This document shows, one piece after another, positions 1-64,000 of a stretch of 64,000 nucleotides of DNA. Where the stretch lies: the IMG/VR virus record IMGVR_UViG_3300028591_000078, positions 1-64,000 of that record; one strand, given 5' to 3'. Source of the stretch: a virus. Its lineage: Duplodnaviria; Caudoviricetes. The translations under genes were made by a program, and so were the position numbers. Numbering within the stretch: the stretch's first letter is position 1; every line of letters begins with the position of its first letter. The notes beneath the pieces are model-generated. The model saw nothing but the letters and a program-made list of their open reading frames with translations, did no database searches and was not told where the DNA came from.

Positions 1-2136
1 TGTTTGCAGCACTTGAATCAGCATTTGAATCTCATTCATGGTGAGGTTCCACTGGTATGTACAGGATATGAGGATGAGTTTGCTAAGTATTCATCTTCAT
101 ATAAAGTAACAGATGCAGAGTATAGAGTTGTAAAGAAGATCCAGAAGTTTAGCAAGCATCCAGGACTTCATTACTTTACTATACTTGAAAATACAGAGAC
201 TGGTGAACTGTCTCTGTTAGAAAGAGTTTCATATGTCCATACTACAGAAGCATTCGGATATATGATGAATAATGAAGGTATAGATTCCTATAATGAAGGA
301 ACCTATATACCTGCTGGTACAATATTAGAGAAGAGTACATCTTATGACCCTTATGGTGGTCATTGTGATGGTATAAATCTCTTAACCACATATATGGCAC
401 TTGGAGATACTACTGAAGACCCGATAGTAATCTCTGAGTCTGCTGCAAAGAAACTTGCATCTCCTACAATAAAAGAGATAAGCATTATCATTAATGATAA
501 TGATGTGCTTCTCAATCTGTATGGAGATGATGGCGAGAAGACAGAACGTGTTATGGGTACAAATGAACTCGCTAACTACGTTTCTAATGGATATAAAACT
601 TTCCCTGATATTGGAGAAGATGTTAAGGATGGTATTGTATGTGCATTCAGAAAAGAGAAGAAAGATGAATCTCTCTTTACTCAGACAGCATCTAGATTAC
701 AGGATATAATGATGTCTGATGAAAAGATCACCAGCTCTGGTACTATTGTAGATATAAATGTATATTGCAATAATCCTGATGCATTACAGCAGTCCTATTA
801 TAATGGACAGATAAGGGAATACTATAATGAGAATATAAGATTCTGTCGAGAGATAGTATCTGTTCTTGATAACTTCCCACTCAAAAAGAAGACCATTGAA
901 CTCCAGAGAATCTATAATATAAGTAAAAGAATACTCAATGGTGAACAGTTCACATTCGATAGACCTTTCTCTAACCTCTGTATAGTGCTTACAGTCTTTG
1001 AAGTAAATGAATTCAGCGAAGGTGATAAGCTTTCTAATAGATATGGAGGTAAGGGTGTTGTCTCTAGAATAAGAAAAGATGAGTATATGCCGATGTTAGA
1101 CAATGGTGAAAGAGTAGAATGCATATTCAACTCTAGTACTTGTGTTAACAGAGAAAATCCGTCTCAGCTTATAGAGACTTCTATAACCCATATAGGTAAT
1201 CGTATAGTAGACTTCTTCAATACTAATACACTTGATGTAGGAGAAATGATCGATATCTATGAAAGATTCCTTAAGATCGTAAATCCTGAACAGTGTGAGT
1301 ATATTATAAATACACTTGAAAATCTTGAAGAGCCTGATCTGATAGAGTTTTTTGGATCTATTATAACTGATAAAGGTATAAGAGTATCTATGAATCCTAT
1401 CTCTAACTCGCTTGATATAGATATAATAGCAAAGCTTTATGAAGAATTCCCTTGGGCTAAGCAGTATACTCTTATGGTTCCGAGAGTAAATAGCTGTGGA
1501 GAACTTGAGTATATCAAAGCTCATAGACCTTTAGTTGCTGGAAGACAGTATATCTATAGATTAAAGCAGTATGCAGAAGAGAAGTTTTCTGTAACTTCGC
1601 TGTCTGCTACTAATATAAAGAATGAGAATTCTAGATCTAAAGCAAATAAATCATATAGAGCACCGTTTACTAAGACTCCTGTAAGATGGGGAGAAATGGA
1701 AACTGGTGATCTGCTCCACTTAGGGCCTGAGTTTATAGCTCAGAACCTTATGCTATATTCTACTTCACCGAATGCAAGAAGACTTACTGAACAGCTTCTT
1801 ACTGGTGATGCATTCAATATAGATATAAAGCTCGATTCTAATTCTAAAAGTAGAAGTGTTGAGATTCTCAATGCTTATCTTAAGACTATGGGATTAAGAC
1901 TCATATTTATTAAGAAACCTAAGAAGAAGAAACCTGCCTTTATAAGGAATCCATTCATTCATTTCATAGAGGATAGACGTCCTGCATATCAGGTTCATCC
2001 GTTTATCCATATGCATCCTGAAGAGACAGCTGCTCCAGATTACTTTGAGAAGCTGTATAAGAAGGAGCACTCTGGTATTATTCATCCTTTCATACGGAAT
2101 CCGTTCATACACTTTACAGAGGATGAGAAAAAATAA
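1..2136 (+). CDS. rpoB: Phage multisubunit RNA polymerase beta subunit, C-terminal half (probably non-virion RNAP); 5'-truncated by window edge
   Basis: Beta motifs EDPIVISES, EGDKLSNRYGGKGVVS, YIYRLKQ, RWGEMET, LNAYLKTMGLRL. The frame is open from the window start. Confidence 0.92.
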   Translation, partial: CLQHLNQHLNLIHGEVPLVCTGYEDEFAKYSSSYKVTDAEYRVVKKIQKFSKHPGLHYFTILENTETGELSLLERVSYVHTTEAFGYMMNNEGIDSYNEGTYIPAGTILEKSTSYDPYGGHCDGINLLTTYMALGDTTEDPIVISESAAKKLASPTIKEISIIINDNDVLLNLYGDDGEKTERVMGTNELANYVSNGYKTFPDIGEDVKDGIVCAFRKEKKDESLFTQTASRLQDIMMSDEKITSSGTIVDINVYCNNPDALQQSYYNGQIREYYNENIRFCREIVSVLDNFPLKKKTIELQRIYNISKRILNGEQFTFDRPFSNLCIVLTVFEVNEFSEGDKLSNRYGGKGVVSRIRKDEYMPMLDNGERVECIFNSSTCVNRENPSQLIETSITHIGNRIVDFFNTNTLDVGEMIDIYERFLKIVNPEQCEYIINTLENLEEPDLIEFFGSIITDKGIRVSMNPISNSLDIDIIAKLYEEFPWAKQYTLMVPRVNSCGELEYIKAHRPLVAGRQYIYRLKQYAEEKFSVTSLSATNIKNENSRSKANKSYRAPFTKTPVRWGEMETGDLLHLGPEFIAQNLMLYSTSPNARRLTEQLLTGDAFNIDIKLDSNSKSRSVEILNAYLKTMGLRLIFIKKPKKKKPAFIRNPFIHFIEDRRPAYQVHPFIHMHPEETAAPDYFEKLYKKEHSGIIHPFIRNPFIHFTEDEKK

Positions 2137-2206
2137 TACTAGTTATATATCATTATAGAGATAGGACTTCGGTTCTATCTCTATTAATGAAGAAAGAAGG
2201 TGTATT

Positions 2207-4513
2207 ATGGTAGACTTACAGAAACTTAGAGCAGATTTACTGAGCCCAGAGTTCAAGTTATCTGATCTAAAACTTAAGACTACTTCAGAACTAAATCTCA
2301 TAGCAATGGATCTATTACAGAAACCAGATCCTTTGGATGCTAGAGATGTAAATGACTTGGGTCTATTGCTGAATATCTGTAATATCTTATATAATAATAC
2401 AGATATGGACCCATTACCTATAGAAGATGGTGTATATGATCTTCTATTAGAGAAGTATAAGAAATATAATCCCAACTTCCAAGTTGGAGCAGAACCTGTA
2501 CAGTATACTGAAACAGTAGGTAATATAGTATCTACAGGTCCTGAGATTATAAATCCATTCATTCATCCAGATGAAAAGTTTGTAGATCCTATCTTTGAGG
2601 ATAGGTTATTCAATATGCCTATACCTACTAAGAGAGATTTTACAATTAATCCATTCATCCATACAGATCTTTTAAGTAAAGGACTTAGAAATACAGCTCA
2701 TAATTATCCTGAGTTGGTCGGTACTCTTAATAAGTGCAAGTTTGTAGCAAACTATCAAGCACAAGATCAAGGAGTATTCGATGATCCTAAAGTACAGATT
2801 CTTGAAAGAGACTTCTTCCAACCTGTTATAGAGGCTGGGATATTAGATCCTAATAAAGAATTCAGTATGGTGCTAGAACTTAAATATGATGGTATATCTG
2901 TAGAAGCAGATATCCTGAATGGTGAAGTTGTAGGTGCTAGGAGTAGAGGAGATACTGGTAATGATGAAGCCACGGATCTTACTCCAATACTTCAAGGATA
3001 TAAGTTTAAACATGCTACAGATCCTAGATTACCAGACTATGAGTTTGGTATGAAGTTCGAAGCAGTTATAACTTATGATAATATAGAACGTATGAGACGA
3101 GAGCTAGGTAAAGATTATAAGAATGCTAGAAATGCAATCATAGGAATCTTTGGTAGTTCTAATGCAAGAATGTACAGAGATTATATAACACTTGTCCCAT
3201 TAGCTACATCTCTTCATGGTATGAATAGAGTTGAAGAGTTAGAATTTATGAACAAGTATTATCATTCTGGTGAGTATTGTAGATATACAGTAGTCACTGG
3301 AAACTTCTTAGAAGTAATGTATATGATAAAGCGATTCGTAGATGAAGCAGAGTATGTAAGAGGAGTACTTCCTATCATGTATGATGGTGTAGTAGTATCA
3401 TTCTTAGACCCTGTAATCAGAGAGAAACTTGGTAGAAAGAATAGTGTAAATCAGTATTCTGCTGCTGTCAAGTTTAATACTATGAAGAAGCTTACTCGAT
3501 TCATAGGATATACTTATACAGTCGGACAGACTGGATCTATAACTCCTATGATAAACTATACTCCTATTGAATTCTATGGAATGGTTCAGACTAAATCCTC
3601 TGGTCATTCTTATAAGAGATTCAAAGAATTAGGTCTTAGAGTTGGTGATGTATTGATGGCAGAATATGTAAATGATGTCATGACCTATATCACTAAACCA
3701 GACATAGAAGAGAACCTTAGGAATGAGGCTCCTGTAGTAGAATTTATAACCCATTGTCCTGAATGTGGTCATGTTCTAGTAGAGTCTGATTCTGGTAAAT
3801 CTATCTATTGTCCTAATCCTAATTGTAAGGGTAGAAAGATAGCAAGAATGACTGCAATGCTTAAGAAGATCAACTTTAAAGGTGTTGCAGAAGAAACAGT
3901 TAAACAGATAGATATCTATACCTTGAGAGAATTCTTAGAGATGGATTATGATTATCTCAAAGATCATGGTGTAGGTCCTGAGTTTAGCGCTAATATTATA
4001 GAGCAGATTAAAGCATTTAAGGCTTCTAGTATCTATGATTATAGAATCATTGGAGCTCTTGGATTTACTAATCTTGCTGAAGCTGCATGGAAAATCGTTC
4101 TTCAGAACTTTAGCCTTGAGCAGGTTATGAGTTTTGATGATGATGATCTAAGAATAGCTCTGATGCATCTTAAAGGTCTTGGACCTATAAGTGTACAGAC
4201 TATTGTAAATGAACGTAAATGGTTTGCGGACGATCTGATCTATATAAGTAAGATGCCTAATGTAATAGTATCTTTAGGTCAGAGTGTTACAGGAAAGCAT
4301 ATTAGATTTAGTGGCTGCAGAGACCATGATATGATGACTCATTTACAACAGATGGGTCATGATTGTACAGAAGGATCTGTAACTAGAGAGACTGATATAC
4401 TTCTAGTACCAGCATTAGGATTTACTAGCACTAAGACTGCTAAGTTACCACCTAATGCTATAATAGTCCCAATAGGTGAGTTTAGAGCACATATGGAGGA
4501 TTACTTGAAATAA
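2207..4513 (+). CDS. ligA: NAD-dependent DNA ligase
   Basis: DGVYDLL (domain Ia), ELKYDG adenylation motif, SRGD, YDGVVV, AAVKF, VGQTG, CPECG..CPNPNC zinc finger, HhH and BRCT-like C-terminus; RBS aagaaggtg. Confidence 0.95.
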   Translation: MVDLQKLRADLLSPEFKLSDLKLKTTSELNLIAMDLLQKPDPLDARDVNDLGLLLNICNILYNNTDMDPLPIEDGVYDLLLEKYKKYNPNFQVGAEPVQYTETVGNIVSTGPEIINPFIHPDEKFVDPIFEDRLFNMPIPTKRDFTINPFIHTDLLSKGLRNTAHNYPELVGTLNKCKFVANYQAQDQGVFDDPKVQILERDFFQPVIEAGILDPNKEFSMVLELKYDGISVEADILNGEVVGARSRGDTGNDEATDLTPILQGYKFKHATDPRLPDYEFGMKFEAVITYDNIERMRRELGKDYKNARNAIIGIFGSSNARMYRDYITLVPLATSLHGMNRVEELEFMNKYYHSGEYCRYTVVTGNFLEVMYMIKRFVDEAEYVRGVLPIMYDGVVVSFLDPVIREKLGRKNSVNQYSAAVKFNTMKKLTRFIGYTYTVGQTGSITPMINYTPIEFYGMVQTKSSGHSYKRFKELGLRVGDVLMAEYVNDVMTYITKPDIEENLRNEAPVVEFITHCPECGHVLVESDSGKSIYCPNPNCKGRKIARMTAMLKKINFKGVAEETVKQIDIYTLREFLEMDYDYLKDHGVGPEFSANIIEQIKAFKASSIYDYRIIGALGFTNLAEAAWKIVLQNFSLEQVMSFDDDDLRIALMHLKGLGPISVQTIVNERKWFADDLIYISKMPNVIVSLGQSVTGKHIRFSGCRDHDMMTHLQQMGHDCTEGSVTRETDILLVPALGFTSTKTAKLPPNAIIVPIGEFRAHMEDYLK

Positions 4514-4616
4514 AACTCTACGAAGATCTAAACTTATATATAACCATATATTATTGTAATGATTCAGGAACGTCTAGTTCCTGAATTAAATATCAAAACC
4601 AGGAGGATCAATCATT

Positions 4617-5321
4617 ATGAAGATTGAACAGACAACAATTTATAGCAACCTCAAGCAGTCTATGTATACTGATGGAGGTTTCGACATCAGTGAAGGTGAT
4701 CTTCACGTTATGTTCGATGCGATCTTCGGATCGATGACAGTATTCCTTTCCAGAATCAAGTCTACTACAGAGAGTGTAGCACTTGCAATCAGAGATGAAA
4801 AGGGAGCATTCAAGCTCGGTGGCAAGGTATATTATGAGAACCCTACAGAAGAAGGAATGCCTGGTAACTGGGTATATGTAATGTCTTTCGATGAATTCGA
4901 TATTATCAATGAGACTGATAAGGTTATGGAATATACTGATATGGCATTCCAGACAACTCTGGCAATCTATATCCAGAATGAGTTCCATATCAGACTCAGC
5001 AACACATTCATAATCATTCCGATGATCAACATAGCAGTTCAGACTCTGCTTAACTGGCTCGATGAGAATGCTAAGGATAAGGAAGTCGAGCTTGAAATCG
5101 GCGATTATGCTACAGCTGTTACAGTTATCGAGAAGGGTAAGAAGGTATTCTCTATTACTCCTTCTGCTAAGATGAAGCAGCTTATCAAGGATGATGATCA
5201 GGCCGCATCTAATGCAGCTCTGATGGAATCTGATACTAAGGCTGCAGCTAGAAGCCATGTACAGGCGTTTATTAGAACAACACCTATAGAGATAACAAAT
5301 CCTTTCAATCATATGGACTAA
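4617..5321 (+). CDS. Hypothetical protein; C-terminal part weakly HU/IHF-like
   Basis: RBS aggagga; ELEIGDYAT...KVFSITPSAKMKQLIK resembles an HU C-terminus lacking the DNA-binding arm. Confidence 0.6.
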   Translation: MKIEQTTIYSNLKQSMYTDGGFDISEGDLHVMFDAIFGSMTVFLSRIKSTTESVALAIRDEKGAFKLGGKVYYENPTEEGMPGNWVYVMSFDEFDIINETDKVMEYTDMAFQTTLAIYIQNEFHIRLSNTFIIIPMINIAVQTLLNWLDENAKDKEVELEIGDYATAVTVIEKGKKVFSITPSAKMKQLIKDDDQAASNAALMESDTKAAARSHVQAFIRTTPIEITNPFNHMD

Positions 5322-5333
5322 TCCTATGATAAA

Positions 5334-5372
5334 AGACCCATCGGTGGGGTTTCCACCGATGGGTCTATTTTT
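5334..5372 (+). terminator. Intrinsic terminator
   Basis: 14-bp stem agacccatcggtgg/ccaccgatgggtct followed by atttt. Confidence 0.8.
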
Positions 5373-5389
5373 AATAGGGGGTTTAACCA

Positions 5390-6049
5390 ATGGCAATAAA
5401 CAACAAGTTCATATCTGGTACTCATGCATATGAAGCAATAACTTTTGAGGAGTATCAGAAAAACCCAGAGATGTATGATCAGATGGATACAGCAATAGTC
5501 GAGGGAGATTATGTGTATCCTATAAGATCTAAAGCAGATACAAGACCTAGAATGTATAAAGATGGGCCGTTTTATCATTTTGTAGAACCTACAGAACCTG
5601 ATGATCAGGCCAATTATTCTGCATCTAGAGTAATTGATTTTAGGAACCAGACTAATATTCAGGGTGTAATTGCACAGCAGAATGCTCTTAGAAGCCAGGA
5701 GCGTGCAGTATTAACTACACCTGATAATATTTATGTTCCGATGAAGCTTGAAGATGACTCTCAAGCTATGAAAGGTCTTAAAGAAGCTATCGAATTGAAG
5801 CATATAGACCTTGATAAGTATGAGTCTAGGTTTGGTACAAACTATGCTAATGATAAGAGAATTCTTACATCTAAAGATATAACCTTATCTAAGCTTGTTA
5901 CTATGGCGAATGCCTTAGACCTTGGACTAACATTAACTATCACTGATAAAGAACCTGATGTAGCTAATCCTATTGGGTCTACTATAGTGGTAGATCTGTT
6001 GGGTACAGATGTAAAGGTTCTTCCTAATCAGTCCAGAACGGAGGACTGA
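5390..6049 (+). CDS. Protein with C-terminal XRE/Cro-like HTH
   Basis: KDITLSKLVTMANALDLGLTLTI resembles the end of an XRE HTH domain. Confidence 0.6.
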   Translation: MAINNKFISGTHAYEAITFEEYQKNPEMYDQMDTAIVEGDYVYPIRSKADTRPRMYKDGPFYHFVEPTEPDDQANYSASRVIDFRNQTNIQGVIAQQNALRSQERAVLTTPDNIYVPMKLEDDSQAMKGLKEAIELKHIDLDKYESRFGTNYANDKRILTSKDITLSKLVTMANALDLGLTLTITDKEPDVANPIGSTIVVDLLGTDVKVLPNQSRTED

Positions 6050-6050
6050 C

Positions 6051-7781
6051 ATGGTACAAGACGAATTAATAGCGAAATTCAATGATGAGAAGAGACCTAA
6101 GTTCAATCCCATATTCTTTCATAGAGATGAAATGGATATAGTAGAAGAACTTAAAAAGGTTATTCTCTCAGCACAGAGGGATAAATTCTTCACGATCAAA
6201 GTAGAAAGCTTTAGAGTAATCTCAGATTATGCTGAAGTATATAATACTTTGTATCAGTATGAAGAGCTCTATAGTAAGAACCGTAGAGCTAAAGACAATG
6301 AATACTCTTATATCAATCTTAGAGACTCTGATATAATCTTATTAGAGGTGAACTATTTTATCTCTATAAAGGATCAGTCAGAGCATACAACAGTATTGAT
6401 CCAGATCCCTAGAGTTATAGATAAGTATTACTTCAAGATTGCAGGTAATATGTATTCTGCACTCTATCAGATCGTAGATGCTTCGACCTATAACAATGCT
6501 ACTTCATCTAGTAAGAAGCATAAGATAGTATTGAAGACAATCTTTACTCCGATCAATATCTATAGAAATACCAAGAAGGCTATGAAGTCTTTCAATGGAG
6601 ATACAGTCAAGTGCTTATATTATGATATCAATGTATTCACTAAGACAGTTCCGATTATGAAGTACTTCTTTGCTAGGTTTGGCTTCTATGGAGCAATAAA
6701 CTTTATGGGTTTAAGTTATATCTCAGTAACCAATTATCCTATGGAAGAGAAGGATGAAACCTATTACTCTTTTATGAAGAATAATATCTGGATAAACTGC
6801 CCTAGGTTTTTGTATGATAATAATACTGTAGTTCAGAGTATAATATATACAATCTATAAGGCTATCATGAAAGATACGTCTTATCAAGATTTGTATCTTA
6901 CAGAATTCTGGGCTAAGAGTTTGGGCATGGAGTTCAATAATTCTACTCCTGAGAAGGGGTATGCAGTACTTGACTCTATAGAGAATGTATATGATATACA
7001 GACTAAGTATGTCTTACATTTACCAGAAGAACAGAAAGCAGATATATACTGTGTACTTAGATGGATGATATCAGAATTTGCAGAACTTCGTAAGAAGGAC
7101 AATACAGATCTGACAACCAAAAGAATTAGGTATGCAGAGTATCTTGCCAGCTTATATGCTATGAAGTTAACTCAGGGAATTCATAGAGTCTCAGACATAG
7201 CTAATAGGGCCGAAATAAAGACCATTAAACGAGCTATAGAGATAAATCCTGGTTATCTTGTACAAGCAATCGCGAACTGTAAGCTGGTAAACTATAAGAA
7301 TCTCGTAAATGATCTCGATGCAGTGAGTGTACTAAAGTATTCTTTCAAAGGTATCTCTGGTATAGGAGAGAAAGGATCTTCTGCAGTACCTCAGCAGTTT
7401 AAGATGGTTAATCCATCTCATATAGGAAGAGTTGATATGGATTCTTCCTCAGCATCTGATCCTGGAATGAGTGGAGCTCTGTGTCCTCTTCAGAGGATAT
7501 ATGGAGAATCTATATCATTCTCAGAGTTTGAAGAACCTAATACTTGGCAGGAAGAACTCGCTAAGACTTTAACACAATTTAGAGAGATGACAGGTAGAAA
7601 AGAACTGTTTATAGCAGAAGAAGTACTTCTTAGTAAGCCTCATAATGATGAGGTAGAGAAACTCGAAGAAGATATTCAGGCTGCTAGAAGAATAATCAGA
7701 CCATTCATTCATACTGATGAAGGTGAATATGGTGGATTACCTCTTGAAGGTTCAGGTTTAATTCAGCTTATTACAGAGTAA
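6051..7781 (+). CDS. rpoB: Phage RNA polymerase beta subunit, N-terminal half (probably non-virion RNAP)
   Basis: IQIPRVIDKYYFKIAGNMYSALYQI (beta N-terminal motif) and VNPSHIGRVDMDSSSASDPGMSG (equivalent of VHPTHYGRICPIETPEG). Confidence 0.85.
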   Translation: MVQDELIAKFNDEKRPKFNPIFFHRDEMDIVEELKKVILSAQRDKFFTIKVESFRVISDYAEVYNTLYQYEELYSKNRRAKDNEYSYINLRDSDIILLEVNYFISIKDQSEHTTVLIQIPRVIDKYYFKIAGNMYSALYQIVDASTYNNATSSSKKHKIVLKTIFTPINIYRNTKKAMKSFNGDTVKCLYYDINVFTKTVPIMKYFFARFGFYGAINFMGLSYISVTNYPMEEKDETYYSFMKNNIWINCPRFLYDNNTVVQSIIYTIYKAIMKDTSYQDLYLTEFWAKSLGMEFNNSTPEKGYAVLDSIENVYDIQTKYVLHLPEEQKADIYCVLRWMISEFAELRKKDNTDLTTKRIRYAEYLASLYAMKLTQGIHRVSDIANRAEIKTIKRAIEINPGYLVQAIANCKLVNYKNLVNDLDAVSVLKYSFKGISGIGEKGSSAVPQQFKMVNPSHIGRVDMDSSSASDPGMSGALCPLQRIYGESISFSEFEEPNTWQEELAKTLTQFREMTGRKELFIAEEVLLSKPHNDEVEKLEEDIQAARRIIRPFIHTDEGEYGGLPLEGSGLIQLITE

Positions 7782-7788
7782 AGAAGAA

Positions 7789-7813
7789 GGAAGGTCTTCG
7801 GACCTTCCATTTT
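7789..7813 (+). terminator. Intrinsic terminator with UUCG loop
   Basis: ggaaggtc-ttcg-gaccttcc-atttt. Confidence 0.8.
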
Positions 7814-7853
7814 CCATACCTCAACTTATTATTAATATAAGGAGGCGATATCA

Positions 7854-8216
7854 ATGTCTAAATTCTATAATCCTAAGATGGCTGAAGATGCTTGTATCAA
7901 GCCATTTATTCATTATAGTGAAGGTCAATGTCCTGCATGTAGTGGGGCGTGTTATATCTTAGAGAATGAAATTGGTTCATCTCTGTTATCTGATAATGGA
8001 TTACCAGTAACTTACGATGTTGAGTTTTATTCTGTAAGAGCTTACTGTGTACAATGTAATAGGACATTTCCTGTTATAAAGAAAGGTATGCAGTTCGAAG
8101 TTGTAACAGATGAAAATCTCTTCAAAAGACTTAATAGAGTTCTGAGAGGAATAACAAGTTATGATGAAGATGATTCTGTTGCAGAAGACAATCCATTTGT
8201 AAAAGGAAAGGAATAA
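7854..8216 (+). CDS. Small zinc-ribbon protein
   Basis: CPAC...CVQC; RBS aggagg. Confidence 0.7.
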   Translation: MSKFYNPKMAEDACIKPFIHYSEGQCPACSGACYILENEIGSSLLSDNGLPVTYDVEFYSVRAYCVQCNRTFPVIKKGMQFEVVTDENLFKRLNRVLRGITSYDEDDSVAEDNPFVKGKE

Positions 8217-8221
8217 TATAT

Positions 8222-9109
8222 ATGGAACACAAGGCTTTTTATAAAGAACTTATAGACACTATGGCTTCTCTAATAAAAACTGCTGCTGATCCTGTATTTA
8301 CAGCTGCTTGTTGGAGAAAGATTTCACAGCGTCCATTCACTCTGGATGTCATTAGATACTATTCAGTATATTTCAATGCTAATGTATCTCCATCTGCTAT
8401 GTGCAGTACAACACTGTTTGAACCTACAGAAACCTATATATCTCTTATCGATACAGAAGACTATCATAAAGATCGTATAGGTGGTACACTCCCTCTTGTT
8501 GCATTAGTGCACACTTCTAATGGTCCGCTTATTGCTATAGACTGGTGGCAGCTCAAATCAGATGATAAGAGTGTATCCATGTTTATGGGATTATATGCAG
8601 CATTTAGAATCATTACAGAAGATGTAGTATTCGATGTATACAGAAGTTGTCAGGTAGCTAAGTTCATAAATGAATATGAGACTGTTCAGATGAATACAGA
8701 TCATATTAAGATCGATATTAATGCTATGCACGGTATTGTTGAATATCTTAATCCTACAGCTATGCTTCTTGCATTCCATATAATGTCATTATTTGGAGTA
8801 ACTGAGATAGATCTGGATAAGATAGCTGATAACTGGTTCTTCTCATTCTTAAATGATCGTCATAATAAATTTATCTATGAAGATCCTGATAATGATAAGA
8901 GTAATAAAATAACTATTATGGCTAGTATTCTTAAGACTATCAAAGGCTTAACAAATGGAGAATATGATATAGAATTTGCTATATCCTCTATGACTCCTCA
9001 GAAGCTCTGTGAAGATATCCTTACAACATATGTGGATAACTATAAAAAAGCAGGTATTTTAGCTCCTACAACCTTACAAAATCTTTATAGAATGATGCCT
9101 GATATATAA
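8222..9109 (+). CDS. Hypothetical protein
   Basis: 295-aa ORF in operon context; RBS aaggaa. Confidence 0.7.
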   Translation: MEHKAFYKELIDTMASLIKTAADPVFTAACWRKISQRPFTLDVIRYYSVYFNANVSPSAMCSTTLFEPTETYISLIDTEDYHKDRIGGTLPLVALVHTSNGPLIAIDWWQLKSDDKSVSMFMGLYAAFRIITEDVVFDVYRSCQVAKFINEYETVQMNTDHIKIDINAMHGIVEYLNPTAMLLAFHIMSLFGVTEIDLDKIADNWFFSFLNDRHNKFIYEDPDNDKSNKITIMASILKTIKGLTNGEYDIEFAISSMTPQKLCEDILTTYVDNYKKAGILAPTTLQNLYRMMPDI

Positions 9110-9110
9110 G

Positions 9111-9389
9111 GTGAGCACAATGCAGATAATAAGTCCATTCATCCATACGCCTTGCTATTGTGAGGCATGTGGAGGTGAAACTGTAATGCTAATGACTGAT
9201 TCAGATAGAGCCATTAACTACCCCAGTATAATAGAAAATAATGATATGATGGAGTTGAATAGAATACTCAATATGTCTTGTATCAGTTATATGATGTGTA
9301 AGAAGTGTAATACTAAATATATGATAGATTGGACAGATAGACTACCCAAACCATTATATAATCTTACACCAGCATTAACTATATTATAA
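9111..9389 (+). CDS. Small zinc-ribbon protein (start may be ATG at 9120)
   Basis: CEAC...CKKC. Confidence 0.65.
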   Translation: MSTMQIISPFIHTPCYCEACGGETVMLMTDSDRAINYPSIIENNDMMELNRILNMSCISYMMCKKCNTKYMIDWTDRLPKPLYNLTPALTIL

Positions 9390-9421
9390 AAAATAAGGGC
9401 TGGTTGCCCAGCCCCTGTTTT

Positions 9422-9613
9422 TTACTCGCTGCAAAGCGAGCTGATAAAGTCATCAATGCGGTCTCTAGTTTTAGACGGCTTATATGACTTCTTTATCATC
9501 TTGTCGAGCACTTTGTAAATATTAGTGCTCTTTTTCTGGTTGGGAGCGGGTATCTCCTCAACCATCACGGGAACATACCCATATTCGGGTAAATACCCAT
9601 AGGTGATTTTCAT
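9422..9613 (-). CDS. Small early protein, 63 aa
   Basis: Extended SD GAAAGGAGGTGA, upstream early-type promoter, downstream terminator hairpin at 9398-9416. Confidence 0.7.
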   Translation of the reverse strand: MKITYGYLPEYGYVPVMVEEIPAPNQKKSTNIYKVLDKMIKKSYKPSKTRDRIDDFISSLCSE

Positions 9614-9711
9614 TATGAGTCACCTCCTTTCTCAAAAAGACGTGCTCAGAGGCTTGTTACCTCTGAGCATATCTTTTGTTTTTTATAAGTAAAAAAGAAT
9701 AACTTTCTTAT

Positions 9712-9730
9712 TCACTATTATAATATATAA
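9712..9730 (-). promoter_or_regulatory. Early-type phage promoter TTATATATTATAATAGTGA (copy 1 of 4 identical)
   Basis: Identical 19-mer at 9712, 18854, 29050 and 45992, each upstream of a minus-strand small gene; resembles the phiKZ early motif TATATTAC. Confidence 0.75.
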
Positions 9731-9782
9731 TTGAGATTTTATTTTTTATCGTTAGGGTAACTTTTAATAAGAGGTGATCGTA

Positions 9783-12464
9783 ATGAGATTAAAAATGGTC
9801 GAATTAGAGAACTATGGTGGCATTATGAATGGTATGGGATTGTCTAAAATCTCTATAGATTTCACAAAATGTAACCATAGTATGCTCGTAATCAAAGGTG
9901 ATAATGGATCAGGAAAGAGTACACTCTTCAAAGCATTAAAACCTCTTCCTGATGATAGTGATTCTTTTATACAAGGGCTCCCTGCTAAGAAGATTATATC
10001 TTATATGGGACCTATGGGTGAAATATATACACTTACTTTTATACATGATGTAAAAACTAATGGCGATAGAATGAATGCTAAAGGATATATAACTAAAGAT
10101 ATCGGAGCAGGACCTGTGGAGTTGAACCCCACAGGAAATATTACATCTTGCAAGGATATTATATATTCTGAGTTTAAGCTTGATCCTAATTTTGTAGCAT
10201 TATCTCAGTTATCTACAGATGATAGAGGTCTTGCTGATAAGAAGCCTGCAGAGAGAAAGAAGTTTGTAAACTCTATAATCTCTTCTGTAGAAGTATATAA
10301 TAATATCTATAAGACTCTTGCTAAGAGATCTTCAATCTTTAAATCTATGATAAATAGTATAGTCTCTAAGATTGATACTATTGGAGATATCAATGAGCTT
10401 AATCCTATGCTTTCCAGTATAGAAAGGACTATAGTTAACTATGAGGCTAGCAGAGATGAGTTCAATAGAACCATTGCTAAGAATGAAAGTATTATAGAAA
10501 GTCTTAATGGTCATGATAGTTTGGCTAGAAAGGTTGAATTAGAGACTAGATTAAGAGAAGTTGAATCTACTATAAGTAATCTTACAGGTCATATACATGA
10601 AGTTATACCTGCTGATACTACTCCAGAGGAACATTTGGAGTTATTAAAGCTTAAATATAGAGATATGAGACATCATAGAGAAGACTCTTGCTTCAAACTT
10701 ATGGAAATAGAGCAATCTATCAAGGATACTAATACTAAATTACAGGACAAACAAGCTAAACTTGATAGCTTTACATCTGATACCAACTATGATCAGTTAG
10801 AATCTGCTATAGAGAATGTAAAGAAAAGTATTAAAGAATGCGAAGCAGTCTTTGCTGAGATGGGTTTAGAGGGTGATGTGATACTTAGTAAAGATGAGTA
10901 TATCATAGGTATCCATACTCTTGAACAGATTAAGGAAGCTGTAGAAGCTTTCCAAGATGCTTTTACTGATGGTGTAGTAGATCTGATAGTAAAGAATATA
11001 GATTCTCCTAACCCTGACATAGAGTCTTTGAATAATTGCATAGAGCAGTCTAAGTATAAGATCAAGGCTTTAGAGGTAGAACTTACCGAGTCTATAGTTT
11101 ATGCTAAGAGAGTAGCTATATTAAACTCTAGGCCTAAAGAGTGTAAACTTGATAACTGTTTCTTTATAGCAGATGCTATTGAAGCTGAGAAGCATCTTAA
11201 AGAGAATCCTCCTGTAAAGATAGATGAAGCTATAAAGTTAGAAAAAGAAAATCTTCATGAGCTTGAGTTAGAGTTGTCTACTAAATTACAGATAATAGAT
11301 GGTAAGAATATGCTTAATAGGATATTTAGGATGATAGAGAGTGCTAGACCTATACTTGCTAAACTTCCTGTTAAAGATATCTTACTTGAGAAATCTCAGT
11401 TTGTAATAAGAATAATCTCTAGAGTTCCTCTTAAAGAGATTGATGTCTTGAAGATGTATCTTCAGAAGGCTAATGTATTTGAAGATTATGCATATGCTAA
11501 GAATATGCTTACTAGTCTTGAAGCTGAGTATAAGATATATCTGTCTAAGAAGGATATTATAGATACTCTTGTTGATGATGTAAATAAGCTTAATGGTGAT
11601 CTTAAAGGATTACTCCAAGCCCAGTTTAAAGTAAAAGATACTATACTTCATTATAATGATATGGAGCTTGATATGAGTAATGATATAAAAAATGTTGAAA
11701 ATCTTATATCTACTTGTGTAAAATCTTTGAATGAAAGTATAGCTCTTAAAGAGAAACTTACAACAGAGTATGATAATATCTCGAAGAATATGGTTGCTGT
11801 TACTAATGCAGCTAGTATGATAGAAGTAACTAGACAGAATCTTGCCAATGTTCTTACTAATCTGAATGAGAAGTATAAAGAAAGAGATACTGTAAAGCAT
11901 AAGGTAGAAATGCTTAAAGAGTATGAGAAAGAACTTGAAGACTATAAAGCATCTTATACTAAGATAGAGACTATCAAGTATTACTCGTCTCCTACTACTG
12001 GTATTCAGACAGTATTTATGGAGCTCTATATGAATAAGATCATACAGTTAGCTAATAGACTATTAGCTATGATGTTTGATGGAGTGTTCCACTTAGATCC
12101 ATTTATCATTAATGAGAATGAGTTCAGAATACCTTGCTCAGGTGGAAATCTTCCTCATGATGATATATCTAGTATGAGTAGTTCTCAGGTAGCTTGTATA
12201 TCTATGATATTAAGTTTCGCGCTCTTATTCCAATCATCTAGTAAGCTTAATATACTTAAGCTTGATGAGATAGATGGAGCTCTTGATTCTTATAATCGTA
12301 GAAACTTTATAATCATGCTTGATCAGATGCTTGAAGTATTAGACTGTCAGCAATGTATCATTATATCTCATAATGATGAGATTAACCTTGATAACTGTGA
12401 TGTTATACTGCTTAAGCATTCCAATATCGAGCCTATTGTGGGAAATATCATTTGGAAATACTGA
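9783..12464 (+). CDS. sbcC: SbcC/Rad50-like SMC-family ATPase
   Basis: Walker A GDNGSGKS, long coiled coils, central CKLDNC hook-like motif, signature MSSSQ, Walker B LKLDEIDGALD, IISH. Confidence 0.9.
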   Translation: MRLKMVELENYGGIMNGMGLSKISIDFTKCNHSMLVIKGDNGSGKSTLFKALKPLPDDSDSFIQGLPAKKIISYMGPMGEIYTLTFIHDVKTNGDRMNAKGYITKDIGAGPVELNPTGNITSCKDIIYSEFKLDPNFVALSQLSTDDRGLADKKPAERKKFVNSIISSVEVYNNIYKTLAKRSSIFKSMINSIVSKIDTIGDINELNPMLSSIERTIVNYEASRDEFNRTIAKNESIIESLNGHDSLARKVELETRLREVESTISNLTGHIHEVIPADTTPEEHLELLKLKYRDMRHHREDSCFKLMEIEQSIKDTNTKLQDKQAKLDSFTSDTNYDQLESAIENVKKSIKECEAVFAEMGLEGDVILSKDEYIIGIHTLEQIKEAVEAFQDAFTDGVVDLIVKNIDSPNPDIESLNNCIEQSKYKIKALEVELTESIVYAKRVAILNSRPKECKLDNCFFIADAIEAEKHLKENPPVKIDEAIKLEKENLHELELELSTKLQIIDGKNMLNRIFRMIESARPILAKLPVKDILLEKSQFVIRIISRVPLKEIDVLKMYLQKANVFEDYAYAKNMLTSLEAEYKIYLSKKDIIDTLVDDVNKLNGDLKGLLQAQFKVKDTILHYNDMELDMSNDIKNVENLISTCVKSLNESIALKEKLTTEYDNISKNMVAVTNAASMIEVTRQNLANVLTNLNEKYKERDTVKHKVEMLKEYEKELEDYKASYTKIETIKYYSSPTTGIQTVFMELYMNKIIQLANRLLAMMFDGVFHLDPFIINENEFRIPCSGGNLPHDDISSMSSSQVACISMILSFALLFQSSSKLNILKLDEIDGALDSYNRRNFIIMLDQMLEVLDCQQCIIISHNDEINLDNCDVILLKHSNIEPIVGNIIWKY

Positions 12465-12711
12465 TGTAACTATATAGTGACGCAAATTATGATACACATA
12501 TTTCAGTACAGTCTTTTCTTAAACGATTTTCCTGGTAAGATTACCCTCTGGATCTCCCCAGAGGGTAATCTCATGTCTTTTAACACAGATATAACATATT
12601 CATAAGACAAATGTCATGCCTTTTGATGTGAGTCGATTTTGCCATTGGGACCCACGTCCCACACCAGCGCAGGAAACTGCGCTGGCCTTTCTGTGTTTTT
12701 CTGGGTATGTC

Positions 12712-12724
12712 AACATTTTGGTAA
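12712..12724 (+). promoter_or_regulatory. Late-type promoter AACA-N6-TAA
   Basis: AACA TTTTGG TAA 30 nt upstream of ATG 12754; the same motif precedes most structural genes in the window. Confidence 0.7.
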
Positions 12725-12753
12725 TACTAACTTTCGATTGGAGGTACAAAGAT

Positions 12754-15700
12754 ATGGCTGTTACTGCTAATGATCTTAAACCTATGAGATTATATAGTTC
12801 AGGTCGAAAGGTATATTTACCTTTTAATGAAGAAGATAAGAAAAAAGGCTCTGCAATCTTTCTGATGACTCCTAGTATAGAGTCTTCTGTAAAGACTATG
12901 CAGATGCCGTATTTTATTAATAAGAGATCATACGAATCATACTATCTTGAAAGAGATTGCTCATATATAATCAATCATGAGAATCATCTTATAAGAGAAT
13001 ATAATAACGAATATATTCCTATTATGGAAGCTGTAGATGAATCTGTAAATGATTTGTCTAATGTATATTTTGGATCTACTATATTAGAACGTGTTGAAGG
13101 TGATCGTACTATAGTAGATACCAATATGCAGATGCAGTTTATAGGATTTACTAGTGAAGAAGATATAAAAGATATGGAATCTATAGAAGGTGAAAAGCTT
13201 AAGATTATTAATCTTATTGATGAGGATCATGCTTATGTAACCTCAGATCTCCATCTCTTTAAAGATTATGATCATGGTAAACAGTATGTGGATGAGTTAA
13301 TCAGAAAGATTAACTTTAAAGTTAAGCCTACAGATGTACTTATAATCTGTGGCGACCTTATGGATACTGGCTCTAGGGAAGAGGACAAGAAAAAGCTTAA
13401 ATACTTTACATCTTCTCTTAAGTGCAAGAATATAGTACTCATACTGGGTAATAATGATATACTTAAGCTTACTGATTATATAGATTGTGGTATTACCTAT
13501 GTAAATAGTAGACTTACAGTTACAAATGCTGACGGAAGAAAGTGGAAGTTCTCTCATTATCCTTGCGATGTAGATGAGAATATGTTAAACTTCTGCGGGC
13601 ATCTTCATTCTAGTACAGTATACTGGAATATAACTGATCCTAGTAAGTGTATTAATGTAGGATATCCTAATGTAAAGAATAACAGATGTATATATAATAT
13701 CCGAGACTTTCTTATGAAGAGAGCTGAAGGAGATTATAAAGATAATGTATCTGTAAATAAAGATCTTAAAGAGATTCAGGAATCTATTCATGAGAATATG
13801 ATATTCTCTAAGGAGGATATAGAACTTAATCTCGATAAGTGGGGATCTGATAAGTATAATAATATACTTTATATCACAGGATTCTCTGGCTCTGGAAAGT
13901 CTACACTTTCTAGAAAGTATAATAATGTAGAGGTTATATCTCTCGATCAGTTATATCAGGGTGTAATTCACACTTATACTCAGTTTGGCAAGACTCTATA
14001 TGATGAATGTGAAGCATATAGAGAATATGTAGATATAAAGAAGTCTGGATCCAAAGATCCTACAGCTCAGCTTACACTCCAATGCTTACTTTATATACTT
14101 AAGAAAGCTGAAAAGTCTTATCCTGAAAAACGTTTCGTTATGGAAGGTATTCAGATATATAGAGATGTACCTAGAGAGTTAATCTATGGTAGGCCTCTTA
14201 TAATAAAAGGAACTTCTGCTCTCACATCTGCTATCAATAGACTCAGAAGAGAAGATGGCTTCACTACTCATACTCTCTATAAGGGTGTATTCAGCTACTT
14301 TAAGTGGTACTCTATAGATAATAAGCTTATCAAGGGTCTTGAGAAAGATTATAAGTCTCATATAGATACTACTTATTATATAGGAAGCTCTGAAACTTTA
14401 AAAGAAGATACTCAGTATAATCCTGGATATCTTCTTGGTGAAGATGCTAAGATCACTACACTTGGACTTCAGTCTCATGACAGAATGATTATCTTCAATG
14501 AGATGCTTGATGAAGAGGTATTCTATGAGGCTACTAAGTCTAACAATGGAGTTCTGAAGAGACTCTTATATCAGGATAGACTTAAGTCTGTCAAGGATAT
14601 AAATGATATCTACAAAGATATCAAAGAAAGATGTCCTTGGATAAGATATACAAGATATCAGTATAAGCTTTATGCTAAGAAGAATCTGTTTATAGATACT
14701 TACTACTATACAGATGCATTCTTCAGAAACAACTTCTATAAACTTGATAAAGCTGCTAAGCTTTACTTTGACTATATGGATAGATATATAGATGATAAAC
14801 GCTTAGCGGAGTGTGGATATACTAATAAATCTATCTTTATTCCTATATCTGCATGGAAACCTTCTGGTGGACATATATGGAACTATAAAGAATCTATAAA
14901 TCCTATATCTGTACTCTATTATATGATGAAGAATAAGAAGCTTAATATGCTTAAATCTTCATGGGGTAAGTGTAAGATATTCTTCTTAGGAGATATGGGT
15001 TACTTTGTACTTGATCTTCAGGAGTTCAATGAGAAGCAGATTATGAAGTTTAAGATGTTTACTGATAGTCTTGCTGCTAGACAGACTATAACTGAAGATC
15101 CTGAAGAAGATGATCCTATGGTAGACTCTACAAAGGCTATCACTACAGATATAATCAATCGTATTGAGAAGACTCAGCATATAAAGATTGATTATATTAC
15201 TGGTAAGAAGGGTCAAGCTGAAGATACTACTAAAACTCAACTTGCTTCTAAAGCAGAGAAGAATAAAGAAGAGTTTAAAGAGACTGGTTCTCCTAAGACT
15301 AAGCTTGAAATAGAGCGCGATGAAAAGAAGAAACAATTGGTAGAAAGAATAGAAACTGTAGCTGCTAGATCTAATAATGCTGAAGAAGCTATAGAAGATC
15401 TTGATAATGATGAATTCGTTAAGCAGCTTCTTATAGATCTTGCTGCAGAAGAAGATAATGCAGTTAAAGTATCTGCTGCTAGAGCTTCTAGAATGATTGA
15501 ACTGAATGATAAGTTCCATCAGAAGAAGATTGATGGCATATCTGTAAAACAGATGCTTGATGAATATCAGACTTCTGGTTCTGAAGAACTTACTGAAACA
15601 GCTCTGCCTATACATTCTGTAAATGAAGAATGGCAGCATATGAAGTTTATGAACTTCAATAAAGATTATAATATGAATGAAGATATTGTAGCTATTCTTG

Positions 15701-18570
15701 ATTCTCTTGCTACTAAGACAATACCTGTATCTGTAAGAGATATCAATATAGAGAATACTACAACCTCTGAAGATCTTATAGAGACTTGGACTGTAGCATT
15801 GGAAGATGTAGATGGTTCAAGATTTACTCTTAAATTTGATCTTCCTAAGTTTAAGAATGGTAATCTGTTAAGACTTAGAGGTAATGATAAGGCTCTTGGT
15901 GGTCAGCTTATGAATCTTCCTATCATTAAGACTGATCCTGATACTTGTCAGATTACTTCTAACTACAATAAGATCTTTATAAGAACTTATGGCACATCTG
16001 CTGGTAAATCTTTTGAAACTGCAGATAGAATATTCAAGGCTCTTAAGAAGATTGAAGGTAAAACTAAGATCAAATGGTCTACTGGAGATAATTCTAAGAT
16101 CTGTGCTAAGTATGAATTACCTATAGATTATATAGATTTTGCTACTCAGTTTAACTATATAACTATCGGTGCACTGAAATTCTACTTTAACCAGGATGAA
16201 CTTAGAGAGAAATATAAAATAGATCCTAATAAAGGCCTTCCTATAGGATATGATGAGTCTAAGAAGGAAGTTATTTACTGGGATGAAGGTTATTGGACAT
16301 TCTCTAATAAGCTTCTTATTTATTTGAATAATGATAGTCAGTTCGAGGAAGCTTATAGCCAGACTAAAGCTGGCGTAAAGTATACTTATTCTAAGGCTAG
16401 TATCCTTAATACAGAGATTCCTGTAATAGTAATTATGGGATATAATGAAGGACTTACTACAGCTCTTAAGAAGGCTAATATAAAGTATGCTCTTACTGAT
16501 AAGAATCCTTCTACTTTAATTAAAAATCCTGATACTTGTCCTAAAGAAGTATATGATGTAATGACTTTCGGACATGATATAATCAAGTTTCAGGATGGAT
16601 ATCTTATATATCAGCTCAACTATTCATCTTCATTACTTATGAATGGTCTTAAAGAATGTGATACTCAGTCATATTCTATAAAAGAGATCAATACTAAAGC
16701 AATGTGGGTTAACTTCTTAGATGAGTTTGGTGGTAGAATCAGAGCAGATGGTCTTGATAACTTCTATGATCTTATGGTTGATCCTATCACTAAGAGAGTA
16801 TGTGCTGAATATGGTTTACCTGATGACTATTGCACAATGCTTGCATATGCTAATATGCTCTTAGCAGATAATAAGTATAATAGACATACAGATCTTTCTG
16901 GTAATAGATATAGATATGCTGAGATAATTGCTGCACATGCTTATAAATGTATAGCAAAAGCTTATGCAGATTATCGTACTATGAAGAAGAGATCTGCTAG
17001 AGCTACAATGTCTATGAAGCAGTCTGCTATTATAGATTCTGTACTCTTAGAGAATACTCTTACTGATAGCTCTACTATCTCTGAGATTAACTATGTAGAA
17101 ACTTCCCATAATGTATCTTTTAAGGGATTATCTGGTATGAACTCTGATAGATCTTATGGTCTTGACAAGAGAACTTATGATGATTCTATGACTAATCTCT
17201 TAGCAATGTCTACAGGATTTGCATCTACTGTTGGTGTAAATAGACAGACTACTATAGATATGAATATAAAGGGTACTAGAGGATTTATTAAACAGACTAC
17301 AAATAAGGAAGATATGAATGATGTAAACAGCTTAAGTATTACAGAAGCATTGACTCCTTTTGGAACTGTATCTGATGATCCGTTCCGTACTGCAATGACT
17401 CTTGTACAGACATCTAAACACTCTATGAGAGTTGCACATGGATCTCCTAACCTTGTAACTAATGGTGCTGATGATGCTATAGGATATATGTCTCCTGATG
17501 TATTCTCCTATAAGTCTAAAGGTAATGGTAAAGTACTTATAAAAGAAGATGATTATATGGTACTTGAATATACCGACGGTACACATGAGTTTGTAGATCT
17601 TAGAGAGAAGGTATATAAGAACTCTGATGGTGGATTCTTTGTTACTGTAAAACTTGATACAGATCTCAAAGCAGGAAACAGAATAAAGAATAATCAGATA
17701 GTAGCATTCGATAAGTTATCATATACTTCTAAGATTGGATATGATGATAATCCTACTCTTAATAATGGTATGCTTACTAAGGTTGCTATATGTACAACTC
17801 AGGAAGGCTATGAAGACTCTGGTATTATGTCTACATGGTTTGCTAAAGCTATGTCTTCAGATGTAGTGGTAGAGAAAGAAGTAGTACTTCCTAAGAATAC
17901 TAATGTATATAATATAGTAAAGAAAGGTCAACCTATTCAGGAAGGTGATCCATTAATCATCTTCCAGCATGCATTTGACGATGCTGATGTAAACGCTCTT
18001 CTGAAGAATCTTACAGATGATGAAGATGTAATTACAGATATCGGTAGAATACCTGTAAGATCTAAGATCACTGGTATTGTACAAGATATTATTATATATC
18101 GTACAGTAGAGAAAGAAGAACTCTCTGACTCTTTAAGAAAGATAGTAGATTCTTATGAGTCTAATATCAATAAAACCAGAAAGGTTATAGAGAAGTATGA
18201 TCCTGAAAAGGCTAAAGAATATGACTCTAACTATAAGCTTGAAGCTACTGGTAAACTTAAAGATGCAGCTGACTCTGTAAAGATAATATTCTATCTTAAA
18301 TATGTGGATGATATGTCTATAGGAGATAAGACTGTAATGAACTCAGCTCTTAAATCTGTAATTCAGGATATATTCCCTGAAGGACAAGAACCTACATCAG
18401 AGTTTAGACCTGATGAACCTATAGAATCATTCCTTGCAATGAGTTCTGTAAATGCTCGAATGGTTACATCTGTATTCAGAAATGGTCTTATAAATAAGAT
18501 TATGATTGAACTTGACCGTAAGGTTAAAGAGATGAATGGTCTTAAATGGAAGAACCTAAGAGAAATGTAA
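12754..18570 (+). CDS. rpoB: Probable virion RNA polymerase beta subunit with N-terminal metallophosphoesterase and P-loop kinase domains
   Basis: Start at ATG 12754 after RBS ggaggt. Beta motifs FDLPKF..LRGNDK..GQL, DDPFRTAM, GYEDSGIMS, SIGDK, SVNARM. DLH/GDL/GNND/SHYP/GHLH phosphoesterase motifs; GFSGSGKST P-loop. Confidence 0.85.
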   Translation: MAVTANDLKPMRLYSSGRKVYLPFNEEDKKKGSAIFLMTPSIESSVKTMQMPYFINKRSYESYYLERDCSYIINHENHLIREYNNEYIPIMEAVDESVNDLSNVYFGSTILERVEGDRTIVDTNMQMQFIGFTSEEDIKDMESIEGEKLKIINLIDEDHAYVTSDLHLFKDYDHGKQYVDELIRKINFKVKPTDVLIICGDLMDTGSREEDKKKLKYFTSSLKCKNIVLILGNNDILKLTDYIDCGITYVNSRLTVTNADGRKWKFSHYPCDVDENMLNFCGHLHSSTVYWNITDPSKCINVGYPNVKNNRCIYNIRDFLMKRAEGDYKDNVSVNKDLKEIQESIHENMIFSKEDIELNLDKWGSDKYNNILYITGFSGSGKSTLSRKYNNVEVISLDQLYQGVIHTYTQFGKTLYDECEAYREYVDIKKSGSKDPTAQLTLQCLLYILKKAEKSYPEKRFVMEGIQIYRDVPRELIYGRPLIIKGTSALTSAINRLRREDGFTTHTLYKGVFSYFKWYSIDNKLIKGLEKDYKSHIDTTYYIGSSETLKEDTQYNPGYLLGEDAKITTLGLQSHDRMIIFNEMLDEEVFYEATKSNNGVLKRLLYQDRLKSVKDINDIYKDIKERCPWIRYTRYQYKLYAKKNLFIDTYYYTDAFFRNNFYKLDKAAKLYFDYMDRYIDDKRLAECGYTNKSIFIPISAWKPSGGHIWNYKESINPISVLYYMMKNKKLNMLKSSWGKCKIFFLGDMGYFVLDLQEFNEKQIMKFKMFTDSLAARQTITEDPEEDDPMVDSTKAITTDIINRIEKTQHIKIDYITGKKGQAEDTTKTQLASKAEKNKEEFKETGSPKTKLEIERDEKKKQLVERIETVAARSNNAEEAIEDLDNDEFVKQLLIDLAAEEDNAVKVSAARASRMIELNDKFHQKKIDGISVKQMLDEYQTSGSEELTETALPIHSVNEEWQHMKFMNFNKDYNMNEDIVAILDSLATKTIPVSVRDINIENTTTSEDLIETWTVALEDVDGSRFTLKFDLPKFKNGNLLRLRGNDKALGGQLMNLPIIKTDPDTCQITSNYNKIFIRTYGTSAGKSFETADRIFKALKKIEGKTKIKWSTGDNSKICAKYELPIDYIDFATQFNYITIGALKFYFNQDELREKYKIDPNKGLPIGYDESKKEVIYWDEGYWTFSNKLLIYLNNDSQFEEAYSQTKAGVKYTYSKASILNTEIPVIVIMGYNEGLTTALKKANIKYALTDKNPSTLIKNPDTCPKEVYDVMTFGHDIIKFQDGYLIYQLNYSSSLLMNGLKECDTQSYSIKEINTKAMWVNFLDEFGGRIRADGLDNFYDLMVDPITKRVCAEYGLPDDYCTMLAYANMLLADNKYNRHTDLSGNRYRYAEIIAAHAYKCIAKAYADYRTMKKRSARATMSMKQSAIIDSVLLENTLTDSSTISEINYVETSHNVSFKGLSGMNSDRSYGLDKRTYDDSMTNLLAMSTGFASTVGVNRQTTIDMNIKGTRGFIKQTTNKEDMNDVNSLSITEALTPFGTVSDDPFRTAMTLVQTSKHSMRVAHGSPNLVTNGADDAIGYMSPDVFSYKSKGNGKVLIKEDDYMVLEYTDGTHEFVDLREKVYKNSDGGFFVTVKLDTDLKAGNRIKNNQIVAFDKLSYTSKIGYDDNPTLNNGMLTKVAICTTQEGYEDSGIMSTWFAKAMSSDVVVEKEVVLPKNTNVYNIVKKGQPIQEGDPLIIFQHAFDDADVNALLKNLTDDEDVITDIGRIPVRSKITGIVQDIIIYRTVEKEELSDSLRKIVDSYESNINKTRKVIEKYDPEKAKEYDSNYKLEATGKLKDAADSVKIIFYLKYVDDMSIGDKTVMNSALKSVIQDIFPEGQEPTSEFRPDEPIESFLAMSSVNARMVTSVFRNGLINKIMIELDRKVKEMNGLKWKNLREM

Positions 18571-18594
18571 TCTATAACTACCTATACAACTAAA

Positions 18595-18625
18595 AAATAA
18601 AGGGCGAGGATAACCCCGCCCTTTC
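18595..18625 (-). terminator. Intrinsic terminator (probably bidirectional)
   Basis: agggcgagg-ataa-ccccgccct flanked by A and T tracts. Confidence 0.7.
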
Positions 18626-18631
18626 TGGTGA

Positions 18632-18709
18632 TTAACATCCATTGTTCTGCAGTTTAGGGTCTGCATAAACAGCTGGACCTGTATAGTCCGGAGATGTGAC
18701 ATAAAACAT
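18632..18709 (-). CDS. Putative 25-aa peptide MFYVTSPDYTGPAVYADPKLQNNGC
   Basis: SD GAAAGGTAGGTGA before the ATG; lies between an early-type promoter and a terminator. Not in the ORF track. Confidence 0.4.
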   Translation of the reverse strand: MFYVTSPDYTGPAVYADPKLQNNGC

Positions 18710-18853
18710 TGTTAGTCACCTACCTTTCATTTAAATGGCCCAGGAGTGTATGTGTCACTCCTGGGTTGTTTTATCTTCCAATTCATCTTATATAGGAAAG
18801 GCTACTAATATAAGACTACTAAGATATCACCTCCAATCTTATTGTTATCCTAC

Positions 18854-18872
18854 TCACTATTATAATATATAA
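18854..18872 (-). promoter_or_regulatory. Early-type phage promoter (copy 2)
   Basis: Identical 19-mer TCACTATTATAATATATAA on the plus strand. Confidence 0.75.
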
Positions 18873-19233
18873 GTGAGATTTTTAAATTTTGCTTATTTCC
18901 AAAAAATTACTTTTTACAGAAGACAAAACATCCAAGAAAACTAAAATCTAATAGATATATAAAAATCATCTACAAATCGAAATGAGCTACTTAACTTACT
19001 GTACTTACTTGAACAGTGATTAAATTCTGAAAGAATTTAATCACTGCAATAAAAACAAAGATTAAGCATATGAAAATCGACAAGACAAAGGGGTTATAAA
19101 GACCATTATCATTTCCAAGTAGAGATGAATTCTCTGGCTAATTGCCAGAGATCTTTTATTTTTTGAATTCTAATTATAAAACTATATATTCTAGAACTTT
19201 AAGTTAATCAATATTCCTATAATATAGAAAGGA

Positions 19234-19863
19234 ATGAAATATCCTATGGAGAAAAAACTAGTAGTAGTTATAAATGGAGCTCCTGGAATAGGAAAAGATA
19301 CATTTATAGAAAAATGCAAAGATTATATTTCTGATCACTACTATTCAATTAAAATATATAATTTCTCTAGTATTCAGCCAGCAGTAAATCTTGCTAGGGA
19401 ATATCACTGGAATACTAGAAAAGATCCTACTAGTAGAAATATGCTAGCAGAAATCAAACAATATTTGGATAAATGGTTTGATGCTTCTTTTAAGTATATT
19501 ACACAAAAAATACATAATACTAATGACTATATCTTATCTATAATCTTTGTACATATAAGAGAACCTGAGAATATAGATAGGTTAAAGGAATACTATAAAG
19601 ATAGTGAAACAATAAAACTTATTACTCTCTATATAGAGAATAATGATTATAAGATCCAAGAAGGTATAACTAATTCATCAGATTTAAATACTGGAAACTA
19701 TGATTATGATACTCGTCTAGAAGTTCCTAGAGTAGAAAATAAGGAAGATATAGATGCGGTTGTAAAACAATTAGCTTCAAAATATATGGAGAATACAGTA
19801 ATACCTACTCTAATACCTACTTCTTCTAAGGAGAAATCAGATGAAGAAAAAGAAACAGATTGA
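19234..19863 (+). CDS. P-loop nucleotide kinase (dNMP-kinase-like)
   Basis: VVVINGAPGIGKDTF Walker A, FVHIREPENI; adjacent to thyX. Confidence 0.65.
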   Translation: MKYPMEKKLVVVINGAPGIGKDTFIEKCKDYISDHYYSIKIYNFSSIQPAVNLAREYHWNTRKDPTSRNMLAEIKQYLDKWFDASFKYITQKIHNTNDYILSIIFVHIREPENIDRLKEYYKDSETIKLITLYIENNDYKIQEGITNSSDLNTGNYDYDTRLEVPRVENKEDIDAVVKQLASKYMENTVIPTLIPTSSKEKSDEEKETD

Positions 19864-20245
19864 TGAAAATCTTAGATCTGAATTAATAACTGCTATAGAA
19901 GGTTTTAAAGCTGAGATTCTTATTGAAGGAAAACCTACTAATATATACTGCTATCTTTCTGGTAAAGATGCTGATGCTCTTAGGAAAGATATAACTTGGA
20001 CAGAAAAATCTCCTAGCAATAAATATAAGATAGGAACTCTTGGAAAATATAATGTAAAAGGAGCATTAAGATTCATAGTAATGATAGCTCCTGAATTACA
20101 AGAGTCTAAGTTCTGTGCATATGATGCAAATGAACAGATATCTGATCCTAGAAAGAATGTAATGGATAGAATTAGAGAACAGCTAGCAGCAGAAGCTAGC
20201 AATGTAATTAATTATAATAAGGAGAACGATGATGGGGCTTCTTGA
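19841..20245 (+). CDS. Hypothetical protein
   Basis: RBS aaggag; overlaps its neighbours in an operon. Confidence 0.7.
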   Translation: MKKKKQIDENLRSELITAIEGFKAEILIEGKPTNIYCYLSGKDADALRKDITWTEKSPSNKYKIGTLGKYNVKGALRFIVMIAPELQESKFCAYDANEQISDPRKNVMDRIREQLAAEASNVINYNKENDDGAS

Positions 20246-21491
20246 TAAAATATTCAAACTTACAACAGCAAATGAAAGAATATGTATAGCAGAATTGATT
20301 TCATATAATGATGCAGTTACTCTTATACATGATGCTACTAAGATTTGCTGGGATAAACCTCCTGCAAAGACATATAAAGAGAAGAAAGAATTCATTCGTA
20401 AGAGAGTTGCTACAGGACATGAATCTATATTAGAGCATGGTAATATAACAATGCTTCTTATAATAGATAAGAAATACCTTGAAGATTATGCTAGCCTTAG
20501 CTTCAGATATCTGAATACAAGAATAGTTAATGGATATGAAGATGGTGAGGTAGTTGAGTATCACATTCTTATAGGAGGTTCTATTAGAGGATATAAGCAT
20601 CTTTTTAGAAGCCTTACTGATAGGAATAATAAATGTGCTCAGATGATAGCAAAAGTACTATATGAAATAACTCCTAGAGAATTCTGGATAGATCTTATAG
20701 ATGATTACGTTCTTAAAGATCGTTTCACTACTATAATGACTGATCATGAATTTGAAGAAGGTAGAGAACCTATAGAAGATGAAGAAGATTACTCAGAACT
20801 TCATCCTGTAGATTCTGGTAGTGAATTAGTAGATATCTGCAATATGGATGATATTACAGATATTGAAAATAAATGTGATGACTTTGGTTTCGGTATGGAT
20901 GATTATCTTGATATGGCTACTATAACTATCAAGTTCAACAACATGTCTAGAATAATCACCCAGCAGCTTACTCGTCATAGAAATGGTACTACTCAAGCAT
21001 CTGGTAGATATATAGATCTGTCCGATAAGGTTAGATTTAACTCACCAGATACTTTTAAAGATAAGTATAAAGGTAAAACTTATAATATCACCATTGGAGG
21101 TAAAGCTTTTAATGGTCTTACTCTCCAAGAATTAGGTGATATGCTTACCCCTATATACGGTCAGCTTATAGATCAGGGTCTTGATAGAGAAGATGCTAGA
21201 GGATATTTACCTCAGAACTCTCAGTGTGGTCCTGTATATATGACCTTCACATATAGATCGCTGTTAAAGTTCCTTGAACTTAGAACAGCAAAATCTGCTC
21301 AGGCAGAAATAAGAATGTATGCTAATATTATCTATAATGCTCTTCATGAGATATTAGAAGATAAATTACATACTACGGACTTGTATTGTTATCTTGAACC
21401 TATATATAAATCTGCAGAGCTTGCTAATGAGGCTACAGAGGTTCTTGAAACAACAGAAGAAATCATCGAGGAGGATAATAAAGATGACTGA
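20232..21491 (+). CDS. thyX: Flavin-dependent thymidylate synthase
   Basis: GHESILEH, SRIITQQLTRHR..TQASGRY, EDARGYLP, FLELR..KSAQAEIR. Confidence 0.9.
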   Translation: MGLLDKIFKLTTANERICIAELISYNDAVTLIHDATKICWDKPPAKTYKEKKEFIRKRVATGHESILEHGNITMLLIIDKKYLEDYASLSFRYLNTRIVNGYEDGEVVEYHILIGGSIRGYKHLFRSLTDRNNKCAQMIAKVLYEITPREFWIDLIDDYVLKDRFTTIMTDHEFEEGREPIEDEEDYSELHPVDSGSELVDICNMDDITDIENKCDDFGFGMDDYLDMATITIKFNNMSRIITQQLTRHRNGTTQASGRYIDLSDKVRFNSPDTFKDKYKGKTYNITIGGKAFNGLTLQELGDMLTPIYGQLIDQGLDREDARGYLPQNSQCGPVYMTFTYRSLLKFLELRTAKSAQAEIRMYANIIYNALHEILEDKLHTTDLYCYLEPIYKSAELANEATEVLETTEEIIEEDNKDD

Positions 21492-22293
21492 AGAAGTAAA
21501 GATCGAAAAGATCGGAGAAGTAAATGAAGAACCTACAGAGGTTGAACCTGTAGAGGTTAAGGCTGTAGATGAGCCTGTAGAAATGACAGAAGAGAAAACT
21601 AATGATCCCAGACCTATAATCCATATCAAGCTGCTTAATGCTGCAACAGAGTCTTTTAATGATGAAGCAAGTGAAACATTTAGACAGATAGCTAGTAATC
21701 TGTCTGAAGCTGGATATTTTCCTATTATCACATCTTCTAATATAGACTTTGTTGATGCTAAGCCTGAAGATACTATCGGAATTATAAATGGCAATAGTAT
21801 TACTATTCAGGATATTATCAATGTAAGAGATGGTAAGTATGGTACTACCGAAAAGGTATATACTGAGAAAGAGCTTGTGGATGCTGTATCTCTTGCTGCT
21901 ACTCGTATCAAGCAGGTAGATGACTTTATTGATAATATCAATGCTAAGATTCAGATGATCTTCCCTAACACTACAGAATTCTATTCTATGATTACTCTTC
22001 CTGAGGATTATAGAACTGAAGTAGCTGTTACTGGACGTCCGTCTTTCAGTGTGCAGTCTAATAACCCGATGTTTACTACTACTCTGACAAGCCTTATTGA
22101 GAATAATAAGGATGAAGCCGGTAATGTAGATGTCCTTGCTACACTCTCTGCATATCTTGATAAAAAGATTAGAGAGAATATGGAGAAGGATGTTAGGGTT
22201 ATTAAGCGTGATGAAAATGGAAATCCTGTAGAGAAGATAGTAACTCCTGAAGAAGTTGCAGAAGGTCTTAAAGCTAAGGCTGAGGAAGAATGA
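21484..22293 (+). CDS. Hypothetical protein with acidic N-terminus
   Basis: Start reassigned to ATG 21484 after RBS gaggagg. Confidence 0.7.
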   Translation: MTEEVKIEKIGEVNEEPTEVEPVEVKAVDEPVEMTEEKTNDPRPIIHIKLLNAATESFNDEASETFRQIASNLSEAGYFPIITSSNIDFVDAKPEDTIGIINGNSITIQDIINVRDGKYGTTEKVYTEKELVDAVSLAATRIKQVDDFIDNINAKIQMIFPNTTEFYSMITLPEDYRTEVAVTGRPSFSVQSNNPMFTTTLTSLIENNKDEAGNVDVLATLSAYLDKKIRENMEKDVRVIKRDENGNPVEKIVTPEEVAEGLKAKAEEE

Positions 22294-22401
22294 CACCATT
22301 CGCCTCCTAGGGATGATATATAATAAAAAGGATAGTCGGTGCAAGAGCACCGGCCTTCCTTTTGTTTAGTCGAACATATATGTAAGAAAGTAGGTGAGTA
22401 T

Positions 22402-23151
22402 ATGCGCGACTTTGATCAGGTAGTCACAGCAGACAAGAATACCAATACTCAGATACTTATATCATCAGATATTCCGATGTACTCTGTAAATGACTACGAT
22501 CTTTATGATGAAAAAGATAGAAAGAAATATATAGAAGACGTTAAGAGAGATGCTAGAAGTAGCTATGAATATCATGCTATGGTAGCATTCCTTAAAGAAA
22601 ATATGGATATGAGACGATGCTCTTTCTTAGAGAATGTCGAGAACTATGGTAATGGATGTAAAGTTAAAATAGAACTTCATCATCATCCATTTACTATAGA
22701 TGATATCATTCATATTGTATTAGAAAAAAGAATACAGATGCATGAACCACTCGATGTTGAACTTACCTCTAAGGAAGTAATGTATTTACATTATAATCTT
22801 ATGGTAGGTTTAATACCATTGTCTCAGACTGCACATGAAGCAGTACATAATAACTATATATTCATTCCTAATGAGAAAGTGTATGGTAATTATAAGAGGT
22901 TTGTAAATCTATATTATAACTTCATAGATCCTGAACTACTTGACAAGTTTGATAGACTTGAAGAAATAGGAGATCAGGATAATACTGCTCATTATACAGT
23001 ATTCGAACAGAATAGAATCTATATAATTCCTGAAGGTGAATATAAACAGCCTGATCTGAAGGAGTTACAATCTACTTTACAGACTAGGCTGGATAATCTT
23101 AGAAATGAAGATACTAAGGTTATAATTAATCCTTTCATACACTTAGAATAA
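22402..23151 (+). CDS. HNH-like nuclease-fold protein
   Basis: RRCSF..KIELHHHPF...LIPLSQTAHEAVH; start ATG 22402 after aggtga and an AACA-N6-TAA motif at 22373. Confidence 0.55.
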   Translation: MRDFDQVVTADKNTNTQILISSDIPMYSVNDYDLYDEKDRKKYIEDVKRDARSSYEYHAMVAFLKENMDMRRCSFLENVENYGNGCKVKIELHHHPFTIDDIIHIVLEKRIQMHEPLDVELTSKEVMYLHYNLMVGLIPLSQTAHEAVHNNYIFIPNEKVYGNYKRFVNLYYNFIDPELLDKFDRLEEIGDQDNTAHYTVFEQNRIYIIPEGEYKQPDLKELQSTLQTRLDNLRNEDTKVIINPFIHLE

Positions 23152-23185
23152 AAAATAAACCCGTGGATCACTCCACGGGTTATTT

Positions 23186-23551
23186 TTATGGTAAATAATC
23201 AACTTCTATTGAATATACTCTATCTTTTGAAATAGCTATTAATGTCTTTATAGGAAGCAGGCAATCAGTATAGTCAAGACATACATTATCTATTATGCCA
23301 TTTTCGATATTTGTTTCATCGGCATTAGATATTATACTATCATGAATTACTTCCCATACTTTTTGGAACTCATTTCTATCTATCTCGAAAGATTTATGGA
23401 ATCCATATAAAAGATGGGTGTCTTTAACTCTAAAAGTTTCTGAAGATGTATAAGTTTTCCTATTCTTCATAGACCATGACAAATCTCCAAGTTTTATACA
23501 GATACTCTCCATAAGAATATCTGATATATTATGATATACTACTATCTTCAT
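23186..23551 (-). CDS. Small early protein, paralog of 23548..23922
   Basis: ATGA overlap with the upstream ORF; shared motifs with it. Confidence 0.7.
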   Translation of the reverse strand: MKIVVYHNISDILMESICIKLGDLSWSMKNRKTYTSSETFRVKDTHLLYGFHKSFEIDRNEFQKVWEVIHDSIISNADETNIENGIIDNVCLDYTDCLLPIKTLIAISKDRVYSIEVDYLP

Positions 23552-23922
23552 AACTCCACCTCATATATTCTTTCTACAGTATTAGACCTCATTATATCAG
23601 GGTAGCTTACTACACATCCAGACATAAATGGCATTCCAGCTTCGGTAAAATCTATAACGAAGTTAGCTAAAATATCACCATCGTAATCTGGTTGTCTGGT
23701 ATCTTTTAATGCATTTATTATGATTTCAATTATTCTGGAGTAGTCTGATAAATTGAATATCAGAACGTCCAGATAATTTAACTTTAATCCACCAGGAGAT
23801 TTGAATATTCTTGGAGAGTCCTTGTTAAGATACTCAATCTTTTCTTGGTCGAGTATACCACATATAGTTTTAATCTCCTTGTTTGAAAAGTTGTGTGAAA
23901 GTTTTACTTTAGCGATATTCAT
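23548..23922 (-). CDS. Small early protein, paralog of 23186..23551
   Basis: RBS aaaggagga; early-type AT motif at about 23961-23979. Confidence 0.75.
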   Translation of the reverse strand: MNIAKVKLSHNFSNKEIKTICGILDQEKIEYLNKDSPRIFKSPGGLKLNYLDVLIFNLSDYSRIIEIIINALKDTRQPDYDGDILANFVIDFTEAGMPFMSGCVVSYPDIMRSNTVERIYEVEL

Positions 23923-24043
23923 ATAAATCCTCCTTTACTTGAATACCAAGGCTTTCTTACATCTATATATTATATATTTGAAAACGGATTAAATTACTAC
24001 CCGCAACATACCATTAATACTATTCTAAAAAGGAGGTATTAAT

Positions 24044-25414
24044 ATGGCTGATAATCAGTGGCCTTATGAAAGATATAGAAAAGTATCTTCTTTAAACTAT
24101 GAGCCTAGACGAATGTTAAACTCGTTTCTTATAACACCGTCTATGGAATTCTCTTACTCTTTATGTATAGAGTATATGAAGAGTTGGTTTTTGAAGAGGT
24201 TTAATAAACACTTCTTCGGTGATAATTATGAGTTTATATATGTAGATGGATCTCATGTATTCGATGAGTTTAATCTTAAAGATAGACAGAGATTACTGAT
24301 GAAAGCTGGACCTGATCAGGGTGCTCTTGCCATAATACCTACTATAGATGACGACTTTAATAGAGAACAGTTAGAGGATTCATTTATGGGTGCAGATATA
24401 ATGGTCAGAAGATCTAAATATCAGGATTCATTCTTTAAGGATATGAAGAATGATAGATATATTTCTGCGATACTGACATTAATATCTATGAACTTTGTAT
24501 TTAAAGTTAGAGTAGAAACTCTTGCTCAGCAGATGGATCTCTTTAAGAGAATGAAGTTGATGTATAGAGTTGGATATACTCAGGGTGAATATATAAGTAT
24601 GGATTATGTACTTCCTAGAGAACTTATGTATTCTATAGCTTTAGATGCTGGATATAAGATTAAGAATGGCGAGATAGAGAATCCTATAGCATTCTTATCA
24701 TATCTTAATAGACATTCGCAGCTTCCTATTCTTTATAAGCACCGTTGTGTAAATGGACATAATGAGTTCTTTACAAGAATGGATAATATGTATGTCTGGA
24801 TAAGTGCTGATAGTATATCTAGAGATCAGGGTGAAAGATTAAATTCGCTCACCTCTAAATATACTATAGAGATGAACTGTAAAGTTAGATTTCCTAGTGC
24901 ACACTATTATATATACCATACAGCTCAGAAGGTATTAAGTGCTAATACTGGAAAAGATTTGGAACCTTCTGATAATGTGTTTAAGACTGTATATAACTTA
25001 AGGCAGTTCTATATTCCGCCTACTAATCCTGATGGGTGGAATGCATACTTATATTCAGAGTATGAAGATGATCCTAATAAGATCTTAGAGATTGAATTTG
25101 AAGACTTCTTTGAAGGAAATGAGATCGCTAGACTTATTAAGCATGCTCTTGAAATACATATAAATCCGAGAAGATTTATAGATATAGAGTTATATAATGA
25201 TGGCGAGCGTTTAGATTATCACATGGAATGGGAGACTCTTAAGTTAACCACTAAAGAGAAAGCACATCTTGGTGATACTTATATAGTCATATACCTTGAC
25301 CTTGAATATCTAAACAATCATAGGGTTGAAGTTGATAATATACAGAATAATCGCTTCGGTCCTAACAATACAGCTCCTGTTATGATAGAGGAGGATAGAA
25401 ATGGAAGCAAATAA
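24044..25414 (+). CDS. Probable virion structural protein
   Basis: Late-type promoter at 24005 and RBS aggagg; no catalytic motif recognised. Confidence 0.6.
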   Translation: MADNQWPYERYRKVSSLNYEPRRMLNSFLITPSMEFSYSLCIEYMKSWFLKRFNKHFFGDNYEFIYVDGSHVFDEFNLKDRQRLLMKAGPDQGALAIIPTIDDDFNREQLEDSFMGADIMVRRSKYQDSFFKDMKNDRYISAILTLISMNFVFKVRVETLAQQMDLFKRMKLMYRVGYTQGEYISMDYVLPRELMYSIALDAGYKIKNGEIENPIAFLSYLNRHSQLPILYKHRCVNGHNEFFTRMDNMYVWISADSISRDQGERLNSLTSKYTIEMNCKVRFPSAHYYIYHTAQKVLSANTGKDLEPSDNVFKTVYNLRQFYIPPTNPDGWNAYLYSEYEDDPNKILEIEFEDFFEGNEIARLIKHALEIHINPRRFIDIELYNDGERLDYHMEWETLKLTTKEKAHLGDTYIVIYLDLEYLNNHRVEVDNIQNNRFGPNNTAPVMIEEDRNGSK

Positions 25415-28400
25415 GCAGACTATAGTAGATCCTAATGCTGGACCTACTCCTAAACTTATATCATTCGATTACAAGAAATGTGCTGATATGGCTAAAAAGA
25501 ATGCTTTAGCCGATAAGTGGATGAGTTCTACAAATCTTCCTATGATTAAGTATACTACCAATATGAGAGAATTGGAAGATATGTATGCAGCTTTTATGGA
25601 TGTACAGCATGATCAGAGACATAGATCTGATGAAGAGTCAATTCGTATATATGGTTATGATAATGATCATAGATATGAAATGATGAAAAGAGAAATAAAT
25701 AATATGAACTCTAAACAGCAGAATTGGTGGAAGCATAATGTAGAAATCATAGAACCTAATGATTATTACTATCCTAAGAATGAAGCTGCTGTAGAAGATG
25801 CAGATGAGCTTGCAAAAGCTTGGTCTATAGATACAAATCTTCCTATGCTTACTTATGCTGATACTAGATATGAAGCTAGGTTTACTGATGTATATAATCA
25901 GTATATATCTACACCTAAAGCTAATAGGAAGAAGATAGATCAGAAGTCTATTGAGTTATATGGTGAGGATATTCCTACTAGATATAATAGAGCTAGGTCT
26001 GAGATGAATTACTGCATAGATAGAGATGACTATTATGATAAACACTCTGAAGAAGATGAGCTAGATGACATAAAGTCTGATACACCTTTACGAGAGTCTA
26101 CAATAAATTCTATATACAAAGTATATGAAAGTATGCAGGGTATGGATTATGGATATCCTGATAAGTCTGGTAAGAATATTGCTAAAACAAATCCTGATAA
26201 TTTTGATGATGATAACTGGTTCTATAACTATTGGAAACTTTTATCTCCAAGTCAGTTGAAAAAGTATAGATGCGGAATATGCTATGACTTTGTAGAGTAT
26301 GAAAGAGAATTACTTGAAAAAGAAGGTCTTCATCCTCAGAGTTTCTATTTAGGATATCTTCCTGAAGCTAAAGTAGATGGTCCTACACATACTTTTATAT
26401 TGGTTGAAGATAATAAGAAGTGGGTATGGCTTGAATATTCGTGGAGAGAGTATGAAGGAGTTCATATTTGTAATTCTTTTGAAGATGCTCTATCTGATGT
26501 GGTGGTTAGGTTTATAAAAAATGATGCATCGAAACTTCAGAAGATATTCTGCAAACCTTATCCTAAACCTAAATATGGAATATCTATGAAAGAATTTCAG
26601 AAGTTTGTAATGGATGCAGATATGCCTACAGATACATCTACTGTACAGGAACTCTGTAACTGCTTGTATGAAGCTACATCAGATATCGAAAAAGCTAATA
26701 TACTTTATAAGCTGAACATTATAAGAGATCCTAGATACTTTCATATGTCTGAAACTTGTTATCTTGACAAGGTTATAAGTGATGCTATATTAGAAAAGGC
26801 ATCTACAGATTTATCTAGAAAGCTTGAAGATACACCTTATTTTACTCCTGATCAGTTATTAGACCTTGGAGTATTTGCTGGAGATAAGAATTACTATTCT
26901 TCTAATCCAGATAATACTACTCTTGATGATGGTGTAACAACGGATCAGTGGTTTACTAATTATATACAGCAATTTGATGGGCTAGTTTATGAGAACTATA
27001 CAGTTAAATGGATGCAAAAGTTGAGATCACTCTATAGAGACTTTGATTCTATAAAAGAGTCTGGCGATATAGATAAGATCAATGCTAGAAAGCAATCTAT
27101 ACTTGAGCTCGGATGGAATCCTGAAATAGAATTCTCTGAGCAAAATAGAATCTTTGCTACCCAGAAGATCAATGCTATATTAGAAATGAATTCTAATAGG
27201 TATGATCATGTAGATCTTACGTATACCAATAATGATCCTATTGGAGTATATATAGATAAAACTATAGATGATGGAGATGTAAGTCCTGTTTATATTATTC
27301 TCGATAAAGGTAGAAAATTAAGATCAGATATCATTAAAGTATTTACAGGATCAGAATATACTCATGCAAGTATAGGATTTGATGCAGATATGTCTCAGAA
27401 CTATACATATCTTGCTAATGGCTTCTCTAATGAAACTATAGAGTCTTATGCTGATGATGATATTACTGTATATGCTTTCTTTGTAAAGAATAATATAATG
27501 GATAAACTTAAGTATAGTATAAATGATTATAAAAATAATATTAAGAAATCTCATTATGATTTTAGAAAATTATTTGATTATGTTCTTGATAGAACTAGAG
27601 ATGCTAAATCTCAATATGATCAAGTATGTAGTACATTTGTACACAATATTCTTAAATCTGCAGATATTAATATTACTAAAGCTTCTAGAGGAATAGTATC
27701 TCCTAAAGATATAGATGATTCTATGAAATCTAATAAGGGTAAGATATATAAGGTCTATGATGGTCCAGCAAAGAAATATAATCAGCATGTTGTAAAAAAT
27801 AAACTTGCTAGAGTTAAACAGTCTGGTAAGATTAAAGTTCTTAAAGAACAGGAAGTCAATATACTTGAGTCAAATCTAGTATTAGACTTTATACATGATG
27901 AAGATGTATATAAGCTTAGAGAAAACTCTGAAGCTTTAAATGCTAACAATAAAGTCATATATGAGACCTTTATCAAACCTAGTACTGAATTAGTAGTATT
28001 AGAAGCTAAGTTATTCCCTGCACAGTTTGATAACGAGGGTAATCTTCTTATATATAAGAATAAGCTTAAGAAGTTAGACTATGCTCAGGAGTTCGAAGAA
28101 TCTAATAAATTGATTCAGCTTTATAAGAAGACTAATAATATAGAAGGTATGAAATATGAATGCTGTAAGCTGTGGTTCATGAATACCTCTATAGAAAAGC
28201 TTCTTAATAAGAATCATAATAAAGATATAGCTCGTAAAGAGCTTACTGACTGTAGAGCTAGAATACTTAATGTATTCTATAGTACTATGGAAACAGTAAT
28301 GCAAACTGAAAAGAATTGGAACTTTGTTGAGTTCTATAACAAAACTCCTTTCAGTGATGCATCAATAAAAGTAAACAATACAACAATCAAATATACTTTT

Positions 28401-28427
28401 GCTACGCTTAAAAGTTTAATAAAGTAA
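25401..28427 (+). CDS. Multidomain probable virion protein with transglutaminase-like and permuted papain-like (NlpC/P60) domains
   Basis: GICYD..THTF..WLEYSW; FTGSEYTHASIG...QVCSTFV; N-terminal duplicated TNLPM repeat. Confidence 0.6.
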   Translation: MEANKQTIVDPNAGPTPKLISFDYKKCADMAKKNALADKWMSSTNLPMIKYTTNMRELEDMYAAFMDVQHDQRHRSDEESIRIYGYDNDHRYEMMKREINNMNSKQQNWWKHNVEIIEPNDYYYPKNEAAVEDADELAKAWSIDTNLPMLTYADTRYEARFTDVYNQYISTPKANRKKIDQKSIELYGEDIPTRYNRARSEMNYCIDRDDYYDKHSEEDELDDIKSDTPLRESTINSIYKVYESMQGMDYGYPDKSGKNIAKTNPDNFDDDNWFYNYWKLLSPSQLKKYRCGICYDFVEYERELLEKEGLHPQSFYLGYLPEAKVDGPTHTFILVEDNKKWVWLEYSWREYEGVHICNSFEDALSDVVVRFIKNDASKLQKIFCKPYPKPKYGISMKEFQKFVMDADMPTDTSTVQELCNCLYEATSDIEKANILYKLNIIRDPRYFHMSETCYLDKVISDAILEKASTDLSRKLEDTPYFTPDQLLDLGVFAGDKNYYSSNPDNTTLDDGVTTDQWFTNYIQQFDGLVYENYTVKWMQKLRSLYRDFDSIKESGDIDKINARKQSILELGWNPEIEFSEQNRIFATQKINAILEMNSNRYDHVDLTYTNNDPIGVYIDKTIDDGDVSPVYIILDKGRKLRSDIIKVFTGSEYTHASIGFDADMSQNYTYLANGFSNETIESYADDDITVYAFFVKNNIMDKLKYSINDYKNNIKKSHYDFRKLFDYVLDRTRDAKSQYDQVCSTFVHNILKSADINITKASRGIVSPKDIDDSMKSNKGKIYKVYDGPAKKYNQHVVKNKLARVKQSGKIKVLKEQEVNILESNLVLDFIHDEDVYKLRENSEALNANNKVIYETFIKPSTELVVLEAKLFPAQFDNEGNLLIYKNKLKKLDYAQEFEESNKLIQLYKKTNNIEGMKYECCKLWFMNTSIEKLLNKNHNKDIARKELTDCRARILNVFYSTMETVMQTEKNWNFVEFYNKTPFSDASIKVNNTTIKYTFATLKSLIK

Positions 28428-28473
28428 GTAAAAATAAACGGGGCTATGAGTGCCCCGTTTTATTTTTGTCAAC

Positions 28474-29001
28474 TTATAGTCCAAGTATGGTTATTATATC
28501 GATTGTTTTGGCAAACTTGCTGACTTTATTAATTATATCATCTAAACTCTCTAGTTCAGATATGGTAGCTTTATATACATCATAATCATTATCACCTATT
28601 CGCCTTAGATATAATGTCTCCTGAAGTATGAGATTATTATTTTTACTACCTAATTTTAACGAAGCTCCGACCTCATATTTAGACATATCTACATTAAGAT
28701 TGAACTCTTGCTTCAACTCCTTTCCATAATCCTCAGCGTTTTCAAAAACGATATTCTTAGTTTCAAAAAGTATCTTATCACAAGGATATTTTTCCATTTT
28801 CTTGAAATTGTTAGGAGTTAGTCTATTGACCAGGACGCTGAATACGAATTGCGGGGTATCTTCTCTATAAAATTTATTTATAGCAAGCTCGGCAACCTCG
28901 CCAATAGCTATACCTCTCTTATATGCGGCCTCTTTAAAAAGATCAAACGTTTCTGTTTTCATTCTCATAGTTACAGGCTTTGCAATTTCAGTATTATTCA
29001 T
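28474..29001 (-). CDS. Early protein with N-terminal ribbon-helix-helix DNA-binding domain
   Basis: KPVTMRMKTETFDLFKEAAYKRGIAIGEVAELAINKF; RBS aaggagg; early-type promoter at 29050. Confidence 0.65.
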   Translation of the reverse strand: MNNTEIAKPVTMRMKTETFDLFKEAAYKRGIAIGEVAELAINKFYREDTPQFVFSVLVNRLTPNNFKKMEKYPCDKILFETKNIVFENAEDYGKELKQEFNLNVDMSKYEVGASLKLGSKNNNLILQETLYLRRIGDNDYDVYKATISELESLDDIINKVSKFAKTIDIITILGL

Positions 29002-29049
29002 GATATATTCCTCCTTAAATTACTAGCTATAAGCTAGAACCATTACCTA

Positions 29050-29068
29050 TCACTATTATAATATATAA
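29050..29068 (-). promoter_or_regulatory. Early-type phage promoter (copy 3)
   Basis: Identical 19-mer. Confidence 0.75.
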
Positions 29069-29171
29069 TCTACCAATTATACTTTTACATAGACACATAT
29101 ACCTCCCTATAGTCGATTAATTTTTAATAATAGCCTAAACATGTAAATAATCTACGATAAGGAGTGCTTAT

Positions 29172-29330
29172 ATGACTAAACGTAGTTTTATAGAACTCTT
29201 AACCACTATGTCTAAAGAGGATATAGATAGGTGGATTAAAGAGAAAGGCAAACCTAGAAAACCTATTAAAGTTTTTATTCATCTTGATGAATTAGAAGGT
29301 GAAATAAATGAACCTAATAAAGAAGTCTGA
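29172..29330 (+). CDS. Small protein, 52 aa (MTKRSFIELL...KPIKVFIHLDE...)
   Basis: RBS aaggag and AACA-N6-TAA at 29138; below the ORF-track size cutoff. Confidence 0.65.
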   Translation: MTKRSFIELLTTMSKEDIDRWIKEKGKPRKPIKVFIHLDELEGEINEPNKEV

Positions 29331-29484
29331 TGTAAAGCCTGTAAAAGTTGAGTTACCAAAACACTGGACTCTTGTAGAGGCTGCTAAAAGAGATCAGGAA
29401 ATGAAAAAGATATATCCAGACTATCCGTTAATATTTGAAGGTAATAAGGTTACAGATAAAAATACTGATAACCATAATATATAA
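29308..29484 (+). CDS. Small protein, 58 aa (MNLIKKSDVKPVKVELPKHW...)
   Basis: RBS gaaggtga; fills the gap before the next gene. Confidence 0.55.
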   Translation: MNLIKKSDVKPVKVELPKHWTLVEAAKRDQEMKKIYPDYPLIFEGNKVTDKNTDNHNI

Positions 29485-29511
29485 TCAATCCATATAAGGA
29501 GGAAACGTACA

Positions 29512-30048
29512 ATGGATGTAAAACAGCAGGGAGTAAAAGAGATCATTGATGAAATCCGTTCTGGACTTTCTCAGACATCCTCTTCTACTCGTGACGAGAT
29601 TAGAGTCATGAAAGCCCTTTTGAATGATAAAGAATTCAAGGTAGGTATTTATGACAAGAATGGTAAGGTTGGCGAGCGTTGCCCGTCACAGGAAATCAGA
29701 TCTATGATATCTGGAGTTGTAGCATCTACAACTAAGATTACTAACTCTGAGGCAGAACAGCTTGTAGATGGATATGAGTTTAAGAAGTCTGATGCAATTA
29801 CTATGATAGACTTCTCTAAGGATTACATCAATACAGCTCTGTCTACAGGAAGAAAGATTCCGCTTGGAGCTACAGAGAGTTCTAATATCTCTATCTCTAA
29901 GAAGGTAGTTGAAGCAAAGACTCGTCATTATCCTAAGAGAGTAGGAGTTAATGATGATGGTTCACCGAGATGTGAAACTGCTGAAGCTACTGTTCCGGCT
30001 CATGAGAGTATCAGAGTATTCTCTCCTTGTCCGACTTATATAAAGTAA
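29512..30048 (+). CDS. HU/IHF-like DNA-binding protein with N-terminal extension
   Basis: KKSDAITMIDFSKDYINTALSTGRKIPL...EAKTRHYP...ATVPAHESIRVFSP follows the HU fold pattern; RBS aaggagg. Confidence 0.6.
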   Translation: MDVKQQGVKEIIDEIRSGLSQTSSSTRDEIRVMKALLNDKEFKVGIYDKNGKVGERCPSQEIRSMISGVVASTTKITNSEAEQLVDGYEFKKSDAITMIDFSKDYINTALSTGRKIPLGATESSNISISKKVVEAKTRHYPKRVGVNDDGSPRCETAEATVPAHESIRVFSPCPTYIK

Positions 30049-30152
30049 ATATATGTCCGTATAGCTAGGCTATACGGACGTTTTTGTGTCTCTCGGCTAT
30101 ATTGATAGCCTGAACATTAGAGTAAATGCTTTAAGAGAGGAGGACTTTACAC

Positions 30153-33100
30153 GTGTTAAGTAAAGTTACAGACTATCTAAAGAATGTAGGCAAATCTGTA
30201 GTTTATGCAACTTCAGATGTGCTTGAAAAAGATAATGAATTTATATATAATTTTGCTAATACTAATAAGGAAGTATTCACTGCAGCATATAGTTCTGTTA
30301 GAAATTATAGGACTACTATCAATAAGATAGAGACTAATTTTAAACAGAGTAAAGTATATCAAGCTGCCGATATAGGTATTAAAGCTTTATTTGAAGACCT
30401 TAAAACTGGTAAGTTCTATAATAAAGCTAGAGCTGAAGAAATAGCTGCCACTATGGGTGGATTTGACATGTCTGATGACTTCGATATCGAAGAGTTTGAA
30501 AAAGGACTTGCAAATAGAGATATCGCAGAAGGAGACAAGGCTGTAATTGAAGCCGTAGAAAAATCCACTAGATTATCAGGAGAGTTAGTTTCTGATACTG
30601 TTGCTAGATCTGCATCTGCAGTCATTAGTAATCAAAAGGCTAGTGATAGAATATTCTTTACACAGAATGTGCAGATGATATCTGGTATTAAAGCTGTTGC
30701 TGAAACTACTAGCTTGGTTGGTAAGACTATAAATAATACTAATCAGATGCTTAAAACCATGGCAGATAACCAGAAAACTTATTATGAAAGAACTGGTAAA
30801 GCTGTAGATGAAATGCATGCAATGATGAGAGAGTTTCTTGATATGCAGAGAAATCTCTACAATGCACAGCGTAAAGCAGAACAGAATGCTAGTGGTAAAA
30901 AGAAGCAGAGTTATTCTGATATAGTAGATTATAGAGGCGTACTTAATCTTCAAGAATATGTCAAGAATGTAAAGAGTAATATAAATCGTAAGATGTCCAG
31001 TTCATCAGCTGGAATGCTCTTTAATGGTGGATTTGGTGAAGATGCAAACATGCTTGCTCAGTTTGTATCATCACCACTTGAGTTTATTCCAAAATGGTTT
31101 GTAAATCATCTTATTCCTGAAGCTACCAAAAACGCTAGTAAGAGTCTTAATGATACACTTTCTGGTCTTGTATCAACAACTATAGCAAAGTTGAATAATA
31201 TGGCTGAGAAAGATGATTCTCCGATTACTAAGTTTCTTGGAGAAATTTTTGGTGTTAAGATTCGTAGGAAGACTAAAGTTGAAGTAGGCAAATATAACAA
31301 AGGCCCTGTACCTTTCGATGGAATAACTAGAAAAGCCATAGTAGATGTAATACCTGGATATCTTAGAAGAATAGAAGCTATTATTAGTGGTAATAAAGAA
31401 AGAGTCTTTGACTATTCTAGTGGTAAATGGACTGGAATGGAAGATGCTACTAAGAAGCTCGATACTATGTATATGGATCATATTAAGTCTACTATGAATG
31501 AATTTGTAGGCGAAATAGAAGCTACTCTTAAGAATGTGAGAGGTGCTACTCGTGAAGAGGACGAGAGATTAACAAGAGTCAGAAATGCTATATATAAAGA
31601 TATATATGAGCATAATGGTGATTGGACTCGATATACTAAAAAGGGTAGAGATTATACTTCGCAGCTTGCAAGAGAAATATCATCTGGAGATACTACTGTA
31701 GATGCAAATGATATAAAGATGATTGCAAAAGCTATCAAAGAAATTCAGCGCAAAAATAATGGAACCGATTGGAAGAAGATAGCAACAAAACTTTCTAATC
31801 AGGCTCTTGGCGGAAGAGAGACATATACACGTAGAATGGAAGAGCTTGAAAAAAATATGGATAGCTCAGCATTTATGACAGCATTAGAAGATATATTCTC
31901 TAATGCTCATATAAATGATAAAACAGGGATGCCTCTCTATATCACTCCTAATAAGAATAAAAAAGCCAATCAACAAGAATTTCAGAATTCTCTAGGAGCG
32001 GCAATTCTTAAAGCTAAGGATGAATATAAACATGATATATTCTACTATCTTAGATCTCTCGAAGATAATGCAACATGGGTGAGAGAATATCTATCCACTA
32101 ATAAGATTGGTGGTGGTAAAAATAATAATAGCGGTAATCCTAATGTTCCAGATTTTAATGCTATAACTGCACTCAGAGGAAATGCCACTAATCTTGACCC
32201 TGAGGCTTTGTATAGAGAAGCACAGCATAAATTAGACGAGGACTATATTAGAGCACATAGATTTGATTTTAATAATGGTAAAGTATTTGCTTATAATCGA
32301 TATGAAGAAGGTGCTTATGGTAGTGCTGCAGCATATATGGAGCGTACTACAGATAAAGCCATTGAAGAAGATAGAAGAAGAAAAGCTAATAGTCAGGAAG
32401 AAAATCTGTTTTGGAGTATTTTCCATGATACTAGCAAAGCTAAGAGAGACTATGATTCTAAGAAGTTCCTCGAACAGTTAAGAGATGCTCATGATATAGG
32501 AGAAAAATATGAAGTTATAAAGCATGGAGTTGAAAAACTTGCTGCTGCTCCTATGAAGATGCTTGAGCATGTTATTAGAAAAGCAGATGAGTCTGTTTAT
32601 CATTTCATGTTCGGAAGAGCAGATGATGAAGTAGACGAAGACGGGAATCCAATACAGGGATTGCTTGCAAAAACAATCCATGAGATGAAGCAGACCTTTA
32701 AGAAACTTAATGAGTGGCTTAATGAAAAACTGTTGGATCCCCTCAAGAAGAAATTAGATGAATGGGGAATCCATTCAGTTACAGATGCTTTAGATAAGAT
32801 TACTGGAGGTCGCTTCTCTGATGCTAAAAATGCCATAGCAGATACAGTGCTTGGTACGAAAGGAGAAGATGGTCGAAGAACAGGTGGCTGGGCAGACCCG
32901 TTTAGAAAAGCATTCTCATATAATTTTGGTGAGATATATGATAGACGAGCTGCAGAGGCACGAAGGAAAAAAGAAAGAGATAGAGCTAGGCAAGAAGCCT
33001 TAGCTGAAATGCAAGCAGAAGATGACTTTAATAGCATCTATCATGCAGAAGGTACTGCAGGTAGAGCAAAGTCTGACTTGTTTACAATGTTATCTCCTGG

Positions 33101-36100
33101 TGAGGAACTTATAAGTCCCTCTGGACGGTCTAGAACCGTTACTGAAGGTGAGTCATATTCACCTCATATAGTTCCTAAAGGAACAACAATCTATAATCCT
33201 CAGCCTAGAAATGTAAGAAAACAGCAGAAAGCAATTGAACAGCAAAAAGCAGTTGCATGGGCTAAGAATATGAAGTTCAATGCTAATGCTGATGAGACTG
33301 GTGGATTATATGATTTCGAGAAGAAGATATTTAATAATGAGAAAGCTAAAGCTCAATTCCAAGAACAATATGAATATCTTGATATGTATCTCGAAGAGAA
33401 AGCTAGCGAACTCATTGCTTCTGGTACAGATGAAGGTATAGCTTTAGGACAGGAATACCTGGTACTCTATGAAGAGTTTAATAGATATAAATCTAATTAT
33501 GCAGATATCATGAATCCGGATCCTAAAGGATATGGTTCAAACTACACAATCTACGCTAAGTTTGTAAAGTGGGTAAAGAATGCATATAAAGCTCTTACTA
33601 CAAATAGTCTTAAAGAAGCTTTCTATGTAGAAGATCAAAAAGCTAAACAGACTAAAGCTAATGCACAAAATAAAACCGAATCTGAACCTGAAAAGATTAA
33701 AAATAAATGGCTTCATGAACAACTTGACAAGTTAAAATATGATGAAGCTAAACCTGAGAATATAGCTAGAGTAAATAAAATTGCAGATACTACAGCTAAG
33801 ACTGCTATAGGTACTGGAGCTGGTTTATTATTAGGTAATCCTCTCTTAGGACTTGTTGGTGGTGCAGTAGCTGGAATAGTAAAAAATAATAAAGCTATTA
33901 ATGAGTTTATCTTTGGTGATATTGAGCATGATAATGGCCTTATCTCTAAGAAAACTCAGCAGTATCTTAAAGATGCCATTCCTACAGTTAGAAAGACTAG
34001 CTTAATAGGTGGTATTGCAGGATTAGTTACTGGTTTAGGTCCTATTCCTGGAATACTTATGGGATCAGCAGCTGGATTTGCAGCTAAGAATGAAGATCTT
34101 ATGGAAACTCTTTTCGGTCCTAAAGAGGAACGTGAAAAGAAAATGGAGAAGATCAAGAAAGCTGCTCCTAGAATGGGTATCGGAGCTGCAGCTGGAGCAT
34201 TACTTGGACCGTTTGGTTTGTTAGGTGGTGCTGCTTTAGGAGCTGCAGGTGGACTGTTTACTACTACTAATACATTTAAAGAGCTTTTATATGGAGAAAT
34301 CGATGAAGATGGTAATCCTGTAAAAGATGAGGATGGTAAACTTAAAGGTGGTATTCTTGGTGCTCTTCAGGTATCATTTGTAGATCCTCTTAAGGATTTT
34401 GCTAATGATATGAAGACTAAAGCTAAAGATTTTATAAGAGATAAGATAGTTGATCCTATAGCTGGAGCTATTAAACCTATAACAGCTGGAATGAAGCACA
34501 TTGTAAAAGATGTACTTACAGCAGTTCCTAATGCTTTAAACTGGGTATTCGAAAAATCATTTGGTATTCCTATGGGTGATTTCCTTAGAGATAAGGTATT
34601 TGGACCTATAGCTAGATTTACCAAAGGATTCTTAAAGTTACCATTTACTATATTTAAAGGTATACTTTCAGCACCTGGAAAGATTATAGGTGGTATAGGT
34701 AATGCTATTAGAGGTAGTCAGATTAGACGTGGTACCGCTGATTATATGACTGCTGAAGAACGTCTTGCATATAGAGAGCAACATAAAACGCAGTTTAGAG
34801 GCAATTGGATTGGTAAAATACTTCATCCTTTCAGAAGAGATAGAATGCTTGCTGAAGATCAAGCATTAGCTGAAACTCATGTAGGTGATATTAAGAATGA
34901 AAATGGCGAAGTTACTTCTTATGGAGTAGATACTATAATACAAGGTATTGAAGAACTTACTACATCAGAAAGAGATGCTGGTAAGGCTGTAAGAACTGCT
35001 CAGAGACAGCTTAATAATATTGTAGATAAGCATTTCAGAAATCGTGGTCTTATATCTTTAAGAAATGATAAAGATAAAATTCTGAAAGCATTAAATAATG
35101 GTAAGCTTGATCAAGCAATGAAGCTTATAGAAAAGCTTAAGACTAAAGATGGTAAAAAGCTTTCTGGTGAAGAGCTTCAGAACTTCCAGGATGATGTAAC
35201 AAAAGCATATAATGTTTTAGAAGAAGCTAAAGCATTGCGTAAATCTGTAGGTTCTAGAAGAGGTAGAGATAGATCTTCTGGACTTGCTAAATATGAAAAG
35301 ATGCTCAAAGATCAAGGATTCAAGAATGTTAATCTTAAAAGCGATAGACAAAGGTCTAGAATCCTTACACTTCTTAAGCAAGAAAAGAGTTCTAAAGCTG
35401 GAGCATACGCTGATACTTTATCTGAAGATGATAGGATATCTGCTGAAGCTACAGTTGGAGCTATCAATAGCCAGACGACAGATTTATTGAAAGCATTAAC
35501 TAGTATTAAAGAATCTATCGATCTTATTAATACTAATTATGACGGTGCTAAAGATACATCTAAAGGTGCTGCTGGAGTAAATAAGATATTTGAAGATTTA
35601 CAAGGTACTGATGAAAATGGCGAGCCTGTTATGAAGACTGAATTTGGTAAGTCTTTCACTAGAGGAATGTCTAATTCTATTCATAAGGACGTTGTAAATT
35701 CTGCAAGAAGAAGATATAATGTTAATCAGCGTAGACATCAGAGAAAGAGAAAAGACGATAATTTAGTATTCGAGAGAATTACAAAAGTAAAGGATCTCGG
35801 AATTAATACACAGCCTAATAGCTACTGGTCTAGTAATGATGATAGAGCTAGGAAAATCTTTAATCTTCTCGATAATAATTCAAAATTTGACATTAATACA
35901 GCTCTCAAACATGCATTCAATACTAAAAACTTTATAAAGAATTTTAGTACAGCAATGAGCACTTCTAAGGGTGTTTTTGTTGAGGCTGACTTTATAGATA
36001 GAATAGCAAGTATAAAAAATAATAAAACAGAACAAGAGTGCCTTAGTAAAGCTGTAGCGGCTGGAATAGACCTTACCAATAAGACTATATTCAGTTTAGA

Positions 36101-39100
36101 TTCTCTTAATGCTCTTCTTGGCGCTTCTGAAAAACAGTTACAGTATAATACAATTAAAGAAGTATTCAAGCAGATACAGGATTATATAAAGGCTTATAAT
36201 GTAGCTCCTACACCTGCTGAAATTCAGACCTGGTTTGCTAATCTTTCACAACTTAGATCTGATGCTAAATATACAAAGCAGAAGCTTAAAGAACAGGCTG
36301 AACAAGAAGCAGAACAAGATAATTCAACACCCCCTACAAGCCCTAATCCAGTTTTTAGTAATGCAGATACAGATGAAGGTACAGAGGCTATTCCTGTTGA
36401 GCATGTAGGCTGGCTTAAAGATAAGTGGAGAGAAAAGATCAAGCCTGGTTTGAAAGGATTTAAATCTGATATTGGATCTAGTTTTGATGATCTTAAAGAT
36501 ATAAGGAATACAAAGAAGACTAAAAATTTAAAGTATGAGTTACTCGTAGTAAAGGGAATCAAAGCTATAATTGATCGTACAACAAGAGTAGCCGAAGCTA
36601 CAGAGAATCAGGATGAAAGAGAAGAAGAAAAGACTAAAGAGGAAAAGAAATTAGCCAAGAAAAAGGCTAAAGCTGATAAGAAAGCCAATAACGGAAATCT
36701 TTGGCAGAGAGCTAATGCTAGAGTCGAAGAATTTGGAGAAAATGTAAAAAATAAAGGTGATAACTTCTTAAGAGCACTCAGTCATCCTATAAAGATGGTT
36801 AAAGGTGCTATACATGGATCCAAAGAAGAATATGAAAGCAAACAAGATGGAGACAAGTTTTCTATAATTGATATTCTTCATGGTATAAAGAAAGGTCAAG
36901 AAAAAGAACTTGAAGTTTTAAAAGAGCAAGAAGATAGAGGAGAAAGAAAAGAACCTATTTGGAAGAGAGTATTAAAAGCCATTTTTGGTAAATCTCTTGC
37001 AAGTATAGCATTTAGAACATTTGCTCTTCCTCTCGGTGTAGGTTTATTTAAGAATCAAGTATGGCCTCTTGTAAAAGAAAAAGCTTGGCCTTGGATTCAG
37101 AATAAACTTTTTGGAGATCCTGATAGAGATGATGATGGATTCTTCGGTAGACTTAAATACTGGTTTAAGGATCATGTAGTACCTGTACTCTTTGGTGAAA
37201 AGAATGAAGATGGAGTATGGACTAAAGGTTGGTTCTCCGGTGCAGCAAACTTCTGGGAACAGAAAGCTAAACCATTTTTAGTTGGTGAAGATGGTAATAG
37301 TGGACTGATTGGCAAAATTAAAGAGATTGTCCATGGTATTGGATATGTAATTACTGATGGATTTAATCTTGCTAAGTCTTGGCTGCTTAATGAAAACTTT
37401 TCACCATCAGAAAATAATCCTTTAAAGGATAAATTTGGAGCTCATACATTTAAAAATGAAGATCAAGGCTCCTCTGGATTTATAAAGACTTTATTATATA
37501 ACTGGGCTGATGGATTAACAACAATAGTTCCATTTGCAACAAAGATAATAGTAAAGGCGCTTCCGAAATTATTTGTAGGATTACTTACAGGTGTCGTAGA
37601 AGGAGTAAAATCCATATTCGGAATTGGCGATGTAGAAAAGAAGATGAATGAAAGATTAGACAATAATGTTACAAATGCTTATATAAACAGTATGTCTAAA
37701 CAGATGAAAGTAAATGATTCTGGTAAAACAGAAAAGCTTCTTTCTATTGATGCTGATGACGTTGATATTAGTGGCGGCGGATCAAGTAGTTCTAGTAGTT
37801 CATCGAGTAATAGCTCTGATAATATCATAAAAACTTCTTCAGGTGATGATTATGTAAATGAATCATATAATGAAGAGGTTAGCAATGGAGCAAATGCACA
37901 GATATCTTTAGCAAAATATGGATCAGATAGAATAGTATCAAAAGAAGAATACAATAAAAAATATTCTTGGATAGAAAATGTAGATGAGATGACTTTAGAT
38001 GAAGCTATAAAATATGCTGAAGATAATCTTGTTATTCTTCCGTATAGCATGTTTAATGATGAAGATTCATATAGAGCTCATTTTGAAGGTATATTCGGTC
38101 CAGGAACAATTGATAGATATGGATGGGATACGATAAAAGCAATCCAAGATCCTATAGTAGTAGATATGTCATCCGAAGTTTATAGGATGATACAAAGTGA
38201 GCGAAAAAATGAACAAGCTTTTGTATCAGAAACTACTTTTAGATATTTGCTTAACTGCGCTAGAGGTGGTGTAGTTGGCTGTAAAGTTGTTCCAAAACTG
38301 TTAAAAGTTACAACTAAAACAGCTGCTATATTAGCTAAAGGTGGTAAAGCTTTACAGAAGATAGCTCCTTGGTATGTAAAGCCTTTTGTAGCTCTTGGTA
38401 ATTTACCAGCAAAGGCTGTTAGCAAGAGTGGAACATTCATCCAAGGTGTTAGCAATGGTATAAAATATGGATATGATAGAATTAATGATGCAAAAGAATT
38501 AGTTAAAGTTAGTGGTGGTACAGCTAAAGAAATTAAACAAGCTGGTAAAACTGCTGGTAAAATATTGGAAGCTGATGTAAAGGCTGGAACAGTTACAGCA
38601 GATGTAGTTGAATCAGCTGTTAAAGCTGCAGATAAATTAGACGATGCTGCTAAAGTAGCAGATAAATTATCTAAATGCCCTGCATGGGTTCAGCAGATAG
38701 CTAAAAGAGCAGAACAATTCTTTTCAGCTATGGCTGATACCAAAATTGTTAAAATGATATCCAATGCAACTGGAAAAGCTACACAAAAAATTAGCAAAGT
38801 TTTAACATCGGCTAAAGCTAAAACACTTGGTACAAAATTTGGACTCTGGCTATTTGAAAAGTTTCCTAATTTTGCAACTAAGATGACAAAAGTATTGACT
38901 AGTGAAACTGTAAAAAAGGTAGCATGGGTAATAACAATATTATCTGTTGAAACTGATATTATATTTGGTGCTGCTGATGTAAATGAAGTACTTGGTGTAA
39001 CAGGCGATTATAACTTTACATCATGGCATTATATGATGGCAGCATTAATCAATACATTCAATAATGAAGTATTATTCGGAATACCTGATGTACATGATAT

Positions 39101-42100
39101 TGGTCCTTGGCTTACAGAAAATCTATTTGTTGAATTATTCGATGACCAAGATTTAAAGAATGCAATCGAAGGAACCAATAAGAGATATGAAGCTTGGAAG
39201 AATGATCATCCTGAGGATGCTGATCTCAGTAGAAAAGATTGGTTATCTGCATATTATCCTTCTGGAACCACCTTGTATAATAGAGATTTACAAGAAGGCA
39301 ACTGGAAAAATGTGTCTGATAACTTCAAAGCTGGCTATGGCATTAAAGGAGATAACAAGGACAATCCTGTTGGAGCTTTCTTTGCAGATGTTGCTGATCA
39401 CTGGGCAACCGGAATGAATACAATCAGTAACTGGTGGAACGGATTATGGGGACAAGGAAAAGACAAACTTAATACTTTCGAATTAAAAGTACCAAAACTG
39501 ATTATGCCTAGTAAAGTACTGCATTCTGACATTCCTGATGAATTAATAGATAATACTAAGGTTGGCTTTGGAGCTGGCAAGCATGTAGACCAGCGTATGT
39601 CTAATATGAGATATAATGCTCCTGGGGATACTGAATATCAGACTGTAGCAGATTCTGGCTGTGGTCCTGCAGCTGCAGTAAGTGTACTTAATCAGTATGG
39701 TAAGGGTAAACTTGAGGAAGCAGCAAAGTATTCACTTGCAAATGGATATAAAGAACCTAATGGCGGTACATATCCTGGATTCTTTAAAGATTACCTTGGT
39801 CAGAATGGTATAGATACACAATATGAAAGTGATCCTAATAAAATAATGGGTAACCTGGCTCAGGGTAAACCTGTTATACTTATGGGAACAGGTAATGGTA
39901 ATAATAGAACTCCATATGATGGAGCTAATGGATCTCACTATGTAACGGCTACTGGAATAGATAGAAGTGGTAATATGATTATCGAGGATCCTGATGATCG
40001 TAGAGGTGCATTAAAGTATAATGCTAGAAATGTCCTCGATAGAACCTCTATAGCTATTTCTACAAGTCCTAGTGGACGTAGTAGAAGTCTTATTAGTAAT
40101 TCTTATGGTAAAGCTAGACTTCCTAAATCATATTTAAATAAGATGCCAAAACTTAAATTTGGTAGAGGAGTCCATACATTAAAGGATTTGGCTAAAGATG
40201 CATTACAAGATCTTAGAATATGGAAAGACCCTGGTTCTAATAAATCTGAATATATCTCTAATATAGGAACCAGAATAATGCAGGCTGCTAGATACCAGAC
40301 ACAGGGTATATTCTATAACCATTATATGTGGGTAGCAACAGCTGCAGTAAATGCTGGTATACAGACTGGTATGGATCCTGCAATACTTATTGCTATAGCT
40401 ATTATGGAATCTGGTCATGGTACATCAGATGTATGTAAAGACAAGCTCAATTTCTGGGGCTGGAACTTTACGGATAAGACTGGTTATGCAGAAGGCGCAA
40501 CAGATTTTAAGACAAATGGCTCAAATGCTATAACACTTCAGTCTTTAGAGAATGCATTCTTAGCTTATGCTAAGGCGATTAGTAAAGGATATTATGATGC
40601 TGGACAGAAATGTCTGTATCAGTTCTATGATAATGGTGGTAATCATCAATATCCTGGTGAAATAAATGATATCACCACTGACTGGGTAGTAGATGTGTCT
40701 AAATATATGGCTGCTATACATAATTGTGTAGGACAGGCAGAAGACAATCTTTCTTGGCATGATCCTAGTGGAAAGGTTGTTCTTTTAAAGGATGCGACTA
40801 ATGCATGGACTAAAACTAAAGATGGTTTTAATGGCAAAATATATCCTGCTACAATATCTAATGATCTTATGGTTACAACCAATTATAAGGGTGAATCTTC
40901 AGATGGAACATCTAAATCTTCATCTAAAACAAGTACTATATTTACAGCTATAGCTGACTATGGCAAGAAGGTCCTTAGGTCTGTATTTGGTGATTTTTAT
41001 GATTTAGTATTCGGATCTCCTGATACTGATACAGAAAATACATATCAAAATACATTCCAAACTGGGCATTATAATGAAAATGGTTATTGGGTTGGTAATA
41101 ATCTTGATGCAGAAAATGCTACAGATTGGTTTACTAGAACTTTAAATAGTACTGTAAGTTTACCTTATGCAAGAAATGCAGAGCCTGTACGGTTAAGTGA
41201 TGAAAAACCTCATTATGTACATCATGGTATAGATTTTGCAGCCGCTGCCGGAACACCTATTGTATCTCCTATAGATGGTGAAGTTACATATAGGAATGAT
41301 GATGAGTCTAAAGATTATGGAAATAATATTATAGTTACTGATGCATATGATAGTAATCTTACCCATAGATTTGGACATATGCTTCATGCATCACCATTAA
41401 GTATGCATAGTAAAGTAAAACGTGGTGAAACTATAATAGGATATGTGGGTAGTACAGGTCTTAGCACAGGAAACCATTTACATTATGAAATAGATGATAT
41501 AAGAATGCCTAATGCACATATTGATGCAGGTTATGGAAGCCTTAAAGATTCTATAGATCCTGATCTCCAGTATGATTGGTCTAGGTATTTAAAGACGATA
41601 GACCCTTATACTGGTCAAGATGTATCTAAAATGGGATCTGATGAGCTAAGAGATATGGTTTATGCAGAGCAGGAAAGATTTATTCAAAATAAATATGACA
41701 AGATTCTTGATCCTATTGGAAGAGAAGAGGCTCTTGCAAAATATAATAGTATCGAGAATGATAGTGTTGTTCGTAAACGCTTAAGAGATGAGATCATAAA
41801 TATCGAAAAAAGCGGTGGTATTAATAGTCAAAACTCTAGCTACTTTAGTAATATCAAAGACACTGCATTACAATTAGATCTTAGTGAATATATGAATCGC
41901 CATGGATATCAAAGTGCTATAAATAGTTCAGATGTATCAAATGATTATTCTGAAACAACTGATCAAATTGAATTTGACGATTCTGAAAAAGTAAAGGATG
42001 TAGAAAATGATACCAAATCTATTGGTGCAGATCTTGAACTTCCTACTAAACTTGAAAATAATAATCTGAACCTTCCTACACTTAAAGGCAATAAAATGGG

Positions 42101-42800
42101 ATTTGGTAGAGGTAAATCTAGATCTATTTCTAATCAGTTTAAGATGCTTTCTGAAATTAATAAGATGAAATATGCTGCTAGCAAGAGTGATAGCTCTGAT
42201 ATTTCACAATCTTTGGCTAATAAAGTAAAAGATTATATTAAGATATTTAACACTGATCCATTTGCTACAGAAGGAGTAGATACTAGATATGGTAAAGGCA
42301 GAGATATAAGTAGCGAACAATCTCACACTATTTCTAGAACTCTTGGTACTGCAAAAAATATCAAGAAACCTAAGCCGCTTACACGTCCTACCACACCTAC
42401 AAATTATGGTAAGGCTAAATTACCTACACTATCTACAACTAAGACATATGTAAATAATGCAACAACAACTACTAATGCTAATAGCAACGATATAGCTATG
42501 ATCAACTATAGCAAGCTTATTATAACTATTATTGAACTCTTAACGAGTATCAATGATAATAGTAATAAGGTCGATAAGATTATAGATCTTCTTAGAAAGT
42601 ATGGTCCGAGTTTCGGAATAGATACTTCTGGTTATGGCAAAGCCAAAACTGGAGCTGAGAAGAAAGCAGCTGCTAGACATAGTATTGTACGAAACCATGT
42701 AATGGACCCGAGCTGGGGATTTGCAGCAATGGATAATATGAATAGAAATGATGTTGCAAATAAGTTTATGGAAGAAGTACAAGCATTAGCAAGAGAATAA
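30153..42800 (+). CDS. Giant tape-measure-like tail protein with C39-like peptidase, glucosaminidase-like and M23 peptidase domains
   Basis: 4215 aa, helical with glycine-zipper segments; SGCGPAA..HYV..EDP (C39-like); DPAILIAIAIMESG..NFWG (GH73/lysozyme-like); HHGIDF..GHM..STGNHLHYEI (M23); late-type promoter at 30113. Confidence 0.85.
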   Translation: MLSKVTDYLKNVGKSVVYATSDVLEKDNEFIYNFANTNKEVFTAAYSSVRNYRTTINKIETNFKQSKVYQAADIGIKALFEDLKTGKFYNKARAEEIAATMGGFDMSDDFDIEEFEKGLANRDIAEGDKAVIEAVEKSTRLSGELVSDTVARSASAVISNQKASDRIFFTQNVQMISGIKAVAETTSLVGKTINNTNQMLKTMADNQKTYYERTGKAVDEMHAMMREFLDMQRNLYNAQRKAEQNASGKKKQSYSDIVDYRGVLNLQEYVKNVKSNINRKMSSSSAGMLFNGGFGEDANMLAQFVSSPLEFIPKWFVNHLIPEATKNASKSLNDTLSGLVSTTIAKLNNMAEKDDSPITKFLGEIFGVKIRRKTKVEVGKYNKGPVPFDGITRKAIVDVIPGYLRRIEAIISGNKERVFDYSSGKWTGMEDATKKLDTMYMDHIKSTMNEFVGEIEATLKNVRGATREEDERLTRVRNAIYKDIYEHNGDWTRYTKKGRDYTSQLAREISSGDTTVDANDIKMIAKAIKEIQRKNNGTDWKKIATKLSNQALGGRETYTRRMEELEKNMDSSAFMTALEDIFSNAHINDKTGMPLYITPNKNKKANQQEFQNSLGAAILKAKDEYKHDIFYYLRSLEDNATWVREYLSTNKIGGGKNNNSGNPNVPDFNAITALRGNATNLDPEALYREAQHKLDEDYIRAHRFDFNNGKVFAYNRYEEGAYGSAAAYMERTTDKAIEEDRRRKANSQEENLFWSIFHDTSKAKRDYDSKKFLEQLRDAHDIGEKYEVIKHGVEKLAAAPMKMLEHVIRKADESVYHFMFGRADDEVDEDGNPIQGLLAKTIHEMKQTFKKLNEWLNEKLLDPLKKKLDEWGIHSVTDALDKITGGRFSDAKNAIADTVLGTKGEDGRRTGGWADPFRKAFSYNFGEIYDRRAAEARRKKERDRARQEALAEMQAEDDFNSIYHAEGTAGRAKSDLFTMLSPGEELISPSGRSRTVTEGESYSPHIVPKGTTIYNPQPRNVRKQQKAIEQQKAVAWAKNMKFNANADETGGLYDFEKKIFNNEKAKAQFQEQYEYLDMYLEEKASELIASGTDEGIALGQEYLVLYEEFNRYKSNYADIMNPDPKGYGSNYTIYAKFVKWVKNAYKALTTNSLKEAFYVEDQKAKQTKANAQNKTESEPEKIKNKWLHEQLDKLKYDEAKPENIARVNKIADTTAKTAIGTGAGLLLGNPLLGLVGGAVAGIVKNNKAINEFIFGDIEHDNGLISKKTQQYLKDAIPTVRKTSLIGGIAGLVTGLGPIPGILMGSAAGFAAKNEDLMETLFGPKEEREKKMEKIKKAAPRMGIGAAAGALLGPFGLLGGAALGAAGGLFTTTNTFKELLYGEIDEDGNPVKDEDGKLKGGILGALQVSFVDPLKDFANDMKTKAKDFIRDKIVDPIAGAIKPITAGMKHIVKDVLTAVPNALNWVFEKSFGIPMGDFLRDKVFGPIARFTKGFLKLPFTIFKGILSAPGKIIGGIGNAIRGSQIRRGTADYMTAEERLAYREQHKTQFRGNWIGKILHPFRRDRMLAEDQALAETHVGDIKNENGEVTSYGVDTIIQGIEELTTSERDAGKAVRTAQRQLNNIVDKHFRNRGLISLRNDKDKILKALNNGKLDQAMKLIEKLKTKDGKKLSGEELQNFQDDVTKAYNVLEEAKALRKSVGSRRGRDRSSGLAKYEKMLKDQGFKNVNLKSDRQRSRILTLLKQEKSSKAGAYADTLSEDDRISAEATVGAINSQTTDLLKALTSIKESIDLINTNYDGAKDTSKGAAGVNKIFEDLQGTDENGEPVMKTEFGKSFTRGMSNSIHKDVVNSARRRYNVNQRRHQRKRKDDNLVFERITKVKDLGINTQPNSYWSSNDDRARKIFNLLDNNSKFDINTALKHAFNTKNFIKNFSTAMSTSKGVFVEADFIDRIASIKNNKTEQECLSKAVAAGIDLTNKTIFSLDSLNALLGASEKQLQYNTIKEVFKQIQDYIKAYNVAPTPAEIQTWFANLSQLRSDAKYTKQKLKEQAEQEAEQDNSTPPTSPNPVFSNADTDEGTEAIPVEHVGWLKDKWREKIKPGLKGFKSDIGSSFDDLKDIRNTKKTKNLKYELLVVKGIKAIIDRTTRVAEATENQDEREEEKTKEEKKLAKKKAKADKKANNGNLWQRANARVEEFGENVKNKGDNFLRALSHPIKMVKGAIHGSKEEYESKQDGDKFSIIDILHGIKKGQEKELEVLKEQEDRGERKEPIWKRVLKAIFGKSLASIAFRTFALPLGVGLFKNQVWPLVKEKAWPWIQNKLFGDPDRDDDGFFGRLKYWFKDHVVPVLFGEKNEDGVWTKGWFSGAANFWEQKAKPFLVGEDGNSGLIGKIKEIVHGIGYVITDGFNLAKSWLLNENFSPSENNPLKDKFGAHTFKNEDQGSSGFIKTLLYNWADGLTTIVPFATKIIVKALPKLFVGLLTGVVEGVKSIFGIGDVEKKMNERLDNNVTNAYINSMSKQMKVNDSGKTEKLLSIDADDVDISGGGSSSSSSSSSNSSDNIIKTSSGDDYVNESYNEEVSNGANAQISLAKYGSDRIVSKEEYNKKYSWIENVDEMTLDEAIKYAEDNLVILPYSMFNDEDSYRAHFEGIFGPGTIDRYGWDTIKAIQDPIVVDMSSEVYRMIQSERKNEQAFVSETTFRYLLNCARGGVVGCKVVPKLLKVTTKTAAILAKGGKALQKIAPWYVKPFVALGNLPAKAVSKSGTFIQGVSNGIKYGYDRINDAKELVKVSGGTAKEIKQAGKTAGKILEADVKAGTVTADVVESAVKAADKLDDAAKVADKLSKCPAWVQQIAKRAEQFFSAMADTKIVKMISNATGKATQKISKVLTSAKAKTLGTKFGLWLFEKFPNFATKMTKVLTSETVKKVAWVITILSVETDIIFGAADVNEVLGVTGDYNFTSWHYMMAALINTFNNEVLFGIPDVHDIGPWLTENLFVELFDDQDLKNAIEGTNKRYEAWKNDHPEDADLSRKDWLSAYYPSGTTLYNRDLQEGNWKNVSDNFKAGYGIKGDNKDNPVGAFFADVADHWATGMNTISNWWNGLWGQGKDKLNTFELKVPKLIMPSKVLHSDIPDELIDNTKVGFGAGKHVDQRMSNMRYNAPGDTEYQTVADSGCGPAAAVSVLNQYGKGKLEEAAKYSLANGYKEPNGGTYPGFFKDYLGQNGIDTQYESDPNKIMGNLAQGKPVILMGTGNGNNRTPYDGANGSHYVTATGIDRSGNMIIEDPDDRRGALKYNARNVLDRTSIAISTSPSGRSRSLISNSYGKARLPKSYLNKMPKLKFGRGVHTLKDLAKDALQDLRIWKDPGSNKSEYISNIGTRIMQAARYQTQGIFYNHYMWVATAAVNAGIQTGMDPAILIAIAIMESGHGTSDVCKDKLNFWGWNFTDKTGYAEGATDFKTNGSNAITLQSLENAFLAYAKAISKGYYDAGQKCLYQFYDNGGNHQYPGEINDITTDWVVDVSKYMAAIHNCVGQAEDNLSWHDPSGKVVLLKDATNAWTKTKDGFNGKIYPATISNDLMVTTNYKGESSDGTSKSSSKTSTIFTAIADYGKKVLRSVFGDFYDLVFGSPDTDTENTYQNTFQTGHYNENGYWVGNNLDAENATDWFTRTLNSTVSLPYARNAEPVRLSDEKPHYVHHGIDFAAAAGTPIVSPIDGEVTYRNDDESKDYGNNIIVTDAYDSNLTHRFGHMLHASPLSMHSKVKRGETIIGYVGSTGLSTGNHLHYEIDDIRMPNAHIDAGYGSLKDSIDPDLQYDWSRYLKTIDPYTGQDVSKMGSDELRDMVYAEQERFIQNKYDKILDPIGREEALAKYNSIENDSVVRKRLRDEIINIEKSGGINSQNSSYFSNIKDTALQLDLSEYMNRHGYQSAINSSDVSNDYSETTDQIEFDDSEKVKDVENDTKSIGADLELPTKLENNNLNLPTLKGNKMGFGRGKSRSISNQFKMLSEINKMKYAASKSDSSDISQSLANKVKDYIKIFNTDPFATEGVDTRYGKGRDISSEQSHTISRTLGTAKNIKKPKPLTRPTTPTNYGKAKLPTLSTTKTYVNNATTTTNANSNDIAMINYSKLIITIIELLTSINDNSNKVDKIIDLLRKYGPSFGIDTSGYGKAKTGAEKKAAARHSIVRNHVMDPSWGFAAMDNMNRNDVANKFMEEVQALARE

Positions 42801-42872
42801 ATGTATGAGCGGGTCATTTTAGACCCGCTCAACATTATATTAATTCGATCATATTAAAGGATGTGATGAAAT

Positions 42873-44468
42873 ATGGCAATTATAGACGAAGAGAGAAGAA
42901 ATGCTGATAGTGATGATGGTAAAGTCTTTTATAATGAAATTGCCGGTCATGGAAGAAGTCTTGATGAAATAAAAGCAACTTTTACACCAAATAGCTTATC
43001 TATGAAAAGTCTTACTGGTGTATTTGGTGTACCATATCAATTTTTACCTAGTGTCGATCCTAGATCTCTTATATATAAAAATGGTGATGTTCCGAATGAA
43101 TTATCAAAGTTTGGAAGAAAGTATGCTGAGAAGATAGCTTCTAGGATGCCTGTAATGTATTTTTCTCCTGGCAATCCTAGATTTATGCCTCAGGTTGAAA
43201 AAAAGAGAACTGATATTATTACCCAGATAGCTAGTTTATTCTCAAATAACAATTCTAGTCAGCTTCAAGAATTGCTAGGTGATTATACTGGTAAGTATTA
43301 TTACATAGATATGGCATATGAAGATTATTATAACTATGTAAATCCTATGTGTCGATCTGGAGCAATGTTTCTTGGTATAGGCGATAAGATATATTGTGGA
43401 CATAAACTAAGAGAATTTCCTTGGCATCTTAATACAAATTCTGATGATTCGGTACTAACTAGATCAACATCAGCCGATGGTACAGTAAAAGAAGATTTTA
43501 TATCTGCTATTGCTGGTGGTGTTGGTCAAGCAATAAAATCTATAACTACTATGGCATCAGATTTTCTTTCTGGAGATTTTGCATACTATAGAAGATGTAT
43601 ACCATTTTATATAGAATCAGAGTCCCAGATAACAGAAAACTTCACTAATGATACTACAGAATCCTCTCTTTCTGGTATGGCAAATGGTTTATCTGACCAG
43701 GCTAGAGAGTTACGATTCATATTAGGTGCAACTGGATCTGAACTTGGATTTGATATGAATACTGTATTAGATGGAAGTCAAACACTAATTGATAAAATAC
43801 AAGCTACTCTTGGTGGAGAGGGTCACAATGTATTTGCTAATATAGTAAAGACTTTTGGTACTATAGCAATGGGTGGTAGACTTGTATTCCCTGAGATATG
43901 GAGTGACTCAAAATTCTCTAAATCTTATAATATAAGTATTAAACTTGCCACTCCTGATTCAGATTTATTCTCTTGGTATCTGAATATATATGTTCCACTT
44001 ATGCATCTCTTAGCATTAGCATTACCTAGGCAGTATGGAAATAATGGTTATGGTGCACCATTCTTAGTAAGAGCTTATTATAAGGGCTTCTTTAATATAG
44101 ATATGGGTATTATTACCAATCTTACTGTAGTTAAAGGTAAAGAATCTGGATGGACAAGTGATGGACTTCCTACTACAGTAGAGGTTACTGTAGAAATTAA
44201 AGATCTTTATCAAGAAATGTCTATGACTAAGGGAGATAACCTTAAGTATAATATTATGAAGAATACAGCAGAATTAGACTACATGGCTAATCTCTGTGGA
44301 GTTAATATTAATGCTCCTGACATTTCTAGATTCATAGATATGTATTATATGAATAATATTGAGAATCGTCTTGCAGATACATTTACTAATGATATCTGGG
44401 GTGGATTACAGTCCACTATTACTGGTCTTGCTAATAATGGTTGGAACAAATTAATCAATAGAGTTTAA
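42873..44468 (+). CDS. Probable baseplate or tail structural protein
   Basis: Follows the tape measure; late-type promoter at 42831; beta-rich C-terminus (PFLVRAY..GIITNLTV..GLPTTVEVTVEIKDL). Confidence 0.6.
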   Translation: MAIIDEERRNADSDDGKVFYNEIAGHGRSLDEIKATFTPNSLSMKSLTGVFGVPYQFLPSVDPRSLIYKNGDVPNELSKFGRKYAEKIASRMPVMYFSPGNPRFMPQVEKKRTDIITQIASLFSNNNSSQLQELLGDYTGKYYYIDMAYEDYYNYVNPMCRSGAMFLGIGDKIYCGHKLREFPWHLNTNSDDSVLTRSTSADGTVKEDFISAIAGGVGQAIKSITTMASDFLSGDFAYYRRCIPFYIESESQITENFTNDTTESSLSGMANGLSDQARELRFILGATGSELGFDMNTVLDGSQTLIDKIQATLGGEGHNVFANIVKTFGTIAMGGRLVFPEIWSDSKFSKSYNISIKLATPDSDLFSWYLNIYVPLMHLLALALPRQYGNNGYGAPFLVRAYYKGFFNIDMGIITNLTVVKGKESGWTSDGLPTTVEVTVEIKDLYQEMSMTKGDNLKYNIMKNTAELDYMANLCGVNINAPDISRFIDMYYMNNIENRLADTFTNDIWGGLQSTITGLANNGWNKLINRV

Positions 44469-44536
44469 AATGATGTAAAACATATAGGTAAGCACCTGGA
44501 AGGGGTGCTTACCTTTTAAAATATCGAGAGGTATAT

Positions 44537-45247
44537 ATGACTAGAAAGCAAAAACATGAAAAATATCTAGCCAGATATTCTGATATACCATTAGATTATA
44601 AAGAACGTCTGGAGTGGATGTATGACAAGTATAATATTACAGAGCGAGATCAAGAATCTATTCTCTTAGCAAGAGATTCTATGATAGCTCAGCAATATTA
44701 TACTACTATTCAGATTGTATTGTATGAAGAACCTGAAGGTGCCAAGAGACCGAGAACCAGGATAGTGAATCGAGGCAATATACTTCAGGCTGCTAAAGCT
44801 AGTGAGTTTGTGCATATATACTCACCAGGTGCAGCAGAAAATAATAATTATATGAGACGGTTAGTGAATGAACAGGAGATAATGCAATTAGATCAACTGA
44901 TTTGCACTCCATGTGATGTACAATTCACTGCATTCTTTAGAACTCCAACCTACTATAATAAGGTAGATACCTTTTTAGCAGAACTTGGATGTATAAGACC
45001 TATAACAAAACCGGATCATGATAATATAGCTAAGCTATATTCAGATATGTATAACTCTACTGTATGGATAGATGATGCTCTTACAGTTCATGGAGAGACT
45101 TGGAAGTATTACTCTATATTACCTAGGGTAGAGATTAGACTAATGTACTTGAATATGGTTTACAACAAACACCAGTATGACCAGATCGTAAAAAGAAAAG
45201 ACTTCACTGATGATATGAAATTAGACTACTTCAATGGAGGAAAATAA
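44537..45247 (+). CDS. rusA: RusA-like Holliday junction resolvase
   Basis: EPEGAKRPR and KPDHDNIAK..D....VWIDD catalytic pattern. Confidence 0.8.
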   Translation: MTRKQKHEKYLARYSDIPLDYKERLEWMYDKYNITERDQESILLARDSMIAQQYYTTIQIVLYEEPEGAKRPRTRIVNRGNILQAAKASEFVHIYSPGAAENNNYMRRLVNEQEIMQLDQLICTPCDVQFTAFFRTPTYYNKVDTFLAELGCIRPITKPDHDNIAKLYSDMYNSTVWIDDALTVHGETWKYYSILPRVEIRLMYLNMVYNKHQYDQIVKRKDFTDDMKLDYFNGGK

Positions 45248-45249
45248 TC

Positions 45250-45612
45250 ATGAGTGATGTAAATATCTTTAAATCTGTATCCGATATACGGAGAATTCTT
45301 GTACAGGACTTCTTTAGCCTTGATGTTAACCTTTCTACTATAGCAGGTTACATAGGAGACTTTGCTAAGACTGAAGCTTGTGTAGAGGACAATGTAATCA
45401 ATGTAAATATAGCACAGAAGAATGTATCTGAAGTTGAGGAAGGTATCAGAATGGCTATCGTAGTATTTCTGCAGGATAATAAGTTAGAGATACTTAGATC
45501 ATTCATTATGGCTTCTGGAGATGGATCTAAAATCTACTCAGATATAATTACTCATCCTGAATGGGTATATGATACAATTAATATGAATAGTCATATAGTG
45601 GTACGATTCTAA
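45250..45612 (+). CDS. Hypothetical protein
   Basis: RBS ggagg; follows rusA. Confidence 0.7.
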   Translation: MSDVNIFKSVSDIRRILVQDFFSLDVNLSTIAGYIGDFAKTEACVEDNVINVNIAQKNVSEVEEGIRMAIVVFLQDNKLEILRSFIMASGDGSKIYSDIITHPEWVYDTINMNSHIVVRF

Positions 45613-45619
45613 AAAAAAT

Positions 45620-45990
45620 AAAATGCTTTATGAAAAGCGCTTTGTTGGGAGGGCTGTTGCCCTCCCGACGCTTTTTATATTGTACATTAGTGATAACACT
45701 ATGATAAACGAGTAATCGGGTGACCACTCGTTTATCAGGTTTGGGCCTTACCTATTCATAAAGGTAAGGCCAGGTTCAGGGAGATATTCGACTCCCTTAC
45801 CGCAATATAAAGCTCTAAATAAACTTCTAAGCCTTATGTATGCGGAGTTTGCAAGAATACTATCCTGCATTTCAATCACCCACCTTTCTGACTAACCCTG
45901 GAGATACTAGCTCCAGGGTTGTCTTTTATCTTTGGTTCACCGGTGGGTATAGTGAGTAAGTAGTATCACCTCCAATTCTTATTCTCTCTA
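45620..45990. ncRNA. Candidate structured RNA or structured mRNA (array of at least 6 hairpins; contains a 40-codon minus-strand ORF at 45748-45870)
   Basis: Stems gggagggc/gccctccc, tgataaacgagt/actcgtttatca, ggccttacct/aggtaaggcc, agggag/ctccct, ccgca/tgcgg, aaccctggag/ctccagggtt; early-type promoter at 45992. Confidence 0.45.
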
Positions 45991-45991
45991 C

Positions 45992-46010
45992 TCACTATTA
46001 TAATATATAA
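45992..46010 (-). promoter_or_regulatory. Early-type phage promoter (copy 4)
   Basis: Identical 19-mer. Confidence 0.75.
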
Positions 46011-46096
46011 TTGAAATCTTTTAGTTTAGCGGAACATAGAATTTAAACTTTATAATAGCGTCAACTTATAGTAATATCTTAAAAGGAGGAATTTAG

Positions 46097-46624
46097 ATGC
46101 TTACAGGATCAGAGATATTAAAAAGAATACAGCAAGGATCTATAGTAATAGACCCTTTTAACTTTAATAACCTAAATCCAAATTCATATAATCTCACACT
46201 TGCTAATGAGCTTAAAGTATATACAAAGTTTCCCCTTGATATAACAGTAGAAAATCCTACTGAGATTATCGAGATACCGCCTGAAGGATATATATTATAT
46301 CCTGGAACTCTTTATCTTGGTTGTACTAAAGAATATACTGAGATGGAAGATACTGTAGGTTGTATAGATGGAAGATCTTCTGTTGGAAGATTAGGTATAA
46401 TGGTTCATCTTACTGCAGGTTTTGGCGACATAGGATATAAGGGTCGTTGGACTCTTGAGATATCGGTAGTACATCCTGTTAGAATATATCCTGGAATGAA
46501 GATAGCCCAGATATATTTTGAAGATCCTATCGGAAGTGCTGATATAAAGTATAATGGTAAATACATGAATCAGACTGGTCCGATAGAATCTAAAATGTTT
46601 AAAGAATATGGAGGAAATGAATAA
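46097..46624 (+). CDS. dcd: dCTP deaminase
   Basis: LNPNSYNLTL, GRSSVGRLG, AGFGDIGYKGRWTLEI, GMKIAQIYF, KY.NQ. Confidence 0.92.
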   Translation: MLTGSEILKRIQQGSIVIDPFNFNNLNPNSYNLTLANELKVYTKFPLDITVENPTEIIEIPPEGYILYPGTLYLGCTKEYTEMEDTVGCIDGRSSVGRLGIMVHLTAGFGDIGYKGRWTLEISVVHPVRIYPGMKIAQIYFEDPIGSADIKYNGKYMNQTGPIESKMFKEYGGNE

Positions 46625-47175
46625 TGGAAACATATGAAAAACCTAGTGATGATCGTACTATTGTAGGATTTGTTCAGCATCCTGATAGCATAGAGTTTCA
46701 GTTGGCCAATGGAGATACTTTAAAAGTTCCTATGGAGCCTAGACCTGAGATATCTTGCACATGTGAGCAGAAAACTTCTACTGTAAGAGGATTTAAGTTT
46801 GTCGAAGGCGGTATAGCTATCGATAATACTGATGATAGTACTATGGTTATAAAATATGAGGATATGACTACAGCATATGATAAAGAACAGAAGATGATAG
46901 AAGATGCCAAAAAATCTGGCGAGCTTCTTATTCTTGGTGTATCTCATTATATGCTTGATAAGAAACTTGTATTTACTTTGAGTAATGGTGTAGAGCTTAC
47001 CGTTACTGATGACGAGATAATTAAGTTCTATACTCAGATCAAAGAGCAGGAAAACAAACCTAAAGGTGGAATAGATGCTTCTGCTTTAGGTACTCTGATT
47101 GGAGCTTTTGCTGGTAGTAACCTTAAGTATGCTATCCCTACAGAAGAGATTTCTGAAACCGTAAATGAAGAATAA
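46624..47175 (+). CDS. Hypothetical protein with internal F-x-L-x-NG repeat
   Basis: IEFQLANGDTLKV and LVFTLSNGVELTV; RBS ggagg. Confidence 0.65.
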   Translation: METYEKPSDDRTIVGFVQHPDSIEFQLANGDTLKVPMEPRPEISCTCEQKTSTVRGFKFVEGGIAIDNTDDSTMVIKYEDMTTAYDKEQKMIEDAKKSGELLILGVSHYMLDKKLVFTLSNGVELTVTDDEIIKFYTQIKEQENKPKGGIDASALGTLIGAFAGSNLKYAIPTEEISETVNEE

Positions 47176-47263
47176 GTTATATACTATATGAATGAATAAG
47201 TAATCTTATTATATAAAGGAAGAGCCCTTTATGGGCTCTTTCATCTTATAGAAAGGAGACTAT

Positions 47264-48199
47264 ATGAAAACACATGTAGGATCAAAGTTCTATAGATTCA
47301 CTGGTGAGTCTGACTTTCAGAAGTTAGAAATGCTCAGACTTGTCAGAATAAAGAATCAGAACACTTATGTCTTGGTAGATGAAAATAATACCAAGATCAA
47401 AATGGATCTGGAGACGCTAAAGAAAGAGTATACCAAGTTATCTCCAGATGGTTTTCTATCATTGTCAATAGTAAAGCTTGACAATAATATGAATGATGTG
47501 ATTATCACATTACACAGAAGGCAAGAAATAGAGAACGCTGATGATACTCCATATATAGTATGCCGGCAATCTATTTATGACTTCTTCACTAACCAGGTTA
47601 ATCACTCTGATGATATAAGATATATCGGAATGAGTATTAGCCAAGAGTCTTGCCCACCGCAGTTAAAGGTAAGAGATTGCTCTATATGTAATAGTGTAAT
47701 CAAGAGTCAAGTTATAGATGTATATCTTGATGATACTTTCAATAATATCTTATCTCTTCTTCATACTCGGGAAGCAGATAGGGTATTAGCTAACTTAGCT
47801 AGAACAGCACCTCCTAATATATATGGATGGTGTTCATCTGTAAAAGATCTGATGATCGGTACTAGATTCATGTATGACTTCTTACGGGCGTTTAATATTT
47901 ATCCGCTCAACTTTAAAATAATCATACAGGATGGTAATACCTTATCTCATGCTCAGGTAGTACAACTTGAAGACATGATAAAGAGACAGATACTCAAAAT
48001 ACTTGTAGTTCCTTATGCTAAAGATATAGACTTCGATAGTATAAAGAATAATTATATGCTAGTATCTGATATAGACGAGAAACTATATGTCCTGATGTTT
48101 GAAGCAGGTGGATATATAAATCGTCCTTATGAGCAACTTGAAGATCATCGCGATAGAGATGCGATGATAAATGTCGTCAAAAATCGTTTAGTTAAATGA
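47264..48199 (+). CDS. Hypothetical protein
   Basis: 311-aa ORF; RBS gaaaggag. Confidence 0.75.
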   Translation: MKTHVGSKFYRFTGESDFQKLEMLRLVRIKNQNTYVLVDENNTKIKMDLETLKKEYTKLSPDGFLSLSIVKLDNNMNDVIITLHRRQEIENADDTPYIVCRQSIYDFFTNQVNHSDDIRYIGMSISQESCPPQLKVRDCSICNSVIKSQVIDVYLDDTFNNILSLLHTREADRVLANLARTAPPNIYGWCSSVKDLMIGTRFMYDFLRAFNIYPLNFKIIIQDGNTLSHAQVVQLEDMIKRQILKILVVPYAKDIDFDSIKNNYMLVSDIDEKLYVLMFEAGGYINRPYEQLEDHRDRDAMINVVKNRLVK

Positions 48200-48293
48200 T
48201 TAGACAGACATATATTATATAGGTGTGATTAGGCAGGTATAGTTTTATATCAGCCAAAACATAAAACTAATATTACTCTAGGAGGAAACTATT

Positions 48294-49139
48294 ATGAGCA
48301 ACATTAACGAAACCCTTAGCAATCTTAAGGTTGCATTCAACCAGGAAGCTCCTAACCAGGAAGCTCCTAAGCAGGAGATACCGGTGGCAGAAGCAAAACC
48401 TGAGGAAACTAAGGAACACAAGATCCAGATCATCAATCATGATGAATTCAGCGATGTGGTTCAGACAGCTCTGATCACAACACACGAACTGTGCACTAAA
48501 GCAAATTCTATCTTCAAGACTTGCTTTAGCGACTATGAGGGTTGTATTATTGAACCCACACCCGATCCGTTCAATCCTTTCAGGCTTAGACTGTTCTTTA
48601 CAATTAAGCCTAAAGAGGAAGGAAAGATCCACTGCCTCGAAAAGGTAGGTTTTGAGAAGGGAGACAATGCTTATCAGAGACTGTCTAACTTCAATATCAT
48701 GCAGAAGAACAAGACCTATAATGTTACTGATGCAGCTAAGGAAGCTCTCGAAGATTTCATCAACGTTCCGCAGGGTAAGAAGATCCAGTGGAATCAGATC
48801 TGTGTAGAGTGCAGTGCAGGTAATAATATATATGGTCGTAATACAATCTACATGGCTGTATATATTGATCTGCTCAAGCTGATCAAGTTCATGTATGGAA
48901 CTAAGGAAGCTGATGGTAGTCGTATAGATTATCAGATCGTTAATCTTAAGCCTCTCGGTGAGATTAATGTAGCTCAGCCGAATTATTTCAATGCACCTCA
49001 GATGCCGACAGGAATGGTAGCTAACTTCCTGGTAGGAATTACCAAGCTCAATAGCAATAACCTCAAGGCAATTGCTACAAAGATTGGATATATTCCGGAT
49101 ACGGCTAATGGTATACCGATGGTAAGAGCTGAAGACTAA
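48294..49139 (+). CDS. Hypothetical protein, probably highly expressed
   Basis: RBS aggagg; early-type (48209) and late-type (48258) promoter motifs upstream; C-ending codon bias; NQEAP tandem repeat. Confidence 0.75.
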   Translation: MSNINETLSNLKVAFNQEAPNQEAPKQEIPVAEAKPEETKEHKIQIINHDEFSDVVQTALITTHELCTKANSIFKTCFSDYEGCIIEPTPDPFNPFRLRLFFTIKPKEEGKIHCLEKVGFEKGDNAYQRLSNFNIMQKNKTYNVTDAAKEALEDFINVPQGKKIQWNQICVECSAGNNIYGRNTIYMAVYIDLLKLIKFMYGTKEADGSRIDYQIVNLKPLGEINVAQPNYFNAPQMPTGMVANFLVGITKLNSNNLKAIATKIGYIPDTANGIPMVRAED

Positions 49140-49204
49140 GAGATCTAAAAAAATATCGAGAGCAGGCTTGGCTTGCTCTCTTTATTTTTTAAGGAGGAAA
49201 TTTT

Positions 49205-49624
49205 ATGGCTTACGGTAACAATAAGTATGGTAACTCAGAAGAGTTCTTCTATACTATAGAAGACAATTTCGATTATATTATCGAAGAAAAAGCTAATCAG
49301 TTCACCTCTCTCAGAAAGATTGACTGGGGTAATACTGGAAACTATAAACTTGACCTCAGAAGATATTATACATCTTCTGATGGTACTGAAAAGATGGGTA
49401 AAGGCATATCCTTTATGACTGAAGAAGGCCCATCTGAACTTACTAAAGTTATGCTTGGTCTTGGATACTGTGAGACTGTAGATGCTCTTACGGCAATCAA
49501 AGATAGACCTGACTTTAGATCATCTCTCAATGCAGTTCTGAATAATAAGGATGATGAATTCTATGATGAATCTGCAGGAGAACTTAAGGGTAATTACTAT
49601 GATCCTAAAGACTTGATTCTATAA
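49205..49624 (+). CDS. PC4/YdbC-like single-stranded DNA-binding protein
   Basis: SLRKIDWG...KLDLRRYY....EKMGKGISF matches the PC4/YdbC pattern; acidic tail. Confidence 0.7.
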   Translation: MAYGNNKYGNSEEFFYTIEDNFDYIIEEKANQFTSLRKIDWGNTGNYKLDLRRYYTSSDGTEKMGKGISFMTEEGPSELTKVMLGLGYCETVDALTAIKDRPDFRSSLNAVLNNKDDEFYDESAGELKGNYYDPKDLIL

Positions 49625-49627
49625 GGA

Positions 49628-50089
49628 GTGAGAAATATGCAGAAGGGTTATAGCTATTTTATAGGAGATGAAGACCTTATAGATGGTACTAAAAAGATAG
49701 TTAATGCTGAACCTCATTATGCTGGTGACGGTATAGATATGGAACCTTGTCCTGATCCTGAATGTTACTGGCATGATGAGAGAGGCTTCTGCTTATATGA
49801 ATCTTGTATAAAAGACGAACTCCCTAAGATGCATTCAGTATGGCATAGAAAGTGTGATCTATGTAGAAAAACCTATGTAGTAGCAGCACCTTTGAATCAG
49901 CCTTGGATGCATGTATGTGAGACATGTAGAAGGCATTTGCAAGACGTTGTTCTTAATGACTGGGTATTTACATGCGGTATATGTGGAGCTACTCAGAATG
50001 GTAATAGACAAGTACCAGATGCTGATATATGTGATGCTTGTGTAAACAAGCTAAGAGTGATAATATTCAATTGCCCTCTCGTTTCTTAA
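49628..50089 (+). CDS. Cys-rich multi-zinc-finger protein (start may be ATG 49637)
   Basis: CPDPEC, CLYESC, CDLC, CETC, CGIC, CDAC. Confidence 0.7.
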   Translation: MRNMQKGYSYFIGDEDLIDGTKKIVNAEPHYAGDGIDMEPCPDPECYWHDERGFCLYESCIKDELPKMHSVWHRKCDLCRKTYVVAAPLNQPWMHVCETCRRHLQDVVLNDWVFTCGICGATQNGNRQVPDADICDACVNKLRVIIFNCPLVS

Positions 50090-50099
50090 GGAGGTACTA

Positions 50100-51182
50100 A
50101 TGGAAGTAACTATTGAACAGTTGCTATATGCTAATTATATAAAGTATGATAAAATGGCTATATTAACTCAGCAAGCGTTTGTTGGTTCAGATGCAACTAT
50201 GGTGAATGTATATATAGATATGCATAGTTTGCTTAAAAACTTATACGCTGAGTTCTATCATAATACTACTATCAAATCATATGTAGTTATAGCAGCATCA
50301 TTCATAAATCTATGTGCTCATATACGAGCATATTTTAGATCCAGACATAGAGTGGAGTCTAGAATATATCTCGTATATGGAGAAAATAGAGGAGAATTCA
50401 ATAAGAAATTCTATTATGACTATCTCAGTACTTGGAATAAGACTTTAAATGCTCACACAGAAGTGACTGAGCTTATAAACGCCAATTTAGGTCTAATTGA
50501 GATGCTCTGTCCATATCTGAATGACATATTCTTCATTAAGACTGATGTAGAACCAGGAGTTGCTATATATAATAGGATTAATAAAGATGAGTTGATCCCT
50601 GGGTTAGAGAAAGTGCCTAGTATAATCATTACTAAGGATGAAAAGTATCTTTCTCAGATCCCAGCAACTAAACCTAATGTAGTAATATATAGGGTATGTA
50701 AGAATCGCGGAGAAGATATATCCTATTATATAGCTAGTGATAATATATGGTTATACAATACTAATTGTCCAGAGTATTATAGTAGAGCTAAATCCCTCAA
50801 TCCTGGATTGCTGTCTCTATTCATGGCTATGACTCATGTACCATCTAGAGATATAAAGAGTAGCTATAATACTCCTAAAGCTATAGCTAAGCTTCACGAG
50901 TTAATACAGGATGGATATCTCTGGAACTCGTATAACTTTGTAGCATCTCTACAATATGCAGCAGATCAGATTCAGGTTAATCTGAAGAGTAGATCTGGTC
51001 CAGCATATGATATTATATCTAAATTCAAAGCTATAGATATCATATATCAGCATGCTGCATATATGGAGACTCCAGAGAGTAAGAATGAAAGCTATCTGAT
51101 TCGTAAGATAGATAATGATGGAGTACGAGAGATAAACAATCAATACTTCAAAGACATTCCGCTTGATCTGGATAGATTATAA
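50100..51182 (+). CDS. Divergent 5'-3' exonuclease/PIN-like fold protein
   Basis: VYIDMHSLL, IYLVYG, DVEPGVAI, IIITKD resemble FEN/T4 RNase H motifs but several acidic residues are missing. Confidence 0.45.
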   Translation: MEVTIEQLLYANYIKYDKMAILTQQAFVGSDATMVNVYIDMHSLLKNLYAEFYHNTTIKSYVVIAASFINLCAHIRAYFRSRHRVESRIYLVYGENRGEFNKKFYYDYLSTWNKTLNAHTEVTELINANLGLIEMLCPYLNDIFFIKTDVEPGVAIYNRINKDELIPGLEKVPSIIITKDEKYLSQIPATKPNVVIYRVCKNRGEDISYYIASDNIWLYNTNCPEYYSRAKSLNPGLLSLFMAMTHVPSRDIKSSYNTPKAIAKLHELIQDGYLWNSYNFVASLQYAADQIQVNLKSRSGPAYDIISKFKAIDIIYQHAAYMETPESKNESYLIRKIDNDGVREINNQYFKDIPLDLDRL

Positions 51183-51239
51183 AAGCTCAACATAAAAGTA
51201 AGGGCCATGCTCTTACTTTTATTTTTTGGAGGGATAAGA

Positions 51240-52463
51240 ATGCTTAACACTGATGCTATTATTCATTCTTATGAATACTCTATAAAAGTGGTATACTTAG
51301 ATAAGAAGAAAGGCAAGAATATAGAGATTCCTGTGGAGAAAGTTACACAGGTTGCAATAGACTTCAATTATAATATGAATACAATGCCAATGGGACTTCT
51401 TATAATGGCTTTAGATAGAAAGTTTAGAGATTATATGATTAAGAATATGAGCGAGAACACTATTCTGGTCAATATAAAGAAGCGATGTAGAGATTTTGAC
51501 GATGTCTTTGTAGACTATATCAAACCTACAGAGTTTAAATACTTTATAGATATTGAGTATAATAAGAGATATGACTATAGATATCAGGATGAAGGTAAAG
51601 ATGATCTTCTTACATCTACAGGTGTAGTAATATTACCATTGAATTCTTTAGTTAATAATAAGAAGATCAAAAATACTAATATCTTTGATACAGATATGTC
51701 TACTATAGTATCTAACTTTACCTTTCCGCTTGGTAAGATACTTATGCAACCATTAACTTATAATACTCATGTACACCAGATCATAGTACCCAAAACGCTT
51801 ACTACAATTAGACAGTGTTTAGAATACTTCAATTCTGATGTAGCAGCATTTCATGATACTATGCCAAGATTCTTTATAGATCATGATCAGACTTACTTAA
51901 TAGACTCATCTGGAAAACCAGTTGTTAAAAAAGGTGAGACTATATTACAAGTATATATCGATGTCTTTGATCTAGATGATCTACATCCTACATTTGAATA
52001 TGGCATGGCTATAGAACCACATAAACGTAGATACTATATTCCTAGTGGTATCCAAGCCTTCAATATCTCTGATCCTACAGTAAATATAACTTCAAACAAT
52101 ATTACTAAGATTGTAGGTGTAGATGCAGATGGCAATAAGGTTGAGTATAGTACAGATCTTACTAATGGTAAAGGCAATAAGAATGCTACTAAGGTTGTAA
52201 ATGTAGATAATAATAACCTTAGATATGTACAAAATGTTGCATCTAGCTATAAGAGCAGTTCTATCAATGTAATATTTACTAAGAGCGATCTTGATAGTTC
52301 TGTAATTACCATGAATAAGGAGTTTATGATCAACTTTGTCGGAGAATACAAAAATAAAAGTGGTAGATATATAATGAATCGTAAGAGAGAATTCTACACA
52401 TCAGACAATGATCTATATAGACTCAATACTACATTCAATCTAAATAAGGTTGAACTAGTATAA
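51240..52463 (+). CDS. Probable baseplate hub-like structural protein
   Basis: Start ATG 51240 after ggagg; late-type promoter at 51189; beta-rich. Confidence 0.5.
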   Translation: MLNTDAIIHSYEYSIKVVYLDKKKGKNIEIPVEKVTQVAIDFNYNMNTMPMGLLIMALDRKFRDYMIKNMSENTILVNIKKRCRDFDDVFVDYIKPTEFKYFIDIEYNKRYDYRYQDEGKDDLLTSTGVVILPLNSLVNNKKIKNTNIFDTDMSTIVSNFTFPLGKILMQPLTYNTHVHQIIVPKTLTTIRQCLEYFNSDVAAFHDTMPRFFIDHDQTYLIDSSGKPVVKKGETILQVYIDVFDLDDLHPTFEYGMAIEPHKRRYYIPSGIQAFNISDPTVNITSNNITKIVGVDADGNKVEYSTDLTNGKGNKNATKVVNVDNNNLRYVQNVASSYKSSSINVIFTKSDLDSSVITMNKEFMINFVGEYKNKSGRYIMNRKREFYTSDNDLYRLNTTFNLNKVELV

Positions 52464-52498
52464 AAGACCCCTAGGCATTATTGCCTAGGGGATTACTT

Positions 52499-52960
52499 TT
52501 ATTTTTTGTTCTGGTTAGTATTAGCCTGTTGATTATTTGTATAATTAGTTCCAGGTTTCTGAACTGAGTTGTCAGCAATATTATTTTGCTGTCCAATATA
52601 ATCATTAACATGAGCTCTTATAAGATCTAGATAATTTTTAGATATTTCTACAGTAGCATTTGCTTTTGCACTAAAAATCAAACCAGCTCTAGTCTTATAC
52701 TCATTAAGCCCTTTCAGAAGGGTGCTCAAATACTTATCTATATCTTGTTTACTATTAGATGCATTTACAATACTTCTATCACCGGACTTCTGATAATCTT
52801 CTTTTGATGAATATTCTCCATTAACTGTACTAGAAGTAGATGCAGTAGTCGCAGAAACTCTAGATGGAGTATTATTTTTAGGAGCATTGGCATTAGCATT
52901 AGTAGTATTTATAGGAGTTCTAGGGTCTGCTTCGTGCAGATAATTTATATGAGCCCTCAT
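52499..52960 (-). CDS. C-terminal half of a split internal head protein paralog
   Basis: Own SD GGAGGT and ATGA overlap; LIFSAKANA aligns with LAFGAKLDA of 53886..55508. Confidence 0.65.
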   Translation of the reverse strand: MRAHINYLHEADPRTPINTTNANANAPKNNTPSRVSATTASTSSTVNGEYSSKEDYQKSGDRSIVNASNSKQDIDKYLSTLLKGLNEYKTRAGLIFSAKANATVEISKNYLDLIRAHVNDYIGQQNNIADNSVQKPGTNYTNNQQANTNQNKK

Positions 52961-53871
52961 GAATTATTACCTCCTGCACTATTAGCAATTTTATCAGCTT
53001 CAGAATTTGCTTCCTTAGATTGATTTTTTAGATCATTAGTTACAGTATCTGATGCTTGTGTAGTATGCTGCTGCGGTTGCTGCTTACTATTTTCAATTTC
53101 TTCTTGAGATTTTCTTGCTTTAGTTTCAAAGACATTTACTATAGCTATACAGTTATCATCAAAAACCTTTGAATCTTTTTCAATATTAGCTTTGATTTTA
53201 TTTACATCATGGCACCATTCATACATATCAGTCATATTTAGACTACTATCTGTTGTAGGAATGACTCTTGCTTTTCCACCAAGATAATATTGTTTTAAAG
53301 CAGCTCCAACAGCAGCATTATCAGATCTCATATCAGCTGATATTTCAGCATTATGGTAAATCTTATTTATAGAAGCAAAAGCGCTAGAATGACCGGAAAA
53401 AATTTCATAAGGATTGTTTAATGCATCACTATTATTATCATTTTTCATGATATTAAGCAAAGCATCTGCTCCAGCATTTATATCATTAACTGTTAAAGCT
53501 TCTATTTTATCATTAAATATACGCTCAATTCCAACCTTATGGTTTGGAATCTCGACAGTAAATCCTTCTTTTACTTTTTTCTTTAAAATAATATCTTTAT
53601 ACTGTTCAACATATCCAGCTTGATTACTAAAAGTATTGGCAAGTTTTTCAAGAAATTTAGCAAATACTCTCTTAATCCAAGCCCTAAATTTATCCCAGTT
53701 ATTTTTGATTCTTTCTGTAGCAGCTTCAGTAAATATTTGAAGACGCTGTTCTATGGTTGCAGATTCAGTAATTCCTATACATGTATTAACATGATCTTCA
53801 AGGCTGAACTGCTCTTCCATAACAGATTCAAGATATCTCAGATAATCTAATTCCATGATATCATTATCCAT
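52957..53871 (-). CDS. Internal head protein paralog, N-terminal half
   Basis: FTEA followed by amphipathic WDKFRAWIKRVFAKF..YVEQYK, as in the neighbouring paralogs. Confidence 0.7.
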   Translation of the reverse strand: MDNDIMELDYLRYLESVMEEQFSLEDHVNTCIGITESATIEQRLQIFTEAATERIKNNWDKFRAWIKRVFAKFLEKLANTFSNQAGYVEQYKDIILKKKVKEGFTVEIPNHKVGIERIFNDKIEALTVNDINAGADALLNIMKNDNNSDALNNPYEIFSGHSSAFASINKIYHNAEISADMRSDNAAVGAALKQYYLGGKARVIPTTDSSLNMTDMYEWCHDVNKIKANIEKDSKVFDDNCIAIVNVFETKARKSQEEIENSKQQPQQHTTQASDTVTNDLKNQSKEANSEADKIANSAGGNNS

Positions 53872-53885
53872 AGTGTATTTACCTC

Positions 53886-55508
53886 CTATCTCCGTCTTTC
53901 TATCTCTACTTCACATTTAGTAATCCATGTGCTTATCTCATTTATTGTATCTTCTCTTAATGCTCCGCGCTGTTTTTCTTTTACATAATTGATACGTTCG
54001 CCGAAGCGTAATCCGCGCATTGCATTATAATCAGCACTGTCTAATGTTTGTCTAGAATTAAGACTTACATTATATCCACTATTTACTTTACCATCAAGCC
54101 CTATTTGCATTCCATATCCTGTATTAGTTCTTTTTAAGTTATCAAGAAGCCTATCACCAAACTCGGAATCAGGAATTTTAAATGCTGCTCTCCTAAGATT
54201 TATAAACATGGCTTTTGCATCTTTAAACAGTTTGATAGCTTGTTTCTTATCAGATTCTCTTAATCCTTTTGTGTATGTAGCTTTAGCTATCTTCATATCT
54301 TCAGAATTAAGAATTTCATGTTGAGCTTTATAAGCATCATGTGATTCAGTGATAAATGCCTCTTCACGAACACCCTGTATCTTATAAAGAGCTTTATAAA
54401 GTACAGTTTTATCCTGAACAAACATAGCTTTTGCTGCATCAAGCTTAGCACCAAATGCTAAAGCATGTATATTACTCATCTGCTGAACTTGATTTATTTT
54501 AGCTTTCTTATAAAGCTCAATCTGCTTCAGCAGAGTAGGAGAATTCATTCCGATGCCTAATACTATATTAGAGCTATAGTTATCACTAGCTTTTGTATGA
54601 GCTCCTAGTCCTAATGTAAGACTAAGTGTATCATTTTTACCCTCAGACTTAACCATAGTATCTAGCTCTTTCTTCATAGTATTGTAAGAATCATCAATAT
54701 CTCTCTTATTTTTTTCTATACTAGACTTAAGAGACTCATATCTCTTAAATCTATTAAGACAGTTATTAATATATCCACTAGTGATATCTATATTTTTCTT
54801 GTCAGATTCACCATTTCTGTATACTGCAAACAAAGCTTTATCAAAATCAGACTCATTGATATCATCATTTGATCCTATAACACGAGCTCTGAGCTCATCA
54901 TAATAAGAATTATTAAGCTTATCTATAAGATTATCATATTTATCAGAAATAGTTTTTTCCGCATCACTAATGGCTTTTTTGAGCTCGTCTCCGCTTTTAC
55001 CTTCCATAGTTTTAGCTATGTCTGCAAAATCAATATCTATATCATCAATCCATTCAGATTCTGGTTTTGCATTAGGTATATTTTCAGATAAAGTAAACTC
55101 ATATCCTTCAAAGTCAAACTTATGCAAATCATCTTTAAATTTTCCAAACTCTGATTCATGTTTCTTGAGATACTTTTCAGATTTAAGCATAGAGTTCATA
55201 TTAGTGATGAATCTCTGAAAGATTGACTTAAGGAATGCGAGAAACTTATCGATTATCTTTTTAACAGTATTGCTAAATGTTTCAAAAGATTCTGTTATAA
55301 GTTCTGTTTCACCATCAGATTCGAGCAATCCTGTATATAAAATCTTGGTAGCCTCTGTAAACTCATGATTATACTCTATAAGGAAATTTACAGTCTGATT
55401 AAAATATGATACATCTTCAAGTATCGTATCAGATACTGTAATATTATCAAGAGTAGGAGCCTTTACAGTAGCTTCATTCAAGATAGACATATCTAAGAAA
55501 TTAGCCAT
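53886..55508 (-). CDS. Internal head protein paralog with C-terminal extension
   Basis: Acidic leader with xxE-A/S motifs; VKKIIDKFLAFLKSIFQRF..KYLKKH. Confidence 0.7.
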   Translation of the reverse strand: MANFLDMSILNEATVKAPTLDNITVSDTILEDVSYFNQTVNFLIEYNHEFTEATKILYTGLLESDGETELITESFETFSNTVKKIIDKFLAFLKSIFQRFITNMNSMLKSEKYLKKHESEFGKFKDDLHKFDFEGYEFTLSENIPNAKPESEWIDDIDIDFADIAKTMEGKSGDELKKAISDAEKTISDKYDNLIDKLNNSYYDELRARVIGSNDDINESDFDKALFAVYRNGESDKKNIDITSGYINNCLNRFKRYESLKSSIEKNKRDIDDSYNTMKKELDTMVKSEGKNDTLSLTLGLGAHTKASDNYSSNIVLGIGMNSPTLLKQIELYKKAKINQVQQMSNIHALAFGAKLDAAKAMFVQDKTVLYKALYKIQGVREEAFITESHDAYKAQHEILNSEDMKIAKATYTKGLRESDKKQAIKLFKDAKAMFINLRRAAFKIPDSEFGDRLLDNLKRTNTGYGMQIGLDGKVNSGYNVSLNSRQTLDSADYNAMRGLRFGERINYVKEKQRGALREDTINEISTWITKCEVEIERRR

Positions 55509-55595
55509 AATATCCTCCTTGTTAATAATTGTAAAGTAAATAGGGATTACCTTTCGGTAATCCCTATATATATCAAAGTATGAAATATACTTGAT

Positions 55596-56723
55596 TTACT
55601 TCAGAACTACCCCTGCGAGGAAGTCCATTGTTTTAGCCGATTCATAGACACCGGCACTCTCATTCTTCGACGACTTAGGCTTAACAGAAGCAGTGATAAC
55701 CTTAGTAATTATGTGCTTAGCCTGTGAAGCTTCATCCTTAAGAGCCTGGAGATATATACCATTTACAGTTGTTGTAATATCAAGGGATGCCTTCCAAAGC
55801 TCTATGACTTTACCATATCCAGACAGTTTAGAGCTCTTCTCCTCATCATTCTGGCTATCAGTCTTAGAGATCTTATTCTTTGCATTTTCGATAACTTTTA
55901 TCGTAGCATCAAATGTGCGCTTGAAACCATCAAAGGCAGTATTAGCTTCATTTTTAGTCTTACTATAATCTTTAAGAATATTACAATATGTGGTAATATC
56001 ACCAAGTTCGCTCTTTTTAAACGTTTCCTTAGTGTCCTTATCACTTCTGTATGCCTTAAAGATTGCTTTGTTGAATTCAGCACTGTCAAGTGTTTCTCCA
56101 ACATCAGCACCCACAGCTTTAGCAGCCAGTGAACGAGCTACAGGATCTACATCAAGCTCATTAACCTTTTTGATGAATTCATCAATATCTTCCTTACCTT
56201 CATCAGAAGAAATTCCATCAATATAAGAAGAATTTGTTTTACTGAACAGACCTTCCTTAATGGACTTATTTACTGTTTCAGGCTTAAAAGACTCGATAGA
56301 AAACTTAAATCCATTGAAAGTAAAGTCATCATCGAGCTTAGACCACTTATCTTCTGCTTCCTTCTGATACTTAGCAATGAACTTAGAGTCATTCTTAGAC
56401 ATAGAGCTCAGCCAAGCAAAGAATTTGTGAAAAATTTCCTTTATCTTGTCCCAGAGCTTAACGAAGAACTGTTTAACCTTCTCAAAGAAATTAGTAGCTC
56501 CAGCACCCTCATATACGATCTCGTAGCCATTCTCTTCAAAGAAGCTAAGTTCGCCGATACCGATAGCTTTCATAATTGTATTATAATTAGCTTCACTTTC
56601 AGCTACAAGCTCTATAGCCATAGCTGTATAGTTAGCACTTTCAAGAGCAGGAGTTACATCAGCCATCTCTGTAGAGAGAATGCTGCTTTCTGCAACAACG
56701 CTATTTGTAGAAAAAATTCCCAT
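55596..56723 (-). CDS. Internal head protein paralog
   Basis: MGIFSTN start; VYEGA then FEKVKQFFVKLWDKIKEIFHKF..KFIAKY. Confidence 0.7.
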   Translation of the reverse strand: MGIFSTNSVVAESSILSTEMADVTPALESANYTAMAIELVAESEANYNTIMKAIGIGELSFFEENGYEIVYEGAGATNFFEKVKQFFVKLWDKIKEIFHKFFAWLSSMSKNDSKFIAKYQKEAEDKWSKLDDDFTFNGFKFSIESFKPETVNKSIKEGLFSKTNSSYIDGISSDEGKEDIDEFIKKVNELDVDPVARSLAAKAVGADVGETLDSAEFNKAIFKAYRSDKDTKETFKKSELGDITTYCNILKDYSKTKNEANTAFDGFKRTFDATIKVIENAKNKISKTDSQNDEEKSSKLSGYGKVIELWKASLDITTTVNGIYLQALKDEASQAKHIITKVITASVKPKSSKNESAGVYESAKTMDFLAGVVLK

Positions 56724-56743
56724 AACTGTTATTCCTCCTGTTA

Positions 56744-57985
56744 TTATTCAGTGGCAACATAGTACATGTTGTCTATGAGCTCACATGCTTCATAGTATGC
56801 AGAGTCGCCTATAGCCGCAACAAGATCAGCATCTTCCTTCTTAGGACCATATGCAACAGCTGCAGCAAATATCTTACGTGCAGTAGTGCATGCTTCCTTA
56901 TAAGCTTTAACAGATGCACCAGCATATGTATTGAATACATCCTGCAGAACTACAGCCTTCTTATGAGCAAGCTGATATTTAGCCTGCCAGAATTTGATCT
57001 TCAGCATATCAGAATCTTTAGATGCATCAACTGTATCCTGTCTTGATGTATCTCTTTCTGTATCAGCTGTACCTTTCTCAGTAGTATTTAAAGTTTTAGC
57101 TATTGTAAGCTTTCCTTCTTTACCACTTCTGAGAACATCACTAGCCTGTTTCTCAAGCTTATTTATTGCGTCTATATAATACTTGATAGCCTTATCTGTA
57201 TTTTCATTGGTATCCTTTATTGACTTAAGTCCATCCTTGTTCTGGAGAAGCTCTCCTACCCAGCCATCAAGAACCTGTTCAGCTGTGAACTTTACATCAT
57301 CTTTATCTGCAAAGATGCGGCTGAAATAATCCTTTTCGAATGTAGACTTTGTTACATGCTCAGGAAGTCCATCGATATGTGCAGCAACGGCAGCCGAAAA
57401 TTCAGTATCGACATCGAAATCAGAAATCTGATCCTTAAGAGACTCAAGGCCCTTTTCATAAGCGCCATTTACGCCAGCACCTGTTGCTCCTGCAGAGGGT
57501 ATTATAAACTTATCATTAGATTTGAAAGCAGGGGTTAAGTTAGAAATAGTAATACCATCTTTAAGAGTACTACAGTTTACAGAGAAATCTTTGAAACTAT
57601 CTTTCTTGATACGAATATCCTGCTTGTACTTGTCATAGAATTTCTTAGAATCCTTCATAAAAGTAGCATCAAGCTTTGCAATAAAAGCTTTAAATATACC
57701 CTTGATCTTTTTACCAAGTGCAATGAAGAATTCCTTAAGCTTTTCCCAAGCACCATTAAGAGCGCCTTCCTGGAGAATGTATACTTCTTCAACAGATGCG
57801 CCTTCCTGAATAAGGCAAGCTTCCTGGAAGTCTGTTGCTATAATACCATTGAACAGTGCCATATCATTCTGATAGCCTTCGAGCATAGCTATAGCGGCAC
57901 CGATTTCACCATGATAACCTTCTGCAGCTTCGATTACTACGTCTGTGCCTACAGAATTATATCTATTTGTGGAAAAAATTCCCAT
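56744..57985 (-). CDS. Internal head protein paralog
   Basis: MGIFSTN start; LQEGA then WEKLKEFFIALGKKIKGIFKAF..KFYDKY; late-type promoter at 58054-58066. Confidence 0.7.
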   Translation of the reverse strand: MGIFSTNRYNSVGTDVVIEAAEGYHGEIGAAIAMLEGYQNDMALFNGIIATDFQEACLIQEGASVEEVYILQEGALNGAWEKLKEFFIALGKKIKGIFKAFIAKLDATFMKDSKKFYDKYKQDIRIKKDSFKDFSVNCSTLKDGITISNLTPAFKSNDKFIIPSAGATGAGVNGAYEKGLESLKDQISDFDVDTEFSAAVAAHIDGLPEHVTKSTFEKDYFSRIFADKDDVKFTAEQVLDGWVGELLQNKDGLKSIKDTNENTDKAIKYYIDAINKLEKQASDVLRSGKEGKLTIAKTLNTTEKGTADTERDTSRQDTVDASKDSDMLKIKFWQAKYQLAHKKAVVLQDVFNTYAGASVKAYKEACTTARKIFAAAVAYGPKKEDADLVAAIGDSAYYEACELIDNMYYVATE

Positions 57986-58078
57986 TGTATTTTCCTCCTT
58001 TTTGGATTTATAAATCTTTGTTGTTCTATAAGTCCCATAGTAGGCTTACAGATTTATTATTATGTTTATTTTACAGAA

Positions 58079-59263
58079 TTAGAATAAGACTGAGCCAGCA
58101 GAATCAGGTACCGAGTCTACCACCTCATCAGCCTTATACTTCTTATTAGAAGAAACTATATCTTTAGTTGCTTCTACTTCTGCAGTCTTGACCTTAATTG
58201 CAAGTGCATTAGAAATCTTCTTGAATGCATTTGCAATTCCATTCTGCTTAGCAAGTATCTTAGTCTTCTGCTCCTTATCAAGAGTCTTATTAGATTCTAT
58301 ATTAGAAGCATTCAACTGAAGAAGAGTTGCCTGAGCATCAAAGTATTCAGAGGTTCTTACTCTTGCATAATAGCCAAGGAAGATAAGTTCTCTTATAATA
58401 GGTATTATAGAGAATATCAGTGCTACTACTGCTATACCGCCGGCTATTACACCCATAGACAAGCCAGTAAGATTCTTTACATTGTTTCTTATGATATATT
58501 CACAAGACTTATCAACTTCGCCAGATCTACAAGCATCATTAAACTTCTTGACAGTTGTGAATACCATATGTTGTTTAGTTCTTGTCATAGCCTGCCTATC
58601 AAGAGTCATCTCAAATGTATCATTTGTAGGAGTCTTGATAAATGCTATAGTAGTGGAGATCAGATAAGAAGTAGCAGTTATAATTCCAAGTACAGTACCA
58701 TTATAAAGTACCATCGGAAGTTCTACCTTATATCTGAATGCTTTAGCAAAGAGTTCTTTACGTTCGAGAATATTATTGATAGCAATCTGAACGGTATCAA
58801 CAGGATCTGTAGGCTGCTTATATTCTTTAAGCAGTTCCTTCATAATATTGAGACAGTCTACTATCTTCTCGTAGTTAGAAAGCTTTGTGATATCACCCTT
58901 AGTGTCAGGAATCTCGCCAAAGTCTATATCATCTACCTTATCCATAATAGCATCATAAAGCTTAGAAGTAAGATTAACCATAATCTTATCCTGGTCAGCT
59001 TCATTAACTGCTAAGAGGATCTTTCTTGTATTAGAATCAGTTACATCAAAGAACTCATCCATCACTCTAGTAAATTCAGGAGAGCGATAAACTTCTCTGA
59101 AATAACTCATGTCAGCCTTAGGAGTAGGGTTCTGAGAATACTCAAAAATTCTACCATCATGTACATGATCTTCTTCAAGGCCCTGTTCATGCTTTATAGC
59201 AGCAACCTGAGTATCATGATCTGCAAGAACCTTCTTAAGCTCTTCATCACTATATAAAGCCAT
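58079..59263 (-). CDS. Probable virion protein with transmembrane segment(s)
   Basis: Hydrophobic GVIAGGIAVVALIFSIIPII and VLGIITATSYLISTTIAFI; in a late operon. Confidence 0.6.
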   Translation of the reverse strand: MALYSDEELKKVLADHDTQVAAIKHEQGLEEDHVHDGRIFEYSQNPTPKADMSYFREVYRSPEFTRVMDEFFDVTDSNTRKILLAVNEADQDKIMVNLTSKLYDAIMDKVDDIDFGEIPDTKGDITKLSNYEKIVDCLNIMKELLKEYKQPTDPVDTVQIAINNILERKELFAKAFRYKVELPMVLYNGTVLGIITATSYLISTTIAFIKTPTNDTFEMTLDRQAMTRTKQHMVFTTVKKFNDACRSGEVDKSCEYIIRNNVKNLTGLSMGVIAGGIAVVALIFSIIPIIRELIFLGYYARVRTSEYFDAQATLLQLNASNIESNKTLDKEQKTKILAKQNGIANAFKKISNALAIKVKTAEVEATKDIVSSNKKYKADEVVDSVPDSAGSVLF

Positions 59264-59277
59264 TAGTTACACCTCCC

Positions 59278-60564
59278 TTATCTCTGCATTTTTGTCATAA
59301 GGTTGATAACCTTCTTATATGCACCATCGGATGCTTCTCTCTCAAGGTGAGAGAAAGATATAGTCTCATACATATCATCGCCAGTATCATAGATAAACTT
59401 AGCAGTTTCAAGAGACTCATCACAGATAGCAATACTCATGAAGTTATAAGAACCCATGATAGCATATGCTGTCTTAGGATTTTCAAGGTTTATATTTTCA
59501 TTCTTCTTCAGATATTCAACTACATCCTGAGATACAAGAAGAGTTGAAACTGCAGAAGCATCATTAGACATCTTCATAGCCTGTCTAATCTTAGACTTCT
59601 TAGAACGTCTTTCAAGAATTCTCCAGATCTTAGAAGTCTTAGACTTGCTAGAATAAGACATAGCATCAAGCTTAGCCTTATCTATAGCAAACATGAAATC
59701 TTTTACAAAAGAGATTTCATTAGTAGTTGCTCTGATAAACTTGTTGAGCCAGTTATTATCAGAAATCTTAGACTCAATCTTATTGATAATTTCTCTAGAG
59801 TCTATAGGATAAAGTTTAGCTTTAATACCTATAACTACATGAGAAACTACAGGAGTATCTATATCCTTAACCTTCTGGTTAAAGGTTACTACCATAAGAG
59901 TGGGCATAAGCTCATTCGCCTTCTTTATCTCAGAAGGAAGAATTTGTTTATTAAACATCTCGTAGGTATTCTTCTCAGTATCAGCAAAATCTTTTGCTGA
60001 TTTACTCATATCAGAGTTATCCTCATTACATACTACCATACCATTCTGATACTGAGCATAATCACCGATAGAATGCTCTGAAATAGAATCAGGGAGATAG
60101 TAGTTAGAATCTCTGAGCTGCTGAGCAATCTCATCAAATACTTCATGATCTATCTCAGCCATATCCATAGCTTCAAGAGCATTAGCCGTCTTTTCTATTG
60201 TATCAACGATATTTGTTATAGATATATCATTAGATCCGAAGTCTACATTTGTATGTATCTTCTTAATATAATCTATAGCATTATCGGAGCTCGATATTGA
60301 TATAGCAGAGAAAAGCATCTGCATCATAGCTACAGCCTTACGTTCAACCGCTTTAGCTATCATTGATGCATTCTCTATAGATATATCACTACTGCAAATT
60401 ACAGGAAATGTAAGAATCATATCCTTTGTAGCCGAAGCTGCAGATCTGAAACTCGTTGTAGATTTTCTGTTAAGTAAAAACTGTACTTCATCGTAGTCCT
60501 TTATATCTGTAAGGATATCTACTACATCACGAACTACAGTCTCATGAATTGCACGAGAATTCAT
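59278..60564 (-). CDS. Probable virion structural protein
   Basis: RBS aaaggagg; late-type promoter at 60589-60601. Confidence 0.6.
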   Translation of the reverse strand: MNSRAIHETVVRDVVDILTDIKDYDEVQFLLNRKSTTSFRSAASATKDMILTFPVICSSDISIENASMIAKAVERKAVAMMQMLFSAISISSSDNAIDYIKKIHTNVDFGSNDISITNIVDTIEKTANALEAMDMAEIDHEVFDEIAQQLRDSNYYLPDSISEHSIGDYAQYQNGMVVCNEDNSDMSKSAKDFADTEKNTYEMFNKQILPSEIKKANELMPTLMVVTFNQKVKDIDTPVVSHVVIGIKAKLYPIDSREIINKIESKISDNNWLNKFIRATTNEISFVKDFMFAIDKAKLDAMSYSSKSKTSKIWRILERRSKKSKIRQAMKMSNDASAVSTLLVSQDVVEYLKKNENINLENPKTAYAIMGSYNFMSIAICDESLETAKFIYDTGDDMYETISFSHLEREASDGAYKKVINLMTKMQR

Positions 60565-60638
60565 ATATTAACCTCCTTTAGTGGTATTTTAATCATATGT
60601 TGCCAAAAAATAAAGACCACCAGATTTAGACTTTATTT

Positions 60639-60971
60639 TTATTTTGAACTTACAGCATCAAGTAGTTGCTTAAATTGCTCTTCAGTAAGGGTTATATTAG
60701 TTATAGTAGCAGCATTCTGTGTAACAGAATTGGCATTGACTATATTGATATGATCAAACGGATTTGTTGGTTCGGAATTCTGTCCAAATGATGAGAAACC
60801 ATTGAATATCTTCTCAAGTCTTTCATCCTGTCTTCTTTCTCTTTCCAACTCTCGCTGTTTATCATATTCTCTAGCCTCTTCCATAGCTCTCTGTTCAGCT
60901 TTTGCATATGCTGCTATTCTTAAAGCCTCCTGATTAGGACCATTAAGTCCATAGTATCCTTTATTACTCAA
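60639..60971 (-). CDS. Small early protein (TTG start) with coiled coil
   Basis: RBS ggaggt; early-type motif at about 61054-61071. Confidence 0.65.
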   Translation of the reverse strand: MSNKGYYGLNGPNQEALRIAAYAKAEQRAMEEAREYDKQRELERERRQDERLEKIFNGFSSFGQNSEPTNPFDHINIVNANSVTQNAATITNITLTEEQFKQLLDAVSSK

Positions 60972-61144
60972 AGCTTACTACCTCCGATTATTAATGCATA
61001 TTTAATAAACTGTCACGTGGTCGGTTGTAAACTTCCTAAAGTGGTCTTTATTTCATACTAATAATATATATCTATAAATCCCATTAGAAGTCAATCTGAA
61101 AACATCATATTAATCTAAAATCCTCAAGAAAGGATGAATTATGA

Positions 61145-62959
61145 ATGGCTGCTGATATTGAAATAGTTTATAAACCTGGTATAAAATATACAAATATCTC
61201 AGGGTCAGATTTAAAAGTATATGAAGGCCCAAGTCCTATTTATAAAGAAATGAATGCCATCTTTAAGAAGAATGACTCCATGACTATAACTAGAGTAAAA
61301 GGTGATTATGCTTATATTCCTAGTATAGGCGGATGGGTTTGTATTCAGAAGAATGGGAATCATTATGCAAAAATGTATGATCCTAACTGGAAAGGACAGA
61401 TTGATCAGTATCTCACAGATTATACCTCACCGATAAATAATGTTGTAGGTGATAAAGAGGTTGAAATGACTGAAAGTACATTAGTACAACCTAGTGTAAC
61501 TATGGCTGAAGCAGAGAAAGCTTTGGCTGAGTCTAAAAAGAAGGCTGATCAAGAAAAAGATAGAAAAGATGAAGTTACTGGTGAAAAGACTGATGAAATT
61601 CCTTATCAAAGTTGGTCTAACCGTAACTGGGTTCCGCAAGATGAGTTATATGGAGATAATAGTAATAGCTCACCACAGACTTTTACTGGTCAGGCTAGAG
61701 AATCTATGCAAGAGTTACAGAGAATTTCTCAGCAAGATTTTATTATACAGCCTAACCTTAGAAAAGAAAAACGCTTTGGTATGTTTGATAGAGTAGGAAT
61801 TCTTGATCCTACTGCTAAGATTATATCTACCAAAGAATATGTATTCTTTACAAAACCAGATCTTAATATATTTAAGAATGCAGAAGGTACTGCCTTAAAT
61901 GATGGTAGAGATTATAATGGTACATATATGTATGATGGCCTGGCTAATATACCGATATTCAGAGATGCTTTTGTAAGATATAAAGATGTACTCGCTCAGT
62001 TACAGTTATCTGTACATCTCAAAAATTATATCTACAATTCACCTTTTATGAATCTGCTCAGTAATAATATAAAGTCTCCTATAGACTTACCAGCAATATC
62101 TGCTGAAGAGACTGCTACTTCAGCAAATGCTTATGGTACAGCTATCACATATAGAGATTCATCTGAGAAATCAGATGATGGATTTGAATTCAATGTAGAA
62201 TTCGAAGATACTAAGTATCTTGAGATCTATATGCTATTCAAACTCTATGATGAATATGAAAGAAAAAAGAAACTCGGTATAGTAGGACCTAAAGAAAAAT
62301 ATATAGTAAATAAGGTTATACATGATCAATTTTCTGTCTACAAGTTCTTAGTAGGAGAAGATGGTGAAAGTATAATCTATTTTGCTAAATTCTATGGAGT
62401 ATATCCTAAAGGCGTACCGAGAGATGTAATGAATGAAGTTGGCTCAGATGGTAAAGTAAGATTTACTGTACCATTCAAATGCCAGTTTATGGATGACCAG
62501 GATCCTCAGATACTTGCAGACTTTAATGCTCTTACTAATCCTAATGGAGATTTTAAAAGAGAAATGTCTATGCCTGCAATAGATCCTGAAACACAAATGG
62601 GTAATATTAGATTTGGTATGGTTCCATTTATTACTCAAGAGAAGATAGATGAAGATAAAGCAGATGTATGGGAAAGAGTTAATAGATATAAGCTTAGATG
62701 GATAGAAAATATTGAAGATACTTCTCAGCATAGATATTTTAATCCTGCAAGCTATACCAATAACTCTATATCTCTTACAAGAGAAGAACTCCAAGCCCAG
62801 CTTGATAGTGATGATATTCTCAGAGGACATCAGCAAGATGTATATGATATTATGAAGAGAGCTGGTATGCAGATTTCTAATCTTAATGGTACAATGAGCT
62901 CGTATCTAAACCTAGCTTATTCTGCAATAATAAACGGATTACCTTTTACAGGACGGTGA
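61145..62959 (+). CDS. Probable baseplate or tail protein with N-terminal SH3b-like domain
   Basis: LKVYEGPS...MTITRVKGDYAYIPSIGGWV is SH3b-like; late-type promoter at 61101. Confidence 0.55.
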   Translation: MAADIEIVYKPGIKYTNISGSDLKVYEGPSPIYKEMNAIFKKNDSMTITRVKGDYAYIPSIGGWVCIQKNGNHYAKMYDPNWKGQIDQYLTDYTSPINNVVGDKEVEMTESTLVQPSVTMAEAEKALAESKKKADQEKDRKDEVTGEKTDEIPYQSWSNRNWVPQDELYGDNSNSSPQTFTGQARESMQELQRISQQDFIIQPNLRKEKRFGMFDRVGILDPTAKIISTKEYVFFTKPDLNIFKNAEGTALNDGRDYNGTYMYDGLANIPIFRDAFVRYKDVLAQLQLSVHLKNYIYNSPFMNLLSNNIKSPIDLPAISAEETATSANAYGTAITYRDSSEKSDDGFEFNVEFEDTKYLEIYMLFKLYDEYERKKKLGIVGPKEKYIVNKVIHDQFSVYKFLVGEDGESIIYFAKFYGVYPKGVPRDVMNEVGSDGKVRFTVPFKCQFMDDQDPQILADFNALTNPNGDFKREMSMPAIDPETQMGNIRFGMVPFITQEKIDEDKADVWERVNRYKLRWIENIEDTSQHRYFNPASYTNNSISLTREELQAQLDSDDILRGHQQDVYDIMKRAGMQISNLNGTMSSYLNLAYSAIINGLPFTGR

Positions 62960-62966
62960 TATATAA

Positions 62967-64000
62967 ATGGCTACACTTAATGCTTCAGATGTATTTGAAT
63001 TAACCAAATATACAAATGATCTAGCCAAGCAGCACATGGATGATGTAACAGAAGAAACTTTATTCATGTCTACCTTTGGTATGATAGCAGATATATCTGC
63101 ACAGATGCTTCAGAATGCTGTAATAGTTTCTGGAGAATTATCTAATGAAGCTATTCCTACTAGAGCAAAGTTTGATAGAAATGTCATTACTCATGCACTC
63201 TCTGTAGGTATTAATGATATAAATGCAAAGCCTTCTATCATGAAGGTAATGATATTCTTCCCAGAGAAGATTCTTCTGGAGAATATGAAAGATGATGAAA
63301 TCATAATTGATAAGGATATTCCTATATATTATGGGGATTATGAATTCCATTTCGATTATGATATGAGAATCTATAGAACTTTCTTAGCTGACGGTAAGAG
63401 TTATGTATACTCTGCTAGATATATTATGGATACCCCTAATCCTGTATCAGAGATAACAAATCCTTACCTTCCTCCTATAGCTGTATTTAAACTTACCGAC
63501 CTTACAAGCTTTATAGGTATTATGTGCACTATAAGCCAGGTTGAGTATAGAGAAATACATACTAAGATTCTTACTGATAATCTGATAGAGAATAAGACAT
63601 TTACTTTTGACTATGATGGCCAGATGGCTGCATTCGATCTTATTATAGTAGACCCTAGAGATCCTGAATATCCTAAGCATCTTACTCCTGTATATGATGG
63701 ACTCTATGATGATAGTATAGATATGTATTGCTATTATAGCTTTGTAGATGCTAATACTATCAGAATCAAGTTCAATAAAGATGTATATGAGCCTATAGCA
63801 AACTCTGAGATTACAGTAAGGCTGTATACTACTCAAGGTGCTGGAGGTAACTTTACATACAAAGATGATGTAATGGTTACTATAAACTCTACACTTAGAT
63901 ATCCTTATAATGCTCTCTATATGCTTGTAAAGCAGAGAGGTGATAATGGTGCATTCTTTGGTGAAGATAGAGCTACAGTAACACAGCTTCAGAAGAAGAT
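62967..64000 (+). CDS. Baseplate wedge protein (T4 gp6-like); runs off the window end
   Basis: MATLNASDVFELTKY...SNEAIPTRAKFDRNVITHA..G and RLYTTQGAGGNF resemble gp6 motifs. Absent from the ORF track because there is no stop codon in the window. Confidence 0.65.
   Translation, partial: MATLNASDVFELTKYTNDLAKQHMDDVTEETLFMSTFGMIADISAQMLQNAVIVSGELSNEAIPTRAKFDRNVITHALSVGINDINAKPSIMKVMIFFPEKILLENMKDDEIIIDKDIPIYYGDYEFHFDYDMRIYRTFLADGKSYVYSARYIMDTPNPVSEITNPYLPPIAVFKLTDLTSFIGIMCTISQVEYREIHTKILTDNLIENKTFTFDYDGQMAAFDLIIVDPRDPEYPKHLTPVYDGLYDDSIDMYCYYSFVDANTIRIKFNKDVYEPIANSEITVRLYTTQGAGGNFTYKDDVMVTINSTLRYPYNALYMLVKQRGDNGAFFGEDRATVTQLQKK

Follow-up and report, generated by a model that had tools for sequence, protein, structure and literature searches.

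Why does the catalytic subunit of a phage RNA polymerase end in a long appendage built from copies of one short motif, and what might that appendage bind? The question is raised by the first gene of a 64,000-nucleotide stretch of DNA (the window), positions 1 to 64,000 of IMG/VR record IMGVR_UViG_3300028591_000078, from an uncultured gut phage with a genome of 238 kb. A sequence-only reading of this DNA had seen a tail with PFIH-type motifs on the β subunit of a non-virion RNA polymerase (nvRNAP), and had proposed that it gives the enzyme high avidity for a receptor of that motif.

The open reading frame (ORF) covers positions 1–2136 on the plus strand, stays open through LNAYLKTMGLRL, whose last codon is 1900–1902, and stops at 2134–2136. 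It is cut by the start of the contig: its first 46 codons lie at genome positions 238100–238365, which gives a full length of 756 residues, and the contig ends overlap by 126 nt, with the joined ORF identical to P0001 at 747 of 756 positions. Query residues 2–636 match chain C of the AR9 nvRNAP (PDB 7S00; E = 7.6 × 10−72, roughly 32% identity) and Pfam places Rpb2_6 (PF00562, E = 1 × 10−13) in the same protein, so that homology to AR9-type β-C extends over the catalytic core including Rpb2 domain 6. As in AR9 and PBS1, β is split and the gene of a NAD-dependent ligase lies nearby; a separate β-N gene (ORF 6051–7781, matching 7S00 chain c with E = 7 × 10−58) and β′ parts are encoded in the same genome, one of the latter on the minus strand at 94848–96983 (7S00 chain D, E = 2 × 10−46). 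Judged by this homology, the polymerase is of the non-virion type and a homologue of the AR9 nvRNAP. No sigma-70-type terminator was found downstream of the β-C gene, and among cultured phages megablast gave no match to the first 6 kb.

Beyond the conserved end, 77 residues remain (window 1903–2133). The sequence-only reading had put this extension at about 75 residues, and both the lysine run (about 1912–1932) and the duplicated FIRNPFIHF-type unit it described are real, the two copies of the unit sharing 11 of 16 residues and 32 of 48 bases. Its count of four to five PFIH motifs stands for three of them: these are full tags, with the proline of PFIH at 1951, 1999 and 2101, and the remaining two are degenerate half-units, AFIR at 1936 and PFIR at 2086, which explains the higher figure. 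The parts of the gene are listed below, with scores from a PSSM derived from 20 tags of non-RNAP proteins encoded by the genome.

1..1902, plus strand: nvRNAP β-C core, from the match to AR9 7S00 chain C and Pfam Rpb2_6
1903..1935, plus strand: lysine-rich linker of the F-x-K-x-P-K-K type, which opens the tail in all relatives (120 homologues, 80 loci)
1933..1971, plus strand: tag 1, a double unit of period 5, with half-unit AFIR followed by NPFIH and acidic residues (14.5 bits)
1987..2025, plus strand: tag 2, a single unit V-H-PFIH followed by H-P-E-E (15.3 bits); the single central unit is kept in relatives
2041..2070, plus strand: short helix PDYFEKLYKK, from the AF2 helix at residues 680–689 and from conservation
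2077..2127, plus strand: tag 3, a double unit with half-unit PFIR followed by NPFIH and acidic residues (24.7 bits)

Tag 3 is the top match of the whole genome, the second-best of 69,405 non-tag positions reaches 8.4 bits, and both half-units score below 0. Most nucleotide differences between the two duplicated units are synonymous, which points to old copies kept at the protein level rather than to a recent duplication of DNA. In an AF2 model of β-C the tail has a pLDDT of 40–55 and only two short helices (residues 661–664 and 680–689); because core residues 522–636 also have low pLDDT in this monomer model, the low values of the tail do not by themselves prove disorder.

That the tail is appended to an otherwise complete subunit, as the sequence-only reading had it, is borne out by the AR9 alignment, which stops at residue 636 of the 710 in the query and 649 of the 665 in the chain, roughly 75 residues before the stop codon; in cultured phages, the 68 near-full tblastn matches likewise all break off around residue 633–635. 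No counterpart of the tail was found in the cultured relatives checked, AR9 and PBS1 included: their β-C proteins end within 9–55 residues, with neither a lysine run nor repeats, and that of AR9 differs from ours in closing with a short acidic stretch roughly 16–20 residues past the conserved end. Among the roughly 200 uncultured relatives, a tail of 49–158 residues is present in all 120 database homologues and in nearly all of 80 loci, with a common layout of double unit, single unit, helix and double unit, and 64 of the 120 tails hold at least four copies of one pattern, against 16 of 120 shuffles. The central helix, P-[DN]-E-x-F-D-x-x-Y in relatives, is kept across lineages with different tags.

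The unit sequence itself varies by lineage. In the lineages examined, it is the same as the tag found in the ligase loop, at the β-N end and in the small zinc-finger proteins of the same phage, and also as the two to three tags at the C-end of the exonuclease half of the family-B DNA polymerase (PolB-exo) in relatives. The co-varying types are PF.H, PM.F, PFT., GM.Y, P[VI].F, PI.F and KPF[TI]R, from IMG/VR loci at 35–52% identity; the closest relatives (P0002–P0006) stand at 58–80%, and at 58–65% β-C identity the tag already changes between PFIH, PIIH and PFIK. A tail conserved without the motif, which the sequence-only reading had named as evidence against itself, was not seen, as relatives keep the tail, each with the motif of its own lineage. 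Since the tail unit matches each phage's own tags elsewhere, the tail can be read as a tandem array of a private docking tag, and these comparisons support the view that it holds several copies of the tag shared by the DNA and RNA enzymes of the phage.

How widely is the tag used? Genome-wide, 17 occurrences of PF[IV]H and 19 of NPFxH compare with 0.25 and 0.12 expected from shuffles, and the consensus is h-I-x-N-P-F-x-H-h-[DE]. Some 27 copies are spread over about 20 proteins, most of them lying in inserted loops or no more than 40 residues from a terminus. The bearers include the DNA ligase, both PolB halves, DnaB, an SF2 helicase (×3), a Metallophos nuclease and an HNH endonuclease, together with β-C, β-N and a β′ part of the nvRNAP; the virion proteins are without it. 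Apart from β-C, the sites placed in the window are the following, among them the RPFIH of β-N that had been spotted from the sequence alone and that falls, at 7701, within the 83 residues past the aligned end.

2555..2662, plus strand: INPFIH twice, within a loop inserted into the NAD-dependent DNA ligase (2207–4513); the loop of relatives carries their own lineage tag
7701..7712, plus strand: RPFIH in the 83-residue C-terminal extension of nvRNAP β-N (6051–7781), delimited by the 7S00 chain c alignment
7902..7913, plus strand: KPFIH at the N-end of a 120-residue zinc-finger-like protein (7854–8216); orthologues have their lineage tag in the same place
9135..9146, plus strand: SPFIH at the N-end of a 92-residue cysteine-rich protein (9111–9389)
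23131..23142, plus strand: NPFIH at the C-end of a 270-residue protein, phrog_12252 (22339–23151)

One short motif thus recurs on ends and loops of replication, repair and transcription proteins, as in a clamp 'toolbelt', and we found no paper in the literature that describes this tag system. The DNA polymerase belongs to it as well, as the PolB-exo half bears two tags at its C-end, immediately ahead of an overlapping gene with a predicted clamp fold.

This gene, outside the window at genome positions 81033–81686, encodes 217 residues, and its start overlaps the stop of the tag-ended PolB-exo gene. Its AF2 model is confident (pLDDT 92.8, pTM 0.88) and provides, as a predicted fold, the clamp protein of a 'toolbelt' system. 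Among 48,161 chains, the best VIA-align match is 6DRT_A, T4 gp45 with a ligase peptide (Z = 9.6 over 178 residues), and ranks 1–38 are exclusively clamps or processivity factors, with Z below 5 beyond them, although Z values of 8–10 exceed the noise level stated for the tool, 7–8, by no more than a moderate margin. Foldseek hits among the top 50 ranks are also nearly all clamps, at weak scores (best E = 6 × 10−4, TM 0.35–0.44). The family, or a positional orthologue, was present in 30 of the 30 tail-bearing relatives checked, and a full HMMER search recovered 163 homologues against three by a word-based search. It was not detected in AR9, Staphylococcus SA1, phiR1-37, Listeria LPJP1 or Fusobacterium JD-Fnp4, and all four of these with a readable β-C end also have no tail; the annotated β-C gene of LPJP1 stops before the conserved end and was excluded as uninformative.

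Whether the candidate encircles DNA is a separate matter. It is slightly acidic (20 K+R against 23 D+E) and its helices are not obviously basic, so that a ring around DNA is a proposal only, and the protein could instead act as a monomeric processivity factor, by analogy with herpesvirus UL42. Searches for a clamp loader gave no match to PF13177 and a sole, weak match to PF00004, in an SF1 helicase; a divergent loader, or a loader-independent factor of the UL42/UL44 type, may be compatible with this outcome. The tag does not resemble the known clamp motifs LDFLF, QL[SD]LF or the PIP box Qxx[LIM]xx[FY][FY], and other lineages have PMxF, GMxY or PFTx. We regard the 217-residue ORF as the likeliest receptor of the tag. 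Two further ORFs were considered and set aside: a 327-residue ORF after the polymerase half of PolB (100370–101353) is a radical SAM protein, roughly 74% identical to bacterial proteins, and a 349-residue ORF upstream of PolB-exo (77857–78906) belongs to no family and finds only unnamed viral clusters in the ESM Atlas.

Taken with the predicted structures, we favour, at a probability of roughly 0.55 for the whole explanation including its clamp reader, a tail that acts as a disordered, multivalent docking arm, its tags read by a candidate gp45-like clamp that would tether the late RNAP to DNA. The three full tags on catalytic β-C (five units with the half-copies), of the same kind that marks about 20 proteins handling DNA or RNA, would dock on the 217-residue clamp-fold protein, which in turn would form a ring on DNA. 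Docking would hold the polymerase on replicating or clamp-loaded phage DNA and would thereby couple transcription to replication, as T4 gp33 and gp55 do by tethering the host RNAP to gp45. Three weak tandem sites may provide avidity, or may let one polymerase fill several sites of an oligomeric clamp. A wider proposal, which we put forward tentatively and at clearly lower confidence, is that a hidden gp45-like clamp exists in uncultured AR9-like gut and rumen jumbo phages, wired directly to the late RNAP by the tandem three-tag tail on catalytic β, with no sigma or co-activator adaptor, and that tag and pocket form a private code insulating each phage from co-infecting relatives.

Several known systems bear on this proposal. 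In T4, a motif in an internal loop of the ligase binds gp45 with a Kd of about 10 µM, three peptides per trimer, and gp33 has the same gp45-binding motif (PMC6212786). The gp45 clients of T4 and RB69 (the gp43 C-tail, the ligase loop LDFLF and the C-tails of gp33 and gp55) likewise share one hydrophobic peptide on floppy ends or loops; a two-domain clamp-fold protein of about 220 residues (predicted here), the internal position of the ligase motif (PMC6212786) and an RNA polymerase linked to the clamp for late transcription (proposed here) are further likenesses. Unlike in T4 and RB69, it is the catalytic RNAP subunits themselves (β-C ×3, β-N and the β′ part) that bear the tags, rather than sigma or co-activator adaptors; the tags are in tandem, are unrelated in sequence to LDFLF and differ by lineage, and no loader was found with PF13177 and PF00004. 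PIP boxes with PCNA, and QL[SD]LF with the β clamp, also form a 'toolbelt' in which a short motif on many clients fits a clamp-fold pocket (proposed here for the phage protein), but conservation of those motifs spans entire domains of life, whereas the phage tag is private to a lineage and co-evolves fast.

Another is Rhc of the Chimalliviridae, an RNase H fused to a clamp-derived domain that binds DNAP-C and brings down subunits of the nvRNAP (bioRxiv 10.64898/2026.10.01.755736). It too is a clamp-derived accessory to a split DNA polymerase of family B, found in related jumbo phages that are thought clamp-less, and it associates with the nvRNAP in pull-downs. The candidate family is nevertheless not Rhc, as hhalign against phiKZ gp155 gives a probability of 0.2 and there is no sequence similarity; here the RNase H (139902–140603) is a separate protein of 233 residues, too short to hold a clamp domain and be Rhc-like itself, and no peptide tags are described for Rhc. 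The sequence-only reading had loosely compared the tail to a repetitive CTD; set against the CTD of RNAP II, the analogy survives in outline, as a repetitive C-terminal arm on a catalytic RNAP subunit, disordered and recruiting proteins (proposed here). It breaks down in the particulars, with three to five units of period 5 against 26–52 heptads, no phospho-acceptor (Ser/Thr/Tyr) pattern and a homologue of the second-largest subunit rather than the largest. Whereas many factors gather on the CTD, the phage tail is probably bound by a single hub as its ligand, and the gp45-binding tails of T4 gp33 and gp55 are a closer analogy.

The tag evidence is all neutral on the identity of the receptor, and the array could instead be read by another phage protein, such as a replication-factory scaffold or an SSB-like hub. 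That no loader was found among the families searched, that the tag is unlike known clamp motifs and that family searches took in no more than about a third of the 227 ORFs all leave room for such a reader; we nonetheless consider it unlikely, as the clamp-fold ORF alone among the candidates has a fold known for binding short peptides of polymerases, ligases and RNAP cofactors, and as it is translationally coupled to the tag-ended polymerase gene and follows the tail in its distribution. A host protein, for example the host β clamp or another hub, would fit the fact that short hydrophobic peptides at protein ends are typical β-clamp ligands. Conservation of the clamp pocket and of its QL[SD]LF motif is broad among bacteria, though, while the tag changes among close relatives and is wholly different in other lineages, and the phage itself encodes a clamp-fold protein, which makes a host target very improbable.

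Two readings dispense with docking on a clamp altogether. The tail might bind no separate receptor and serve homotypic strand pairing that gathers tagged enzymes into a condensate, or be an inter-subunit assembly element of the split RNAP, as three nvRNAP subunits are tagged at their ends, several clients are multivalent (×2 or ×3), and a tail whose double-unit layout is conserved and whose central helix is invariant looks like more than motifs on a string. However, AR9 assembles its enzyme with no such tail, unrelated non-RNAP enzymes bear the same tag, and the AF2 model does not place the tail against the core; we hold this improbable. The tags might also be localization or import signals for a compartment like the phage nucleus, carried in several copies by the RNAP for efficient import, which would suit a tag whose bearers all act on nucleic acids, selfish HNH endonucleases included, and that virion proteins lack; a tubulin-like gene at 234172–235371, below the Pfam cut-off, points the same way. 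We know of no linear import signal in Chimalliviridae. No chimallin homologue was found in the genome with phiKZ gp54 as query, a weak test as a single-sequence search, and AR9-like phages are reported to lack chimallin (PMC13282480). Clamp docking is the better account of tandem tags at the C-end of a polymerase beside a clamp-fold gene, and we judge import distinctly improbable.

Docking on the candidate clamp remains the reading we prefer. For annotation, there is a simple rule: once read off the β-C tail, the lineage tag can mark out the phage's proteins of replication and transcription, along with selfish elements. The tandem tags provide a simple test of avidity in 'toolbelt' competition at a clamp, and the fast-changing tag a natural series of matched peptide–pocket pairs for studying how an interaction code co-evolves. 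This phage group is said to lack a classical sliding clamp (PMC7824862). If the tail does dock the late RNAP on a phage clamp, it would represent a second, independent invention of the T4 coupling between late transcription and replication, built in this supposedly clamp-less group into the polymerase itself.

The 238,365-bp IMG/VR phage contig (34.7% G+C), whose start forms the window, ends in 126 nucleotides (genome 238240-238365) that repeat window positions 6-131, which marks the record as a circular or permuted assembly. Its arbitrary start cuts the gene analysed here: window bases 1-5 do not match the sequence that truly lies upstream, and the plus-strand ORF at 1-2136 encodes the C-terminal 710 residues of a 756-residue protein starting at genome position 238100. 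Judged by sequence comparison, this protein is the beta-C subunit of an AR9-type non-virion RNA polymerase (nvRNAP), its best solved relative being AR9 nvRNAP chain C (7S00, E = 7.6 × 10−72). Alignment with that chain reaches query residue 636 (residue 649 of the chain's 665) and no further, and near-full-length tblastn matches in cultured phages (PBS1, AR9, Staphylococcus S6/SA1, phiR1-37 and phiKZ-like phages) all end at residues 633-635. The conserved end, ...LNAYLKTMGLRL, closes with codon 1900-1902 and is followed by 77 further residues (1903-2133). Because both comparisons end before it, this tail is, at the sequence level, an addition relative to every characterised enzyme, as the sequence-only reading had held in placing it after the canonical end of beta; the ORF translation also agrees with that reading's coordinates and description of the tail. 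Beyond the conserved end, four of five cultured C-ends carry only 9-55 mostly acidic residues, with neither the lysine run nor the repeats; the fifth, an annotated Listeria LPJP1 gene, stops short of that end and is hence uninformative.

The tail reads, in order, as a lysine run, AFIR-NPFIH-F with acidic residues, V-H-PFIH-M-H-P-E-E, the short helix-prone stretch PDYFEKLYKK, and PFIR-NPFIH-F with acidic residues; 16 residues separate the first PFIH-type tag from the second, and 34, helix included, the second from the third. Of 48 bases, 16 differ between its two double units (half-unit plus full tag, period 5), most of them synonymously; the copies are therefore of long standing and have been preserved as protein sequence. 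With a PSSM built solely from 20 instances outside beta-C (consensus h-I-x-N-P-F-x-H-h-D/E), the three PFIH sites score 24.7, 15.3 and 14.5 bits, where the second-best of 69,405 background positions reaches 8.4, and the PFIR and AFIR half-units fall below zero. On these scores the tail is made of three complete tags, two with a degenerate half-copy in front, which accounts for the 'four to five' motifs counted initially. In an AlphaFold2 model built with a 40-sequence alignment, the beta-C core is well modelled to residue 520 and the tail has a pLDDT of 40-55, with two short helices alone predicted (661-664 and 680-689). This fits a disordered arm, but is supportive rather than decisive because core residues 522-636, the beta-prime contact in the AR9 complex, also come out poorly when the subunit is modelled alone. 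After the beta-C stop and ahead of the ligase start there is a stable UUCG-loop hairpin (2150-2190; 18 predicted pairs; −21.5 kcal/mol for a 70-nt segment, z = −3.7), which lacks a T-run and so is not a classic intrinsic terminator.

Across the 227 predicted proteins of the phage, PF[IV]H occurs 17 times compared with 0.25 in shuffles, and NPFxH 19 times compared with 0.12. The tag is carried by three nvRNAP subunits and by the other proteins listed here.

Tag-bearing proteins other than beta-C
6051-7781 (window): beta-N, neighbouring gene (7S00 chain c, E = 7 × 10−58)
94848-96983 (genome), minus strand: beta-prime part (7S00 chain D, E = 2 × 10−46), ending with a 42-residue extension containing DPFIH
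NAD-ligase, two copies in an inserted loop
Both halves of the split family-B DNA polymerase
DnaB-like helicase
SF2 helicase, three copies at the C-end
191209-192372 (genome): Metallophos nuclease
119989-120993 (genome): HNH/NUMOD4 homing-type endonuclease, tag at the N-end
Several small proteins, tag nearly always at an end

The RPFIH reported earlier in beta-N is indeed present, within an 83-residue C-terminal extension. The same scan found no tag in predicted virion proteins. Selfish elements seem to have taken up the phage's docking code, judging from the tagged endonuclease. An untagged 896-residue ORF (window 9774-12464) matches SMC_N/AAA families (SbcC/Rad50-like ATPase) and not an RNA polymerase, although the Metallophos nuclease is tagged. 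Directly after the polymerase half of the DNA polymerase, a radical SAM protein (genome 100370-101353), about 74% identical to bacterial proteins, looks from its sequence like a recently acquired auxiliary gene.

Among the 1,475 database proteins that match beta-C at E ≤ 1 × 10−10, every one of the best 120 (44-99% identity) carries a tail, 49-118 residues long with a median of 76, and 76 of 80 IMG/VR loci have a readable one of up to 158 residues (three of the others gave no tail by script and one match was too weak). The layout is constant: an F-x-K-x-P-K-K linker, a period-5 double unit, a single unit, a helix (P-[DN]-E-x-F-D-x-x-Y) and then another double unit. What varies by lineage is the unit, which is PFIH in this phage and takes forms such as PMxF, PIxF, PFTx, GMxY, PVxF, AVxF, KLFx and [IV]M[CA]x[IK]V in others. 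Repetition within tails exceeds chance, with at least four copies of one pattern in 64 of 120 tails (16 of 120 shuffles) and a period-5 doublet in 102 (46 in shuffles). In each lineage examined, the repeated unit is also the tag at homologous places of neighbouring genes, namely a loop of the ligase (about residues 115-170), the C-terminus of beta-N and the N-termini of two small zinc-finger proteins; a pattern-versus-locus cross-matrix is enriched on its diagonal for information-rich patterns, and in the same genomes the polymerase's exonuclease half (PolB-exo) has two or three copies of the unit at its C-end. Since the tail repeats its lineage's own tag, these sequence patterns mean that it strings together tandem copies of a docking tag that is private and co-evolves. 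The central helix and the H-P-D/E-E-K-F after the single unit (window 2020-2070) stay constant despite differing lineage tags, and a similar H-P-D-E-K-F trails the first ligase tag (2567-2590); H-P-[DE]-E-x-F-D plus helix may be a second, invariant contact element.

A candidate reader of the tags is encoded next to PolB-exo, which has two tags within its last 40 residues.

81033-81686 (genome): candidate clamp ORF, 217 residues, overlapping the end of the PolB-exo gene

Its ATG lies 28 nt before the PolB-exo stop. Pfam and PHROG gave no match, and word-based search only three homologues, compared with 163 representatives (about 200 residues) by full HMMER search. AlphaFold2, with 115 homologues, predicts two similar alpha/beta domains (pLDDT 92.8, pTM 0.88). 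A structural search (VIA-align) of the model against 48,161 representative chains puts T4 gp45 in complex with its ligase peptide at the top (6DRT_A; Z 9.6, 178 residues, rmsd 4.8), and the next 37 matches are all beta clamps, PCNAs, 9-1-1 subunits or herpesvirus processivity factors; past those, matches are partial, unrelated and below Z 5. The candidate's Z scores clear the background that the tool states by a moderate margin only, and the top 50 Foldseek ranks are nearly all clamps but weak (best E = 6 × 10−4, TM 0.35-0.44). The family was found in 27 of 30 tail-bearing relatives, and the other three have a 205-209-residue ORF with its C-terminal signature in the same place after PolB-exo. 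In two relatives (L136 and L138), about 380 nt splits the PolB-exo gene into two in-frame pieces, an intron- or intein-like arrangement; the clamp-like ORF still follows the last piece. The family was undetected in AR9, Staphylococcus SA1, phiR1-37, Listeria LPJP1 and Fusobacterium JD-Fnp4, an empty answer that proves little; the tail is also absent from four of the five, those whose beta-C end is readable. Besides the modest Z scores, several points weigh against a clamp as reader: family searches found no clamp loader in the genome, and the tag resembles no known clamp motif. The candidate also lacks a basic character and may therefore be a processivity factor that needs no loader instead of forming a ring.

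Other readings of the tags are kept. They could bind a host target, yet a tag that differs between close relatives is evidence against a conserved host pocket. As a localisation signal they would sit uneasily with a genome in which a search with phiKZ gp54, a weak test, found no chimallin, and AR9-like phages are reported without it (PMC13282480). The genome does encode a tubulin/FtsZ-like GTPase (234172-235371; PF00091, E = 1 × 10−6, below the curated cut-off). The tags could also act by self-association, or be read by another hub. Full-text literature searches returned no paper on tags or a clamp in AR9-like phages, a group described in a comparative study as lacking a classical clamp (PMC7824862). 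New here are the make-up of the beta-C tail (three genuine tags in a conserved five-unit layout absent from cultured relatives) and, for this genome, model-based support for a clamp fold, in an ORF whose position is kept in 30 of 30 relatives.

Clamp-fold proteins are classic readers of short peptides on polymerases, ligases and nucleases, and the T4 clamp also holds RNA polymerase via the C-tails of gp33 and gp55. In bacterial-type polymerases the beta C-terminus lies near the flap and RNA-exit side, where gp33 bridges the T4-modified enzyme to gp45, making the placement of the tail plausible. The putative clamp-fold reader would tether RNA polymerase through the tail. The T4 ligase loop binds gp45 with a Kd of about 10 µM, three peptides per trimer and no cooperativity (PMC6212786). 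At such a low single-site affinity, an arm bearing three tags would be bound more of the time, through avidity or rebinding, and an assembled polymerase with the beta-N and beta-prime tags would present five or six. On general geometric grounds, the tail spacers could in principle reach neighbouring sites of an oligomeric ring. In related Chimalliviridae the clamp-derived Rhc binds DNAP-C, and nvRNAP subunits come down with it in pull-downs (bioRxiv 10.64898/2026.10.01.755736). An hhalign comparison of the candidate family with phiKZ Rhc (gp155) found no sequence link. By analogy with T4, where RNA polymerase is tethered to the clamp, the arrangement here may be likened to a clamp 'toolbelt' with RNA polymerase tethered.

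Follow-up and report, generated by a model that had tools for sequence, protein, structure and literature searches.

A start-less Shine-Dalgarno sequence in the leader of an early mini-gene

The window, that is the whole stretch of DNA analysed here, comprises the first 64 kb of a 238,365-nt virus record, 34.7% G+C, whose source, judged from its sequence, is a 238-kb AR9/PBS1-like jumbo phage, a giant gut phage. The element under study is preceded by a gene for a virion-type RNA polymerase beta subunit (12616–18570), whose nearest cultured relatives (30–36% identity) belong to Staphylococcus, Listeria and Bacillus jumbo phages, including PBS1 and AR9. The called length of this gene ranges from 1,938 to 2,200 aa among close strains. 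Because the nearest cultured phages infect Bacillota, and GGAGG is used by 126 of the 231 genes of the genome, the host is probably a member of the Bacillota and would hence possess RNase J.

The promoters mapped in AR9 follow an early (...TATATTAT-N6-G) and a late (AACA-N6-TA/G) consensus (PMC5312081). Early and late sites of this AR9/PBS1 type were enriched before genes here, with 18 early-type sites in the genome by the AR9 consensus and a 4-fold enrichment of AACA-N6-TA before genes. A variant added in this work, AACT-N6-TAA, occurred 21 times before genes against 3.1 expected (7-fold, genome-wide), and we regard it as a true and frequent late-promoter variant of this phage, outside the AR9 consensus. 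The background of antisense AACA/AACT-type late promoters within genes was 0.19 per kb.

The first copy of the element (copy 1) is read from the minus strand. An early (virion RNA polymerase) promoter core at 18862–18872 matches the AR9 consensus, with its predicted +1 at G 18855. A Shine-Dalgarno sequence that has no start codon (SD1, 18826–18834, or +22 to +30 of the predicted early transcript) makes a 9-nt match to the 16S rRNA tail, and a second one (SD2, 18716–18728; duplex −17.5 kcal/mol) is the true ribosome-binding site of a 25-aa ORF (18632–18709) whose ATG lies 6 nt downstream. An intrinsic terminator of the early transcript is located at 18592–18621.

The original prediction had described a leader shared by this locus and a second one near 46 kb (copy 2). 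Its promoter, GAGTAG..AATAAGA, A-tract and second SD were found in both loci, together with an identical 13-mer (18825–18837 and 45964–45976; 0.012 expected per genome) after which no ATG, GTG or TTG occurs, and a stem whose compensatory change is one A-U/U-A swap. From the A-tract to the ATG, the two leaders are more alike than chance would give (z 6.6, 0/1000 shuffles). By itself, AAGATAAAA is not enriched in the genome (13 seen versus 13.1 expected); it is significant only where it adjoins the stem. The 25-aa and 40-aa ORFs of the two loci proved unrelated as claimed, but the former represents an allele of a 60-aa basic ORF from which 105 nt have been deleted in frame.

In copy 2 (minus strand), the promoter lies at 46000–46010 (predicted +1 45993), SD1 at 45965–45973 and the remainder of the leader at 45876–45948, with an anti-SD (45942–45948), the A-tract (45919–45932), the stem (45896–45918) and SD2 (45876–45888). 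The 40-aa ORF of copy 2 (45748–45870) is a paralogue, at 53% identity, of the 51-aa ORF in a third copy, which was found outside the window (genome 66,863–67,260, plus strand). All three units fold very strongly (z −4.4, −12.5 and −9.6). SD2 is locked in copy 2, where it is paired at 0.99 and costs 19 kcal/mol to open (rank 5 of 154 genes), and in copy 3 (rank 15 of 154). The idea that all messages are locked was rejected for copy 1, where opening SD2 costs 6.5 kcal/mol (rank 123 of 154), making it more open than the median gene.

Two sister cassettes share the layout without SD1. One occupies 9377–9730 (minus strand; early promoter 9720–9730, stem 9644–9668, SD 9620–9631) and encodes a 63-aa ORF with a GTG start (9422–9613). 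The other, at genome 133,663–134,000, encodes 59 aa and has a leader terminator and a facing late promoter, with no start-less SD.

SD1 as a probable former start site and candidate message stabiliser

Matches of at least 9 nt to the 16S tail number 17 in the genome; 14 have a start codon, and the three start-less ones are the three leader copies. The SD1/16S duplex has 9 contiguous pairs and a predicted energy of −18 to −20 kcal/mol (−19.6 in copy 1). SD1 sits about +20 to +30 from the predicted +1, a position supported by a cassette of an 81%-identical relative (L146), which has a perfect hairpin starting exactly at the predicted G. In the nascent RNA, SD1 is accessible (opening cost 0.6–2.7 kcal/mol), and in full-length folds it is often paired (0.6–0.8) to a 3′ element. 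It was unchanged in every allele that keeps the promoter: 12 nt are invariant in 7/7 alleles, while the bases on either side vary. A canonical start codon follows SD1 in none of the seven; near-cognate ATC or ATA follows in five, with neither frame nor length conserved, and a conserved leader peptide was rejected as a general rule. A CsrA-type sponge was also considered, but only one GGA loop is present.

Over its initial 55 nt, copy 3 can be aligned with the 5′ end of an early membrane-protein gene at 112,666 (z 8.5, or 6.6 without the first 7 nt); the SD of this gene coincides with SD1, and its ATG with the start-less gap. SD1 is therefore most likely the former start site of an early gene, with the direction of change being one that we infer.

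Start-less SD sequences that stabilise messages have been described as the STAB-SD of Bacillus thuringiensis cry3A mRNA (PMC4113751) and the polypurine stabiliser of phage SP82 (cited in PMC7509114). SD1 resembles them in lying near the 5′ end, ~100–125 nt before the real start, in having no canonical start codon and in its strong 16S-tail match. A STAB-SD does not direct initiation; the 30S subunit that binds it blocks RNase J1 and lengthens the half-life of the message. STAB-SD is found at a processed 5′ end, whereas SD1 is placed 21 nt from a predicted primary one. SD1 also differs in pairing with the inner part of the anti-SD, in lying within a hairpin loop and in its probable descent from a start site that can be identified. 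In AR9, early transcripts were poorly enriched by TEX treatment and are possibly dephosphorylated (PMC5312081), and 5′ protection would therefore matter. In its pairing with the 16S tail and its accessible place near the predicted 5′ end, SD1 is as expected of a STAB-SD-like message stabiliser, and we hold this role to be a tentative but serious candidate. Both L146 cassettes at the copy 1 site have no SD1 and begin instead with a perfect 13–14 bp hairpin. Hairpins at the 5′ end are a known alternative mRNA stabiliser, and their presence in place of SD1 fits the stabiliser role.

On an unlikely reading, SD1 would be vestigial: the 5′ end of an early gene was captured with its ribosome site, which stays alike in three places only through recombination among near-identical early promoters, and the cassette and its antisense unit work without it. 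Homology with the beginning of the gene at 112,666 is as expected under this reading, and SD1 is not required, since it is absent from two of the five cassettes and from both L146 cassettes. Furthermore, promoter-proximal segments are common to other early units, copies 1 and 2 are alike across the whole +1 to +31 stretch, and two alleles (L143 and L067) carry mixed copy 2/3 leaders; because the leaders are mosaic between copies, the conservation of SD1 is possibly owed to conversion, and its identity among copies may reflect gene conversion among near-identical promoters. Against a mere vestige, however, SD1 pairs better with the 16S tail than does its homologue with an ATG (−13 kcal/mol), and the 12 invariant nucleotides are flanked by variable bases on both sides. 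The mosaic segments themselves are copy 2-type leader sequences found at copy 3 loci in other samples (L143 170–296, L067 269–397), a sign of gene conversion between paralogues.

Less likely still is that SD1 serves as a standby or unlocking site, at which a ribosome, or weak initiation at ATA/ATC, would melt the anti-SD helix and free SD2 in the manner of tisB or mok/hok, with the finished 3′ end then masking SD1. Consistent with such a function, SD2 of copies 2 and 3 is locked by sequence 20–25 nt behind SD1, and a 30S-sized footprint lowers its opening cost by 5–7 kcal/mol; in copy 1, where SD2 is already more open than in the median gene, blocking the footprint worsens it. Likewise, a 12-codon frame spanning the anti-SD starts at ATA in copy 3 and L067, and ATC opens 13 codons in strains L148 and L150, but copy 2 and L143 have no near-cognate codon and the frame is broken in L143 and in the window. 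The 3′ end does pair with SD1 in copy 2 (0.83) and in full-length copy 1 (0.6–0.7), yet copy 3, L067 and L143 each have a better duplex than this fold-back. We retain message stabilisation as the leading candidate role for SD1.

Leader stem and facing late promoter as a predicted antisense unit

Read on the plus strand, the leader presents a 10-bp G+C-rich stem (18739–18765 in copy 1) followed by a U-tract (18766–18777) that is the complement of AAGATAAAA..CAA; this arrangement is therefore an intrinsic terminator for RNA running against the leader. The stem of copy 2 is likewise a terminator on the plus strand. Changes in the stem are compensatory, or produce G-U on the antisense strand: copy 1 differs from copies 2 and 3 by the A-U/U-A change, a strain allele (L145) has G-C changed to A-U, and a change in the 9.7-kb cassette of L148 gives a G-U pair only on the antisense strand. 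The original prediction overlooked that the A-tract and the conserved stem form part of a predicted antisense unit.

Late promoters facing back into the cassette were confirmed for copy 2 (AACA-N6-TAA, 45695–45707, plus strand) and copy 3, and one faces the 9.7-kb cassette (9377–9389, plus strand). Copy 1 apparently had no such promoter until the AACT-N6-TAA variant was recognised at 18588–18600 (P1, plus strand; predicted +1 18599), where it overlaps the terminator tail. A second, canonical late promoter (P2) is an intact AACA-N6-TA in L145 and in four further assemblies (L148–L151), at the position of the copy 2 and 3 late promoters. In the window a 105-nt deletion has removed the TA of P2 and left AACA (18634–18646, plus strand), so that P1 alone remains for copy 1.

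The predicted late antisense RNA of copy 1 (~179 nt; 18599–18777, plus strand) covers the ORF and SD2 and ends ~50 nt short of SD1. It folds better than the sense strand (−70.7 versus −64.6 kcal/mol) and contains an 11-bp helix between 18627–18637 and 18710–18720 (probability 1.0). The helix between SD2 and the stop-codon region that had been claimed for the message is therefore real, but it belongs to the antisense RNA: in the mRNA its probability is ~0.07, because the required G-U pair exists only on the plus strand, in whose letters the helix had been written.

Leader terminator and facing late promoter were both present at 5 of the 18 early promoters (9,713; 18,855; 45,993; 66,863; 133,680) and both absent from the other 13, giving a Fisher p of 1.2e-4 that is generous, since two of the five cassettes are paralogues and the late-promoter pattern was widened after the data had been seen. 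Among 103 terminators, a late promoter overlapped the tail in only two, both belonging to these cassettes. At 50 early promoters of other jumbo phages, the leader antisense terminator was found in none and a facing late promoter in two. The facing late promoter is conserved in two non-homologous cassettes at the copy 1 site of L146, in each case as a canonical promoter in the terminator tail. We consider it very probable that the cassettes carry an antisense unit. Two other jumbo phages (L083 and L106) have a short early unit whose terminator tail holds a back-facing canonical late promoter, the arrangement seen in L146.

The setting of the cassettes allows a different, distinctly improbable account, in which the leader stem is a back-up terminator against read-through from flanking late operons and there is no regulatory antisense RNA. 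Copies 1 and 2 and the 9.7-kb cassette do adjoin plus-strand late genes, and on the plus strand the tail of the copy 1 cassette terminator is weak. Copy 3, however, is oriented in the same way as both of its neighbours and yet has the stem and facing promoter, dedicated promoters are present in all five cassettes, and the rarity of promoters in terminator tails argues in the same direction.

Small ORFs, strain alleles and range

In the ORFs of copies 2 and 3, synonymous differences exceeded non-synonymous ones in frame (pS 0.58 versus pN 0.25; 31 codons), with no such excess in other frames, and the hairpins were retained too; both protein and fold are therefore constrained. At the copy 1 site, the 60-aa basic ORF is intact in the four assemblies L148–L151, and the 105-nt in-frame deletion that yields the 25-aa ORF was seen in one assembly. 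L145, again a single assembly, lacks the early promoter and SD1 through a 50-nt deletion and 145 nt of the ORF through another, both lying between short repeats; it is frameshifted in the ORF and retains both late promoters and the stem. The ORF of the 9.7-kb cassette is much diverged in L148 and was retained despite many substitutions. L146 has two different early cassettes at the copy 1 site, and two strains have gaps ~300 nt shorter. We regard the cassettes as units exchangeable between strains.

The idea of a reusable micro-peptide cassette was supported by stand-alone early units, unrelated small ORFs, exchange between strains and protein-level selection on the copy 2/3 ORF. The alternative that had been offered, a family of ribosome-binding ncRNAs, was not supported: the units carry coding ORFs and the covariance model found nothing beyond this phage species. 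The element is best described as the 5′ half of an early mini-gene cassette, not as a free ncRNA family. That the units are nevertheless non-coding 30S decoys with incidental ORFs is very improbable, for although they fold very strongly, contain two SDs and have an ORF that is partly deleted in the window and frameshifted in L145, the synonymous excess is confined to the ORF frame, the 60-aa and 9.7-kb ORFs are maintained in other assemblies, Rfam gave no match and the sister cassettes have no SD1.

Several related arrangements were observed among the strains. The two L146 cassettes stand in tandem (16534–17120, minus strand) with near-identical 5′ hairpins; the first encodes 52 aa and the second has an ORF without a stop before the terminator. 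L148 has an extra early cassette (13936–14260, minus strand) that encodes a glutamine-rich ORF of 74 aa and is missing from the window at 23151–23186. The sequence upstream of this cassette matches the flank of copy 2, which points to recombination via promoters, and L150 has the same promoter and leader start. The gene after the copy 1 cassette occurs as a 57%-identity allele beside a 97%-identity polymerase.

No cassette peptide matched a Pfam, PHROG or Atlas family, and a profile search with the peptides, which have no alignment depth, found only a strain orthologue. No transmembrane segment was detected in them (best 19-residue hydropathy −0.19 for the 25-/60-aa peptide, 0.72 for copy 2 and 1.07 for copy 3). 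Homology between the 60-aa and 63-aa ORFs was rejected, having reached p 0.03 in 1 of 21 comparisons and been lost with the L148 orthologue.

Rfam 15 gave no match at the gathering score in the window, and an E-value threshold returned only terminator-like chance hits; manA-II, the best weak match to the leader, was rejected (18.8 versus 100 bits). Comparison with cultured phages by blastn yielded no match, and pattern scans of IMG/VR and GTDB returned 58 matches, all ordinary SD plus ATG or coding, with other scans empty. JGI metagenomes contained one copy 3 orthologue. The covariance model of the leader (R1), proposed earlier as a check, recovered the three copies in the genome, but in 23 related jumbo-phage records and AR9 it found nothing beyond 25-bit hairpins; so far, the leader appears restricted to one phage species. 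A literature search, with most subscription papers outside its scope, found no paper on such cassettes in jumbo phages. We consider the element to be a real, lineage-restricted regulatory cassette made of known parts.

Comparison with known systems and proposed mechanism

Type I toxin-antitoxin loci with cis antisense RNA, such as hok/sok, aapA/isoA, txpA/RatA and tisB/IstR (PMC8167048), resemble the cassettes in having a small ORF on a heavily folded message and an opposite-strand RNA, predicted for the cassettes, over the ribosome site. Signals for an overlapping antisense gene with its own promoter and terminator are predicted in 5/5 cassettes, the ribosome site is sequestered in copies 2 and 3, and a 5′–3′ fold-back is possible. 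Type I proteins, however, are small, hydrophobic and usually transmembrane toxins that the RNA neutralises. Because the cassette peptides have no transmembrane segment, we did not class the cassettes as type I toxin-antitoxin loci; they differ further in the unlocked SD2 of copy 1 and in that the two predicted RNAs come from two phage polymerases, which would place control with the infection stage. The most type I toxin-like gene observed is the early 74-aa gene at genome 112,666–112,970 (plus strand; L063), with two hydrophobic segments (best 19-residue hydropathy 2.46) and a tightly folded message; it has no facing late promoter, and homology links its 5′ end to the leader of copies 2 and 3.

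A further comparison is AR9 g090, where a measured AACA-N6-TA late antisense promoter lies just behind a 61-aa early-expressed gene and fires back over it (PMC5312081, Tables S3–S4). Unlike the cassettes, g090 ends an operon, has no early promoter of its own, and is described without a dedicated antisense terminator or start-less SD.

The cassettes, as self-contained units between late genes that vary among strains, also recall phage morons. Morons are self-contained promoter-gene-terminator units between late genes and are variable between strains. Unlike morons, the cassettes have a built-in, predicted late antisense unit, and their transcription in this lytic-type jumbo phage would fall to a polymerase packaged in the virion.

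The layout of the cassettes, the non-random co-occurrence of their parts, the strand of the terminator, the coding selection on copies 2 and 3 and the homology of SD1 to a real start can all be read from the DNA. The explanation that fits them best, and which we consider probable, is a two-way, two-polymerase cassette with late antisense silencing and, less surely, docking at SD1; both transcripts, their timing, the silencing and the 30S binding are predictions of this model. Early in infection, the injected virion polymerase would make a 260–400 nt message encoding one small protein. A 30S subunit would dock at SD1, probably an old start site that lost its ATG, 21 nt from the 5′ end, and without initiating would shield the message from 5′ exonuclease. 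Later, the non-virion polymerase would fire in the opposite direction from the far-end promoter and stop at the leader stem and U-tract, and the resulting 180–290 nt antisense RNA, covering the ORF and SD2, would shut the gene off.

Phages with two RNA polymerases of their own face the problem of switching early genes off, since continued activity of the virion polymerase depends on no newly made protein. If built into each selected early mini-gene, an antisense unit read by the late polymerase would act as a simple timer; such units would mark five small proteins as needing silencing and hence as good candidates for host-takeover factors. The leader may also illustrate a route from start site to start-less ribosome dock, with the donor gene still in the genome.

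A more speculative extension, which we consider unlikely, is a dead-man's switch, whereby stabilised early messages for putative growth-inhibiting peptides would stay active unless the lytic jumbo phage progressed to late infection. The injected polymerase would lay these messages down before any phage protein is made, and a host that destroyed the phage DNA midway would be left with them unopposed. Two alleles fit this scheme: L145 lost the early promoter, SD1 and the ORF frame and kept the late promoters and terminator, and in the window allele the loss of one late promoter came only with the loss of most of the ORF. In none of the alleles was the antisense unit missing on its own. The cassette peptides do not resemble known toxins.

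Finally, start-less SD sequences were also observed in other contexts. In an IMG/VR jumbo phage (L105 738–1000, plus strand; L133 3700–3967, minus strand), an early promoter is followed by repeated start-less GAGGAGG units with short hairpins, an arrangement that resembles a processed RNA array.
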